DNA of 30,723 nucleotides, taken from contig DUJK01000121.1 in the NCBI GenBank assembly GCA_013329925.1, forward strand, positions 1 to 30,723, given 5' to 3'. The translations under genes and the position numbers were made by a program. Source of the DNA: Candidatus Poseidoniaceae archaeon. Its GTDB lineage: Archaea; Thermoplasmatota; Poseidoniia; Poseidoniales; Poseidoniaceae. This document shows positions 1 through 30,723 of the stretch, one piece after another (the stretch's first letter is position 1; each line of letters begins with the position of its first letter). The notes below the pieces were generated by a model that worked only from the letters and a program-made list of their open reading frames with translations, made no database searches and was not told the origin of the DNA.

Positions 1-1667
<1,667 letters not shown>

Positions 1668-1910
1668 ATGGTAAAGAATTGGATAAATTCATTCCGTATT
1701 TTGTAGGGTAATATTTTTCGCTTTTTTTGCCCTAAAATGAGCCGCTGTCCAACGAATTCTACTTGTCCCCTCCCCTACCAATAGAAATTGGTGAAGGGGG
1801 TACTTTAAGGTACTGCAATTGGAGTGTTTTTAGTGCCGATTATTGGACAAAAATTCCTACCTCAGTATCACGAAATGGGGAGTTTTGTAAAGAATTACTA
1901 GCCGTGAGCA

Positions 1911-1918
1911 TTAATAAC
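1911..1918 (+). promoter_or_regulatory. Putative TATA box of aroD (near-leaderless transcript)
   Basis: TTAATAAC begins 28 nt before the ATG at 1939, the spacing expected for an archaeal TATA box with transcription starting at or near the start codon. Confidence 0.5.
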
Positions 1919-1938
1919 GACTCCTAATTGGCCAAGTC

Positions 1939-2736
1939 ATGGCTGAACCGAAAGTATGTGTGTCGCTTGAAGCAATCTCTGTTGAAGAAATGATTGATGA
2001 AGCAACTAGAGCAAATATAGCAGGTGCAGATTATGTTGAAGTCCGGTTTGACAAACTGTACTTGAATAAACCCGAACCGGTAATTTCAACAAATAATGAT
2101 GGTGAAGAAATTTCAAAAATCCCACCTATTGAAGAGTGGGGTGTCAAAGATTTCTCAGAAATCGATATTGATGCTGCTATTTCAAAACTAAAGGATGGCA
2201 TTCCAGTCCCTGTAGTATTCACAGTAAGGTCGGTTCGTGAAGGTGGTTTCTTCGCTGGAAACGAGCATGAAAGATTGGGTATTTTACAAAAAGCAATTGA
2301 CTCAGAAGTAACATTTGTTGATATTGAATTATCAATAGATGCTAAAGAGCGAAATAAATTAATGAAATCTGCTGAAAAATCAAACTCAAAGGTAATCGCA
2401 TCAATACATGAAACAAAATCAACCCCTGATGCTGAAGAGATTATCAATCTAATAAAAGACAATAAGTCAAACGGAGATGTTGTGAAATTCTGCTCAACTG
2501 TAAGCAATCATAGAGATGCATTACAACTTTTAGAAGCTGCAAGCGCTTTGGTTAATGAGGAATCAGATCACTGCTTAATGGGGCTAGGTAACGGTGGCGA
2601 TTGGGTTCGCCTTCACGCACCAGTGCTTGGACAAGTAATGGTTTACGCAACAATGCAGAATAGTTTCAGACTCTCTGACAAGGGCCTGATAAATGTCAGA
2701 GACCTTAGAGATGCATGGGCACTTATGGAATATTAA
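1939..2736 (+). CDS. aroD: Type I 3-dehydroquinate dehydratase
   Basis: YVEVRFD, FTVRSxxEGG, VDIEL, SIH (catalytic His), DVVK (Schiff-base Lys), MGLGxxGxxxRL. The C-terminal APGQ loop is altered. Confidence 0.85.
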   Translation: MAEPKVCVSLEAISVEEMIDEATRANIAGADYVEVRFDKLYLNKPEPVISTNNDGEEISKIPPIEEWGVKDFSEIDIDAAISKLKDGIPVPVVFTVRSVREGGFFAGNEHERLGILQKAIDSEVTFVDIELSIDAKERNKLMKSAEKSNSKVIASIHETKSTPDAEEIINLIKDNKSNGDVVKFCSTVSNHRDALQLLEAASALVNEESDHCLMGLGNGGDWVRLHAPVLGQVMVYATMQNSFRLSDKGLINVRDLRDAWALMEY

Positions 2737-3834
2737 TCAAGTATCCCTACTAGGCTCTAATTCAGGATAAGATTTCTCTTCTATATCGGGTTCATTTGGA
2801 TTCATTGGTGGCAGTTCTGCTGGCCGTTCCAAAGAAGGCACTAAACCGTTATTTGGCATTGTTTCGGGCTGCTCCAAGCCTGATTTCATGTATCTTGCGT
2901 TCAATATAAACGGAAATATTGCCACGCCAATCATCATCAACAAAAATACTAATGCAACAGTGTAGTTTGGTAAAATGAATGATCTCTCTGTTGTTATGAT
3001 TGTCACGTCCGCAGCAGTTACAACGCCTGGTGCTGGTGAATCACTATCATGATTATTATCCCAAGTATCTATAACGATATAGAAATTTTGCCACTGTTCT
3101 GAACCAAATATAGGGGTGTATGATTCTGGACCATCAAGATTTAATGCGAAATTAATTTGATTAACCGACTCGTATTGATGTGCATCTCGATAAGTTCGCC
3201 ACCCAGTAAAATCCATACTCCTCCATTCAGGAGATATCTCACTTAATGATTCGGCTATATCCCAATAAAAACTATTTTGAGAATGATAAGAATAATATAA
3301 CTCAGTATAACGTTCATACTCAGATGTCGTCATCAAATAAACATCTGCTGAATAGTCGTTGTCTGTTTCATTAAGAGATTGTAATGAGATACAGACAGTA
3401 GTACGATGTTGAGCAGATAGATTAACCCTCAAAGCACCTATGCTATCATTACCTACTAGCATAGTAGTGTGATGATTGGAAGTAAGTGGTTGAAGTTGTG
3501 ACCCTGAATCCCAATTCTGATACATCCAACCCTCTTCCGGATTTAGTTCAGTAGGCTCCCTTGCCTCTGCCGGATATTGTTTAGATTCATGAGATCTACC
3601 CATCTTATCATCATCATCATCATAATCACCAAATCCCCAATACATGTCATAATAATTGTAATGCGGTACTAAAGCCGACCTTGCAACAGTTTGATTCCAC
3701 AAGGGTGGCTCTATATCTCCATTGCAAGCATCAGCAGCGGATGCGTTAGTTACCAAAGAGTAATTAGGAGCATTTGTAATAAGCATAGGCACCATGAAAA
3801 TTAGTATCATGAAGATAACCACTTTTCTAGTCAT
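2737..3834 (-). CDS. Hypothetical secreted, C-terminally membrane-anchored protein
   Basis: 365 aa ORF with N-terminal hydrophobic signal (MTRKVVIFMILIFMVPMLI), aromatic/acidic ectodomain, one TM helix (YTVALVFLLMMIGVAIFPFIL) and a Pro/Glu-rich tail. Confidence 0.75.
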   Translation of the reverse strand: MTRKVVIFMILIFMVPMLITNAPNYSLVTNASAADACNGDIEPPLWNQTVARSALVPHYNYYDMYWGFGDYDDDDDKMGRSHESKQYPAEAREPTELNPEEGWMYQNWDSGSQLQPLTSNHHTTMLVGNDSIGALRVNLSAQHRTTVCISLQSLNETDNDYSADVYLMTTSEYERYTELYYSYHSQNSFYWDIAESLSEISPEWRSMDFTGWRTYRDAHQYESVNQINFALNLDGPESYTPIFGSEQWQNFYIVIDTWDNNHDSDSPAPGVVTAADVTIITTERSFILPNYTVALVFLLMMIGVAIFPFILNARYMKSGLEQPETMPNNGLVPSLERPAELPPMNPNEPDIEEKSYPELEPSRDT

Positions 3835-3869
3835 ACCCTACCACCAATTCTGCCACTACTAACCAGTTC

Positions 3870-3879
3870 TATATTATAA
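3870..3879 (-). promoter_or_regulatory. Putative TATA box (TTATAATATA) for the 365 aa membrane protein gene
   Basis: AT-only decamer about 36 nt upstream of the ATG at 3834, followed by a GGTGG SD-like motif at 3841-3845 on the - strand. Confidence 0.5.
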
Positions 3880-3882
3880 CTG

Positions 3883-6800
3883 TCAAATTCTTCTTCTTAG
3901 TGGCCTTACATAACCACTATCTTCATTCCTGCGCTCTTCTTTAGACAGTATCCCTGGAGCTGGGGGGGGTGTATGTTGGTCCATTCCAAGCAAGCCCCCC
4001 TGAACTTCGACATGTTCTACATCAGTGTATGTTTCAGCAGCTTGTTTAGCCTCATCTTCTAAATCTGAGGATTCTCTCAGTACCAGCCAACCTAAAATCA
4101 ATGCCACTGAAATAAGTGCAATGTAGGTTGCAAGGTCTGAGCCTGCATCTTTAACCCATGAGGTCCAATCTTCTAGTTCAAAGTCTGATAATGATGGTTC
4201 AGGATCAGGTTTAGGTGAAACTTGCAAGGTTTCTTCCATAGAAGTACATACCTCCAAACTGTCACAGGCTTCAATAATGATAGTATAAGTGCCTGATTCA
4301 TTCCACAAACCTTCAATTCGATAATTAACTGCATTTGGTTGAGGGATTATGTAATCGTCGTCTAAAATCCCATTTTTATTTGAGTCCTTGAAAATATCAA
4401 TATCCCACTTAACTACTAAATCAGGGTTCAGTGATTCGTCACGATCAAATAATGACCCATCTTCGACATTTAAATCACGATATAATTGAATATTGTTGAT
4501 ATTTTCAAAATCAGTTATATTGGCGCTCAAGTAGGCTTTTTCCTCGACGATAATATCGTCTGGAATCTCAATCTTTTTTATTTCTGGCGGCTCGTCAACA
4601 ACAATAGTGAATATTTGCTTACTTACGTCACCTGTGCCATATGAATCCCTAACTGTAAGCGTTACTGTGTAAGTACCAGGATTATCATAATGATGCCAAG
4701 GAGATGCTTCTTTTGACAAAGGTGTCGCATCACCAAAATCCCAGGTATATTCAACAATACCGTTCCATTGGTCATTATTCTCATCGTTTACAGGAGAGTA
4801 TTTCCCTTCATATCTTCGATCACCGTCTCTTGTACCCTCTGAATCAAAGTATAGCATCAAGTTAGGAGCGGTGTAAGTATTCTCTTGCTCATCAAATGTG
4901 TGAGTCCAAGTGTCTGGCAAAAATCCTTCTGGCCGGGGGGTGTTTTTGTCCATTTGCTGACCATCGACCCATCCATCCAAGATTTTCACTGAGATAATTG
5001 GCAATGGATTTTGAACTCTGACAATAATTTTCTTAACTACGCTATTTGCACCAAGCTCATCAGTGACAAATAACGATACTTCATGGGTTCCGGGTTCAGT
5101 AAAAGTGTAAGTGGTAATGGCATTTTCACTGAAATCCTCAGTTCCAAAGGTCCAATTATAAATTAATCCAGTAGAATCGCCGGTATTGGAATCAATATCA
5201 TAGGAGGAGATCCCATCAAAGGTATATGGGACATCAACAAAGCCATCCTCAGCCCTAAAGTCAATAGATGAAGTTTCGCCGTTCTCAGTAACCCTTACAA
5301 TGAAGTCTGCCACTGGAACTTGATTTAATACGTTAACAAATAGCTGTGCGGTAGATTGACTGCCATCATCATCGGTCACCGTCAGAGTTACGATTTTAAT
5401 TCCCGGAGAATTCCATGATGGATTAGGATAATTTTGATTTGAAATAGTCTGCAAAAAGTCATCGCTTTGATCGGTAATTCCACCATCTAGATTTACTCCT
5501 TCTGGAAATACCCATTCATACGATACAATAGTTCCATCATCATCAGCAAATACATCGGGCATTGGTACCGGAGTGTATGTGTAAGTGGTCAAATTGTCGG
5601 AGAAGATTTGATATGGCACCCTATTGTTTACAAATACGGTAATTGAGACAACGCCTGTGTTGAATCCATCGAACACAGACAATGTCAAATTGTACTCTTC
5701 TACTTCTTTGTCTATTGCATCCCATTTATGTTGAACTAGGTATTTGCCCGTATCAGAATCTAATGTCCCATCTCCCCACTCCCATTGGAAATCTAAGTTG
5801 TTCAAGGGGACATTGTCCACAGTTCGAGATGCAGAAAATTCAATTGTTTGTTCTGTCAAAATGCTAATGTTATCCGTAATAACTACGTTATTTACTGTGA
5901 TTACCGGAATTGGAACAGAATCATCTGTGACATTTATCTGAAGTACATCTGTTTCAGACCAACTATTTCCTTGATCCATTATCCGTAATGTTGCATTATA
6001 GAATCCAGTATTTTGATAAGAACGTGTTGGAGATTTTAAGTTGGAAGTAATTGTATCTCCGAAATCCCATGCGTAAGCAACAGGTTGGTCTAGGTATGGC
6101 AAGGTATTATTGTCTAACGACAAACCCCAAGCATCAAATCCGTCACCTACAAACTGAATATTTTCCCAGGTTTGAGAAATATTAGCAGAAACTGAAGCAT
6201 TTGCAGTCGGACGCATATTGGATAAATCCCAAGCTTGTGTTGAAACACTGTCCACAAGGGTACCAATCATATCATACATGTCGAACTTGACTGTATACTG
6301 CCCATCATTTGGTGCGGTAAACCAAATATTACTGTTTGAGTTAACTCCCCCTCCAGCAGAAATCCTAGAAGTCCTCTCATCAACAGTATTCCCGTTAGCA
6401 TCTAGTATGCTAATATCAACATCTAAATCTTCAAAAAATGCATTTGAGAAAACATCAAAGTTTACCTGAATCGTATCATCATTACTATCACCATCTCTAT
6501 CAGACAAAATTGAATTATTGATAGTTAAACTGGCAGGTGCTGTTATTCTCGCAGCCTCGATATCAACGGTCCCTTGGGGGTAGGATGAGCCGCAAGAAGT
6601 GTAATCGCAATCAGCCACAGTACTCGCATACCATGTTATTGCCCATACTTCGTCTGTTAGATTACCAAAACCAGGAACAAGTGCAGTAGCAACATTATTC
6701 TGGAAACTTAAGTCTGTTACAGAAAGCAGACCATCAACCATTGATTTGCTTACAATAACTCCGTCAAATTGACTTACATCTGCAGTCAATCTAATTGTCA

Positions 6801-8094
6801 GAGGTGCAGGTGAAGATGAACCAGGGGTAAATTTGAACGCTCTTAGGCCCCAACCTTCGACACTATTACCGGTAGATGACCATGGTGTACTCCAATCACT
6901 ATTGATTTCTGTTGGCTGAGCTCGGCAGAAGGAATTTGAACTACAAACTGGAGTTAAGTCTAAATTTGAAAAACCATAAATCCCTTGTTCTGAATCTAAA
7001 AATGCCGCGACTGAGAAATTAGCAAAAATTTCACCCATCGTCCTACCAATCGCACCGGATGAACCTGAAGGAGGTGATAAAGCCAAATTTTGAACGCTGA
7101 CACCGCCTGTAGCTGAGTCTTGAACTAATTGTCTAACTGCTGGACCACCACCTAGATGGTCTGCCAAATACATTGTAAAAATAAATCCAGCGCCATAATC
7201 TGCAAATCTTTGATTCCACCATCTTATCGACAATTCTGGGGCTTCAGTCCATTGATTTAGATGACTAACCAGTGTTGAGTCTGGTCCAAAACACAGATAG
7301 ATCGCTACGTCCGCGTTACCTTCATCAATCCATAGATTTTCATAAGGGTCTTGAGCGTTGTGGAGTAGATGTTGTAATTCGTGTGCGATGATAGATTTAC
7401 CCCAGTTTAGAGTTATATCAGCAAAGTCTATGAAAACAGATTCTCTAACGCTGGCAAATGATGGAGCAAAATAACCCCCTGTATTGAAAGCCCCATCGAT
7501 ATCGTATATTATGATTTGAACTTGGCAATTGTTATCTATATCTGGGGCTGCCAATCCACGCCCATCTCCGTAATCTTTGCCATAATAGGTAGTCATTGTA
7601 GGGTAAATTGTCGAATCCCATGACGACGCGAGGTTATTTAGTACAGTAGAAGATAGTGTCCTTCCTGATTGCACAATAAAAGCCACAGTACTGGTTGTCT
7701 TTGCTACATATGCGTCAATAGAACCGCCTGAAATTGGAACTGTAAGAGTATCTCCAGTCAAGTGAGGTGTACAAACTCTACCACTTGCTCTACCCTGGGT
7801 TACAGGCTCGTATTTCATATCATCAACACCAGGTCGACCTGAGTCAATCCAGGCTTGTTTCATGAAACCATATGCTGATACTACCGCAGTGTCTTCTTCA
7901 ATCAACAAATATTCCCTACCATCGGCAGGATCAAAATTAGCTAAATCGCCGATAATTACGCCTTGTGCATCATACTCATCATCTTGGCTATCTAACTGTT
8001 CATCAGCCGATGCCGAGGACAAAACTGGGGTCAAAAAAGAAATAACCATCAGGCCAATTAAAAACAGTGATTTTGTAGAGCGTTTTTCCGACAT
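3883..8094 (-). CDS. Large surface-anchored zinc metallopeptidase (M30/hyicolysin-like gluzincin) with multiple PKD domains
   Basis: Signal peptide; AHELQH (HExxH) followed by WIDEG; at least five PKD-like repeats (YAWDFGD, FQWEWGDG, YEWVFPEG, YNWTFGTE, YTWDFGD..PGTYTVTLTVRD); TM helix LATYIALISVALILGWLVL near the C terminus. Confidence 0.85.
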   Translation of the reverse strand: MSEKRSTKSLFLIGLMVISFLTPVLSSASADEQLDSQDDEYDAQGVIIGDLANFDPADGREYLLIEEDTAVVSAYGFMKQAWIDSGRPGVDDMKYEPVTQGRASGRVCTPHLTGDTLTVPISGGSIDAYVAKTTSTVAFIVQSGRTLSSTVLNNLASSWDSTIYPTMTTYYGKDYGDGRGLAAPDIDNNCQVQIIIYDIDGAFNTGGYFAPSFASVRESVFIDFADITLNWGKSIIAHELQHLLHNAQDPYENLWIDEGNADVAIYLCFGPDSTLVSHLNQWTEAPELSIRWWNQRFADYGAGFIFTMYLADHLGGGPAVRQLVQDSATGGVSVQNLALSPPSGSSGAIGRTMGEIFANFSVAAFLDSEQGIYGFSNLDLTPVCSSNSFCRAQPTEINSDWSTPWSSTGNSVEGWGLRAFKFTPGSSSPAPLTIRLTADVSQFDGVIVSKSMVDGLLSVTDLSFQNNVATALVPGFGNLTDEVWAITWYASTVADCDYTSCGSSYPQGTVDIEAARITAPASLTINNSILSDRDGDSNDDTIQVNFDVFSNAFFEDLDVDISILDANGNTVDERTSRISAGGGVNSNSNIWFTAPNDGQYTVKFDMYDMIGTLVDSVSTQAWDLSNMRPTANASVSANISQTWENIQFVGDGFDAWGLSLDNNTLPYLDQPVAYAWDFGDTITSNLKSPTRSYQNTGFYNATLRIMDQGNSWSETDVLQINVTDDSVPIPVITVNNVVITDNISILTEQTIEFSASRTVDNVPLNNLDFQWEWGDGTLDSDTGKYLVQHKWDAIDKEVEEYNLTLSVFDGFNTGVVSITVFVNNRVPYQIFSDNLTTYTYTPVPMPDVFADDDGTIVSYEWVFPEGVNLDGGITDQSDDFLQTISNQNYPNPSWNSPGIKIVTLTVTDDDGSQSTAQLFVNVLNQVPVADFIVRVTENGETSSIDFRAEDGFVDVPYTFDGISSYDIDSNTGDSTGLIYNWTFGTEDFSENAITTYTFTEPGTHEVSLFVTDELGANSVVKKIIVRVQNPLPIISVKILDGWVDGQQMDKNTPRPEGFLPDTWTHTFDEQENTYTAPNLMLYFDSEGTRDGDRRYEGKYSPVNDENNDQWNGIVEYTWDFGDATPLSKEASPWHHYDNPGTYTVTLTVRDSYGTGDVSKQIFTIVVDEPPEIKKIEIPDDIIVEEKAYLSANITDFENINNIQLYRDLNVEDGSLFDRDESLNPDLVVKWDIDIFKDSNKNGILDDDYIIPQPNAVNYRIEGLWNESGTYTIIIEACDSLEVCTSMEETLQVSPKPDPEPSLSDFELEDWTSWVKDAGSDLATYIALISVALILGWLVLRESSDLEDEAKQAAETYTDVEHVEVQGGLLGMDQHTPPPAPGILSKEERRNEDSGYVRPLRRRI

Positions 8095-8151
8095 GAGAGG
8101 GACCCAACTAAATGCAACCTTGCATTCAAATTAAGCAGTGAAAAAGAACTA

Positions 8152-8157
8152 TTTAAG
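8152..8157 (+). promoter_or_regulatory. Putative TATA box (TTTAAG) of the M28 gene with A-rich BRE-like sequence upstream
   Basis: gaaaaagaactaTTTAAG, 29 nt before the ATG at 8181. Confidence 0.5.
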
Positions 8158-8180
8158 TGTCCGTCTGTTAGGAGTCAGTA

Positions 8181-9401
8181 ATGCTCATTGTCAAACCGCA
8201 TGACAATAACCTAAAACTCAGGGTTATATCAAGCGTATTTATCGTCTCGATTATGTTGCTTTCAACCACTATTTCTTCAAGTAACCCTCAACAGATATAT
8301 CAGGGAAGCGACCCTTGTGATTCAATTTCTGAGTTACAGTTTAATGCTACAAAAGCTAATCAGTCAGTCTCTTGGCAAACTAGTCTAGGATATCGTTTAC
8401 CCGGATCTGATGCTTCGGCAGAACTTCGCCAATCTATCACAGAAAACCTCACAGAATGGTCATTCACAGAATCATCGCATCAAAGAGCCAACTTTACTCT
8501 AACGAATCTAGTAGGCACCTACAGCCCTGAAAATACAACTGGACAAAATGTGATATTCGTAGCCCATTATGATAGCAGGTACATAGCGGATAGGGATGAT
8601 AATGAATCAAAAAGAAACCAACCCATTTTGGGAGCAAATGATGGAGCAAGTGGTGTTGCTGTCCTGATTGAACTCGGAAGAATAATACCATCATTACAAA
8701 TTAATCATGATGTTACACTATTTTTTACTGATGCTGAGGACCAAGGGCAGCCCTACAAGGCAAATACTTGGTCTTACGGAGCAGATGCTTGGGTTAGTAA
8801 TTTGACCAATGATTACCAAACTAATATCTCTGCATATATCGTAATAGACATGATAGGAGATATTTACCTTGATTTCACCAGAGTTACCAGCACCTCTGAT
8901 AGGCTTTGGGAAACAATAACACCAATAGCAGCCGCACTTGGGATGATTGATGGTGAGTTGGACTGTGATGGAAATAATGGCCAAGACATCTACAATCCAG
9001 ATCCAAATGATGCGAGGGGAGTAATAGACGACCACGTCGCAGCACACAACGCAGGAATCCCTGCGATTAATTTAATCGACATAAATTACGGTGAAAATGC
9101 TCCCTCTTTTGGTGGGCATTGGCATACACAAAATGATACTGCAGATAAAGTAAGTTCTCAGTCACTTAACTACATCGGATCAATTTTAGAAATCGGTTTA
9201 AGGACATCTGCTTGGACCTTAGTCAATGAGATTTCAAACGAAGAAAGCGTCAACAATACAGGGAACATCAACTCTAACAGTGATAATTCAGCAGATTTAG
9301 ATGATGTAGCCAAAAGTGATTTAATTGGATATCTTGCGATAATTATAGTTTCAACCGTTCTATTATTGATATTGATTGCAGATATTTCTCTCAAAAGGTA
9401 G
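8181..9401 (+). CDS. M28-family zinc enzyme (peptidase / glutaminyl cyclase-like), membrane anchored
   Basis: VAHYDSR, GANDGASGVAVLIEL, DAED, DMIGD, IDDH, WHTxxDT motifs; N-terminal signal/TM and C-terminal TM. Confidence 0.88.
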   Translation: MLIVKPHDNNLKLRVISSVFIVSIMLLSTTISSSNPQQIYQGSDPCDSISELQFNATKANQSVSWQTSLGYRLPGSDASAELRQSITENLTEWSFTESSHQRANFTLTNLVGTYSPENTTGQNVIFVAHYDSRYIADRDDNESKRNQPILGANDGASGVAVLIELGRIIPSLQINHDVTLFFTDAEDQGQPYKANTWSYGADAWVSNLTNDYQTNISAYIVIDMIGDIYLDFTRVTSTSDRLWETITPIAAALGMIDGELDCDGNNGQDIYNPDPNDARGVIDDHVAAHNAGIPAINLIDINYGENAPSFGGHWHTQNDTADKVSSQSLNYIGSILEIGLRTSAWTLVNEISNEESVNNTGNINSNSDNSADLDDVAKSDLIGYLAIIIVSTVLLLILIADISLKR

Positions 9402-9472
9402 TATAAAGCGCGGACAAATAGGGGAAGAGGTATTATCCGCGCACGGTTTCGTAACTACATGGAGGGCCAGCG

Positions 9473-10318
9473 ATGACTGAGAAAAGCTTCGAAGAGCGCA
9501 GGTCTGAACTGAGGAAACGTGTTAAATCACAACTTGATTCACCAGAGGAACCAACACATTATTCTGATTTAGATAATAGTGATGAACAAATTCAACAAGA
9601 ATTTATTGTCAAACCGATGATTGATTTAGATTATGATGAGCGCGCTAAACTGCGGATGGTTGCCGCTATTGCGATACTAGTAGGCAGTATTTTAGGAATA
9701 ATAAGTGGTGGAATATTGCTGCAAGGTAATCCCGATGATTTGCTAAACTCTTCTCTGTTTAATGAAGCAGAAACTGTTGATTTAACTGGCCAAGTACTCA
9801 CTGATGACGGAGTAGCCATAAACAATGCAACTATACAGTTGTATGAAGATGATTCAAATTCAGCGATACGAACGGTTCTTACTAACGATAATGGTTACTT
9901 TCAATTGGAAAACGTAAAACCTGAAACGATGGTAATTAGAGTCGTAAAAGATGATTTTACCAGTCTTGAACGGACATTTATTGCCGAAGACGGATTGATG
10001 AGCCCTTTTACTATGAAAAGTGGTAATTCATCAAGTATAATTCAAGAAAACTTCGTAGGTAGTGACGGTGGATGGTCGCTTGAAGCCGCTGTTGCTTTGT
10101 CGACATTTCTTGGAGTGATGACAATTATCACTGGATTTATTGGCATACAGGCATCAGTCGAAACCCGAAGAGCAAGTCGATACAGAAGGACTCAGTACCT
10201 TGCCGGAATTAGTTTGTTTAGTCGCGGTCTTATTTGGATTGGCCCGATTTTAATTTTGGCTGGAATGGCCTTAAATTCGCTAGTAAAAGACCAGTATGAA
10301 GATTATTTAGAGGATTGA
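9473..10318 (+). CDS. Membrane protein with a carboxypeptidase-regulatory-like (transthyretin/Ig-type) extracellular domain
   Basis: TM (MVAAIAILVGSILGIISGGILL), then LTGQVLTDDGVAINNATIQL...TNDNGYFQLENVKP, then further hydrophobic helices. GGAGG SD upstream. Confidence 0.7.
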   Translation: MTEKSFEERRSELRKRVKSQLDSPEEPTHYSDLDNSDEQIQQEFIVKPMIDLDYDERAKLRMVAAIAILVGSILGIISGGILLQGNPDDLLNSSLFNEAETVDLTGQVLTDDGVAINNATIQLYEDDSNSAIRTVLTNDNGYFQLENVKPETMVIRVVKDDFTSLERTFIAEDGLMSPFTMKSGNSSSIIQENFVGSDGGWSLEAAVALSTFLGVMTIITGFIGIQASVETRRASRYRRTQYLAGISLFSRGLIWIGPILILAGMALNSLVKDQYEDYLED

Positions 10319-10320
10319 AC

Positions 10321-11673
10321 ATGTACCTCATTTCAGTCGAAGGAGGAGATGGTTCTGGCAAAGGAGAGGCAGCTAGGATAATTAGTGAAATTTTGAATGA
10401 CTTTCCATTTCCAAAAATACATTCAACTCACGAACCTAGACGGCATAGTGAACTAGGAAAATTAGCCCTTGAATCAGTAATGAAAGGAGATAAAACCCCA
10501 CTACAGGAAGCCGGTCTATTTGCAGCAGACCGATTAGACCATTCGCATACCATAATCAAACCGCTGCTTGAGAAAGGGCATATCGTGGTATCTGATAGAA
10601 ATATACATTCATCATTGATTTACCAAGGAATAGTTGGAGATTTAGGGATTGATGATGTTGTTAAAATGAATGCCGCTGCAATGGTACCAGATTTGGTGAT
10701 TTGGATTGATTGCGATCCTGCAAAAGCGATGAAAAGAATTCAATCTGGAACATTAAGAATGACTAGTAATAAACAGGAATATTTTGAAACTACTGAAATT
10801 CAAAAGCAAATACGCAATGGCTTTAGGGATTTATTATCAGGCAAAATTAAGGTACCCGAGCCATTTGATAAATGTCAGGTTGTTGGTCCGATTTTAAATG
10901 AATCGGGACTTGATGAATTAAAGAAAAAACTAAGTGATACTCTCAGGACTTTCTTTAACAAAAAACCATCTCCCTTAAACGTAGATAGCGACAAAGTAGA
11001 CAGATACTTACTTTCTAAAATGGTCGGCAACTTAGAAACTCAAACTAGACTCCCAGGTGCTCCTAAAAACATGACTGCTATACATGAAGGTTGGCTAGCA
11101 AATACCTCTCCGGCGAAATGGATGGAATTTGCAGAAAATAATTGGCCAAAAAAATCAGCTAAGGAATTTGATGTCCCAATTAATCCTTTTTCATTATCTT
11201 CATGGTCAATTCTTGGTTCTCTATCGATTATTGGAGGTTCAACTGAAGTTCCGAAATTGCATAAACTGCTTGGACCTCACAGAATGATCACTAGAAGACA
11301 TACCCAGCGTTTAGTTAAGTGGTTAGAAGAAGAAAAGTGGATTAACAAACAATTCAATCACGTACCATTTTCCGATGCTAAAGTATTCAAACTTAGAGAA
11401 GAGCGTTTAGGTTTTGGTAGACTCGCCTTGGCAATGTGGCCGCTAAGAACATCGATATCGTCATGGAGAAGGGCTAATCCTGATAGCAAATGGGAAGTAT
11501 GCCTTGAAGAGATTATTCAAAACAATCCAGCAAAAATTCCCGCTTATCAACTAAAAAAATGTGTTATAGACGTCATTGAAAGATTGGTAATACTTACCAG
11601 CGGACATCGGGAATGTCCGGTACCTAGTAGTACAGAAGAACTAATTATTTGGTGGAAAACCTTACCGCCTTAG
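10321..11673 (+). CDS. tmk: Thymidylate (dTMP) kinase with about 235 aa C-terminal extension
   Basis: EGGDGSGK P-loop, HEP, LFAADRLDH, SDRNIHSSLIYQG, PDLVIWID. ATG at 10321 is preferred over TTG at 10315 because GAGG lies 7 nt upstream. Confidence 0.85.
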   Translation: MYLISVEGGDGSGKGEAARIISEILNDFPFPKIHSTHEPRRHSELGKLALESVMKGDKTPLQEAGLFAADRLDHSHTIIKPLLEKGHIVVSDRNIHSSLIYQGIVGDLGIDDVVKMNAAAMVPDLVIWIDCDPAKAMKRIQSGTLRMTSNKQEYFETTEIQKQIRNGFRDLLSGKIKVPEPFDKCQVVGPILNESGLDELKKKLSDTLRTFFNKKPSPLNVDSDKVDRYLLSKMVGNLETQTRLPGAPKNMTAIHEGWLANTSPAKWMEFAENNWPKKSAKEFDVPINPFSLSSWSILGSLSIIGGSTEVPKLHKLLGPHRMITRRHTQRLVKWLEEEKWINKQFNHVPFSDAKVFKLREERLGFGRLALAMWPLRTSISSWRRANPDSKWEVCLEEIIQNNPAKIPAYQLKKCVIDVIERLVILTSGHRECPVPSSTEELIIWWKTLPP

Positions 11674-11674
11674 A

Positions 11675-12415
11675 TTACTCTTCTTCCACTAGTTGAAACT
11701 TCATTCCACCAGGTAAACTAACTTGTGATGCAGATTTGAAATATTTTGACTTAGCCGAATAAGTAGCACTAATCAATACCCCCAATCCAACTCCAAATCC
11801 AATTCCAGTAAGCGGGCGAGTTATGTTATTTGACTCATAAGAAGTTAATAATTGAGTAAAACCATCAATAATCAATGGTAAACAAAGGGCTAGACCGCAC
11901 AAAAGCCAAACTAAGGTTCTACGATTTTTTAGATAAGTCCCCTCTAACCAACTATCTGGCAATAATGACAGACAAGTATCTTTTACAGTCCAACGATTAT
12001 AGCCTTTTCTTGAAAACCAAAAACCTCCAACAGCAAGGCCGAAAAAGATACCTACATCTCTAGTACAAACCGGCATTTGGTTATCGTTTATAATCCAAGA
12101 TCTCTCGTATTTTTGATGACAGTTTAGGTCTCCAAAGCCATAGGCTAATGCTGAGTAAGGATCTAATTCAGTCCATGCAAAATCATTTTGCGAATTATCG
12201 TTTCCTGATGACCAAAGACCATCACTTGTTGCATAATCAAAGGCATTTGCTCTGGCTTCTAAAGGAGGGACTTCTCCAGTGCCAACTAACATAGGTGCAA
12301 CAAAAAATGATATGAAAAAGAAACCTGAAACAAAAAACACCCAATTCCCAACTTTCCTCTCTCGGTCACGAGAGGTCAATCCATTTTTGTTCACACCCAA
12401 CCTAACAAGAAGCAA
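11675..12415 (-). CDS. DUF2085-type integral membrane protein
   Basis: CHQxxERS, MPVCTRDVGIFFG, PLIIDGFTQL, SNNITRPLTGxxFG and several TM helices. The true start may be the GTG at 12394. Confidence 0.8.
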   Translation of the reverse strand: MLLVRLGVNKNGLTSRDRERKVGNWVFFVSGFFFISFFVAPMLVGTGEVPPLEARANAFDYATSDGLWSSGNDNSQNDFAWTELDPYSALAYGFGDLNCHQKYERSWIINDNQMPVCTRDVGIFFGLAVGGFWFSRKGYNRWTVKDTCLSLLPDSWLEGTYLKNRRTLVWLLCGLALCLPLIIDGFTQLLTSYESNNITRPLTGIGFGVGLGVLISATYSAKSKYFKSASQVSLPGGMKFQLVEEE

Positions 12416-12469
12416 CTTATAATTAATTCAGGTCAAAGTATTCTTCTATAATCCGGTTTTGGCCATATT

Positions 12470-13105
12470 ATGGCAGATGAAGATGGTGAGCCAGTTGGAC
12501 TCACCATGGGCTTTCAAGCAGGAGGATTAATCGGCCTTTATCTCGGTTTTTCTCTTGCAACAATTTCTGTACTTACCGACGCTGAGAATATTCAAAGAAC
12601 GATTTCTTTGATGTGTCTTCCACCGTTCATCTTTTCGCTCTTGCTAGGACCATTTTTGGCCAGAAGGAAGAAACCGGTAATCCTTACAAAAGAGCCGCTT
12701 ACTGAAGCGAGAGAAAAATTATCAAAGTACAATGAAGGACAAGGTAAATGGCGTACTCTAAGTCATATCTCAAGTGATGGAATGAACCTAAGAATCGATA
12801 TGCATAATCTTACCAATGTAGAGGGTGTAGTCGACGGTGCCCTAGAGATTGCCGAAACGACTACGGTAAAATTTATTGTTGGCAGAGGAAATCATAAGAG
12901 TTCATCACCAGAATTGAGAAATCGTGTTCTAAAAAGGGTCGAAGACAAAGTAGGAGTATTGCGAAGATCTCGTAAAGCCAAATCTATAGAAGTTAACCCT
13001 ATCGCCTCACATGAGTATAATGCTTACCAAAACAAATTAAACAGAATGCTCTTGATATTACTACCGATTGTTTCCTTTTTAGCTTGGCTAGAGATGAGAA
13101 ACTGA
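12470..13105 (+). CDS. Membrane-anchored Smr (small MutS-related) domain protein
   Basis: Two N-terminal TM helices, IDMHNL (DxH, residues 110-112), FIVGRGNH (GxG, residues 138-140), C-terminal TM helix. Confidence 0.72.
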   Translation: MADEDGEPVGLTMGFQAGGLIGLYLGFSLATISVLTDAENIQRTISLMCLPPFIFSLLLGPFLARRKKPVILTKEPLTEAREKLSKYNEGQGKWRTLSHISSDGMNLRIDMHNLTNVEGVVDGALEIAETTTVKFIVGRGNHKSSSPELRNRVLKRVEDKVGVLRRSRKAKSIEVNPIASHEYNAYQNKLNRMLLILLPIVSFLAWLEMRN

Positions 13106-13154
13106 GTAAACTAAGTTCAATAGATATTATTTATTCTCTACAATTAGTAAGGGC

Positions 13155-14072
13155 ATGCGCGAGGTTACCCTGTTTTGGAAAAGAACACGCCTTGCCAAAC
13201 TAGACATAGGAGGTATTGTCGACATATTTACCCAACTAGAGTTTGTATCTTATGTCAAAAGAGTTCCCAAAGATATCAGAATTATTCTAAAAGCAAATTT
13301 TTCCGAAGGCCATTCGCCAAAAGACATGAAGGAACTTCATTTCTTGGAGTTACTAGAAGTAATTCTTGAACCAAAAGATAGCTCAGATAGCTATATATTA
13401 CTGGCTAGGATAAACCACTCGGTATCTAATTTGAATGCTAGGACCAATGGGACAAGTGCAGTACCAGGTTGTAGATTAGATGGAGAAGGACTTACTTACA
13501 TAATTCAAGGACCGCCACTGAAACTACGTTTGGTTTCTACACTGGCAAGGTTAATCTCTCAGCCCGATCGAATTAGCGCTAGAAGTTTAGATTTCAATTC
13601 TACTTTAGACCGCTCAGTTCTTAATACAAAACAGTTGAAATTGGCAAAATATGCTTATGATAGGGGGTATTTTGACGTCCCTAAGAGGGTAAGAATTTCT
13701 GATTTAGCGACTGATATAGGCTTAGCAAGAGCCACAATTTCAGAACATTTGGCTAAGATTGAATCAATCTTGATGGATGATATGTTCTCCTCATTCGATG
13801 AAATTTACACCGATCCAAAGGTAGTAAAAAGCCTAATAGAAACCGTAGTCTTAGAATCCGAAAGTGAAGAACTGGACATTACGGATAACATGCTGTATAT
13901 TCTAAACAATATCAAAAAATCAATAAAAACTCAGTTAGGTAATTTAACTGAGGATTTGTATGAGGGTATTACTGGTGAGGAAATGATTGAATTAGCTGTC
14001 AAGGAACACCAAGAAAATCTTAGTTATATCGATGATGTAATCGAGGAAAAACTAAAATCTTCATCGAAATAA
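13155..14072 (+). CDS. Bacterio-opsin-activator-type HTH-10 transcriptional regulator with acidic C-terminal extension
   Basis: LNTKQLKLAKYAYDRGYFDVPKRVRISDLATDIGLARATISEHLAKIE matches the archaeal HTH_10 signature. Confidence 0.88.
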   Translation: MREVTLFWKRTRLAKLDIGGIVDIFTQLEFVSYVKRVPKDIRIILKANFSEGHSPKDMKELHFLELLEVILEPKDSSDSYILLARINHSVSNLNARTNGTSAVPGCRLDGEGLTYIIQGPPLKLRLVSTLARLISQPDRISARSLDFNSTLDRSVLNTKQLKLAKYAYDRGYFDVPKRVRISDLATDIGLARATISEHLAKIESILMDDMFSSFDEIYTDPKVVKSLIETVVLESESEELDITDNMLYILNNIKKSIKTQLGNLTEDLYEGITGEEMIELAVKEHQENLSYIDDVIEEKLKSSSK

Positions 14073-14109
14073 TGGGACCATTTACAAGATACGAGGTTAT
14101 ACCATTTTC

Positions 14110-15081
14110 ATGACCCGGACAGCCGACTTGCTTCGACGCCTGTCCAAAGAGGGCATAGATGTCCCAAAACATATCAAAAAGGCAATGCTAAAAGTGGATT
14201 TAGAAGACTTTACTGATTACGATGCTTCACCGTTTTATGCAGATAGACCTGTGCCCTACATAGAATCCAATTCTGGTAACATCAAAACTATCTCTGCACC
14301 TCATATGATTATCAGTCTACTACATCACATGGAATTAAATAATGACCAAGAAGTGATAGTGATTGGCTGTAAAGGCGGTTACCTAGCAGCACTGATAGCA
14401 ACTATTGTTGGTGAAAAGGGACGAGTAAATGTTCTAGATCCATCCTCTGAAGTTGTTGATTATACTAAAGAACGACTTTCGCATTGGCCAACCGTTGAAA
14501 TAAGGAAAATTGAAGATTTATCTGTTGCACCGGTTGCATTCCCCGGAGAATTTAACCGAGTAATTATGACTGGACAAATTGATGTTATCCCAAAGTGGGT
14601 CAAATCACGAATCTCAGATGGTGGATTTATTATCGCACCATTGGGCGATATAGATTCACAAAAACTTATGAAAATTGAGTACCAAGACCAATATGAACTT
14701 GAAACAGATTTAGGAAACGTATGCTTTGGCCCGATAGATGTTGACTCACAAATCGACCAACACTTACATCCTAAAGAGTTGGCAGACTTGATTGAATTAT
14801 CAATCGAAACCTGTGAGGAACTTGAAATAATTGACTTTGATGAGATGCAAAGTTTACAAGATTTGGTTGCTAAACTAAACAATTTACCTGATGACACCCC
14901 TCCAATCGGTGAAGGAGGGATACCGGTTTCACAGCACCCAATGGTCAAATTATTATGGCATTATTCACCATCATTCCTGAGGCTGTGGCCGATAATTCAA
15001 GTTATGTTGCATCCAATGATTGCTAACTTTGAATACAATATTATGGATGGTCATGATGAAGACCAAGATATTGACTGGTGA
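14110..15081 (+). CDS. pcm: Protein-L-isoaspartate O-methyltransferase-like protein (divergent SAM motif, C-terminal extension)
   Basis: AMLKVDLEDF, TISAPHM, IGCKGGYLAA, RVIMTG, DGGFIIAPLG. Confidence 0.75.
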   Translation: MTRTADLLRRLSKEGIDVPKHIKKAMLKVDLEDFTDYDASPFYADRPVPYIESNSGNIKTISAPHMIISLLHHMELNNDQEVIVIGCKGGYLAALIATIVGEKGRVNVLDPSSEVVDYTKERLSHWPTVEIRKIEDLSVAPVAFPGEFNRVIMTGQIDVIPKWVKSRISDGGFIIAPLGDIDSQKLMKIEYQDQYELETDLGNVCFGPIDVDSQIDQHLHPKELADLIELSIETCEELEIIDFDEMQSLQDLVAKLNNLPDDTPPIGEGGIPVSQHPMVKLLWHYSPSFLRLWPIIQVMLHPMIANFEYNIMDGHDEDQDIDW

Positions 15082-16073
15082 TGAAATTGGCCGATCGCTC
15101 CGCAATGGCATTACAACATCTCAAAAGTCGAGATGACCGGAAAAAGCGACGTGCTATAAGAGAACTTTTTGAAATCGACAATGAAGATAATTTGGAATCT
15201 TTTATTCCACTATTGGATGATAAAGATAATTGGTATCGAACCAAGGCACTAGATGCTTTCAAAACTTGGGCTAAGAGAAGGGATTTAGCCACACTAGGTG
15301 TCTTAATTAATCATCAAAAGATAGCGTATAACCGAGTTGCTGCTAATATGCTTCTAGCTTTCAAGGCTGAAGATCCTGAACTTGCCAAAATATTATTTAA
15401 CAAGGATGATTTGTTATGTAAAATTAAATCTTGTGAATATATTTTAAAGTGTGAGAATCAAGATGATTTTTTTGCCTCCGTCAAGAATCACGATTCGCCA
15501 AAAATTAGAGTAATAGCGTTAAATAGCAAATATGCCGATTCAACAATAGTTGAAAAAATGCTTGAGGATGAATCTAATAATGTAGTTCAAGCGGCATTAA
15601 AAAAATTACAGGATAGTAACGTGAAGTTATCATCAAAATCAATAACAACAATGCTCAAAAATGGCGTAGATCCAAAATTGATTATCCCTCATGCACTTTC
15701 TAATGACGAAAGTATTGTAACAACTCTAATTAAATCCCTTGATTCTAACGGTAAAAAGGAATTCGTTAAATATCTCAGAGAAAGATTTACTGAAATTGAA
15801 GATGATATAATTCAAATTCTTATTAATAAAAATCAATATGAGATTATTGGACGATGGTTACAGGGTAAACGAGGCGAAAAAGTCGACTCACTTAGGTGGG
15901 AAATTATTGGCCATGATGAAGTAAATGAAATCGAGAGGTGTCGATTAATTGAACGTCTATTCTCTCGAGCAAATGAACCTGAGATTATTGAACAAGCGGA
16001 AAAAATTGCTAACAATTCTACTAGCGAATTGATTAGAATTACAGCGCAGAACCTTTCAACCGCCGGCTCTTAG
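15081..16073 (+). CDS. HEAT/ARM-repeat alpha-solenoid protein
   Basis: Repeats such as LLDDKDNWYRTKALDAF, HDSPKIRVIAL, LEDESNNVVQAALKKL. The ATG at 15081 overlaps the pcm stop (TGATG). Confidence 0.75.
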   Translation: MKLADRSAMALQHLKSRDDRKKRRAIRELFEIDNEDNLESFIPLLDDKDNWYRTKALDAFKTWAKRRDLATLGVLINHQKIAYNRVAANMLLAFKAEDPELAKILFNKDDLLCKIKSCEYILKCENQDDFFASVKNHDSPKIRVIALNSKYADSTIVEKMLEDESNNVVQAALKKLQDSNVKLSSKSITTMLKNGVDPKLIIPHALSNDESIVTTLIKSLDSNGKKEFVKYLRERFTEIEDDIIQILINKNQYEIIGRWLQGKRGEKVDSLRWEIIGHDEVNEIERCRLIERLFSRANEPEIIEQAEKIANNSTSELIRITAQNLSTAGS

Positions 16074-16081
16074 AGCGATAT

Positions 16082-17902
16082 ATGGCTGATAATTCAGGGC
16101 TAACCTTCCGAATGGATGCGACGAAAGGCGAAACTCGTTTTCTAAATGTGCAAATTGAAATTGAGCCACCTTTTATCAAGAGTAAACTAGAACTAAAATT
16201 TCCTAGGTGGGTTCCTGGTTCATATTTTATCAGAGAGCCCATGCAATATCTAACTGACATAAGTTGTGTACAAGGTGAAACAAACCTGAAATTTATCAGA
16301 AAAGATGTTGATGCAGTTTCAATAAAGCATGTAAATAACAAACAGAATATCATTGTAAATTATAAAATCCTAGGAATTGAATTATCAGTAAGGTCAACAC
16401 ATATCGATCATAGTCACCTTCACATGATGCCCCCATTTACTTTCTTACTGCCAACATCCGGAATTGATGAAGCAAGAATGAATTTGCCGCATAATATTTC
16501 ATTACATGCACCAAGTGGTTGGAGTCCTGCAACTCAATTAACCGCAATAAGCAGTACAGAAAATTGTCTTAGCATCAACCAAATCAAAGGCGATACATTC
16601 AATCTACAAGCCGCAAATCGAGATGAATTATTAGATGGGATAATCGAAATAAATGCAATAGATAATATTTCATTCTCAGTTGATGGTCGAACTCATATTT
16701 TGAAATTATGGGATAGTGGGGGATACCAAACCGATCAACAAATGGTCACAAAGTTTGTTGATGATATGATTAAAATGGTTAAAGAATATCATGCGCTTTT
16801 TGGAAAACCCGATTGGGGTGATTATGTAGTGATATTACAATTAACCGAATCTTCTAGAGGTGGCTTGGAACATCTCAACTCACAAACTTCAATGTTACCT
16901 AGAATTTGTTTAATATCGGGACATGAAGATGAATACAAGGACTTAGTTAGCCTATTTAGCCATGAATACTTGCATCAATGGAATGTAAAGAGATTAAGGC
17001 CTAAGAACTTTGTAGACTATGATTTAACACAAGAAGTTCATACTACCCTATTATGGTGGTTTGAAGGATGTACATCTTGGCTTGGAGATATGTTGTGCGT
17101 AAGATCTGGCGCATGGTCAGAAGAGGATTGGCGAAAAGACATGGAAAGAAAACTTGGCCGCCATACAGTAAGAAACGGTATGGCTCATGAATCTCTTGCA
17201 GAATCAAGCCATGATGCTTGGATACACCTCTATAGAAGCCACAGCTTCTCTAGAGAAATACAAATATCATACTACCTAGAAGGAGAATTGGCAATATTCT
17301 GTATTGATGCCGAGTTAAGAAAGCGATCAAAGGGAAAATATGGAATTTGCGACCTTATGGTAAGGCTATGTGAAAAATATGCAATTGGCTATCCAAATGT
17401 TGAAAGAATAGGAATCGATTATCAAGACATTCGTAAAGAATTAGTTTCCATGGAGGGGGGTAGAAATCTGGGGATTCATTTGGATAAACTAATATTCGAC
17501 AAAAAGGTTCCAGATTTAGCAAGTGCGTTTGCTTTCTATGGACTAGAATTATCTTCAAAGAAGTCAAAAGATGACAAGTTGTCATCTGCTTGGTTAGGAT
17601 TGAATCTAGCAGTTAAAAATAATCGTATAATTGTCTCATCCCACCAAAATGATTCACCACTGAGAAATCTCATCATGCCTGGTGATGAACTGATTTCTAT
17701 CGATAAAATCAGACTAAAAAACATCAAATCAATGAAGAGCATATTATCAAATTTAGACCCAGAAAAAGTAGAGCTATGTTATACTCATGAAGGGATTGTA
17801 AAAACCGATATAATTAACCTAAGAGTAGAGCCAGATTTGAAAAGCAAGGTGTCTGGGAAAGGCAATAAGAAATGGCGAGATTACATCGCTTCAAGAATCT
17901 AG
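16082..17902 (+). CDS. M61-family (glycyl) aminopeptidase with C-terminal PDZ domain
   Basis: PRWVPGSY, GGLEHLNS, HEYLHQWNVKRLRP (HExxH), LWWFEG, YYLEG, PDZ-like WLGLNL...GDELISID. No signal peptide. Confidence 0.93.
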   Translation: MADNSGLTFRMDATKGETRFLNVQIEIEPPFIKSKLELKFPRWVPGSYFIREPMQYLTDISCVQGETNLKFIRKDVDAVSIKHVNNKQNIIVNYKILGIELSVRSTHIDHSHLHMMPPFTFLLPTSGIDEARMNLPHNISLHAPSGWSPATQLTAISSTENCLSINQIKGDTFNLQAANRDELLDGIIEINAIDNISFSVDGRTHILKLWDSGGYQTDQQMVTKFVDDMIKMVKEYHALFGKPDWGDYVVILQLTESSRGGLEHLNSQTSMLPRICLISGHEDEYKDLVSLFSHEYLHQWNVKRLRPKNFVDYDLTQEVHTTLLWWFEGCTSWLGDMLCVRSGAWSEEDWRKDMERKLGRHTVRNGMAHESLAESSHDAWIHLYRSHSFSREIQISYYLEGELAIFCIDAELRKRSKGKYGICDLMVRLCEKYAIGYPNVERIGIDYQDIRKELVSMEGGRNLGIHLDKLIFDKKVPDLASAFAFYGLELSSKKSKDDKLSSAWLGLNLAVKNNRIIVSSHQNDSPLRNLIMPGDELISIDKIRLKNIKSMKSILSNLDPEKVELCYTHEGIVKTDIINLRVEPDLKSKVSGKGNKKWRDYIASRI

Positions 17903-18306
17903 CTTAATTCTTCTAGAGTAACTAAAATTGGTGGAAGGTCATAGATTACCACATGTTTGGTAGTTTTAGGCGGATATAATTCATTACCCAAGCACATCTC
18001 TATGACCTCTGCTTTGTCGATTGATTCAATATTAGCATTAGGCCATAATTCTAGGCTAATTAATTCTGAATTAAGATAATCAAGGCAAATGGCTGGTATC
18101 AATTTCAATCCAAGTTCTTTTGCGACCGATAACCGGTGATGTCCATCGAGTAATGCACCAGTGTGAGTGTCTACCAGTATTGGTTTGGTAAAGCCTCCCC
18201 ACCTGTTTGTCATATCAAGAAGTTTGTCTCTAGGCTTAACCTTAATTTCTTCATGTGGTTTAAGCCAATTTACAGGTACTAACTTAACGTCCTCTTCAGT
18301 CCACAT
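17899..18306 (-). CDS. ParB/sulfiredoxin-fold protein, SerK/SbnI-like minimal kinase
   Basis: LKPHE, KPILVD, LDGHHR, LDY..W, PPKTTKH. Confidence 0.8.
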   Translation of the reverse strand: MWTEEDVKLVPVNWLKPHEEIKVKPRDKLLDMTNRWGGFTKPILVDTHTGALLDGHHRLSVAKELGLKLIPAICLDYLNSELISLELWPNANIESIDKAEVIEMCLGNELYPPKTTKHVVIYDLPPILVTLEELS

Positions 18307-18357
18307 AGAACTGGGAACAGTATTTCAAGGATAATACTTTGGCAGCAACCAAAGGGA

Positions 18358-19707
18358 ATGGAGATTAGTTTGCAAAATTATGAGTTCGGCAAAGAATCTG
18401 ATTTAGATGGCATGCCGTTAACCGATAGGATTAGTGAATTTGTTGATCAATTACCACATGAATTAACCGCTGTTCTCAATAAAATTTCTTTGGCTAACGG
18501 TGGAGCATGGTTAGTGGGCGGTGCTGTTAGAGACGCGGCATTGGGGATATATCCAAATGATATCGACATTGCAACTGACCTTGAACCTGCTAGATTGCTA
18601 ACTCTTTTTCCCAACGCAATAGCGACTGGTATTGCATTTGGCACAATAACTATCAAATCGGGAGAATATCAGTTTCAAACTACAACATTAAGATCAGAAG
18701 AAAATTACTTAGATAATCGAAGACCTAACTCGGTTAATTGGGAAACTTCGTTGAAAAGTGATTTAGAAAGACGCGACTTTACCATTAACTCAATGGCAAT
18801 TGATGTGGCGAGGCGAATGCTCTACGACCCCCACAACGGCTTAACAGATTTAGATAACAAAATTATCAGATGTGTTGGAAATCCTATGCAAAGGATTTCA
18901 GAGGATGCATTAAGAATGCTTAGGGCATATCGATTTTTAGGCCATCGAGGAAATAGAGTATGGCAACTAGAAAGCCAACTTAAAATTGCGATAAAGAATA
19001 ACTCTTTCTTAATAAGAGATTTAGCCAGAGAGAGGATATGGCAGGAACTCAAGAAAATACTAAACTCAAGTGTGGCGTGTGAAATCGTTGATCAAATGCT
19101 TGAAAATGACATTCTTGATCATATTTTTGATTGCAAAATTGATAATAAATTACAGCTAAGAAATGCTCTTAGTGATTGTAAACTACTAGATTATATCTCG
19201 CTTCTAGTTGTGATTCTTAGCAACAGGCCCAATAAAGAAATCATCCAAATATGTCAATCATTAAAATTACCAAACAAGGACCTAAGAATAATTAGAAAAA
19301 TGTTAGATTATCAAGGTAGATTACCAAGTATCGAAAAGTCCGAATTAAGATTATTCCGACATCTATTATCTGAACGCTGGGAGCAACAATTGCAATATGA
19401 ATTAATTATTAGGAAAAATTTGTTGACAAATTATGGTGATATAGATTATTTCCAGATTATTTCCATTATTGAGGGGATTCAAAAGTTGAAGCCATTGAAA
19501 AAAGACCAACAAATAATTGACGGACACTGGTTAATGGCGGCAACAAATTTGCCCAAAGGTGAGCGTTTAGGTCGGCTAAAAGAGTGGTTGTATCGATTAC
19601 AAATTGAGCATGACTTATCAACGATACACGAGGTTAATGAATTACTTTGTAAGATTCAATGGCTGGATGAGGATTTCCGTTCATGGCCAAAATTGTCAAT
19701 GGTATGA
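18358..19707 (+). CDS. cca: Class II (bacterial/eukaryotic-type) tRNA nucleotidyltransferase
   Basis: LVGGAVRD, DIDIAT (DxD), DLERRDFTINSMA, EDALRMLRAYRF, ERIWQELKKIL. Confidence 0.9.
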   Translation: MEISLQNYEFGKESDLDGMPLTDRISEFVDQLPHELTAVLNKISLANGGAWLVGGAVRDAALGIYPNDIDIATDLEPARLLTLFPNAIATGIAFGTITIKSGEYQFQTTTLRSEENYLDNRRPNSVNWETSLKSDLERRDFTINSMAIDVARRMLYDPHNGLTDLDNKIIRCVGNPMQRISEDALRMLRAYRFLGHRGNRVWQLESQLKIAIKNNSFLIRDLARERIWQELKKILNSSVACEIVDQMLENDILDHIFDCKIDNKLQLRNALSDCKLLDYISLLVVILSNRPNKEIIQICQSLKLPNKDLRIIRKMLDYQGRLPSIEKSELRLFRHLLSERWEQQLQYELIIRKNLLTNYGDIDYFQIISIIEGIQKLKPLKKDQQIIDGHWLMAATNLPKGERLGRLKEWLYRLQIEHDLSTIHEVNELLCKIQWLDEDFRSWPKLSMV

Positions 19708-19746
19708 AGGCACCAAATTGAATAAGATGAATTCCCACGGATTATC

Positions 19747-20823
19747 ATGTTCAGTGGACGAATCTCAGAAATGGTTGCTAAGCAAATTGAAAATAAAATT
19801 GCCGAAAGGGGTGATTTGACTTCTCTAAGTGATTCTGAATTATCACAATTGGCGATTGAATTTGTTGGCGATGCACCGCCTTCGCATGTTCCTAGAGAAA
19901 CAGTAATTCAAATTCTATCACAACAACCAGAAATCACCGCATGGCGCTCCCAGATTGCCGATAAAGCAAAAAAGGCTGCACAAGAAAAAGTGTCTCAAAT
20001 AGTTTCCAATGTAGACCCTAGGATGGCTGAAATGATTAAACAACAATTTGGCCAATGGCTACAAAACTCCGGCCTGACAACTGCTGAAATAACCACGAAA
20101 ATTGACACCAATAGTGATGGCATGCTGAGCCGTAATGAATTGAATAATTTTATCGAAAACTTATCTGGAAGTAAGCCACCAGAGTGGGTATCTGATACAG
20201 TGATCTCGATATTAGATGTTGATGGAAATGGCGTAATTGAAGTCCAAGAATTGTGGGCATATCTTGAATCCATAGGTTTTGAGAAACCCGTAATTGTTGA
20301 CCCTATTGCCGAGGAAGAAGTTAAACAAACAATAGACGAAGAAGAGTTCGAGGAAATGCTTGAAGAGATTGAAACTCCACCAGTTGAAATAAATGAAGAA
20401 CCGGTTTTGGAAGAAATAGAACTCTCGAATGATATTCATCAAGAACAAGTTGAAATTGAACTAGAGGAACAAACACCTTCTGTTACTACCTCTATAGAAA
20501 AAACAATTGAGACTTTACAGTCAACTAGACTCCATAGTGAAGCAAACTCTGTAATAGATGCTTCAGAACCTGGTAGATGCTCACTAAGCATCCAAAGGGT
20601 TGAGAGGAATCTAATGGTTATGGATAATTATCGTGGGGGTATGACAATAGTTGGAGTCTTGGATAATGGACCTTATAGTGTGTCTGTATTATTCGAGCCT
20701 GAATACAACGATATTATAGAGAATTCAGCAGGTAAAACAGCTAACTTTATTGGAAAGTTACATGAATGGTCTAGTGGTCTTAGAGAGGCTAAATTAAAAG
20801 GCACCGACTTGCAAATAAACTAG
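19747..20823 (+). CDS. Paired EF-hand protein with acidic linker and beta-rich (OB-like) C-terminal domain
   Basis: Two canonical 12-residue loops: DTNSDGMLSRNE (residues 120-131) and DVDGNGVIEVQE (residues 157-168). Confidence 0.8.
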   Translation: MFSGRISEMVAKQIENKIAERGDLTSLSDSELSQLAIEFVGDAPPSHVPRETVIQILSQQPEITAWRSQIADKAKKAAQEKVSQIVSNVDPRMAEMIKQQFGQWLQNSGLTTAEITTKIDTNSDGMLSRNELNNFIENLSGSKPPEWVSDTVISILDVDGNGVIEVQELWAYLESIGFEKPVIVDPIAEEEVKQTIDEEEFEEMLEEIETPPVEINEEPVLEEIELSNDIHQEQVEIELEEQTPSVTTSIEKTIETLQSTRLHSEANSVIDASEPGRCSLSIQRVERNLMVMDNYRGGMTIVGVLDNGPYSVSVLFEPEYNDIIENSAGKTANFIGKLHEWSSGLREAKLKGTDLQIN

Positions 20824-20825
20824 AT

Positions 20826-21995
20826 TTATTTTAAAGATCGAGCTATCACAATTCTCTGTACTTCTTGGGTACCTTCGTAAATTTGAGTTATTTTGGCATC
20901 ACGGAAGAATCTTTCAACTGGGAATTCCTTGGTGTAGCCATAACCTCCAAGCACTTGTATGGCTCTTTCTGTTACCCACATTGCGGTATCACCAGCATAT
21001 AGTTTAGCCATACTAGCCTCTTGCGTATGTCGTTTGCCACCGTTTTCATAGTGCTCTTGTTTAGCCCAAGATGCTCGATAGACTAATTGTCTGGCGGCTT
21101 CTATCCTGGTTGCCATGTCCGCCAAGTAGGACATTATCATTTGGTGATGAGCTATTGGTTTACCAAATGCTTCTCTTTCATGAGCGTAATTAAGGGCGGA
21201 TTCGTAAGCCCCTTGGGCAATTCCTAATGCTTGAGCTGCAATACCGATTCTACTGTTATCTAAAGCATTCATAGCAATAGGAAATCCATTGCCAATACCT
21301 TTTAGCACATTTTCAACAGGTACTTTACAATCATTGAGTACTAACGTACATGTGTCGGATGATCTAATACCCAACTTGTCCTCTTTCTTACCGACGTTAA
21401 ATCCTTCAAAGGTTGATTCTACGATAAATGCAGTTGTTCCGCCGTGCCTCTTTGTACCGTAATCAGGGTGATCAACATCCTTAGCAAACAGAACCAAAAT
21501 TTTGGCTTGTGCACCATTAGTAACCCACATCTTTTCACCGTTTAGAATAAAATGTGAACCATCTTCAGATAGTTTTGCCTTGCAAATCATTGCTGCTGCA
21601 TCGGTTCCTGCACCTGCTTCGGATAGTGAGTAAGCACCTACTTCGCCAGCTGCGAGCCTTGGCAAATACTTTGATTTCTGTTGTTCATCACCATGTAGCG
21701 ATATGGTTTTTGCGCATAGACCGACATGGACGCAAAACATAACACCAAACGATGGATCAACTCTTGACAGTTCTTCCACAATTATAGATTCTGATATATC
21801 GTCGACTGGAGAACCACCGTAATCTTCAGGAATAGTAACACCCTGTAGGCCGTATTCTAGAAATTGTTGCCATTCTTCTGATGGAGGTTGTTGATTGCTA
21901 TCTCTGTGCTCGACTGTAGGTGCTAAAACCGTTTCCGCAAAGTCTCTAACTAGTTCTCTAATCATTTGTTGTTCATCGCTTTCTGCGTAATCCAT
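20826..21995 (-). CDS. Acyl-CoA dehydrogenase (short/branched-chain type)
   Basis: YSLSEAGAGTDA, LNGEKMWVTNG, KLGIRSSDT, EREAFGKPIA, IQVLGGYGY, IYEGTQEVQR. ATG at 21995 is preferred over the ORF-track start at 22016. Confidence 0.96.
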   Translation of the reverse strand: MDYAESDEQQMIRELVRDFAETVLAPTVEHRDSNQQPPSEEWQQFLEYGLQGVTIPEDYGGSPVDDISESIIVEELSRVDPSFGVMFCVHVGLCAKTISLHGDEQQKSKYLPRLAAGEVGAYSLSEAGAGTDAAAMICKAKLSEDGSHFILNGEKMWVTNGAQAKILVLFAKDVDHPDYGTKRHGGTTAFIVESTFEGFNVGKKEDKLGIRSSDTCTLVLNDCKVPVENVLKGIGNGFPIAMNALDNSRIGIAAQALGIAQGAYESALNYAHEREAFGKPIAHHQMIMSYLADMATRIEAARQLVYRASWAKQEHYENGGKRHTQEASMAKLYAGDTAMWVTERAIQVLGGYGYTKEFPVERFFRDAKITQIYEGTQEVQRIVIARSLK

Positions 21996-22100
21996 GACTC
22001 TCCCCAGTATATCCAAAAGGCCAACTCACTTAACCCGTTTGCTTAGAGAAAATGGCGTTTTTCCCAAATTGTTCATATAGGATGCCCATGAGCCGCGCTT

Positions 22101-22106
22101 AGGAGG
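22101..22106 (+). promoter_or_regulatory. Shine-Dalgarno AGGAGG before the TTG start of the gcvH-like gene
   Basis: AGGAGG, then 7 nt, then TTG at 22114. Confidence 0.75.
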
Positions 22107-22113
22107 AATCATT

Positions 22114-22515
22114 TTGGATGAAGAAACCGTTGAATTTAATGTAGCACATAATAGGAAATACTCTACTGATCACTTATGGTATCAAGAGAAAGATGACCGT
22201 TTGATGATTGGCGTGAGTGAATTCCTAAAATTAGAGATTGGAGAAGTACTGAGAATAATTTTGCCCCAAGCCGAGACCGAGGTTGATGAAGGCGATGGGA
22301 TGTTTTCAATATGGACTGCAGAAGAAAAGAAGCCATTCCCTGCGCCATTCTCAGGGCTGATTGCCGAAGTTAATGGCGAAGTAGAAATCAATCCAGATTT
22401 GGCTAATGATTCAGCCTATGACCTGGGTTGGGTTATTATCCTAGAACCTCACAATTTAGATTTAGAATTATTATTAGACCCGGATGAATATGTCGAATAT
22501 CTTGCAGAACTTTGA
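22114..22515 (+). CDS. Glycine cleavage H-protein-like (lipoyl-domain fold) lacking the lipoyl-lysine
   Basis: YSTDHLW, IGVSEF, IG-V, LP, APFSG..EVN, NPDLANDSAYDLGW align with GcvH. The ESVK motif reads WTAE. Confidence 0.82.
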   Translation: MDEETVEFNVAHNRKYSTDHLWYQEKDDRLMIGVSEFLKLEIGEVLRIILPQAETEVDEGDGMFSIWTAEEKKPFPAPFSGLIAEVNGEVEINPDLANDSAYDLGWVIILEPHNLDLELLLDPDEYVEYLAEL

Positions 22516-22532
22516 TGGCACAGGTGACCATC

Positions 22533-23102
22533 ATGGAAGAAATTGAAGTCTTAAAGCAGAGTTTCATCAAGGCTCCAATTATTTGGAAAGGCGATTATCC
22601 TTATTTTATCCATCCAATCACGGACGGAGTTCCAAGATTAGAACCCGATGTCCTCAAGGCTATTATTGAACTCTCAGTTCCTTTGATAGACTGGCAAAGT
22701 GTTGATATGATTCTTGGAATTGAAGCAATGGGTCTTCCTCTAATGGCACCACTATCAATGAGAACTGGAATCCCCATGGTAATTGCTCGAAAACGTCAAT
22801 ATGATCTAAAAGGTGAAATCGAAATCAACCAAGAAACCGGTTATTCAAAAGGAAGCATATTCCTTAATGACATCAAGCAAGGTGAAAATTTAGTGATTAT
22901 AGATGACGTATTATCAACTGGTGGAACCATCAGATCAGTCATCGAAGGAGTGAATAAAACTGGTGCAGTAATTCAAAACATCGTAGTTGTTGTTGAAAAA
23001 GGACCAGGTATGGCAGCTCTTCAGAAGGATTATCCAGAAATAAGGTTCGATTCCTTAGTAAAACTAGAGATGGATGGAGAAAGGGTTGTCATTCTTGACT
23101 GA
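22533..23102 (+). CDS. hpt: Archaeal hypoxanthine/guanine phosphoribosyltransferase
   Basis: YPYFIHPITDGVP, IEAMGLP, ARKRQY, TGYSKG, IIDDVLSTGGT (PRPP motif). AGGTGA SD lies 5 nt before the ATG at 22533. Confidence 0.88.
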   Translation: MEEIEVLKQSFIKAPIIWKGDYPYFIHPITDGVPRLEPDVLKAIIELSVPLIDWQSVDMILGIEAMGLPLMAPLSMRTGIPMVIARKRQYDLKGEIEINQETGYSKGSIFLNDIKQGENLVIIDDVLSTGGTIRSVIEGVNKTGAVIQNIVVVVEKGPGMAALQKDYPEIRFDSLVKLEMDGERVVILD

Positions 23103-23114
23103 GGAAGTGATTTA

Positions 23115-24224
23115 TTGGATTTAAACAGGCACGACTTTAAGTTAGATGATTTGGTTGAAAAAATAAAATTAAACGACAACCGTTTAATTGCTTTACAAGT
23201 ACCTGAAGGCCTAAAAATGCAAGCTCTTGAAATGATGGATGAAATTGAAACTGAAACAAGTGCAAAGGTTGTCTTAGCCGCAGACCCATGCTACGGTGCT
23301 TGTGATTTAGTGCATGATAAAATGAAAATGATGGGCATAGAACTAGTTGCTCATATGGGACATTCACAAATGAACATTGATTCAGGCATGCCAACTGAAT
23401 TCATTGATGTGACATATGATGGTGACCCTGAATTAAAACCTGTAATACCGACTCTAAACAAACATCTTGCTATGGCTAGAGAAAGAATGGCAAATCAGCA
23501 TGACAATGCAACACTTTCAGAAGAAGCAGCACAAGAAAAATTCATGGACGCGGTTGGAAGAATGGCTCCCCTAACCGATACAAAACTTGGCTTGGTCGGA
23601 TCAATACAGCACTTACATCTACTGCCTGACTTCCACGATAGGCTTGAAGCTGCAGGCTATGATGTTACTATTCCAATTGGTGGAGCAAGACTATCATTCC
23701 CAGGTCAAGTACTCGGCTGTAATTATTCTGGTGACGATCCAAGTATTGGACATTACCTGTTTTTGGGTTCGGGAGATTTCCATCCAATTGGTTTAGTTCT
23801 TCATACTGGAAAACCATTGGCAATGCTCGATCCATACTCTGGAGATGCGCAAGAAATGTCATTTGAAAGAATTGAAAGAATACTTAGACAGCGGTTCGGC
23901 TTGATAATGTCTAGCCAAGACTGTCAGTCTTTTGGCATATTGATTGGTGAAAAACCTGGACAAATGAGAAGAACGCTTGCTTTGAGAATGAAAAGAATGT
24001 TAGAAAAACATGGTAAAAAAGGTTACTTATTAGCACTCGAACATATCGGCCCTGAGTTAATTGATTTCTATCCTGTTGACGCTTTTGTCAATACTGCATG
24101 CCCTAGAATTGCTATTGATGATGCGGTAAGATATCGAAAACCGCTGATTACTCCATTTGAATTAGAAGTTGCTCTGGGTGAGAAGAAATGGGAAACTGGA
24201 TATATGTTTGATGAGATTCCTTGA
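23115..24224 (+). CDS. dph2: Diphthamide biosynthesis enzyme Dph2 (2-(3-amino-3-carboxypropyl)histidine synthase)
   Basis: LQVPEGLK, CYGACD, GQVLGC, TACPR (three Fe-S Cys motifs). TTG start with an upstream GAGG/GTGA SD. Confidence 0.95.
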   Translation: MDLNRHDFKLDDLVEKIKLNDNRLIALQVPEGLKMQALEMMDEIETETSAKVVLAADPCYGACDLVHDKMKMMGIELVAHMGHSQMNIDSGMPTEFIDVTYDGDPELKPVIPTLNKHLAMARERMANQHDNATLSEEAAQEKFMDAVGRMAPLTDTKLGLVGSIQHLHLLPDFHDRLEAAGYDVTIPIGGARLSFPGQVLGCNYSGDDPSIGHYLFLGSGDFHPIGLVLHTGKPLAMLDPYSGDAQEMSFERIERILRQRFGLIMSSQDCQSFGILIGEKPGQMRRTLALRMKRMLEKHGKKGYLLALEHIGPELIDFYPVDAFVNTACPRIAIDDAVRYRKPLITPFELEVALGEKKWETGYMFDEIP

Positions 24225-24297
24225 CCGATAAAATATCCATTATTTCACATTGTTAAAGCGTATATTCAATAACGGTTGGCGTAACCCTTCCGATGTT

Positions 24298-25494
24298 ATG
24301 AGTGGCTATCTTGACCGAATTGGTGCCGGTTACGTAATCAAAGACCCAGGGCCTTTGGATTTTGATCATTTACCTGAAAGCATTGTTGGAAGAGAAGATT
24401 TTCAAAATAAGTTAGCCGCTAGGTTTTCTTCTATAGACAAACCTGAGACAAGTTGCAGGGCAGTTATATCAGGTCCAGTGGGGTCCGGCAAAACTGTTCT
24501 TGTCAAAACATTCTGTCGTGATCTTAAACGACATTTAGCCAATAGAAGAGAAATTCGCATAGCTCATGTCAACTGCCGCAACGCATCAACTAGCACTAGA
24601 GTTGTTCAAAGAATACTACACGCAATAGATCCTGGACACCCTGATAGAGGACTATCAATGGGAGAGTTACTACTGAGTTTAAGGAAATTAACTCGACGTA
24701 ATTCTGCTCATCTAATCGTAATATTGGATGAAGTTGACCACATGTTAAGAAGATCCGGTGATGATATTCTATACCAACTACTCCGAATTGATGAAGACCA
24801 AGAAGGCAAAGGCACACTTTCACTAATTCTAATAAGCCAAGAACAAATTATCGATGTATTAGAGACTGCTGTCCTATCAAGGATGGGTAAGACTAACTTA
24901 ATTCAAATCCCATCATATGATGAAGAGGGATTGTATAAAATTACCAAGCAGCGAGTTGATTTGGCCTTGACCAACGGTTCGTGTTCTGATGACATAATTA
25001 GACTTATAGCACAAAAATCTGCCCCATTAGGAGATGCAAGATTAGCGATTGAATTACTAAAAGCTGCAGCAGAGGCTTGTGAAATAAGACAAGATGATCA
25101 TTCACTTAGAGAAATCAGCGCTGATGATGTTCACTCAAAAGACAAAGAACTTTCAGTTGATGTTGTTAGTGAAATAGATGCATTAGAGAATCTTCAATCT
25201 CACGCAATGTTAGTTCTTCTAGCAATTTGTCGAAGACTCAGAAAGGAGAGTTCTATGACTACAGGAGATGTAGAAAATCTATATGCCGTGGTTTGTGAGG
25301 AGTATGATGAAAAAATGAAGAGTCATACCACATTATGGAAATACCTCAAAGAGCTAGAGAAACGTCAATTAATCGTTACTAGGATATCGACTGTTACCGG
25401 AGGGAGAGGAAGAACTACTCACCTTTCAATGCCGCATTTCTTACCAAGTGACATTGCTAAAAGATTAGAAATGCTGGTAAAAAGGCAATTATGA
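24298..25494 (+). CDS. cdc6: Orc1/Cdc6 replication initiator family AAA+ protein
   Basis: GPVGSGKT (Walker A), VNCR, IVILDEVD (Walker B), GDARLAI (sensor 2), C-terminal winged helix ..LWKYLKELEKRQLI..GGRGRT. ATG at 24298 is preferred because an AT-rich TATA-like element lies at 24261-24273; the ORF-track start is TTG at 24250. Confidence 0.93.
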   Translation: MSGYLDRIGAGYVIKDPGPLDFDHLPESIVGREDFQNKLAARFSSIDKPETSCRAVISGPVGSGKTVLVKTFCRDLKRHLANRREIRIAHVNCRNASTSTRVVQRILHAIDPGHPDRGLSMGELLLSLRKLTRRNSAHLIVILDEVDHMLRRSGDDILYQLLRIDEDQEGKGTLSLILISQEQIIDVLETAVLSRMGKTNLIQIPSYDEEGLYKITKQRVDLALTNGSCSDDIIRLIAQKSAPLGDARLAIELLKAAAEACEIRQDDHSLREISADDVHSKDKELSVDVVSEIDALENLQSHAMLVLLAICRRLRKESSMTTGDVENLYAVVCEEYDEKMKSHTTLWKYLKELEKRQLIVTRISTVTGGRGRTTHLSMPHFLPSDIAKRLEMLVKRQL

Positions 25495-25573
25495 CGGCTG
25501 ATTTAACTCAACGTTTTATGCGGTGAGCATAAATATAGGTCACTGTTCGGCAACTTGTCTTAGAGGCGTTAAC

Positions 25574-26065
25574 ATGGCTACAGGTCAACAAGGAGAACTC
25601 GTTGCTGTCGTAAATGACACAAACCCAAAGAGTAACGGCAAAGCCTACTCAGTGAAAATAAGTGGTAACAATCACTCTCAATTACTCGGAAAGAAAATTG
25701 GCGATGTTGTTGATGGTATTTTTGTCGGAGAAGGCGACCAAACACTCTCTGGATACAAACTACAAATCACCGGTGGTTCTGACAAAACTGGAACACCTCT
25801 TAGAAGAGATTTAGCGGGTGGCTCACGCCAGTCAATCCTAGTTACTGCCTCAACTGGTTTCAAGGGACACAGTATAGTATTCAAGAATAAAGGTGGAGAA
25901 AATAAGCGATTCCGTTACAAACCTGACGGACTAAGGAAGCGTAGAAACTTCCGTGGCAACACTATTAATCAAGATACACGACAAGTTAATCTCAAGGTTA
26001 TCGAAGCAGGCAAGAAAGCACTATCAGACATTCTTGCATCTGAAAGCGAGGAAACATCGGAGTGA
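25574..26065 (+). CDS. rps6e: 30S ribosomal protein S6e
   Basis: LLGKKIGDVVDG, LQITGGSDKTGTPLR, RGNTI, QVNLKV. ATG at 25574 has a GAGG SD upstream. Confidence 0.95.
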   Translation: MATGQQGELVAVVNDTNPKSNGKAYSVKISGNNHSQLLGKKIGDVVDGIFVGEGDQTLSGYKLQITGGSDKTGTPLRRDLAGGSRQSILVTASTGFKGHSIVFKNKGGENKRFRYKPDGLRKRRNFRGNTINQDTRQVNLKVIEAGKKALSDILASESEETSE

Positions 26066-26101
26066 ATCCCGAGAGGGTTTTCGTAGTAGGGGTTGACGGG
26101 A

Positions 26102-27340
26102 ATGGCAAGAAAACTTCCCGAACAACCAACTGTAAACATTGGACTAGTAGGCCACGTCGATCACGGTAAAACTACCTTGACAAAAGCTCTTTCAGGAGTT
26201 TGGACTGATACTCATTCTGAAGAGAGGAAAAGAGGCATATCGATTAAACTTGGATATGCTGATACTGCATTTTACCAAACTAGTGATGGCACTTACTACG
26301 CTACTGGAAAACACCCAGAAGGTAAGAAAGACTCTCCTGATGAGTTACAAAGAGTCGTTTCCTTTGTCGATGCGCCAGGTCACGAGACATTAATGGCAAT
26401 AATGATAACTGGTGCTTCAATAATGGATGGCGCAATGTTGATGATTGCGGCCAATGAAAAATGCCCCCAACCTCAAACTCGAGAACATTTGATGGCGTTG
26501 AATATGTCTGGAATCAAAAATATTGTAGTTGTTCAAAATAAGATTGATTTAGTCAGTCGGGAACGTGCAATTGAATCCCACCAAGAAATTAAGGAATTTT
26601 TGAGCGGTACCTTGGCAGAAAATGCACCTATAATACCTGTATCTGCTCACCATGACGTTAATCTGGATATTCTTATTGGTGCCATAGAAAACACGATTCC
26701 AACACCAAAGCGTGATGAAAAGGAAAAGCCATTAATGCATGTTGCAAGATCATTTGACATCAATCGCCCAGGCACCAGGCCAGCAAAACTGCTTGGTGGA
26801 GTAATTGGCGGCAGTATTGTCAGAGGCGAATTTAAAGTTGGGGACAAGGTCGAAATTGGACCTGGAAGAAAAATTGAACAAGGGTCAAAAACCAGATGGG
26901 AACCTATTTCTGCTACTGTTACAAGTATGCAGGGTGGTGGTTTAGCGTTAGAAAAAATGCATGCTGGAGGTCTTTGTGGCCTTGCAACTAAGCTTGATCC
27001 ATCAATCACCACTTCAGATAATTTATCTGGACAAGTAGTATCTTTGGAAGGTGAATTACCTGAAGTAAGGTCTGAATTAGAAATATCTGTTCACTTGATG
27101 GAATCAATGGTTTCTTCGGAATTGGATAAACCTGAGAAAATTCAACCTCTAAGAAATAATGAAATGCTGATGATTAATGTAGCAACTGCAACATCTGTTG
27201 GCGTAACTAGAAGAGCTGAAAAGACGAGGACTGCATTAGAATTAAGACTACCAATCTGTGTTGATTCTGGTGAACGTGTTTCCCTTTCAAGAAGAATCGG
27301 TTCTCGCTGGCGATTAATTGGATACGGCATAATACAATAG
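26102..27340 (+). CDS. eif2g: Translation initiation factor 2 subunit gamma (aIF2g)
   Basis: GHVDHGKTT, RGISIKLGY, DAPGHE, PQPQTREH, QNKID, ARSFDINRPG, RWRLIGYG. Confidence 0.98.
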   Translation: MARKLPEQPTVNIGLVGHVDHGKTTLTKALSGVWTDTHSEERKRGISIKLGYADTAFYQTSDGTYYATGKHPEGKKDSPDELQRVVSFVDAPGHETLMAIMITGASIMDGAMLMIAANEKCPQPQTREHLMALNMSGIKNIVVVQNKIDLVSRERAIESHQEIKEFLSGTLAENAPIIPVSAHHDVNLDILIGAIENTIPTPKRDEKEKPLMHVARSFDINRPGTRPAKLLGGVIGGSIVRGEFKVGDKVEIGPGRKIEQGSKTRWEPISATVTSMQGGGLALEKMHAGGLCGLATKLDPSITTSDNLSGQVVSLEGELPEVRSELEISVHLMESMVSSELDKPEKIQPLRNNEMLMINVATATSVGVTRRAEKTRTALELRLPICVDSGERVSLSRRIGSRWRLIGYGIIQ

Positions 27341-27348
27341 GCGGTATA

Positions 27349-27735
27349 ATGACTCAACAAATCATCATCGATGCCTGTGGCTGGGTTGCCATAATTGATG
27401 CTGGGATTAATTTTGAGATTGAGTTGGAACATCTAATTGGTAATTTTGAATTAATCGTACTACCTGAAATAACGGAAGAACTTGAAAAATTAAATCTTAA
27501 GCGACCAAGAAAAAACTCATTGCTACTAGACCTTCTTGCTAAAAAATCAAATAAAATAAATTATGTTTCGCATGACTTAAGACATACTGACGATATTATT
27601 TACGATTTGGCACTTAAGCAGAACTTGGCTGTTTTGACGGTCGACAAAAATCTAAAGATGCGATTATTCAAATCCGGTATTGATGTTATTGAGGTGGTTC
27701 AGAATAACCATCTAAAACTGATAGAAGGTCTATAG
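27349..27735 (+). CDS. PIN-domain ribonuclease (Fcf1/Utp24-like, conserved downstream of eif2g)
   Basis: IIIDA, ITEEL, TDDII, LTVDKNL supply the four acidic PIN residues; conserved rps6e-eif2g-PIN gene order in archaea. Confidence 0.85.
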   Translation: MTQQIIIDACGWVAIIDAGINFEIELEHLIGNFELIVLPEITEELEKLNLKRPRKNSLLLDLLAKKSNKINYVSHDLRHTDDIIYDLALKQNLAVLTVDKNLKMRLFKSGIDVIEVVQNNHLKLIEGL

Positions 27736-27740
27736 AACGT

Positions 27741-28040
27741 TTAAGGTAAAGTGAATAAGCGGTCATCACCATGACCGTCTAACAACCTTAGTTTAACTCC
27801 TGCATCTATCCAGGCATGGGCATAATTTATTGCTCCATATGCTCTAATGTAATCGCCAATATTCATGAAATGTTGTGCATCACTGGTATAATCATCTGCC
27901 ATCCTAAGCAAAACTGCTAACATATCGTCTTGCTCACTACCCTTTTCATGAATCGGAGTGGCTTTTTTTCTAGCTTCTTTGGTTAAGTTCAGGTAATGCG
28001 TTAGTTTTTCTTGACTAATTTTGTCGTTTATTTCTGTCAT
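27741..28040 (-). CDS. DUF357 family protein
   Basis: MADDYTSDAQHF...AYGAINYAHAWIDAG signature. Confidence 0.88.
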   Translation of the reverse strand: MTEINDKISQEKLTHYLNLTKEARKKATPIHEKGSEQDDMLAVLLRMADDYTSDAQHFMNIGDYIRAYGAINYAHAWIDAGVKLRLLDGHGDDRLFTLP

Positions 28041-29086
28041 TCTCCATCCACCTTCTGCCGTTTCAATAATCTCTTAACATCCTCTTGTCTGCCCAATGAC
28101 TGGTATAATTCAACTGCAAGTGATAATCTTCCTTCACTTTCTGCTTGTTGGGCTCTAGTGAATATTGCTTTACGTTCTTCCCAATCTCTTGCTAATGCGG
28201 CTTCAGCAGCAGCTTTGTAGCGGCTCTCGCGCTCTGAGTTTGCTAGGTGAGGTGCTTTCCACATACGGATTAAACCATTTCTAGTTGCAGTAACCATGCT
28301 ATCATTAGTAATCTTTGTCAATAAATCTCCTAAATTCATCTCATAACCTAATTGACTACTTTCGCTATCAGATGAATTTGAAAGATGGTATAGTAAGCCT
28401 TCAATTCCAAGAATCCACCATCCATCTCCACAACGAATCCCTTCCATTGGTTCCAAAGAATCGGATTGTAATTTTTCAATATGATCCCAGCCAAATGGAT
28501 GTGGAATTCCTTCCCAAATCTCACCCGAACTAGTCTGAAGTACCAAGCGCCCACTATCTAATCGAGAAACCCAACTCCAAGTTCTATCTTCTAAGCTCCT
28601 TTTTGCGTAATTACTTCCTAATCGGCCACACCATAACAAGCCATCATCTGATTGCCAAAGAATATGCTCTCTATCCAACCAACCTACTAACCTTCTAACC
28701 TTGCCAGTTTCAAATCTTTTAATTCCAATACCTTCATGAGAAAATAAGTGTATTTGACCTTCTTTACCAGATAAGATCCAACCTCCACCCGGCCTGCTTA
28801 TAACATCAGTAAATCCTCCATAAGTAGATCTACCATCATGAATCATACTACCATCTGTAGTTGATATAACATAGAAACCATGAGCAGCTAAAGCCGCCAA
28901 AACCCCGTTATTGTAGTGAATTGAATGGACTTTAAATGGGGTTTTAATTGACCACCTTTTACTTCCATCTAATTCCAATAAATATAACTCTAGACCACTG
29001 CTGATTACAACTCCACCTTCAACTGCAGCAATGCAAGATATTCTAGAAGGTGCTTGCCATGACCACGAAATACTCCAAGTCATCAT
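28037..29086 (-). CDS. Beta-propeller (WD40/PQQ-like) protein with C-terminal helical (TPR-like) segment
   Basis: About 40-residue Trp/Gly-rich beta repeats (DGSKRWS, GGWILSGKEGQIHLF, GLIRMW) and C-terminal helices RAQQAESEGRLSLAVELYQSLG. Confidence 0.65.
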   Translation of the reverse strand: MMTWSISWSWQAPSRISCIAAVEGGVVISSGLELYLLELDGSKRWSIKTPFKVHSIHYNNGVLAALAAHGFYVISTTDGSMIHDGRSTYGGFTDVISRPGGGWILSGKEGQIHLFSHEGIGIKRFETGKVRRLVGWLDREHILWQSDDGLLWCGRLGSNYAKRSLEDRTWSWVSRLDSGRLVLQTSSGEIWEGIPHPFGWDHIEKLQSDSLEPMEGIRCGDGWWILGIEGLLYHLSNSSDSESSQLGYEMNLGDLLTKITNDSMVTATRNGLIRMWKAPHLANSERESRYKAAAEAALARDWEERKAIFTRAQQAESEGRLSLAVELYQSLGRQEDVKRLLKRQKVDGE

Positions 29087-30723
29087 TCATCACCTCCAAT
29101 AATGCCCCAAGCAATCAATTGGGCTTTTGCTGCTTGGGTAAGTTCAAAATAACGATTCCTACCTTTCATTCTAACATTTAGTATTCCTAATTTTAGTAAC
29201 TTATTACTTATTTGTGATAGCCTAGGCCGTTTAATTCCCAAATGTGTCAATATTTCTTTGTCACTAGGAGAATATCTTCTTAATCTGGCGATTGACAAAA
29301 CATATGATTCATTAGTAGTTAGTGATGAGAGTGCCGATGAATCTAATGGGTAATCCGTTTTTGCTGAATAGTTTTGATTTGACAGCCTCATCAATGCGCT
29401 CATAAACCGGTTAGAACTTGTATCTGAATCACCTCCAACGCTATTATTACTTAGCATTGAAGCCAATAAGGAAGCTATCTGATTAGACAAAACTCCAAGA
29501 TTTTGATTATCATCTAAACCATCTATTTCATGCTCATTATCAGATTCTGTTAATTCAAAAAGTTCTTCACTCCTTTCAATCCCGATTTCATCATGGATTA
29601 ATTCTGCTGAATCTTCGGCAGTAAATTCTATTTTTTCTTCTAATTCAACCATCTCTTTAGAGACCCACAGTTCTGCCCCCTGGGTTTCCATTTCATTGAC
29701 CATAATATCTGGGGTCGATTTCTCAAGATCGTCAAAGTCTCGTGTTCTGCCTAACAGTCCGCCAAAGGCACCAGCATCAATGTAAGGACGTTGTTTTTTT
29801 GTTTCAGTTATGGTATCATCATTAGCGGAAAAGGCTGAAAATGTATGCTCTACAACTTCTTCATCATATTGTTGAGATTCAGACAACTCGTCTAAATCTA
29901 GTTCAAAGCCAAATGGGTTAGCAACTTCTAATTGTGATGTTAACTCACTCAATTCGTCTCTTTCATTCCATGGCAAAGATGCGTCGATTACTGTTTGACC
30001 CTCAATTGCTTCGGGTTCTTCTACATATGCAGGCTCTTGAATAACTTCTGGATTGGAAACTACGATATCATCTTTGATTGGAAATTCAATTCCATCATTC
30101 TTCATCATCATGTTGTCTATTGCATCACGCATGAATTTAACAACCTCAATCGGTACACCAGCGGTTTTTTGATGGATTACTTTAGCATCTTCAAATGTAA
30201 GGCTGAATGGTGCATTTGTGACCGATAAAATTCGTCGTTCGACTAATTCTTGTACTTCATCTATGGTAAGTGAATTAATGCTAACTTCATTGGCAAACGT
30301 ATTCAATAAGTAATCTGGTATGTTCATCCTCTGTTTTGGTTCAACAACTACAACAATTACCGCTTGTAAGCGTTCCAATGACGGTAAAACGTCTCGAAGG
30401 GCGACTGATAGTATACTACCCTCAACATTTGGAGTATCGATGACAATCAAGGGCAATTTATTGTTAAAAGACCTTGAGAAATCCACCATCTTATTTACTA
30501 ATTCGACTGAGTTTTCTGGAATATCATCATATCCAACAAGGCTAGAATACATACGATGCAGAAGGCTCTCGTCGGGCCTAGATGCCGAAATGTGGTCGAT
30601 ATGGACGTATACTGAAGCCTCTTTCCCTGCACAGCGAAGTAGAGATGTTCTACCACTACCCAGCTCACCAACCATTAGTATGCTACGATTTGATCTAAAA
30701 TTGATATTTTGTGAGATTCTTGC
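29083..30723 (-). CDS. P-loop NTPase (AAA+/STAND-like, degenerate) with acidic linker and C-terminal winged helix; 5' end lies beyond the window
   Basis: Frame is open to the window end (ARISQNINFRSNRSILMVGELGSGRTS). Walker A GELGSGRT, Walker B-like LIVIDTP, lid KTAGVP, wHTH LGIKRPRLSQISNKLLKLGIL..GRNRYFELT. Confidence 0.75.
   Translation of the reverse strand, partial: ARISQNINFRSNRSILMVGELGSGRTSLLRCAGKEASVYVHIDHISASRPDESLLHRMYSSLVGYDDIPENSVELVNKMVDFSRSFNNKLPLIVIDTPNVEGSILSVALRDVLPSLERLQAVIVVVVEPKQRMNIPDYLLNTFANEVSINSLTIDEVQELVERRILSVTNAPFSLTFEDAKVIHQKTAGVPIEVVKFMRDAIDNMMMKNDGIEFPIKDDIVVSNPEVIQEPAYVEEPEAIEGQTVIDASLPWNERDELSELTSQLEVANPFGFELDLDELSESQQYDEEVVEHTFSAFSANDDTITETKKQRPYIDAGAFGGLLGRTRDFDDLEKSTPDIMVNEMETQGAELWVSKEMVELEEKIEFTAEDSAELIHDEIGIERSEELFELTESDNEHEIDGLDDNQNLGVLSNQIASLLASMLSNNSVGGDSDTSSNRFMSALMRLSNQNYSAKTDYPLDSSALSSLTTNESYVLSIARLRRYSPSDKEILTHLGIKRPRLSQISNKLLKLGILNVRMKGRNRYFELTQAAKAQLIAWGIIGGDE

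Follow-up and report, generated by a model that had tools for sequence, protein, structure and literature searches.

NadR and BirA are bacterial bifunctional regulators in which an enzyme is joined to a helix-turn-helix (HTH) domain, and NadR includes a P-loop kinase domain. An archaeal precedent for such an enzyme-regulator fusion is RbkR (PMC5397151). All three proteins unite a small-molecule-metabolising enzyme and an HTH or winged HTH in one polypeptide, with the HTH at the N terminus and a conserved operator upstream of the pathway genes. The thymidylate kinase (Tmk) described here, Tmk-wH, has the same combination, but its modelled winged helix is C-terminal and lies within a larger domain, and no operator common to its own operon and thyA was found. 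The kinase half shares its fold family with the solved dTMP kinases of S. aureus (2CCJ), T. maritima (3HJN) and S. tokodaii (2PLR). Common to these enzymes and Tmk-wH are the P-loop Lys, the acidic residue before the P-loop, the thymine-stacking Phe, the Arg of the DR motif, S..YQ and a basic LID. Unlike known Tmks, the protein is twice as long and has GKG rather than GK[ST], DRN, an EPRR insertion and a longer LID; its 245-aa C-terminal domain is lacking in the Tmks of the sister order and of other Thermoplasmatota. The winged helix modelled within that domain has the topology and flanking helices of MarR/HxlR/PadR/Fur-type domains (ZitR 5YHZ, Synechococcus Zur 7NE9, HxlR-like 3DF8 and SSV1 F-93 1TBX; Z 6.4-6.8) and, like them, a basic recognition helix. 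It departs from them in matching no sequence family, in its extra helices and in being fused behind an enzyme.

The fusion belongs to the Poseidoniales (Marine Group II), which are among the most abundant planktonic archaea and of which, to our knowledge, none is in culture. A literature search found no paper on a Tmk-winged-helix fusion and nothing relevant on Poseidoniales Tmk. Neither the database name, ‘dTMP kinase’, nor the one precomputed Pfam domain, PF02223, reveals a second domain. A preliminary description had proposed, from one stretch of DNA, that a Tmk is fused to a winged-helix-like domain, and this is borne out by a 450-aa frame that combines matches to kinase profiles with a modelled winged helix. 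The window, that is, the whole stretch of DNA analysed, comprises 30,723 nucleotides from a Candidatus Poseidoniaceae archaeon. The gene probably starts at the ATG at 10321, because every aligned homologue opens with (M/V)YLI; a TTG two codons 5′ of it overlaps the stop of the preceding gene. The features of the protein are as follows.

10321 to 11673, plus strand: the tmk-wH open reading frame, one uninterrupted frame of 450 aa plus stop
10321 to 10932, plus strand: thymidylate kinase domain, residues 1-204, recognised by PF02223, TIGR00041 and PDB Tmk chains
10342 to 10368, plus strand: P-loop GGDGSGKGE, residues 8-16, with Gly15 where Ser/Thr is usual
10735 to 10791, plus strand: LID region, residues 139-157, with R146, K151, E153, F155 and E156; it exceeds the LID of sister-order Tmks
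10933 to 11670, plus strand: C-terminal domain specific to the order, residues 205-450; it is basic and helical and includes the modelled winged helix
11194 to 11394, plus strand: winged helix, residues 292-358, by DSSP on AlphaFold2 models (helices 292-303, 310-316 and 325-337; strands 341-345 and 354-358)
11272 to 11331, plus strand: HTH turn and predicted recognition helix (G318 P319 x R321 ... R326 H327 T328 Q329 R330 .. K333), the most conserved stretch of the C-terminal domain

The kinase domain is readily recognised. Residues 6-173 match PF02223 (Thymidylate_kin) with an E value of 6.5e-31 and 107.9 bits against a cut-off of 27, the protein scores 111.1 bits with the dTMP kinase equivalog model TIGR00041 (cut-off 83.25), and PDB Tmk chains align with residues 4-172 (E about 4e-12). 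Invariant in 30 aligned sequences are D10, K14, F67, R71, D92/R93, S97, Y101 and Q102, which are the ligands of dTMP and of the transferred phosphate known from solved Tmks. The stacking Phe, the Arg after it, the Arg of the DR motif and S..YQ are thus all present, and the Tyr of DRY is Asn. The P-loop GSGKGE had been called atypical, and it is so throughout: G13, K14 and G15 are found in all 30 full-length fused sequences aligned, which retain Lys14 and lack the Mg2+-ligand hydroxyl of GxxGxGK[ST].

Short relatives provide the reference for these changes. The Tmks of the sister order and of other Thermoplasmatota are 194-226 aa long, score 143-159 bits with PF02223, and have canonical EG(I/V)DG(C/T)GK(S/T)T and DRY motifs. 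Four differences are confined to the fused proteins and present in all of those aligned: the EGGDGSGKG P-loop, DRN for DRY, EPRR for EPT-DG, and a LID extended by about 7-9 residues and containing R146 and K151. Their presence in every aligned fused sequence and absence from the short relatives suggests that the four changes arose along with the fusion. In the full-length model, pLDDT drops below 50 at residues 145-154, as expected of a mobile lid.

Genome content indicates what the protein must do. PF02223 was found in 61 of the 61 Poseidoniales genomes searched, 60 of them over the cut-off, and almost every match falls within an open frame of about 445-530 aa, apart from those on short or split contigs. 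The preliminary description had raised the possibility of a second, canonical tmk. In 50 of the 61 genomes none is over the cut-off and tmk-wH is the sole such match. The window's genome (76% complete) has no PF02223 match of any kind besides tmk-wH, and G003, a genome of the same genus in one contig and 96% complete, has exactly one. ThyA is encoded in the window's genome (E 5e-129) and in 58 of the 61 genomes of the order; ThyX was looked for and none was found. With ThyA present, dTMP is made de novo and needs phosphorylation, hence a Tmk; as the sole PF02223 match over the cut-off in most genomes, Tmk-wH must therefore first of all be that enzyme. In most Poseidoniales genomes no other enzyme for this essential DNA-precursor step can be recognised, which raises the question of how Tmk-wH works without the canonical Mg-ligand Ser/Thr.

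The loss of that residue, together with the change from DRY to DRN, could lower or alter catalysis. Taken further, the same two changes would fit a Tmk domain that is a catalytically dead sensor, a pseudokinase, with dTDP supplied by another enzyme, and 11 of the 61 genomes do have an extra pair of Tmk-like genes in which one gene has a canonical GKS P-loop. We consider a pseudokinase very improbable. GKG P-loops are the norm in adenylate and UMP/CMP kinases, which are active, so catalysis need not be lost by this substitution; neither the catalytic Lys and Arg nor any substrate-binding residue varies among the aligned sequences, and most genomes encode ThyA and have no other Tmk over the cut-off from which dTDP could come.

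The second domain is as widespread in the order as the kinase. A word-indexed protein search with Tmk-wH returned 609 proteins of 247-788 aa. The best 120 of these 609 are 381-460 aa long, almost all about 450 aa, share 63-97% identity with the query over at least 85% of its length and, where named, are dTMP kinases of Poseidoniales or Poseidoniaceae. With the C-terminal 246 residues alone as query, the domain was found in 42 of 42 genomes of family f1 and 21 of 21 of family f3. It was found in none of eight genomes of the sister order in the same class, and other Thermoplasmatota families gave only one marginal match (E 0.005) with a stop codon inside. The fusion is thus real and no oddity of a single genome, as it recurs across all 61; the same frame of about 450 aa in nearly all of them rules out an assembly or read-through artefact. 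When 1.84 billion representatives were scanned exhaustively with HMMER, the C-terminal domain as query gave 49 matches only, all of them either full-length fusions, in which the domain begins near residue 207, or short fragments. P0127 (232 aa) was considered as a stand-alone C-terminal domain and rejected, as it lies at contig ends, where its frame runs open up to the start of the contig, and is a fragment; no other stand-alone form is among the 49 matches. The conserved basic winged-helix domain of Tmk-wH was found nowhere else.

Residues 205-450 (about 245 aa) match no Pfam or NCBIfam family, and the fold was approached through structure prediction. The AlphaFold2 model of the C-terminal domain, made from an alignment of 37 sequences with 25-77% identity, has a pLDDT of 87.8 and a pTM of 0.84. 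The full-length model has a pLDDT of 88.2 and a pTM of 0.86, and this pTM suggests a defined inter-domain arrangement. DSSP on both models gives the H1-H2-H3-strand-wing-strand topology of a winged helix. In the full-length model, helices 223-240, 264-274 and 277-282 lie N-terminal of it, and helices 360-371, 373-385, 391-401, 408-425 and 438-446 lie C-terminal.

Structural neighbours were sought with VIA-align against 48,161 representative chains and then on the Foldseek top 1000, and winged-helix-containing proteins fill the best 50 places of each search. Best are ZitR and a Zur DNA-binding domain, both with Z 6.8, the latter superposing over 71 residues with an rmsd of 1.7 Å. They are followed at Z 5.3-6.6 by SSV1 F-93, HxlR-like proteins, QsrR, Fur, PadR, Orc/Cdc6 and RIO2; these Z values are middling, and the alignments span just model residues 55-217 or so. 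Foldseek searches of the PDB with the C-terminal domain gave nothing at E 0.001 or better, the best matches being MarR-family proteins from E 0.011 upward. A shape search of the ESM Atlas returned the domain's own cluster at TM 0.85 and others at TM about 0.31-0.37, mostly HxlR, Fur, PadR and MarR clusters plus two clusters of nucleotidyltransferase type; a feature search there with the same domain scored 0.79 or lower, none of it significant. No HTH-family sequence profile was significant, and the best Pfam result was MarR at E 0.048, in 3 of 37 members of the C-terminal domain family. The sole returns of a PDB profile search with the domain were alphaRep repeat proteins, which were rejected as spurious.

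The models thus support well a winged helix within the C-terminal domain, as the preliminary description had required, and the structural neighbours, with Z up to 6.8, contain winged helices. As modelled, the domain as a whole is without a known structural counterpart, the extra helices around the winged helix being unmatched. The preliminary description had placed a MarR/PadR-type winged HTH at nucleotides 11191-11439 (residues 291-373). The winged helix, at residues 292-358, and its structural neighbours bear out the fold and the position; no family-level match to MarR or PadR was found. A complex prediction with two copies of the domain scored 0.00 and was counted neither for nor against dimerisation. 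The motif SGHxxCP was considered as a metal or catalytic site and set aside, as it occurs in family f1 only and is lost in f3. As a separate observation, residues 241-263 form a loop between the kinase and the helical domain with a pLDDT of about 50, in which Q241 and L244, inside a Q(T)RLPGAP motif, are invariant in the 30-sequence alignment. Being conserved though apparently disordered, the segment could serve in docking or in contact with the lid.

Charge and conservation point to a function for the winged helix. The C-terminal domain has a net charge of +10 and a pI of 9.6, rising to 10.4 in the winged-helix segment, against a pI of 6.4 for the kinase domain and mostly 4-7 for the neighbouring encoded proteins. 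A pI of 9 or more is found in 30 of 37 homologous C-terminal domains. Between the two main families, identity is 57% in the kinase domain and 30% in the C-terminal domain. The HTH turn and recognition helix stand out within the latter: G318, P319 and R321 are present in 30 of 30 sequences, R326 in 27, H327 in 29, T328 in 24, Q329 in 20, R330 in 24 (with Lys in three more) and K333 in 23 (with Arg in five more). A helix that contacts nucleic acid would show such a pattern, which falls short of proof, and the C-terminal domain probably binds nucleic acid.

Winged helices can mediate protein-protein contacts too. Gene order is kept in 21 of 21 loci compared, from both families: a large secreted protein (minus strand), an M28-type peptidase, a membrane protein with a CarboxypepD_reg domain, tmk-wH and DUF2085 (minus strand). 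The gene immediately upstream is paired closely with tmk-wH.

9473 to 10318, plus strand: membrane protein with a CarboxypepD_reg domain, upstream of tmk; 2 nt separate its stop from the tmk ATG, and the two genes stay together throughout the order

In most loci, 0-18 nt separate the end of the membrane-protein gene from tmk. The winged-helix domain might, without binding nucleic acid, be a protein-interaction or scaffold module that docks Tmk to partners, for example replication or dNTP-synthesis proteins or the co-encoded membrane protein, or that simply stabilises a diverged kinase. The order-wide gene pair would agree with this, as would the winged helices of Cdc6/Orc, RIO2, NB-ARC and MukE/F, which are among the structural neighbours with similar Z, and the high full-length pTM, which suggests packing on the kinase. 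The strong positive charge argues the other way, and so does conservation that centres on the recognition helix, in its basic and polar residues. Coupling to the membrane protein was moreover given little functional weight, because gene overlaps are common in the window's compact genome and the membrane protein's cytoplasmic N-tail shows no conservation between lineages. We regard such a module as improbable.

The reading we favour, with a probability of roughly 0.6, is that Tmk-wH is the active housekeeping dTMP kinase of Poseidoniales and carries a lineage-specific, probably nucleic-acid-binding, winged-helix domain. From the architecture, fold, distribution, conservation and charge established here we infer its kinase activity, its nucleic-acid binding and its biological purpose. 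The N-terminal domain would bind dTMP and ATP and produce dTDP, with GKG as in adenylate kinases in place of a P-loop with the Mg-binding Ser/Thr, and with DRN, the EPRR insertion and the longer Arg/Lys LID as its other diverged catalytic features. The order-specific basic helical C-terminal domain of about 245 residues would bind nucleic acid, DNA rather than RNA, via the RHTQR..K recognition helix. The phosphorylation of thymidylate would then take place at the chromosome or be linked to a read-out that depends on DNA. Several points count against this reading: the changed P-loop and DRY motifs, a Pfam score of 108 bits, well below the 143-159 bits of sister-order Tmks, the use of winged helices elsewhere in protein contacts, structural Z values of 6-7, which are middling, and the absence of any structural match for the rest of the domain. 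The fusion raises the question of whether an archaeal lineage couples dTTP supply to DNA, physically or by regulation.

Regulation had been the proposal of the preliminary description, which took the protein for a nucleotide-sensing transcription regulator. Tmk-wH would then be a bifunctional enzyme and transcription factor in which occupancy by dTMP, dTDP or dTTP changes sequence-specific binding by the winged helix, controlling its own operon or nucleotide-metabolism genes in the manner of RbkR, NadR and BirA. The enzyme-plus-winged-helix architecture and the conserved basic recognition helix are compatible with this; the full-length pTM of 0.86 suggests a fixed domain arrangement able to transmit ligand state, and RbkR is an archaeal precedent (PMC5397151). 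A candidate site for such a regulator lies upstream of the operon.

9408 to 9442, no strand assigned: perfect palindrome GCGCGGA-N21-TCCGCGC in a 71-nt spacer, 30 nt upstream of the membrane-protein gene

The palindrome encloses a purine-rich tract and TATTAT, together BRE/TATA-like, about 40 nt before the ATG of the membrane-protein gene, and thus brackets a promoter-like element before a gene co-transcribed with tmk. The window's genome has three CGCGGA-N15-27-TCCGCG sites only, all N20-21, against roughly 0.03 expected per genome by our estimate from half-site counts. The other two are G000:C119:1028-1059 and G000:C188:13907-13938; one of them is inside a coding region, in an ORF judged Trm5-like by eye, and the remaining one is in a divergent promoter region by a Roadblock-like gene and recurs in the same place in G003. 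Among genomes of the family, 29 of 41 have 1-4 palindrome sites, against 0-2 for the reversed-pattern control. The operon-upstream palindrome is kept in genera g1, g2, g3 and g143 and is mismatched or absent in part of g4; its core across genera is CGCGG...(G)TATTATCCGCGCA, with a variable spacer.

Several findings weigh against a regulatory role. Spacer and palindrome are missing where the genes overlap (f3 and g17), although the recognition helix is conserved in f3, and in the Thalassarchaeaceae-like f3 genomes the palindrome is no commoner than the control. By our arithmetic, the half-sites are 27-28 bp apart from centre to centre, which is not same-face geometry, and one of the three sites falls within a coding region. 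The palindrome was rejected as an operator common to the tmk operon and thyA: no CGCGG palindrome was found upstream of thyA in 21 genomes, and a different conserved motif stands there. The C-terminal domain, moreover, belongs to no HTH family by sequence. A nucleotide-sensing regulator is hence possible but unsupported, with no operator common to thyA and a palindrome in some genera of one family only, and we think it unlikely. Somewhat more doubtful still is the narrower proposal that in Poseidoniaceae Tmk-wH is a thymidine-nucleotide-responsive DNA-binding protein acting on the CGCGG-N-CCGCG around the BRE/TATA-like internal promoter of its own operon and at two or so other conserved sites in each genome. 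If it were true, occupancy of the palindromes by Tmk-wH would tie expression to the dTMP/dTDP pool, and the protein would be the first Tmk-based transcription factor and a functional archaeal counterpart of NrdR-type control of dNTP supply. As RNA, 9408-9442 would form a modest hairpin (-13 kcal/mol, z -2.5); an Rfam scan of the window found no RNA family. The palindrome may be an operator or an RNA hairpin, and it is a lead, not support, for the candidate link to Tmk-wH.

Other sequence elements were observed in the course of this comparison. Upstream of thyA, some 40-50 nt from its start, a (C)CTCAAGTGCTTCC motif is conserved in several Poseidoniaceae genera (L042, L057-L085), and the version in the window's genome is TATCAAAGACTTCC. 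A variable hairpin-like stretch and then a GGTGA Shine-Dalgarno-like site come after the motif, which may be a regulatory element for thymidylate synthase. Three genes downstream of tmk, at 13155-14072 on the plus strand, a 305-aa protein matches HTH_10 (bacterio-opsin activator type, E 6.6e-16) and is another candidate binder of local regulatory sites. At 8095-8180 and in the equivalent spacers of L022-L041, a short palindrome occupies the divergent promoter region between the genes for the 1403-aa secreted protein and the M28 peptidase. Its arms vary by genome yet stay complementary, being AATGCAA-CC-TTGCATT here and AGAACAC-TGAG-GTGTTCT in L022, and a conserved GGTATTTAA TATA-like box adjoins it.

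The accessory Tmk-like genes mentioned above are short and form a tandem pair in each of the 11 genomes; no such pair was found in the window's genome. One example is at 2934-4342 of L086 (G014:C4:117500-124500), and similar pairs occur in G042:C148 and G019:C26. One member has a GKS P-loop and a canonical DRY, and the other a degenerate P-loop, GPDHVGRS. The ORFs that flank the pair in L086 appear by eye to be glycosyltransferase-like and ParB/Srx-like.

What the first reader, a model, noticed from the sequence alone, without database searches (positions are those of the whole stretch)
12470..13105. Membrane-tethered Smr endonuclease: possible translocon-side mRNA/ribosome-rescue nuclease
The predicted topology is TM1-TM2-(RRKK, positive-inside)-Smr domain-TM3, which holds the nuclease in a cytoplasmic loop pinned at both ends. 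The DxH (D110-M-H112, codon at 12797) and GxG (G138-R-G140) motifs associated with active Smr RNases are intact. Characterised Smr nucleases (E. coli SmrB, yeast Cue2, worm NONU-1) are soluble and cut mRNA on stalled or collided ribosomes. A membrane-integral version could clear ribosomes stalled at the Sec translocon in an organism that exports very large surface proteins. Alternatives are membrane-localised RNA decay or antiviral defence.
Basis: partly seen in the sequence, partly recalled or inferred. Interest (0 to 1): 0.78.

Follow-up and report, generated by a model that had tools for sequence, protein, structure and literature searches.

The report
Membrane-anchored Smr protein of Poseidoniales
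This core gene of the abundant ocean archaea Marine Group II encodes a small nuclease-type (Smr) domain held on the inner face of the cell membrane by helices on both sides; I found no description of this arrangement, and what the domain cuts or binds is untested.

Summary
ORF 12470-13105 (+) encodes 211 aa with two N-terminal hydrophobic helices, RRKK, a basic soluble domain and a C-terminal hydrophobic helix.

The domain is a divergent Smr domain. The sequence itself misses Pfam Smr. Its Thalassarchaeaceae orthologues pass the Smr gathering score, and the two types align by hhalign at 97% (E 9e-11). The domain model (pLDDT 91) matches Smr structures best (Z 7.0-7.4).

The gene is single-copy and restricted to Poseidoniales: 89/89 Poseidoniaceae, 48/66 Thalassarchaeaceae, 0/43 MGIII. 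It always lies head-to-head with a DUF2085 membrane gene. Charge distribution places the domain in the cytoplasm.

The functional reading (mRNA cleavage on ribosomes stalled at the translocon) is untested and only one option:
- Two sister genera kept the protein but lost DxH and GxG.
- Streamlined genera deleted the gene.
- No neighbour points to Sec or ribosomes.
- No ribosome-recruiting module was found.

I rate it a new architectural variant of a known domain family with unknown substrate. First readers noted this family four times on other genomes of this scan, and none was followed up.

The parts
12470..13105 (+). CDS of the membrane-anchored Smr-domain protein (211 aa, P0001)
   Evidence: Orthologues found in 137 of 155 other Poseidoniales genomes searched.
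12509..12577 (+). hydrophobic helix 1 (about residues 14-36)
   Evidence: Hydropathy scan. AF2 helix 11-36.
12599..12661 (+). hydrophobic helix 2 (about residues 44-64)
   Evidence: Hydropathy scan. AF2 helix 41-64.
12662..12673 (+). RRKK, positive cluster directly after helix 2
   Evidence: Sequence. Conserved as R/K-rich in relatives.
12689..13009 (+). soluble Smr-type domain with N-terminal helix and extra beta-strand (residues 74-180)
   Evidence: Domain model pLDDT 91.3, pTM 0.84. The best structural matches are Smr domains: 2vkc Z 7.4, 8r5o_G Z 7.2, 2zqe Z 7.0. hhalign to Pfam-positive orthologues gives 97%, E 8.8e-11.
12734..12766 (+). family-specific motif E89-G-x-G-x-W94-R95-x-L-S-H99 just before the extra strand that pairs with beta-1
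   Evidence: W94 is invariant and H99 nearly so across the whole family, including members that lost DxH.
12797..12805 (+). DxH motif (D110-M-H112) at the end of beta-1
   Evidence: Sequence. In register with the DLH of canonical orthologues and of N4BP2.
12881..12889 (+). GxG motif (G138-R-G140) after beta-2. The canonical T/H before it is V137 here.
   Evidence: Sequence. G138 and G140 are at least 99% conserved in the lineage that keeps DxH, while the central residue varies.
12917..12919 (+). R150 of the LRxxV motif at the start of helix alpha-2, invariant in the family
   Evidence: Aligns with the K of IKPAV in the N4BP2 Smr domain.
13043..13096 (+). hydrophobic helix 3, C-terminal anchor (about residues 192-209)
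   Evidence: Hydropathy scan. AF2 helix 181-210.
11675..12415 (-). divergently transcribed DUF2085 membrane protein, conserved head-to-head neighbour (context; no functional link shown)
   Evidence: Pfam DUF2085 E 3.5e-24. Adjacent in 20/20 loci from 12 genera, and the coordinates also show adjacency.

Best explanation
The gene encodes a small integral membrane protein. Its only globular part is a divergent Smr (small MutS-related) nuclease-type domain that faces the cytoplasm and is pinned to the membrane by a helical hairpin in front and a tail anchor behind.

Shown: the architecture, the fold, homology to Smr, the orientation by charge, the restriction to Poseidoniales, and purifying selection.

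Inferred: in this lineage the DxH, GxG and LRxxV residues are kept. DxH is needed for mRNA cleavage in SmrB and Cue2. So the domain most likely still binds and nicks RNA, and tethering restricts it to RNA that comes within reach of the membrane. The most plausible substrate is mRNA on ribosomes that are translating membrane or secreted proteins and have stalled or collided. The cleaved mRNA would then enter the Pelota/ABCE1 and RqcH-type rescue route that these archaea encode.

The family as a whole must also have a function that does not need catalysis, such as binding or sensing, because two sister genera retain it without the catalytic motifs.
For: - Architecture: three hydrophobic segments flank a basic domain.
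- Fold: the domain-only model has pLDDT 91.3. The top four structural matches in an all-against-PDB search are Smr domains: N4BP2 2vkc Z 7.4, PAP2/pTAC2 SMR 8r5o_G and 9epc_G Z 7.2/7.0, and MutS2 2zqe Z 7.0 with rmsd 2.3 and 23% identity.
- AlphaFold DB: beyond the family itself, hits are almost all Smr proteins, and a 62%-identical fragment is already named 'Smr domain-containing protein'.
- Homology chain: the Poseidoniaceae-type profile aligns to the Thalassarchaeaceae-type profile at 97.0%, E 8.8e-11, with W/H, DxH, GRG and R in register. Thalassarchaeaceae-type and genus g6 orthologues pass the Pfam Smr gathering score at 27.0-36.4 bits. A profile of these orthologues plus three soluble Smr proteins (A4) hits the N4BP2 Smr domain at E 2.6e-5.
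- Orientation: the domain holds 18-29 K+R against 0-2 in the loop between helices 1 and 2. Four-helix relatives end in an R/K-rich tail.
- Motifs under constraint here: G138, G140, S144 and R150 are at least 98% conserved among the 168 sequences that keep DxH, and the centre of GxG is free, as reported for SmrB (10.1101/2021.08.16.456513).
- DxH is required for cleavage in SmrB and Cue2 (PMC11806357).
- The gene is core and single-copy: 89/89 and 48/66 genomes. dN/dS is about 0.05-0.09.
- An NFACT/RqcH homologue is present in the own genome and in 150/156 genomes of the order, so a downstream rescue route exists.
- No other Smr match was found in the own genome, which is 76% complete.
Against: - No nuclease activity, RNA binding or ribosome association has been measured for any member.
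- The sequence itself gives no Pfam or NCBIfam hit at E <= 1.
- The canonical T/H before GxG is V. The H of the G-x-G-x-H-S motif is present in this protein (H142) but is not conserved even within the genus.
- Genera g3 and g7 keep the protein with DxH replaced (VSLSN, IKLRN) and the GxG loop deleted, and they have no second Smr gene. Catalysis is therefore dispensable for whatever keeps the gene.
- Genera g15 and g163, and most of g19, have lost the gene cleanly.
- No ribosome-docking module comparable to the SmrB hook or the CUE/UBA domains was found.
- No conserved neighbour is linked to translation or secretion.
- Smr domains also nick DNA in vitro (PMC3200294), so the substrate class is open.
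Confidence: 0.4

Rival explanations
1. Non-catalytic membrane anchor or sensor. The Smr domain serves as an RNA-, ribosome- or protein-binding module, as in SmrA or the Smr domain of B. subtilis MutS2, which binds collided ribosomes without cutting mRNA. The DxH in this lineage would be a remnant.
For: - Genera g3 and g7 retain the gene (10/10 and 2/2 genomes) with DxH and GxG destroyed, yet W94, R95, H99 and R150 are fully conserved.
- The most conserved block of the family is the family-specific EGxGxWRxLSH, not the catalytic motif.
- Loss of DxH with retained function is documented for MutS2 and SmrA (PMC11806357; 10.1101/2021.08.16.456513).
Against: - In the 168 sequences of the window's type, G138 and G140 are at least 99% conserved, and these sequences carry DxH by selection. 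The Thalassarchaeaceae forms keep the full canonical TVDLH / TGRGxHS set. That is not expected for a decaying remnant.
Confidence: 0.25
2. General membrane-localised mRNA decay. The tethered Smr domain initiates bulk mRNA turnover by endonucleolytic cuts, analogous to membrane-bound RNase Y or RNase E of bacteria, and independent of ribosome stalling.
For: - Same architecture and motif evidence as for the main explanation.
- The Smr fold resembles the DNase I-like subdomain of RNase E: 6x2d_B Z 5.6 (PMC3200294).
- No ribosome-recruiting module was found.
Against: - A bulk-decay enzyme would be hard to lose, yet several genera have deleted the gene and two have inactivated the motifs.
- Every Smr RNase characterised in the papers read acts on ribosome-bound mRNA (PMC11806357).
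Confidence: 0.13
3. Membrane-tethered DNA nickase. It would act on DNA at the membrane (incoming DNA, recombination intermediates, chromosome attachment), as the MutS2, N4BP2 and YdaL Smr domains nick branched DNA in vitro.
For: - All three Smr subfamilies nick DNA in vitro (PMC3200294).
- Earlier follow-ups in this scan report a membrane-embedded Cas4-type DNA nuclease as another core gene of Poseidoniales (I did not test this). That would fit a theme of nucleases held at the membrane.
Against: - There is no MutS ATPase or other DNA-repair domain.
- There is no defence or phage family match and no relative in viral contigs.
- The gene is a syntenic core gene, not part of an island.
- The in vivo roles established for SmrB, Cue2, NONU-1 and MutS2 are on ribosomes (PMC11806357).
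Confidence: 0.12
4. The loop is an IF3-C-like ribosome-binding domain rather than an Smr domain.
For: Family profiles hit the C-terminal domain of Thermus IF3 as the best PDB sequence match: E 0.013 for A1 and 0.0038 for A2. IF3-C also appears among the structural matches: 2m71 Z 5.5, 2ife Z 5.0.
Against: - Smr structures rank above IF3-C (Z 7.0-7.4 against 5.0-5.5).
- Eight of 24 family domains hit Pfam Smr (best 6.5e-9) and no IF3_C match was listed.
- The canonical orthologues carry DLH and TGRGxHS.
- The Smr and IF3-C folds are known to resemble each other (PMC3200294).
Confidence: 0.03

Closest known systems
Family-2 (eukaryote-type, TGxG) Smr domains: human N4BP2/B3BP, yeast Cue2, C. elegans NONU-1
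   Same: - Same fold: 2vkc Z 7.4, 85 residues, 18% identity.
- The canonical MGII orthologues share DLH, TGRGxHS and I(K/R)PxV with N4BP2, at E 2.6e-5.
- DxH, GxG and the basic residue are kept in this protein.
   Different: - No CUE, UBA or other ubiquitin-reading domain.
- Integral membrane protein with helices on both sides of the domain.
- V instead of T before GxG.
- An extra N-terminal helix, the WRxLSH motif and an added strand.
- Archaeal and restricted to one order.
E. coli SmrB (collision-sensing mRNA endonuclease)
   Same: Small protein consisting of an Smr domain plus an N-terminal extension, with DxH and GxG (10.1101/2021.08.16.456513). It appears among the structural matches: 7qgr_v Z 4.7.
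   Different: - SmrB is soluble, and its N-terminal hook binds uS2. Here the N-terminal part is a transmembrane hairpin.
- There is no '--xxxa' helix motif.
- Sequence similarity is too low for direct detection.
DxH-less Smr domains: E. coli SmrA/YdaL and the Smr domain of Firmicute MutS2
   Same: They are a precedent for Smr domains that keep a role after the catalytic motif is lost (PMC11806357). Genera g3 and g7 of this family did the same. YdaL 3qd7 gives Z 5.4.
   Different: The window's own protein keeps DxH. The g3 and g7 forms also lost GxG, which MutS2 keeps. There are no MutS ATPase or KOW domains.
Membrane-tethered bacterial endoribonucleases RNase Y and RNase E (analogy only)
   Same: A nuclease held at the cytoplasmic face of the membrane (my own knowledge of these enzymes). 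The RNase E DNase I-like subdomain shares the fold class: 6x2d_B Z 5.6.
   Different: Unrelated catalytic domains and anchors. No homology is claimed.
Bacterial IF3 C-terminal domain
   Same: Same beta-alpha-beta-alpha-beta-beta fold class and a weak profile match, E 0.004-0.013.
   Different: IF3-C has no DxH/GxG nuclease motif. Structural scores are lower than for Smr. There is no IF3 N-terminal domain, and archaea do not use IF3 (my own knowledge).

Membership tests
Smr domain (Pfam PF01713) | Direct match of this sequence to the Pfam Smr model at or above the gathering score (25.7 bits) | tested here: not met
   No Pfam hit at E <= 1 for the whole protein or the domain alone. No match was found in the six-frame search of the own genome. 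I read this as a sensitivity limit, given the next row.
Smr domain (Pfam PF01713) | Homology to bona fide Smr domains shown by profile methods | tested here: met
   hhalign of the window-type domain profile against the Thalassarchaeaceae-type profile gives 97.0%, E 8.8e-11. Thalassarchaeaceae-type and genus g6 orthologues pass the Smr gathering score at 36.4, 30.5, 28.6 and 27.0 bits, and 8/24 domains match, best 6.5e-9. Profile A4 of those orthologues plus three soluble Smr proteins hits the N4BP2 Smr domain at 2.6e-5 and YdaL at 0.0077.
Smr domain (Pfam PF01713) | beta-alpha-beta-alpha-beta-beta two-layer fold of Smr domains | tested here: met
   Domain model pLDDT 91.3 with elements E33-37, H44-54, E59-63, H76-87, E93-95, E99-102. 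The best matches are Smr structures, Z 7.0-7.4. All Z values are below 8, so the fold match alone would be weak.
Smr domain (Pfam PF01713) | DxH motif at the end of beta-1 | tested here: met
   D110-M-H112, in register with DLH of the canonical orthologues and N4BP2.
Smr domain (Pfam PF01713) | (T/H)GxG loop after beta-2 | tested here: inconclusive
   G138-R-G140 is present and at least 99% conserved in this lineage. The preceding T/H is V137. The following H/S is only partly kept: H142 is present here but not in congeners.
Smr domain (Pfam PF01713) | Endonuclease activity on RNA or DNA | not testable with these tools
   Needs a biochemical assay of the recombinant domain.
Collision-sensing Smr nucleases (SmrB / Cue2 / NONU-1 type) | A module that recruits the Smr domain to ribosomes (SmrB N-terminal uS2 hook; CUE/UBA domains) | tested here: not met
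   No further Pfam or NCBIfam domain was found. Outside the Smr domain there are only hydrophobic helices and one short helix.
Collision-sensing Smr nucleases (SmrB / Cue2 / NONU-1 type) | Preferential binding to collided ribosomes and cleavage of the mRNA between them | not testable with these tools
   Needs ribosome binding assays or cryo-EM.
MutS2 | MutS-type ABC ATPase, clamp and KOW domains N-terminal to Smr | tested here: not met
   The protein has 211 aa and no such domains.
IF3 C-terminal domain (PF00707) | Sequence match to IF3_C and the two-domain IF3 architecture | tested here: inconclusive
   There is a weak profile match to Thermus IF3-C, E 0.004-0.013. No IF3_C family was listed among the Pfam matches of 24 members. 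Structural Z of 5.0-5.5 is below the Smr values. There is no IF3 N-terminal domain.

The most novel reading that the evidence does not exclude
This is the no-go-decay endonuclease of Marine Group II archaea. It would be a collision-sensing Smr nuclease built into the membrane that cuts the mRNA of ribosomes stalled while inserting or exporting proteins. That would make it the first archaeal mRNA-surveillance nuclease and the first translocon-side one in any domain of life.
Probability: 0.18. Interest if true: 0.85.

Novelty: new variant of a known kind. Interest (0 to 1): 0.55.

Why it matters
[quoted passage not shown] A later paper placed them in 'a few archaeal lineages' (10.1101/2021.08.16.456513). 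All characterised members in the papers I read are soluble.

Here an Smr domain is a core, single-copy, order-specific gene of one of the most abundant archaeal groups of the surface ocean, and it is built into the membrane. If it is an active RNase on membrane-bound ribosomes, it would identify an endonuclease for archaeal mRNA surveillance, for which I know of none. It would also show how quality control can be localised by tethering.

The family also offers a natural series: canonical motifs, then partly diverged motifs, then motifs lost. That series could separate the catalytic role of an Smr domain from its binding role. Without biochemistry it remains an annotated architecture with an open function.

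Tried and rejected
- Pfam and NCBIfam on the sequence itself: no hit.
- phmmer of P0001 and of one canonical orthologue domain against PDB sequences: only chance-level matches.
- Foldseek against PDB, with the full-length and the domain model: nothing at E <= 0.001. Smr, SepF and IF3 rows were mixed.
- Complex prediction of the DUF2085 neighbour with this protein: no answer (score 0.00). This is no evidence either way.
- Expression: contigs from four RNA-library runs laid on 11600-13200 cover the DUF2085 gene and 13038-13200 only. The body of the ORF is not covered, which with contigs shows nothing about transcription.
- Defence or mobile-element reading: no PADLOC or PHROGs family, and no relative in viral contigs with the single-protein query.
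- Co-loss test with the RqcH/NFACT homologue: it is present in 150/156 genomes, including genera that lack the Smr gene, so the test is uninformative.
- Outgroup search with the canonical domain of an orthologue: only MGII proteins were returned, so I could not place the origin of the domain.
- Literature: no paper in the library pairs 'Smr domain' with a membrane-anchored protein in a relevant sense. DUF2085 is only mentioned in passing in three papers.

Full report
**Observation.** The window carries an ATG-initiated ORF at 12470-13105 on the + strand, 211 aa. A 19-residue hydropathy scan gives three hydrophobic segments, at about residues 14-36, 44-64 and 192-209. RRKK (65-68) follows the second segment directly, and a 126-residue stretch with 25 K+R against 15 D+E lies between helices 2 and 3. 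D110-M-H112 is encoded at 12797-12805 and G138-R-G140 at 12881-12889. The neighbouring genes and the named homologues place the window in Poseidoniaceae, Marine Group II archaea.

**What the soluble part is.** That support comes from four directions.

1. An AlphaFold2 model of residues 74-180, built on 24 family sequences, has pLDDT 91.3 and pTM 0.84. It shows helix - short helix - strand - strand - helix - strand - helix - strand - strand.
2. In an all-against-representatives structural search, the four best PDB matches are Smr domains: N4BP2 2vkc (Z 7.4, 85 residues, rmsd 3.1), the SMR domain of the plastid polymerase subunit in 8r5o_G and 9epc_G (Z 7.2/7.0), and Thermus MutS2 2zqe (Z 7.0, rmsd 2.3, 23% identity). 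SepF (6.3), IF3-C (5.5), YdaL (5.4) and SmrB (4.7) follow. All Z values are under 8, so this alone would be weak.
3. AlphaFold DB searches return almost only Smr proteins beyond the family itself. A 62%-identical fragment is already named 'Smr domain-containing protein'.
4. Orthologues in the sister family Thalassarchaeaceae and in one Poseidoniaceae genus (g6) carry textbook motifs: TVDLHDL, IVTGRGxHS, IRPxV, GSITLRP. They pass the Pfam Smr gathering score at 36.4, 30.5, 28.6 and 27.0 bits. A profile of the window's type aligns to a profile of the Thalassarchaeaceae type at 97.0% probability, E 8.8e-11, with W94/H99, DxH, GRG and R150 in register. A profile (A4) of those canonical orthologues plus three soluble Smr proteins hits the N4BP2 Smr domain in the PDB at E 2.6e-5.

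Family profiles also touch Thermus IF3-C at E 0.004-0.013. The Smr and IF3-C folds are known to resemble each other (PMC3200294), and both the motifs and the structural ranking favour Smr.

**Family and distribution.** About 318 clusters at 90% identity exist, but only 48 representatives at 50% identity. All named ones are marine Thermoplasmatota 'hypothetical proteins'. With a profile spanning both types the gene is found as follows:

| Group | Genomes with the gene / searched |
|---|---|
| Poseidoniaceae | 89/89 |
| Thalassarchaeaceae | 48/66 |
| MGIII (f3) | 0/43 |
| Rest of the phylum sample | 0 of about 305 (searched with profile A1 only) |

Within Thalassarchaeaceae it was not found in genus g15 (0/7) or g163 (0/3), and in only 1/6 of g19. 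It is found once per genome. In genomes without it the locus is cleanly shorter, with SufB/SufD-like genes abutting the DUF2085 gene. Against congeners, dN/dS is about 0.05-0.09, with dS saturated and few usable pairs.

**Motif history.** The family shows three states.

- Thalassarchaeaceae and genus g6 have canonical Smr motifs and four hydrophobic helices (two before and two after the domain).
- The window's genus and g2, g4 and g5 keep DxH, GxG and the LRxxV arginine. In the 168 sequences of this type, G138, G140 and R150 are at least 98-99% conserved and the centre of GxG is free. The residue before GxG has changed from T to V, the HS after it is lost, and the last helix is gone, leaving three helices.
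- Genera g3 and g7 have replaced DxH (VSLSN, IKLRN, IKILD) and deleted the GxG loop. They still keep the gene in 10/10 and 2/2 genomes, and no second Smr gene was detected.

Across all three states W94 and R150 are invariant and H99 is nearly so. The block EGxGxWRxLSH lies just before an extra strand that pairs antiparallel with beta-1. By geometry H99 should therefore sit near the DxH end of beta-1. That last point is inference, because I could not inspect coordinates.

**Topology.** The domain holds 18-29 K+R in every lineage, while the loop between helices 1 and 2 holds 0-2. The four-helix forms end in R/K-rich tails such as SYRERV and TNKGR. By the positive-inside rule the domain and the N-terminus are cytoplasmic. 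In the three-helix form of this window the last few residues are outside. The N-terminus is acidic and has no signal-peptide character. No dedicated topology predictor was available.

**Context.** The order (CarboxypepD_reg protein) - (Tmk fusion) - (DUF2085, opposite strand) - (Smr gene) is kept in 20/20 loci from 12 genera of both families. Downstream genes (HTH_10, PCMT, HEAT, M61) are kept only in part of Poseidoniaceae. The DUF2085 gene is head-to-head with the Smr gene, with 54 bp between the starts here. It also persists in genera that lost the Smr gene, and distant homologues occur in MGIII, giving 196/201 genomes. The linkage may therefore simply mark where the Smr gene arose. Nothing in the neighbourhood is related to Sec, SRP or the ribosome. 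There is no match to defence or phage families and no relative in viral contigs.

**Mechanism.** The following is shown: a cytoplasm-facing Smr-type domain pinned to the membrane at both ends, under purifying selection, with the residues needed for cleavage in SmrB and Cue2 present (DxH; PMC11806357; 10.1101/2021.08.16.456513).

The following is inferred: it binds and probably nicks RNA that comes close to the membrane. The characterised in vivo roles of Smr proteins (SmrB, Cue2, NONU-1, MutS2) are on stalled or collided ribosomes. These archaea also encode an RqcH/NFACT homologue. The most economical model is therefore cleavage of mRNA on membrane-engaged stalled ribosomes.

I give that family of models 0.40, and the specific translocon-collision version about 0.18. 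The rivals are:

- a non-catalytic binding or sensing role (0.25), suggested by the motif-less genera and by the dominance of the WRxLSH block;
- bulk membrane-localised mRNA decay (0.13);
- DNA nicking at the membrane (0.12);
- an IF3-C-like domain (0.03).

**Comparison and novelty.** In sequence and structure the domain is closest to the eukaryote-type TGxG Smr domains (N4BP2, Cue2 class). It differs from every characterised Smr protein I could read about in four ways: it is an integral membrane protein, it lacks any known ribosome- or ubiquitin-reading module, it carries a family-specific N-terminal motif and strand, and it is archaeal. A shape search of ESM Atlas cluster representatives found the full-length architecture only in Thermoplasmatota clusters. 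Full-text searches found no description of a membrane-anchored Smr protein. I class it as a new architectural variant of a known domain family.

First readers noted this same family on four other genomes of this scan, and none was followed up. Follow-ups on other Poseidoniales windows report further normally soluble proteins built into the membrane, including a Cas4-type nuclease and winged-helix regulators. I did not test those claims. If they hold, tethering may be a lineage habit rather than something specific to ribosome rescue.

**Limits.**
- No activity, localisation or expression was measured.
- RNA-library contigs cover only the neighbour gene and the last 70 bases of the ORF.
- The complex prediction with DUF2085 gave no answer.
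- The own genome is 76% complete.

Noticed in passing
window 11675-12415 (-): The DUF2085 membrane protein has more than 40 invariant residues across 20 Poseidoniales orthologues. Many are polar and lie in or near the hydrophobic segments: GDLNCHQKxERSW, NQMPVCxRDxGI, NRWT, DGFTQLLTSYES. That is enzyme-like conservation in a family with no known function. It is found in 196/201 genomes of the class.
   Followed up: partly
window 10315-11673 (+): A thymidylate kinase domain (residues 8-175) is fused to a C-terminal extension of about 275 aa with no Pfam match. The fusion and its position next to the DUF2085 gene are conserved in all 20 loci of both Poseidoniales families (40-65% identity).
   Followed up: partly
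L027 1276-1743 (G234, same genus); L026 1495-1752 (MGIII); L023 1438-1764: A few genomes carry a second, small soluble Smr protein of a different type (IDLHG/N ... F/I-HG-x-N/H-x-GT-A/V-I/L-R/K-D-W/Y). It was seen in 2/21 genomes of the window's genus and 5/5 genomes of MGIII genus g22 (5/10 in family f3). These may be mobile or viral in origin.
   Followed up: no
L061-L064 (G149, G451, G471, G063): In Thalassarchaeaceae genera that lack the Smr gene, SufB/SufD-like genes lie directly beside the DUF2085 gene. These genomes are the small ones (1.3-1.6 Mb), which suggests loss by streamlining.
   Followed up: partly
window 12416-12469: The 54-bp gap between the divergent starts holds two A/T-rich TATA-like elements: TTATAATTAA at 12419-12428 and TTCTATAAT at 12444-12452. 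The second lies about 20 nt before the ATG, which would fit a leaderless transcript. This is read from the sequence only.
   Followed up: no
window 13038-13200: One contig from an RNA library (run X2, 403 nt, 5 mismatches over 163 laid bases) bridges the 3' end of the Smr ORF, the 49-bp gap and the start of the HTH_10 regulator gene. It does not prove a joint transcript.
   Followed up: no
   Followed up: no
hit 5 (no locus): The 202-aa uncharacterised Treponema pallidum protein TP_0674 aligned structurally over query residues 1-176 (E 0.016). It might be a bacterial protein with helices in front of an Smr-like domain. I could not fetch it.
   Followed up: no
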